Assembly: GCF_006345805.1 (NCBI RefSeq)
Contig: NW_021826808.1
Span: 1 to 11,929, forward strand
Length of the DNA stretch: 11,929 bases
Direction: 5' to 3'
Source of the DNA: Octopus sinensis
Lineage: Eukaryota
Below, one piece after another: positions 1-11,929 of this stretch. Position numbers and translations under genes: made by a program. A model generated the notes under the pieces. It saw nothing but the letters and a program-made list of their open reading frames with translations, was not told where the DNA came from and made no database searches. Position 1 is the first letter of the stretch. Each line of letters starts with the position of its first letter.

Positions 1-505
1 GCACGAGCACAAGTTTGGAACAGGAAAATTTTCTTCATGAATTCGAAAAGGTGCTTCCACTGCTCGTCTCTCTGCGGTCGAAATGCACACACCTGTCTTC
101 AAAGTGGGAGTAGACAAATCGACACAAGTGAAATTAAAGTCACCCATTATTAAGACATTATTAACTTGGCACTATTCAATTAAAGATTTAATATTCATGA
201 AGCATTGTTTGAAACAGTAGTGACGTTTGAGGTCGCCTGTAGAAGCCAATTATCGTTGAATCGTTAGTTTTGTTATATACAGACACTGATCCACTGTAAC
301 TATTGGAAAATGAGACATTTGCATTTGCGCTAATGAGTCCAGCAGGAAAATAGCAATCTATCCCTTTCTTCTGCCAGTGCTGTCTGTGTGAATTCCTCGC
401 CTTTACTTCAGCTTTCAAGTGAATTGTCTTATGGTGAGTTTCAGTAAGAACGAGGAAAAGAATATAAAGTTTGTTGGTTACCAAGTCTTGAATGAACAGC
501 TTTGA
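1..505 (-). mobile_element. Decayed non-LTR retrotransposon (CR1/L2-group) ORF2 APE-type endonuclease fragment, running off the left edge
   Basis: Minus-strand translation gives APE endonuclease motifs in the correct order: VLTETH (TET at 445-437), IIGFYRRP (~250-229), then after a frameshift and an in-frame TAG (174-172) VLIMGDFNF (GDFN at 144-133), followed by CVDLSTPTLK...IHEENF. Clade assignment is from motif resemblance only. Confidence 0.75.
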
Positions 506-1164
506 GATGGAGAATCAATGTAATTTCGGAGAATTAAAGACTGAAAACTTAATCTTTAAGATGAGGCGGTAATTATGAACATTATTGAAATAGGGAAGAT
601 TACAATGAAAAAACTTAAAACACGGAGAACAACACTGTATGGAAAAATTACAGATAGATTATAGTTCAATAAAATGTACCCTTTCGTTAACCTGAGAAAA
701 AAAAAGGGGGGGAAATGCTAATGCGAATGGAAGAAAGAAAAATGATTTTCCTCAAAATGTTAACTGAAAGATGGACAGGGTTATAAAAACGAGTGAGCTA
801 TACACCGTCTGCACTGAAAAAAAAAACAACAGAATGGACGATAATCATAATGGGTTTGCTTAGCAGTAGAAGGATGCAAGTGTACAGATTGGTTGAAAAA
901 ATGAAAGAAGAGATAAAAATGTTCAAAATTGAGGGAATGAAAAGGGTAAGCAGCAATGAGAGCGGGTGACGGGAAAAGAGAAATACGTGGTGAGAGAGAG
1001 GGAGAGAGAGAGGTGGGGATGGGGTAATGAAGTCACAGTAAGAGAGAGGGAAAATAATCTATTGTTACTGTACACCTTTCATTATTAAAATTTCAGTACG
1101 ATATATTCTAATATTTACGCACGAAAAACTAGGTATCAGGCTACTAAATTCTAAGAAAAGGTTT

Positions 1165-1262
1165 GCGTGCATATATATGCATATATATTTGATTATGCAT
1201 ACATTCACACACACATACGTGTACATGCTTATGAATATATATATTATATATATATATATATA
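1165..1262. repeat. Mixed (AT)n/(CA)n microsatellite
   Basis: Seen directly. Confidence 0.85.
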
Positions 1263-1330
1263 ATTCCAACACGCCATCTGAGTTCAATTCATCTAAGTCG
1301 AAAGACGCCTGTTGTGATGTCCTGTTATTG

Positions 1331-1420
1331 TTCTTCTTCTCTTCTTCTCTCTATCTTTCTTCTTTCTTCTTCTTCTTATTATTATTATTATTATTATTAT
1401 TATTTTATTATTATCATTAT
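1331..1420. repeat. Compound (CTT)n-(ATT)n trinucleotide microsatellite
   Basis: Seen directly; explains the poly-Ser/Tyr/Leu ORFs 1167..1469 and 1328..1621. Confidence 0.9.
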
Positions 1421-1705
1421 TTTATTGTTGTTTGGTGTTTTTGTTTGTTTTGTATTTATATTCGTGTAACATCGTCCATTTTTCCGTCCTTGTTTCGTAT
1501 ACGCTCGAAGCTTTTTTCCAAGGAATCTAATGTTTTTAGCTTAGTTTTACCTGGGGGCTGGCCAGACTCGAGCAATCTCAAGATTAATCAGCCGAAATTG
1601 CGAGGAGGATCCGGTTCTTGACTGCAGATTGAAGACTTCGAAATACCCGGTCCGTGTTTTTTGTATGTCTTCTGAATATTTTGCGTTCTTGTCCCATTTT
1701 GTATT
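1421..1705 (+). repeat. Possible interspersed-repeat or terminal-repeat fragment ending in (AT)n
   Basis: Complex non-coding block between two microsatellites, with a T-rich end running into (AT)n like the PLE terminal repeats in this window, and two CTNNAGA..CGAAAT motifs. Family not identified. Confidence 0.3.
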
Positions 1706-1754
1706 TATGTATATATATATATATATATATTATAATATATATATATATATAATA

Positions 1755-1785
<31 letters not shown>

Positions 1786-1855
1786 ATAGATATATATTAT
1801 ATATGTATATAAATATATATGTATATATATATATACATATATTATACATATATAT
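1706..1855. repeat. Imperfect (AT)n microsatellite, left flank of PLE1
   Basis: Seen directly. Confidence 0.95.
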
Positions 1856-1949
1856 TCTGAGAATTTACAAAAAAAAAAAAGATGAAGACGAGTGTGTAAA
1901 CAACAGATGTATTAGTTTACAATGCTCAGGAAGTGAGAACGTCTTTTAC
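1856..1949 (-). repeat. Inverted partial pseudo-LTR (3' part) of the PLE1 family
   Basis: The reverse complement (GTAAAAGACGTTCTCACTTCCTGAGCATTGTAAACTAATACATCTGTTG...CTTCATCTTTT...GTAAATTCTC then ATAT) shares, in order, the blocks AAAAGAC, TTCCTGAG, ACTAATACAT, CTTC(A/G)TCTTTT and GTAAA with + strand 3470-3575. Confidence 0.8.
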
Positions 1950-2894
1950 ACCTCTGTCTCCTTCCTCGACATTTCGGTCAGCATTCATCACTCCACTCTT
2001 ACCATCTCCATTCACTACAAACACACAGACTCACACTCATACCTAAACTTCTCTTCCTCTCACCCCAAATACACCAAGCTTTCCATCCCCTATTCCCAAT
2101 TCCTCCGTCTACGTAGGCTCTGTAGTGACGACCATGACTTTGAGACTCAATCTCAACGCATGGATCGCCACTTCATCCTACGTGGATACCCCCTCACCAC
2201 TACCCACACCGCCCTTGCCAAAGCACGTTCCGTAGACCGTGCATCTGCTTTCTCCCCCCGAACCCGCTCTGTAGTCTCCCGCCTCCCTTTTCCCCTCACT
2301 TACCACTCCACCACCCTACCTCTCCAACGCACCATTCTTCTAGCTTTCCGGCATCTCCAGTCCGACCCGTCCACTTCACACCCCTTCCCTAACCGACCCC
2401 TCCCCTCCTTCAAACGAGCCCATAACCTACGAGACCTCTTGGTCCACAGCTTCTTCTCTGACCCTACCTCCCAACCTGGCTCGTTCCCCTGCTCCCGCCC
2501 ACGTTGCCGCACTTGCCCTTACCTCTCCAACACCACCCTCCTCACCGGCACCCATCATCGATCCTATCGCATCACCGACTTCTTCACCTGCACCTCCAGC
2601 AATAACATCTATTGCATCTCTTGCTCTCTCTGCCATTTCCTGTACATCGGACAAACGAGACGCCGCTTGGCTGACCGGTTCGCGGAACACCTCCGTGACA
2701 TCCGCCTCGCCAATGACACTCCAGTCACACGCCATTTCCGCTCCACCGGTAACTCCTTGCAACACCTGTCTGTGTTCGGATTGTCCTTGCACAGAGGCCA
2801 TCCGGATTCCCGTTTGCGCCGTGAACAGGGATTAATCTTATCTCTTCGCTCTTTTACGCCATTTGGGCTCCACTCTCCCCACCTTTTCATCTAA
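1950..2894 (+). pseudogene. 5'-truncated PLE polyprotein: RT motif 7/thumb, Cys linker and GIY-YIG endonuclease (314 open codons)
   Basis: SVSFLDISV, YKHTDSHSYLNFSSSHP, SIPYSQFLRLRRLCS, LRGYP; linker CSRPRCRTC; IYCISCSLC..LYIGQTRRRLADRFAEH..RHF (GIY-YIG with CCHH); TAA at 2892-2894. The catalytic RT YxDD region is absent. The N-terminal 107 codons of listed ORF 1629..2894 are read-through of (AT)n and the inverted repeat. Confidence 0.9.
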
Positions 2895-3439
2895 ACTCCC
2901 CCCCGACTCCTACTTCATCTTTTCACACCTACTCTCTTTCCCTCCTCTTCCCTTCTTTCCCTACTTCCCCCTTCTTTCCTCTTCTCTCTTTTTCCCTCTT
3001 CCCCTTCTCCCCTTCTCTCTTCTCTCTGCTCCCCTCACTCCCCTCTCCCCCGTCCCCGTCCCCCTCCCCCCTCCCTCCTCTCTCTCTCCCCCCCCACACA
3101 CCCATCCCCACATCTTTACACCTACACATATACATATCACATCACAACACACCACCCTCACACCCATTCCATATCTCCCACACCACACATACATACATAT
3201 ACACGTCCAGACACCAGCCCTCTTTCACACGCACATACATACTCTCTTATCCACACGCACCTTTGTGTTGGGGCACCTTCGTTTTGGAAGTCACTTGATC
3301 TTGTTATCTTCCCTACTGTCCCTCTAGCGTCTAACGTCTGACCTCTGCCTGAAGTCAGAACGCCATGATAGATCGTTAGCTCCTACACGCATTTTTTCTC
3401 TCCTTGTTTCTCTCTCTCCTTGCTTTTTTATTTTGTGTA

Positions 3440-3477
3440 TCTTTCTGTCGAAGAGCGTAGGCTCGAAACGAAAAAGA
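3440..3477 (+). ncRNA. Hammerhead-ribozyme-like motif (minimal type I) in the PLE1 pseudo-LTR, predicted inactive
   Basis: TCTTT-CTGTCGA-A-GAGC-GTAG-GCTC-GAAAC-GA-A-AAAGA. Helix I is TCTTT/AAAGA and helix II is GAGC/GCTC, but core A6 is U and U16.1 is A. Confidence 0.6.
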
Positions 3478-3575
3478 CTTGTTCTATTTCTATTCCTGAG
3501 TGCCATACTAATACATTTGTTTGTTTGTACTCCACCTGGCTTCGTCTTTTGTTTATTTTCCGTAAACCGTCCCGT

Positions 3576-3624
3576 TATATATATAATATATATATATTAT
3601 ATATATATATATATATTATATATA

Positions 3625-3665
<41 letters not shown>

Positions 3666-3667
3666 AA
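3576..3667. repeat. (AT)n microsatellite between PLE1 and PLE2
   Basis: Seen directly. Confidence 0.95.
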
Positions 3668-3914
3668 TACCCGGAGCGTTGCATCGGAATATGAAGTGCT
3701 GGATGTGTTGTTGTCGTTCTTGTCGTTGGCATAGTGGAAATACATTCCTCATTACTCTAACTAAGTCTGCCACCAGGATGTTGAGCTTGGTAGTACTCGA
3801 CATCGCTGAGTCATTACGGATTACCAGTGGATTAGCCATAGGTTTACAATAGTGTGAGTGGAGTATACAGGGTTTAACAGTTCCGTTAATCATAGTATTT
3901 TCCATCCACAGCTC

Positions 3915-4027
3915 AGTTCTGTTCGAATTATTAAACTTAAGGAGGTACCTAAAAGTCCTGATCAAATTCCAAAAGTGAAGTGTAGTGTACCAATATTTTT
4001 ATGAATTGTTGAGAATATTCATCGCAT
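3915..4027 (-). pseudogene. cox1: Mitochondrial cox1 5' end (NUMT)
   Basis: ATG at 4027; table 5 translation [38 protein letters not shown], versus the usual cephalopod [34 protein letters not shown]. Confidence 0.95.
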
Positions 4028-4540
4028 ATAATAAGATGGGGATAAAAATAATTGTCCCTAATATATTAAAACATATAATTGATTTTATATTTGTTATTAT
4101 TTTATTTGTTTTAAATATAAAAAATGATTTGATTATTAGTAACATTATTAAATTTAGGTAGAAATATAATCTAACAAGAGTTCTAATAAATAGTAATAAA
4201 GATAATAAAATTATATTTATATTTAAAAGTGAGTTGAGAACTATTAGTTTTGATAGAAATCCTAATGTAGGGGGAATACCTGCAAGGGATAAAATTAATA
4301 TTATGGTGAAGATATTTTCTTTATTTATATCTATATTTTGTTCTGTTAATCAGTATGTAAAAAAGGTTGATTTTATAGAAAATGTAATAAATATAGGAAG
4401 AATTATAATTGTATAAATTAGTAGATAATTAAATATGAGAAAATTATTGATAAAACAGATTGGTAATATTCATCCTAAGTGTGAAATTGATGAATATACT
4501 ATATAATTAATTGTAAGCTAGATTGGTTAATAGCTTGAAT
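4028..4540 (-). pseudogene. nad2: Mitochondrial nad2 3' part (NUMT)
   Basis: Table 5 translation: IQAINQSSLQLIM/VYSSISHLGWML...LSLAGIPPTLGFLSKL...SLYFYL...IPILL. One extra TA (4501-4500) shifts the frame; 157 open codons run 4499-4029; an incomplete stop T at 4028 abuts the cox1 ATG. Confidence 0.92.
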
Positions 4541-5169
4541 TATCTAGGACAGGTAATCTATAACTGGGGTGTTTAGAGGGGAAGTCCACGGTAACTTTTA
4601 TACTGCTATGAATAGAGTATACACACAATATGACAGAATCAGAGTGTACAAAGACATTCAAGAAAATCCTGCACACAACTGGCCCTAAGATGAAGGTTGT
4701 AGAAAAGACAGGTAGGACTATCAAATCTGTATTATGTAGATCATATCCATTGATAATTCACATGTCAAAATAATTGTGCAGTATGTTCTACACCACCCAT
4801 GTGAACTGCAAAACCAAGAGCACTGTATACCAATTAAGTGCCAAGAAGGAGCTTGCGCGACTAACCCGAGTCATACATAGGTGAGACTTCTAGGAGTATC
4901 AATGATAGGGTCAAAGAACACCTGGACAACTACATTGAAAGAAACCAAACTCCATCTTCTATCAGCATGCTGTAGACTGCCACAAGGGCTCCTTAGGGAG
5001 ACTTAAGTTAAACATCTTATCCACACATCCCACTGATGCAATGCTGAGACAGGTCACGGAAGCTGTCTGTATACAAGAATACAAACCCACTCTCAACCAA
5101 AAATCCGGATGGGGTAACATCCAGATTCCACTCGGGAGTACCATTCTATAACCACCCCCTCTCTCTCAT

Positions 5170-5830
5170 TTACATATAATAATCCATTCATACATGTTGA
5201 AATGCATGGTACTAAAATACATATATGCAGTTATATATAACCGTACGAGTGTACATTGTTTCATACGTATGTACGTATGTGTAGATGTATAAGTGTGTGT
5301 ACGTGTGTGTATGTGTTGTATCTTGTGTATGTTAGTGTATAAGTATGTACATGCATGCATATATGAGTATGTGTAAATATATATATGTATTATATATATA
5401 TGCATGTAAACAAAATTAAAAAATAAGAATAAATAGAATAAAATAAAGCAAGTTTGTATTTTAACCGTTGTCCTTGAAAAGAGTGTCATATATATGTATA
5501 TGTATGTATATGTATGTGTGTATGTATGTATAAATATATATATATAGATATGTATTTATGTGTGTGTATATGTATATGTATGTAGAGATGGATGAGCGTA
5601 TATGTGTGTATACTTTAAGATTATACGTATATTTGTTTGTATGTGTGTCTATATGATTGTGTGTACTTGTATATATGTATAAGTAAGGTTATATGTGCAT
5701 ATATGTATCTAAGACGTTGTATCCATTCACCGTTAGACGGCGGTGAGAGGGACAAACGCACATACACACATATATGTGTGTGTATGTGTGTCTATATAAA
5801 TGTATATGTGTGTATATATACAACCTTCAA
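5170..5830. repeat. Degenerate TA/TG/TATG simple-repeat region with short unique spacers
   Basis: Seen directly. Confidence 0.75.
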
Positions 5831-5859
5831 CAAGGTAACAGTCATGTATACAACTTGAA

Positions 5860-7203
5860 TTGACACATATCATTACACAAACATACGTTCACATGTACAT
5901 ACACATGTACACACACACAGACACGTCTACACACTCTCCTAAATACTCACATACATACGTAGGTACAAGTACATACCTGCGTATAGGCATGCACACATGC
6001 ATTCGCACTTACATGTACACATACATACATACATACATACAAACATACAAACATACATACATGCGTAGAGGCATGCACACATGCATGCGCTCATACATAA
6101 ATACATACATATATACGCACATACATATATGCATACATACATACGTACATACATACATACATACATACATACACATACATACATACACAAACACACGCAT
6201 ACATACATACATACATACATACATAAATGCATACATACATACATACACACATACATACATACATAAATACATACATACACACATACATACATACATACAC
6301 ATACATACATACACAAACACACGCATACATACATACATACATAAATACATACATACATACATACATACACACATACATACATACATACATACGCACACAC
6401 ATACATAAATACATACATATATACATACATACATACATACATACATACATACATACATACATACATACATACATACATACACACACATACATACACACAT
6501 ACATACATACATACATACATACATACACACACACATACATAAATACATACATATATACATACATACATACATACATACATACATACACACATACACACAT
6601 ACATACATACATACACACATACATACATACATACACGCATACATACATACATAAATACATACATACATACATACATACACACACACATACATACATACAT
6701 ACATACACACACACATACATACGTACATACATACATACATACATACATACATACATACATACATGCATACACACACACATACATACGCACATACATACAT
6801 ACATACAAACATACATACATACAGACATACATACATACATACATACACACATACACACATACATACATACATACAGACATACAGACATACATACATACAT
6901 ACATACATACACACATACACACATACATACATACACACATACATACATACATACAGACATACAGACATACATACATACATACATACATACACACATACAC
7001 ACATACATACATACACACATACACACATACATACATACATACACACATACATACATACATACAGACATACAGACATACATACGTACATACATACATACAT
7101 ACACACACACATACATACATATATACATACATACGTACATACATACATTCATACAAACATACATACATACATACATACATACATACATACATACATACAT
7201 ACA

Positions 7204-7235
<32 letters not shown>

Positions 7236-7268
7236 CATACACACACACACACATACGTACATATATAT
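5860..7268. repeat. ~1.4-kb (TACA)n/(CATA)n tetranucleotide array, most regular from ~6020 to 7260
   Basis: Seen directly; source of the MYVC/HTYI ORFs. Confidence 0.97.
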
Positions 7269-7573
7269 ATCATGAACTAACTGTTACTTTCTCAGATGCA
7301 GCACGAAGTTTTGTCAGTGAAGAGGTCGCGGTCTGAAAGCGAGGAAAATATTTTGACAAATTAAACTTAAATGTTGAAGTGAATCGAACGGTTTTTGTGT
7401 GTTTCTTAAATGGCTTATAAACACCTTCCACGCCGCAATTGTTCTATATATATATAGCCGCACACATTCAACTACCCTATTATAAACTGAACTTATCTAT
7501 AGATACACCACCACCACATCCACCACTACTACCAACCCTACTCCAAAACTAAGTAACTGTTATGCACAGAATA

Positions 7574-7740
7574 GGCGCAGGAGTGGCTGTGTCGTAAGTA
7601 GCTTGTCTACCAACCACATGGTTCCGGGTTCAGTCCCACTGCGTGGCACCTTGGGCAAGTGTCTTCTACTATAGCCTCGGGCCGACCAAGCCTTGTGAGT
7701 GGATTTTGTAGACGGAAGCTGAAAAGAAGCCCGTCGTATT
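7574..7740 (+). mobile_element. tRNA-derived SINE, 5' half (octopus-type)
   Basis: A-box-like TGGCTGTGTCG (7584-7594), B-box-like GGTTCAGTCCC (7627-7637), then ACCTTGGGCAAGT as in CORE/Meta-type SINE central domains, running into (AT)n. Matches my recollection of an abundant Octopus SINE (not verified). Confidence 0.85.
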
Positions 7741-7746
7741 ATGTAT

Positions 7747-7790
<44 letters not shown>
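7741..7790. repeat. (AT)n tract shared by the SINE 5' half and the 3' end of the minus-strand element
   Basis: Seen directly. Confidence 0.95.

Positions 7791-7794
<4 letters not shown>

Positions 7795-11929: not shown

What the first reader, a model, noticed from the sequence alone, without database searches (positions are those of the whole stretch)
3915..4540. Mitochondrial nad2-cox1 fragment inserted cleanly into a retroelement RT gene
Removing 3915-4540 rejoins ...CTA GAT A (ending 4541) to CT GAG CTG TGG, restoring RLPVLD-TELWME in frame. No target sequence appears lost, there is no real TSD, and junction microhomology is 1-3 nt (A on one side, ACT on the other). This is an unusually clear double-strand-break capture with a reconstructable empty site, and it fixes the order PLE2 first, NUMT second. 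The NUMT lies in the same orientation as the inverted RT segment, so capture during PLE2 integration is a less likely alternative worth testing.
Basis: seen in the sequence. Interest (0 to 1): 0.7.

Follow-up and report, generated by a model that had tools for sequence, protein, structure and literature searches.

The report
Mitochondrial DNA scrap in dead retroelement
A 627-base piece of octopus mitochondrial DNA (end of nad2, start of cox1) sits cleanly inside an already dead, inverted fragment of a Penelope-like retroelement; it is a tidy example of the well-known patching of chromosome breaks with mitochondrial DNA, not a new phenomenon.

Summary
Window 3915-4541 (minus strand) is one colinear copy of Octopus vulgaris mtDNA: the last 541 nt of nad2 and the first 113 nt of cox1. 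It is 95.1% identical, with 29 substitutions and a 2-bp frameshift. Nine substitutions are non-synonymous. All six that change nad2 are peculiar to this copy, so it is a decayed nuclear copy (NUMT), not live mtDNA. Its flanks are adjacent parts of one retroelement ORF (...RLPVLD | TELWME...). 41 of 50 homologues found with one flank alone place the two flanks at consecutive residues. Three related DNA copies read straight through (NNN-ACT-GRR-xTG-TGG). The empty site was therefore GAT-ACT-GAG: nothing lost, no target duplication, 3 ambiguous bases. The frame-restoring removal is 3917-4540 (624 nt), not 3915-4540. The host is a 5'-truncated fragment with a C-terminal GIY-YIG domain, next to (TA)49. 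Its first 331 nt are inverted and end exactly where the direct part begins, as in twin priming. The NUMT lies 77 nt from that inversion junction, which favours a later, separate break repaired by end joining. Read support and an orthologous empty allele could not be tested. The mechanism is ordinary and interest is low.

The parts
3576..3669 (.). (TA)49 microsatellite abutting the outer end of the inverted retroelement arm; likely target of the retroelement insertion
   Evidence: Tandem Repeats Finder, period 2, 49 copies. The related copy L004 also ends in (TA)n. PLE bias for microsatellites, and for (TA)n in the Hydra clade, is reported in PMC8557442.
3668..3914 (-). Distal part of the inverted PLE2 arm: ORF piece (T)ELWMEN...HIQHFIFRCNAPG, equal to residues 78-160 of homologue P0093 and positions 858-1111 of L004
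   Evidence: tblastn of P0093 at E=1.6e-22. 97 homologues at E<=1e-3. 77-79% nt identity to L003-L006.
3915..4541 (-). NUMT: one colinear mtDNA fragment. nad2 3' end (window 4541-3999, with a 2-bp insertion near 4503-4504) and cox1 5' end (window 4027-3915); the two genes overlap by 29 nt, as in the mitogenome. Bases 4541 and 3917-3915 are shared with the target.
   Evidence: blastn 95.06% over 627 columns to O. vulgaris mtDNA. Alignment. 20 synonymous and 9 non-synonymous substitutions. All 6 substitutions that change nad2 are derived in the NUMT against 20+ octopod nad2 sequences.
4542..4618 (-). Proximal part of the inverted PLE2 arm: ORF piece SIHSSIKVTVDFPSKHPSYRLPVLD, equal to residues 53-77 of P0093 and positions 781-857 of L004
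   Evidence: tblastn of P0093. blastn to L003/L004 at 73% over 78 nt. Alignment.
4619..4619 (.). Inversion junction: a single base between the inverted arm (ends 4618) and the direct arm (starts 4620)
   Evidence: Placement against L004: window 4618 = L004 781 and window 4620 = L004 1110.
4620..5118 (+). Direct PLE2 arm, coding remnant: YTQYDRIRVYK..., then the linker and GIY-YIG endonuclease pieces. It has frameshifts and stops, and lacks about 190 nt relative to L004 and L006.
   Evidence: tblastn of P0093 residues 161-171 and 230-391. Weak Pfam GIY-YIG hit at E=0.024 on the window piece, and a hit above cut-off on homologue P0093. blastn to L004 and L006.
5119..5298 (+). Direct PLE2 arm, 3' untranslated tail, running into TG/TA-rich simple sequence
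   Evidence: blastn: window 5190-5298 matches L004 1769-1879 at 73%. Sequence.

Best explanation
A 5'-truncated copy of a retroelement with a C-terminal GIY-YIG endonuclease (Penelope-like; 'PLE2') inserted next to or into a (TA)n microsatellite in an Octopus vulgaris-group genome. At integration its first 331 nt were laid down inverted, in a twin-priming-like way. The inverted arm covers element positions 781-1111 and the direct arm starts at 1110. Later, a chromosomal double-strand break arose inside the inverted arm, between or within the codons GAT|ACT. It was sealed by non-homologous end joining that captured a 624-627-nt fragment of mitochondrial DNA spanning the nad2/cox1 boundary. The join used 0-3 nt of microhomology, lost no target base and made no target duplication. 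The captured piece has since decayed as neutral nuclear DNA. Shown: identity and limits of the mt fragment, contiguity of the flanks, the empty-site sequence inferred from paralogues, the inverted/direct architecture, and the pseudogene decay. Inferred: the break-and-capture mechanism, the order of events and twin priming.
For: The mt origin and its limits are set. The insert is one colinear fragment whose ends lie inside nad2 and cox1, with no poly(A), so it is not a processed mt mRNA retrocopy. Flank contiguity at protein level: P0093 residues 77|78 and 41 of 50 independent homologues with gap 0. At DNA level L004 reads GTT-ACT-GAA, L005 CAT-ACT-GGG and L006 GCA-ACT-GAG, all ungapped. There is no TSD and no loss, with 3 ambiguous nt. 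That is the usual NUMT pattern; 54% of primate NUMT insertions have no deletion (PMC2567098). The NUMT is decayed: a 2-bp frameshift and 9 non-synonymous changes. The 6 that change nad2 are NUMT-specific against 20+ octopods, and 4 change the cox1 N-terminal residues (one base, mt 3996, lies in the nad2/cox1 overlap and counts in both). The NUMT lies 77 nt from the inversion junction (4541 versus 4619) and 246 nt from the outer end, so it is not at any element junction.
Against: No reads, no second assembly and no orthologous locus could be examined. Twenty exact ORF look-ups and two junction scans found nothing. The empty site is inferred from paralogues only 73-79% identical, not from an empty allele. 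The NUMT and the arm share orientation, which RNA-level capture requires but which end joining produces half the time. The relative ages of the arm and the NUMT could not be measured because no close family consensus was available.
Confidence: 0.86

Rival explanations
1. Passenger NUMT. The mt fragment was captured earlier in a parent PLE2 copy, and the interrupted RNA was then retrotransposed in trans to this locus. The NUMT would then predate this insertion.
For: Nothing positive. It is merely not excluded, because genome-wide copies could not be counted. The junction-spanning query found only three hits, all about 50% identical.
Against: It needs trans-mobilisation of a copy whose ORF is broken by 624 nt with in-frame stops. 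None of the four related copies retrieved carries the insert. No ORF like the junction ORF exists in the protein collection.
Confidence: 0.05
2. Capture during integration. While the second (inverted) cDNA was being made, the reverse transcriptase jumped from the PLE RNA to a mitochondrial nad2-cox1 precursor RNA at ACT, then jumped back at A. This would be an RNA-mediated NUMT of the same age as the element.
For: The NUMT sense strand matches the sense strand of the inverted arm, and there are short matches at both switch points. nad2 and cox1 are adjacent on one strand with no tRNA between them, so a precursor RNA spanning the boundary is conceivable.
Against: The enzyme would have to return to exactly the next template base, since 0 nt are lost or duplicated. 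It would also need a mitochondrial precursor RNA at a nuclear integration complex. Same orientation is expected by chance in half of end-joining captures. Fillers captured at integration would be expected at the inversion junction or the element ends, not 77 nt inside an arm.
Confidence: 0.04
3. Assembly artefact: a chimeric join of mitochondrial reads into a nuclear contig.
For: Read support could not be tested here. PLE tandem and inverted structures are known to trouble assemblies (PMC8557442).
Against: The insert differs from the mitogenome by 29 substitutions and a frameshift, including 9 non-synonymous changes at otherwise conserved residues, so it is not live mtDNA. Both flanks resume the same ORF at the very next codon. 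A misjoin would not produce that.
Confidence: 0.03

Closest known systems
NUMT insertion by non-homologous end joining at chromosomal double-strand breaks (yeast and primate studies; Hazkani-Covo & Covo 2008, PMC2567098; review PMC2820518)
   Same: A single colinear mtDNA fragment with ends at arbitrary positions inside genes, no poly(A), no target-site duplication, 0-3 nt microhomology, no loss of target bases, and later neutral decay.
   Different: The host is a cephalopod, and the empty site is inferred from paralogous retroelement copies rather than from an orthologous locus. Nothing differs mechanistically.
Penelope-like elements with a C-terminal GIY-YIG endonuclease (Penelope/Poseidon, Neptune, Nematis and Hydra clades; Craig et al. 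2021, PMC8557442)
   Same: [quoted passage not shown] Also 5' truncation, an inverted 5' piece and insertion next to (TA)n.
   Different: No hammerhead ribozyme was found, Pfam gives no RT hit and the clade was not determined. The usual PLE inverted partner is a second 5'-truncated copy that keeps its own 3' end. Here the inverted piece is only the 331 nt immediately upstream of the direct part.
Twin priming of LINE-1 (5' inversion; Ostertag & Kazazian 2001, cited from my own knowledge)
   Same: The inverted 5' segment and the direct 3' segment are contiguous in element coordinates (781-1111 versus 1110 onwards). The 5'-most end of the inverted piece is joined to the 5' end of the direct piece, with 1 nt of filler and 0-2 nt of overlap.
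   Different: The element is GIY-YIG-encoding and Penelope-like, not an APE-type LINE. Flanking TSDs cannot be read because both ends lie in simple repeats. I found no paper describing twin priming for PLEs.

Membership tests
NUMT (nuclear copy of mitochondrial DNA) | Significant colinear nucleotide identity to the mitogenome of the host lineage | tested here: met
   95.06% over 627 columns, 989 bits, to O. vulgaris mtDNA. The nad2 piece is 97% identical in protein to O. vulgaris and 87% to O. mimus.
NUMT (nuclear copy of mitochondrial DNA) | Embedded in nuclear sequence on both sides | tested here: met
   Both flanks are consecutive parts of a nuclear retroelement ORF. This rests on this assembly only.
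NUMT (nuclear copy of mitochondrial DNA) | Not live mtDNA: decay or loss of coding capacity | tested here: met
   A 2-bp frameshift and 9 non-synonymous changes. The 6 that change nad2 are derived in the NUMT against 20+ octopod sequences.
NUMT (nuclear copy of mitochondrial DNA) | Junctions supported by independent reads or a second assembly | not testable with these tools
   Twenty exact ORF look-ups and two junction scans returned nothing.
End-joining (NHEJ) capture of filler DNA | No target-site duplication, no or little target loss, 0 to a few nt of microhomology | tested here: met
   The empty site GAT-ACT-GAG is inferred from three paralogues. 0 nt are lost, there is no TSD, and 3 nt are ambiguous.
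End-joining (NHEJ) capture of filler DNA | No hallmarks of reverse transcription (poly(A), ends at transcript ends) | tested here: met
   The ends lie inside nad2 and at cox1 nt 113, with no A-tract.
End-joining (NHEJ) capture of filler DNA | Orthologous or allelic empty site exists | not testable with these tools
   No octopus genome assembly can be searched at DNA level here.
Penelope-like element, C-terminal EN+ type | C-terminal GIY-YIG endonuclease | tested here: met
   Pfam PF01541 scores 24.4 bits (cut-off 22.6) on homologue P0093. The window's own decayed piece scores 15.4 bits, below the cut-off. tblastn shows the window is colinear with P0093 to residue 391.
Penelope-like element, C-terminal EN+ type | CX2-5CxxC zinc-finger linker upstream of GIY-YIG | tested here: met
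   Read directly in relatives: P0093 'CDNEKCHLC' and P0099 'CDPTSCIVC'. It is broken by frameshifts in the window.
Penelope-like element, C-terminal EN+ type | PLE-type (TERT-related) reverse transcriptase | tested here: inconclusive
   Relatives carry YVDD upstream of the thumb. Pfam and PDB sequence searches of the 1047-aa relative P0123 gave no RT hit. No PLE reference set was available.
Penelope-like element, C-terminal EN+ type | Hammerhead ribozyme in the pseudo-LTR | tested here: not met
   No hammerhead hit in the window or in L002-L006 at permissive thresholds. All these copies are 5'-truncated or short contigs, so a pseudo-LTR may simply be absent.
Penelope-like element, C-terminal EN+ type | 5' truncation, inverted or tandem arrangement, microsatellite target | tested here: met
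   An inverted arm plus a direct arm, abutting (TA)49. L004 also ends in (TA)n.
Twin-priming-type 5' inversion | Inverted and direct segments contiguous in element coordinates, joined 5'-end to 5'-end | tested here: met
   L004 781-1111 is inverted and 1110 onwards is direct. P0093 residues 53-160 are inverted and 161 onwards direct.
Twin-priming-type 5' inversion | Target-site duplication flanking the whole unit | tested here: inconclusive
   Both ends lie in TA/TG simple sequence.

The most novel reading that the evidence does not exclude
The mitochondrial piece was copied from a nad2-cox1 precursor RNA by the retroelement's own reverse transcriptase. This would have happened through two template switches during twin-primed integration, making it an RNA-mediated NUMT created by a Penelope-like element. 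Same-strand orientation and short matches at both switch points allow this. The exact return to the next template base and the position inside the arm argue against it.
Probability: 0.04. Interest if true: 0.6.

Novelty: new member of a known kind. Interest (0 to 1): 0.18.

Why it matters
The locus adds one clean, base-resolved NUMT insertion in a cephalopod genome. Its pre-insertion site can be reconstructed because the target is a repeated element. It fits the established picture that mtDNA fragments seal chromosomal breaks with little or no loss of target sequence. Practically, the copy covers the first 113 nt of cox1 at about 95% identity, so it is a minor caution for read mapping in the Octopus vulgaris species complex. 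It ends well short of most of the usual barcode region. The side observation may interest transposon specialists more: a GIY-YIG-type element whose 5' inversion looks like LINE-1 twin priming. It is a single locus.

Tried and rejected
1. Exact look-ups of 20 window ORFs, including those spanning both junctions, were run to find the same locus in other assemblies. None is in the collection.
2. A homology search with the junction-spanning ORF found only three relatives about 50% identical and no near-identical copy.
3. An X-padded search with the distal flank for full-length relatives gave one hit, P0093.
4. Scans of metagenome contigs for the filled right junction and for the empty site gave 0 hits each.
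5. Rfam searches for hammerhead ribozymes in the window and five related contigs gave only sub-threshold miRNA hits caused by TG/TA simple repeats.
6. Pfam and PDB searches of the 1047-aa relative P0123 for an RT domain gave nothing.
7. Literature searches for octopus NUMTs, for twin priming in PLEs and for the SRA runs behind the Logan contigs gave nothing usable.
8. I rejected the plus-strand ORF 4557-4685 as real coding upstream of 4620. The minus-strand reading SIHSSIKVTVDFPS... matches homologues there; the plus-strand reading does not.
9. I rejected an in-place DNA inversion as the origin of the inverted arm. One breakpoint would have to coincide with the 5' truncation point. This is inference, not proof.

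Full report
**What is there**

The window is SSR-rich eukaryotic nuclear DNA carrying several retroelement remnants. Positions 3915-4541 have 18-23% G+C. Read on the minus strand with the invertebrate mitochondrial code, they give the C-terminal 172 residues of nad2 followed by the N-terminus of cox1, MRWMFST...IRTEL. The nad2 piece hits Pfam PF00361 at E=1.2e-12. It is 97% identical to Octopus vulgaris nad2, 87% to O. mimus, and less to other octopods.

I fetched 7 kb of the O. vulgaris mitogenome (L001, GCA_951406725.2 OY720585.1). There nad3, nad2, cox1 and cox2 follow each other on one strand, and nad2 abuts cox1. blastn gives one HSP: window 3915-4541 against mt 4086-3462, 95.06% over 627 columns, with 29 mismatches and one 2-bp gap. 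No other part of the window matches those 7 kb beyond simple repeats. The rest of the mitogenome was not checked.

**Junctions**

The base-level alignment and the flank print-outs give these minus-strand readings:
- Nuclear: ...CCT GTC CTA GAT | A ATTCAAGC...(mt)...CGAACAGA ACT | GAG CTG TGG ATG G...
- Mitogenome: ...GGTAG AATTCAAGC... and ...CGAACAGAACT AGGAC...

Mt homology therefore runs from A(4541) to T(3915). The net insert is 624 nt. Removing 3917-4540 (or 3918-4541) restores ...LPVLD TELWME.... There are three ambiguous bases (A, or ACT, or A+CT). I estimate this much or more arises by chance in about 6-11% of random joins.

**Are the flanks truly contiguous?**

I searched the pieces apart. 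A padded search with the distal flank alone found P0093, a 440-aa protein from an ENA metagenome contig. tblastn of P0093 on the window maps its parts as follows:

| P0093 residues | Window coordinates | Strand |
|---|---|---|
| 53-77 (...PVLD) | 4616-4542 | − |
| 78-160 (TEQW...FSG) | 3917-3669 | − |
| 161-171 | 4620-4652 | + |
| 230-391 | 4624-5118 | + |

An exhaustive HMMER search with the distal flank (window 3669-3914) found 97 representatives. I then aligned the proximal flank, which took no part in selecting them. In 41 of the 50 that cover both pieces, the end of ...LPVLD and the start of TE.W... are consecutive residues. The other nine have indels further into the distal piece or deletions of their own.

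At DNA level, Logan contigs carrying related copies (73-79% identical) are all uninterrupted at this point:
- L003/L004: GTC GTA GTT ACT GAA ATG TGG
- L005: GTC CTG CAT ACT GGG CTG TGG
- L006: GCA GCA ACT GAG CTG TGG

The pre-insertion site was therefore GAT-ACT-GAG, with one ACT. No base was lost, none was added, and there is no target-site duplication.

**The insert is a decayed nuclear copy**

Of the 29 substitutions, 20 are synonymous and 9 non-synonymous. All 6 that change nad2 are unique to the window copy, while more than 20 octopod species share the O. vulgaris state. Four change the cox1 N-terminal residues (one base lies in the nad2/cox1 overlap and changes both genes). A 2-bp insertion also shifts the nad2 frame.

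The excess of synonymous changes suggests that about half the divergence arose on the living mitochondrial lineage. The other half, roughly 2%, would be decay in the nucleus; this split is inference. The pattern excludes a chimera with present-day mtDNA. The ends lie inside nad2 and at cox1 nt 113, with no A-tract, so the insert is not a processed mitochondrial transcript.

**What the host element is**

[quoted passage not shown] Pfam PF01541 is above its cut-off on P0093. That is the architecture of EN+ Penelope-like elements (PMC8557442). No hammerhead ribozyme was found, and no profile-level RT assignment was obtained. The clade is left open.

The window copy is dead and rearranged. In L004 coordinates, window 4618→3668 is positions 781-1111 inverted, and window 4620→5298 is position 1110 onwards, direct. 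One base (4619) lies between them, with a 0-2-nt overlap. The outer end of the inverted arm abuts (TA)49, and L004 also ends in (TA)n.

The inverted piece ends exactly where the direct piece begins, and the two are joined 5'-end to 5'-end. That is the signature of twin priming as described for LINE-1 (my own knowledge). It differs from the usual PLE head-to-head pair of 5'-truncated copies that each keep their own 3' end (PMC8557442). The direct arm also lacks about 190 nt and carries frameshifts.

**Mechanism and order**

The NUMT lies 77 nt from the inversion junction and 246 nt from the outer end, between two consecutive codons. The simplest account is a later double-strand break in the dead arm, sealed by end joining with a stray mtDNA fragment. 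Clean, deletion-free joins are the commonest outcome for NUMTs: 54% of primate NUMT insertions show no deletion (PMC2567098).

Three rivals remain, none of them testable here:
- Template switching to mitochondrial RNA during integration. The shared orientation allows it. The exact return to the next base and the position inside the arm argue against it.
- A passenger NUMT inherited from a parent copy. None of the four relatives has the insert, but genome-wide counting was impossible.
- Misassembly. This is contradicted by the decay pattern and by the codon-exact flanks.

I could not find the same locus, an empty allele or any reads.

**Verdict**

Both the observation and the interpretation are supported, with two corrections. 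The coordinates are off by 2 nt, and the target was the thumb-region remnant of an already truncated and inverted fragment, not a working RT gene. This is a new instance of a well-understood process, so interest is low. The twin-priming-like architecture of a GIY-YIG element is the more unusual detail, but it rests on one locus.

Noticed in passing
window 3668-5298: The host retroelement has a twin-priming-like 5' inversion. The inverted arm (element positions 781-1111 of L004; P0093 residues 53-160) ends exactly where the direct arm (1110 onwards; residue 161 onwards) begins. There is 1 nt between the arms and (TA)49 at the outer end. I found no paper describing twin priming for Penelope-like elements.
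   Followed up: partly
window 4652-4690: The direct arm lacks about 190 nt (roughly 60 codons) that are present in L004 (1144-1338), L006 and P0093 (residues 172-240). It also has several frameshifts and stops between 4757 and 4940.
   Followed up: partly
window 1950-2891 (+): A second, unrelated Penelope-like remnant with an open 300+-codon frame: thumb-like FLD...YKHTD motif, CSRPRCRTC linker and GIY-YIG (IYCISCSLCHFLYIGQT; Pfam E=0.0028). Its 5' end runs into TA-rich simple sequence at 1650-1950. It matches PLE2 relatives only weakly, in the endonuclease.
   Followed up: partly
window 1-171 (-): ORF scrap ...NNVLIMGDFNFTCVDL..., with a weak Pfam Exo_endo_phos hit (E=0.15). It looks like the AP-endonuclease part of a LINE cut by the window edge.
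   Followed up: no
window 7565-7745 (+): A stretch resembling a tRNA-derived SINE (...GGTTCCGGGTTCAGTCCCACTGCGTGGCACCTTGGGCAAGTGTCTTCTACTATAGCC...), followed by (TA)n. From memory it resembles the abundant octopus SINE. ARAGORN calls no tRNA.
   Followed up: no
window 5860-7330, 8400-10000, 10400-11270: Kilobase-scale imperfect arrays of CA/TA-type simple repeats with extreme strand skew (GC skew up to ±0.95). They generate long spurious ORFs (MYVCMYVC..., HTHTYIHT...) and dozens of sub-threshold Rfam miRNA hits (mir-297, mir-466 and others), all artefacts of the repeats.
   Followed up: partly
L003/L004 (Logan SRR11869390, SRR11869384), L005/L006 (SRR11869385): Related PLE2-family copies occur in three sequencing runs of unknown organism. 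L003 and L004 are the same copy assembled from two runs. L005 carries its own deletion and a small inverted repeat just upstream of the junction region.
   Followed up: no
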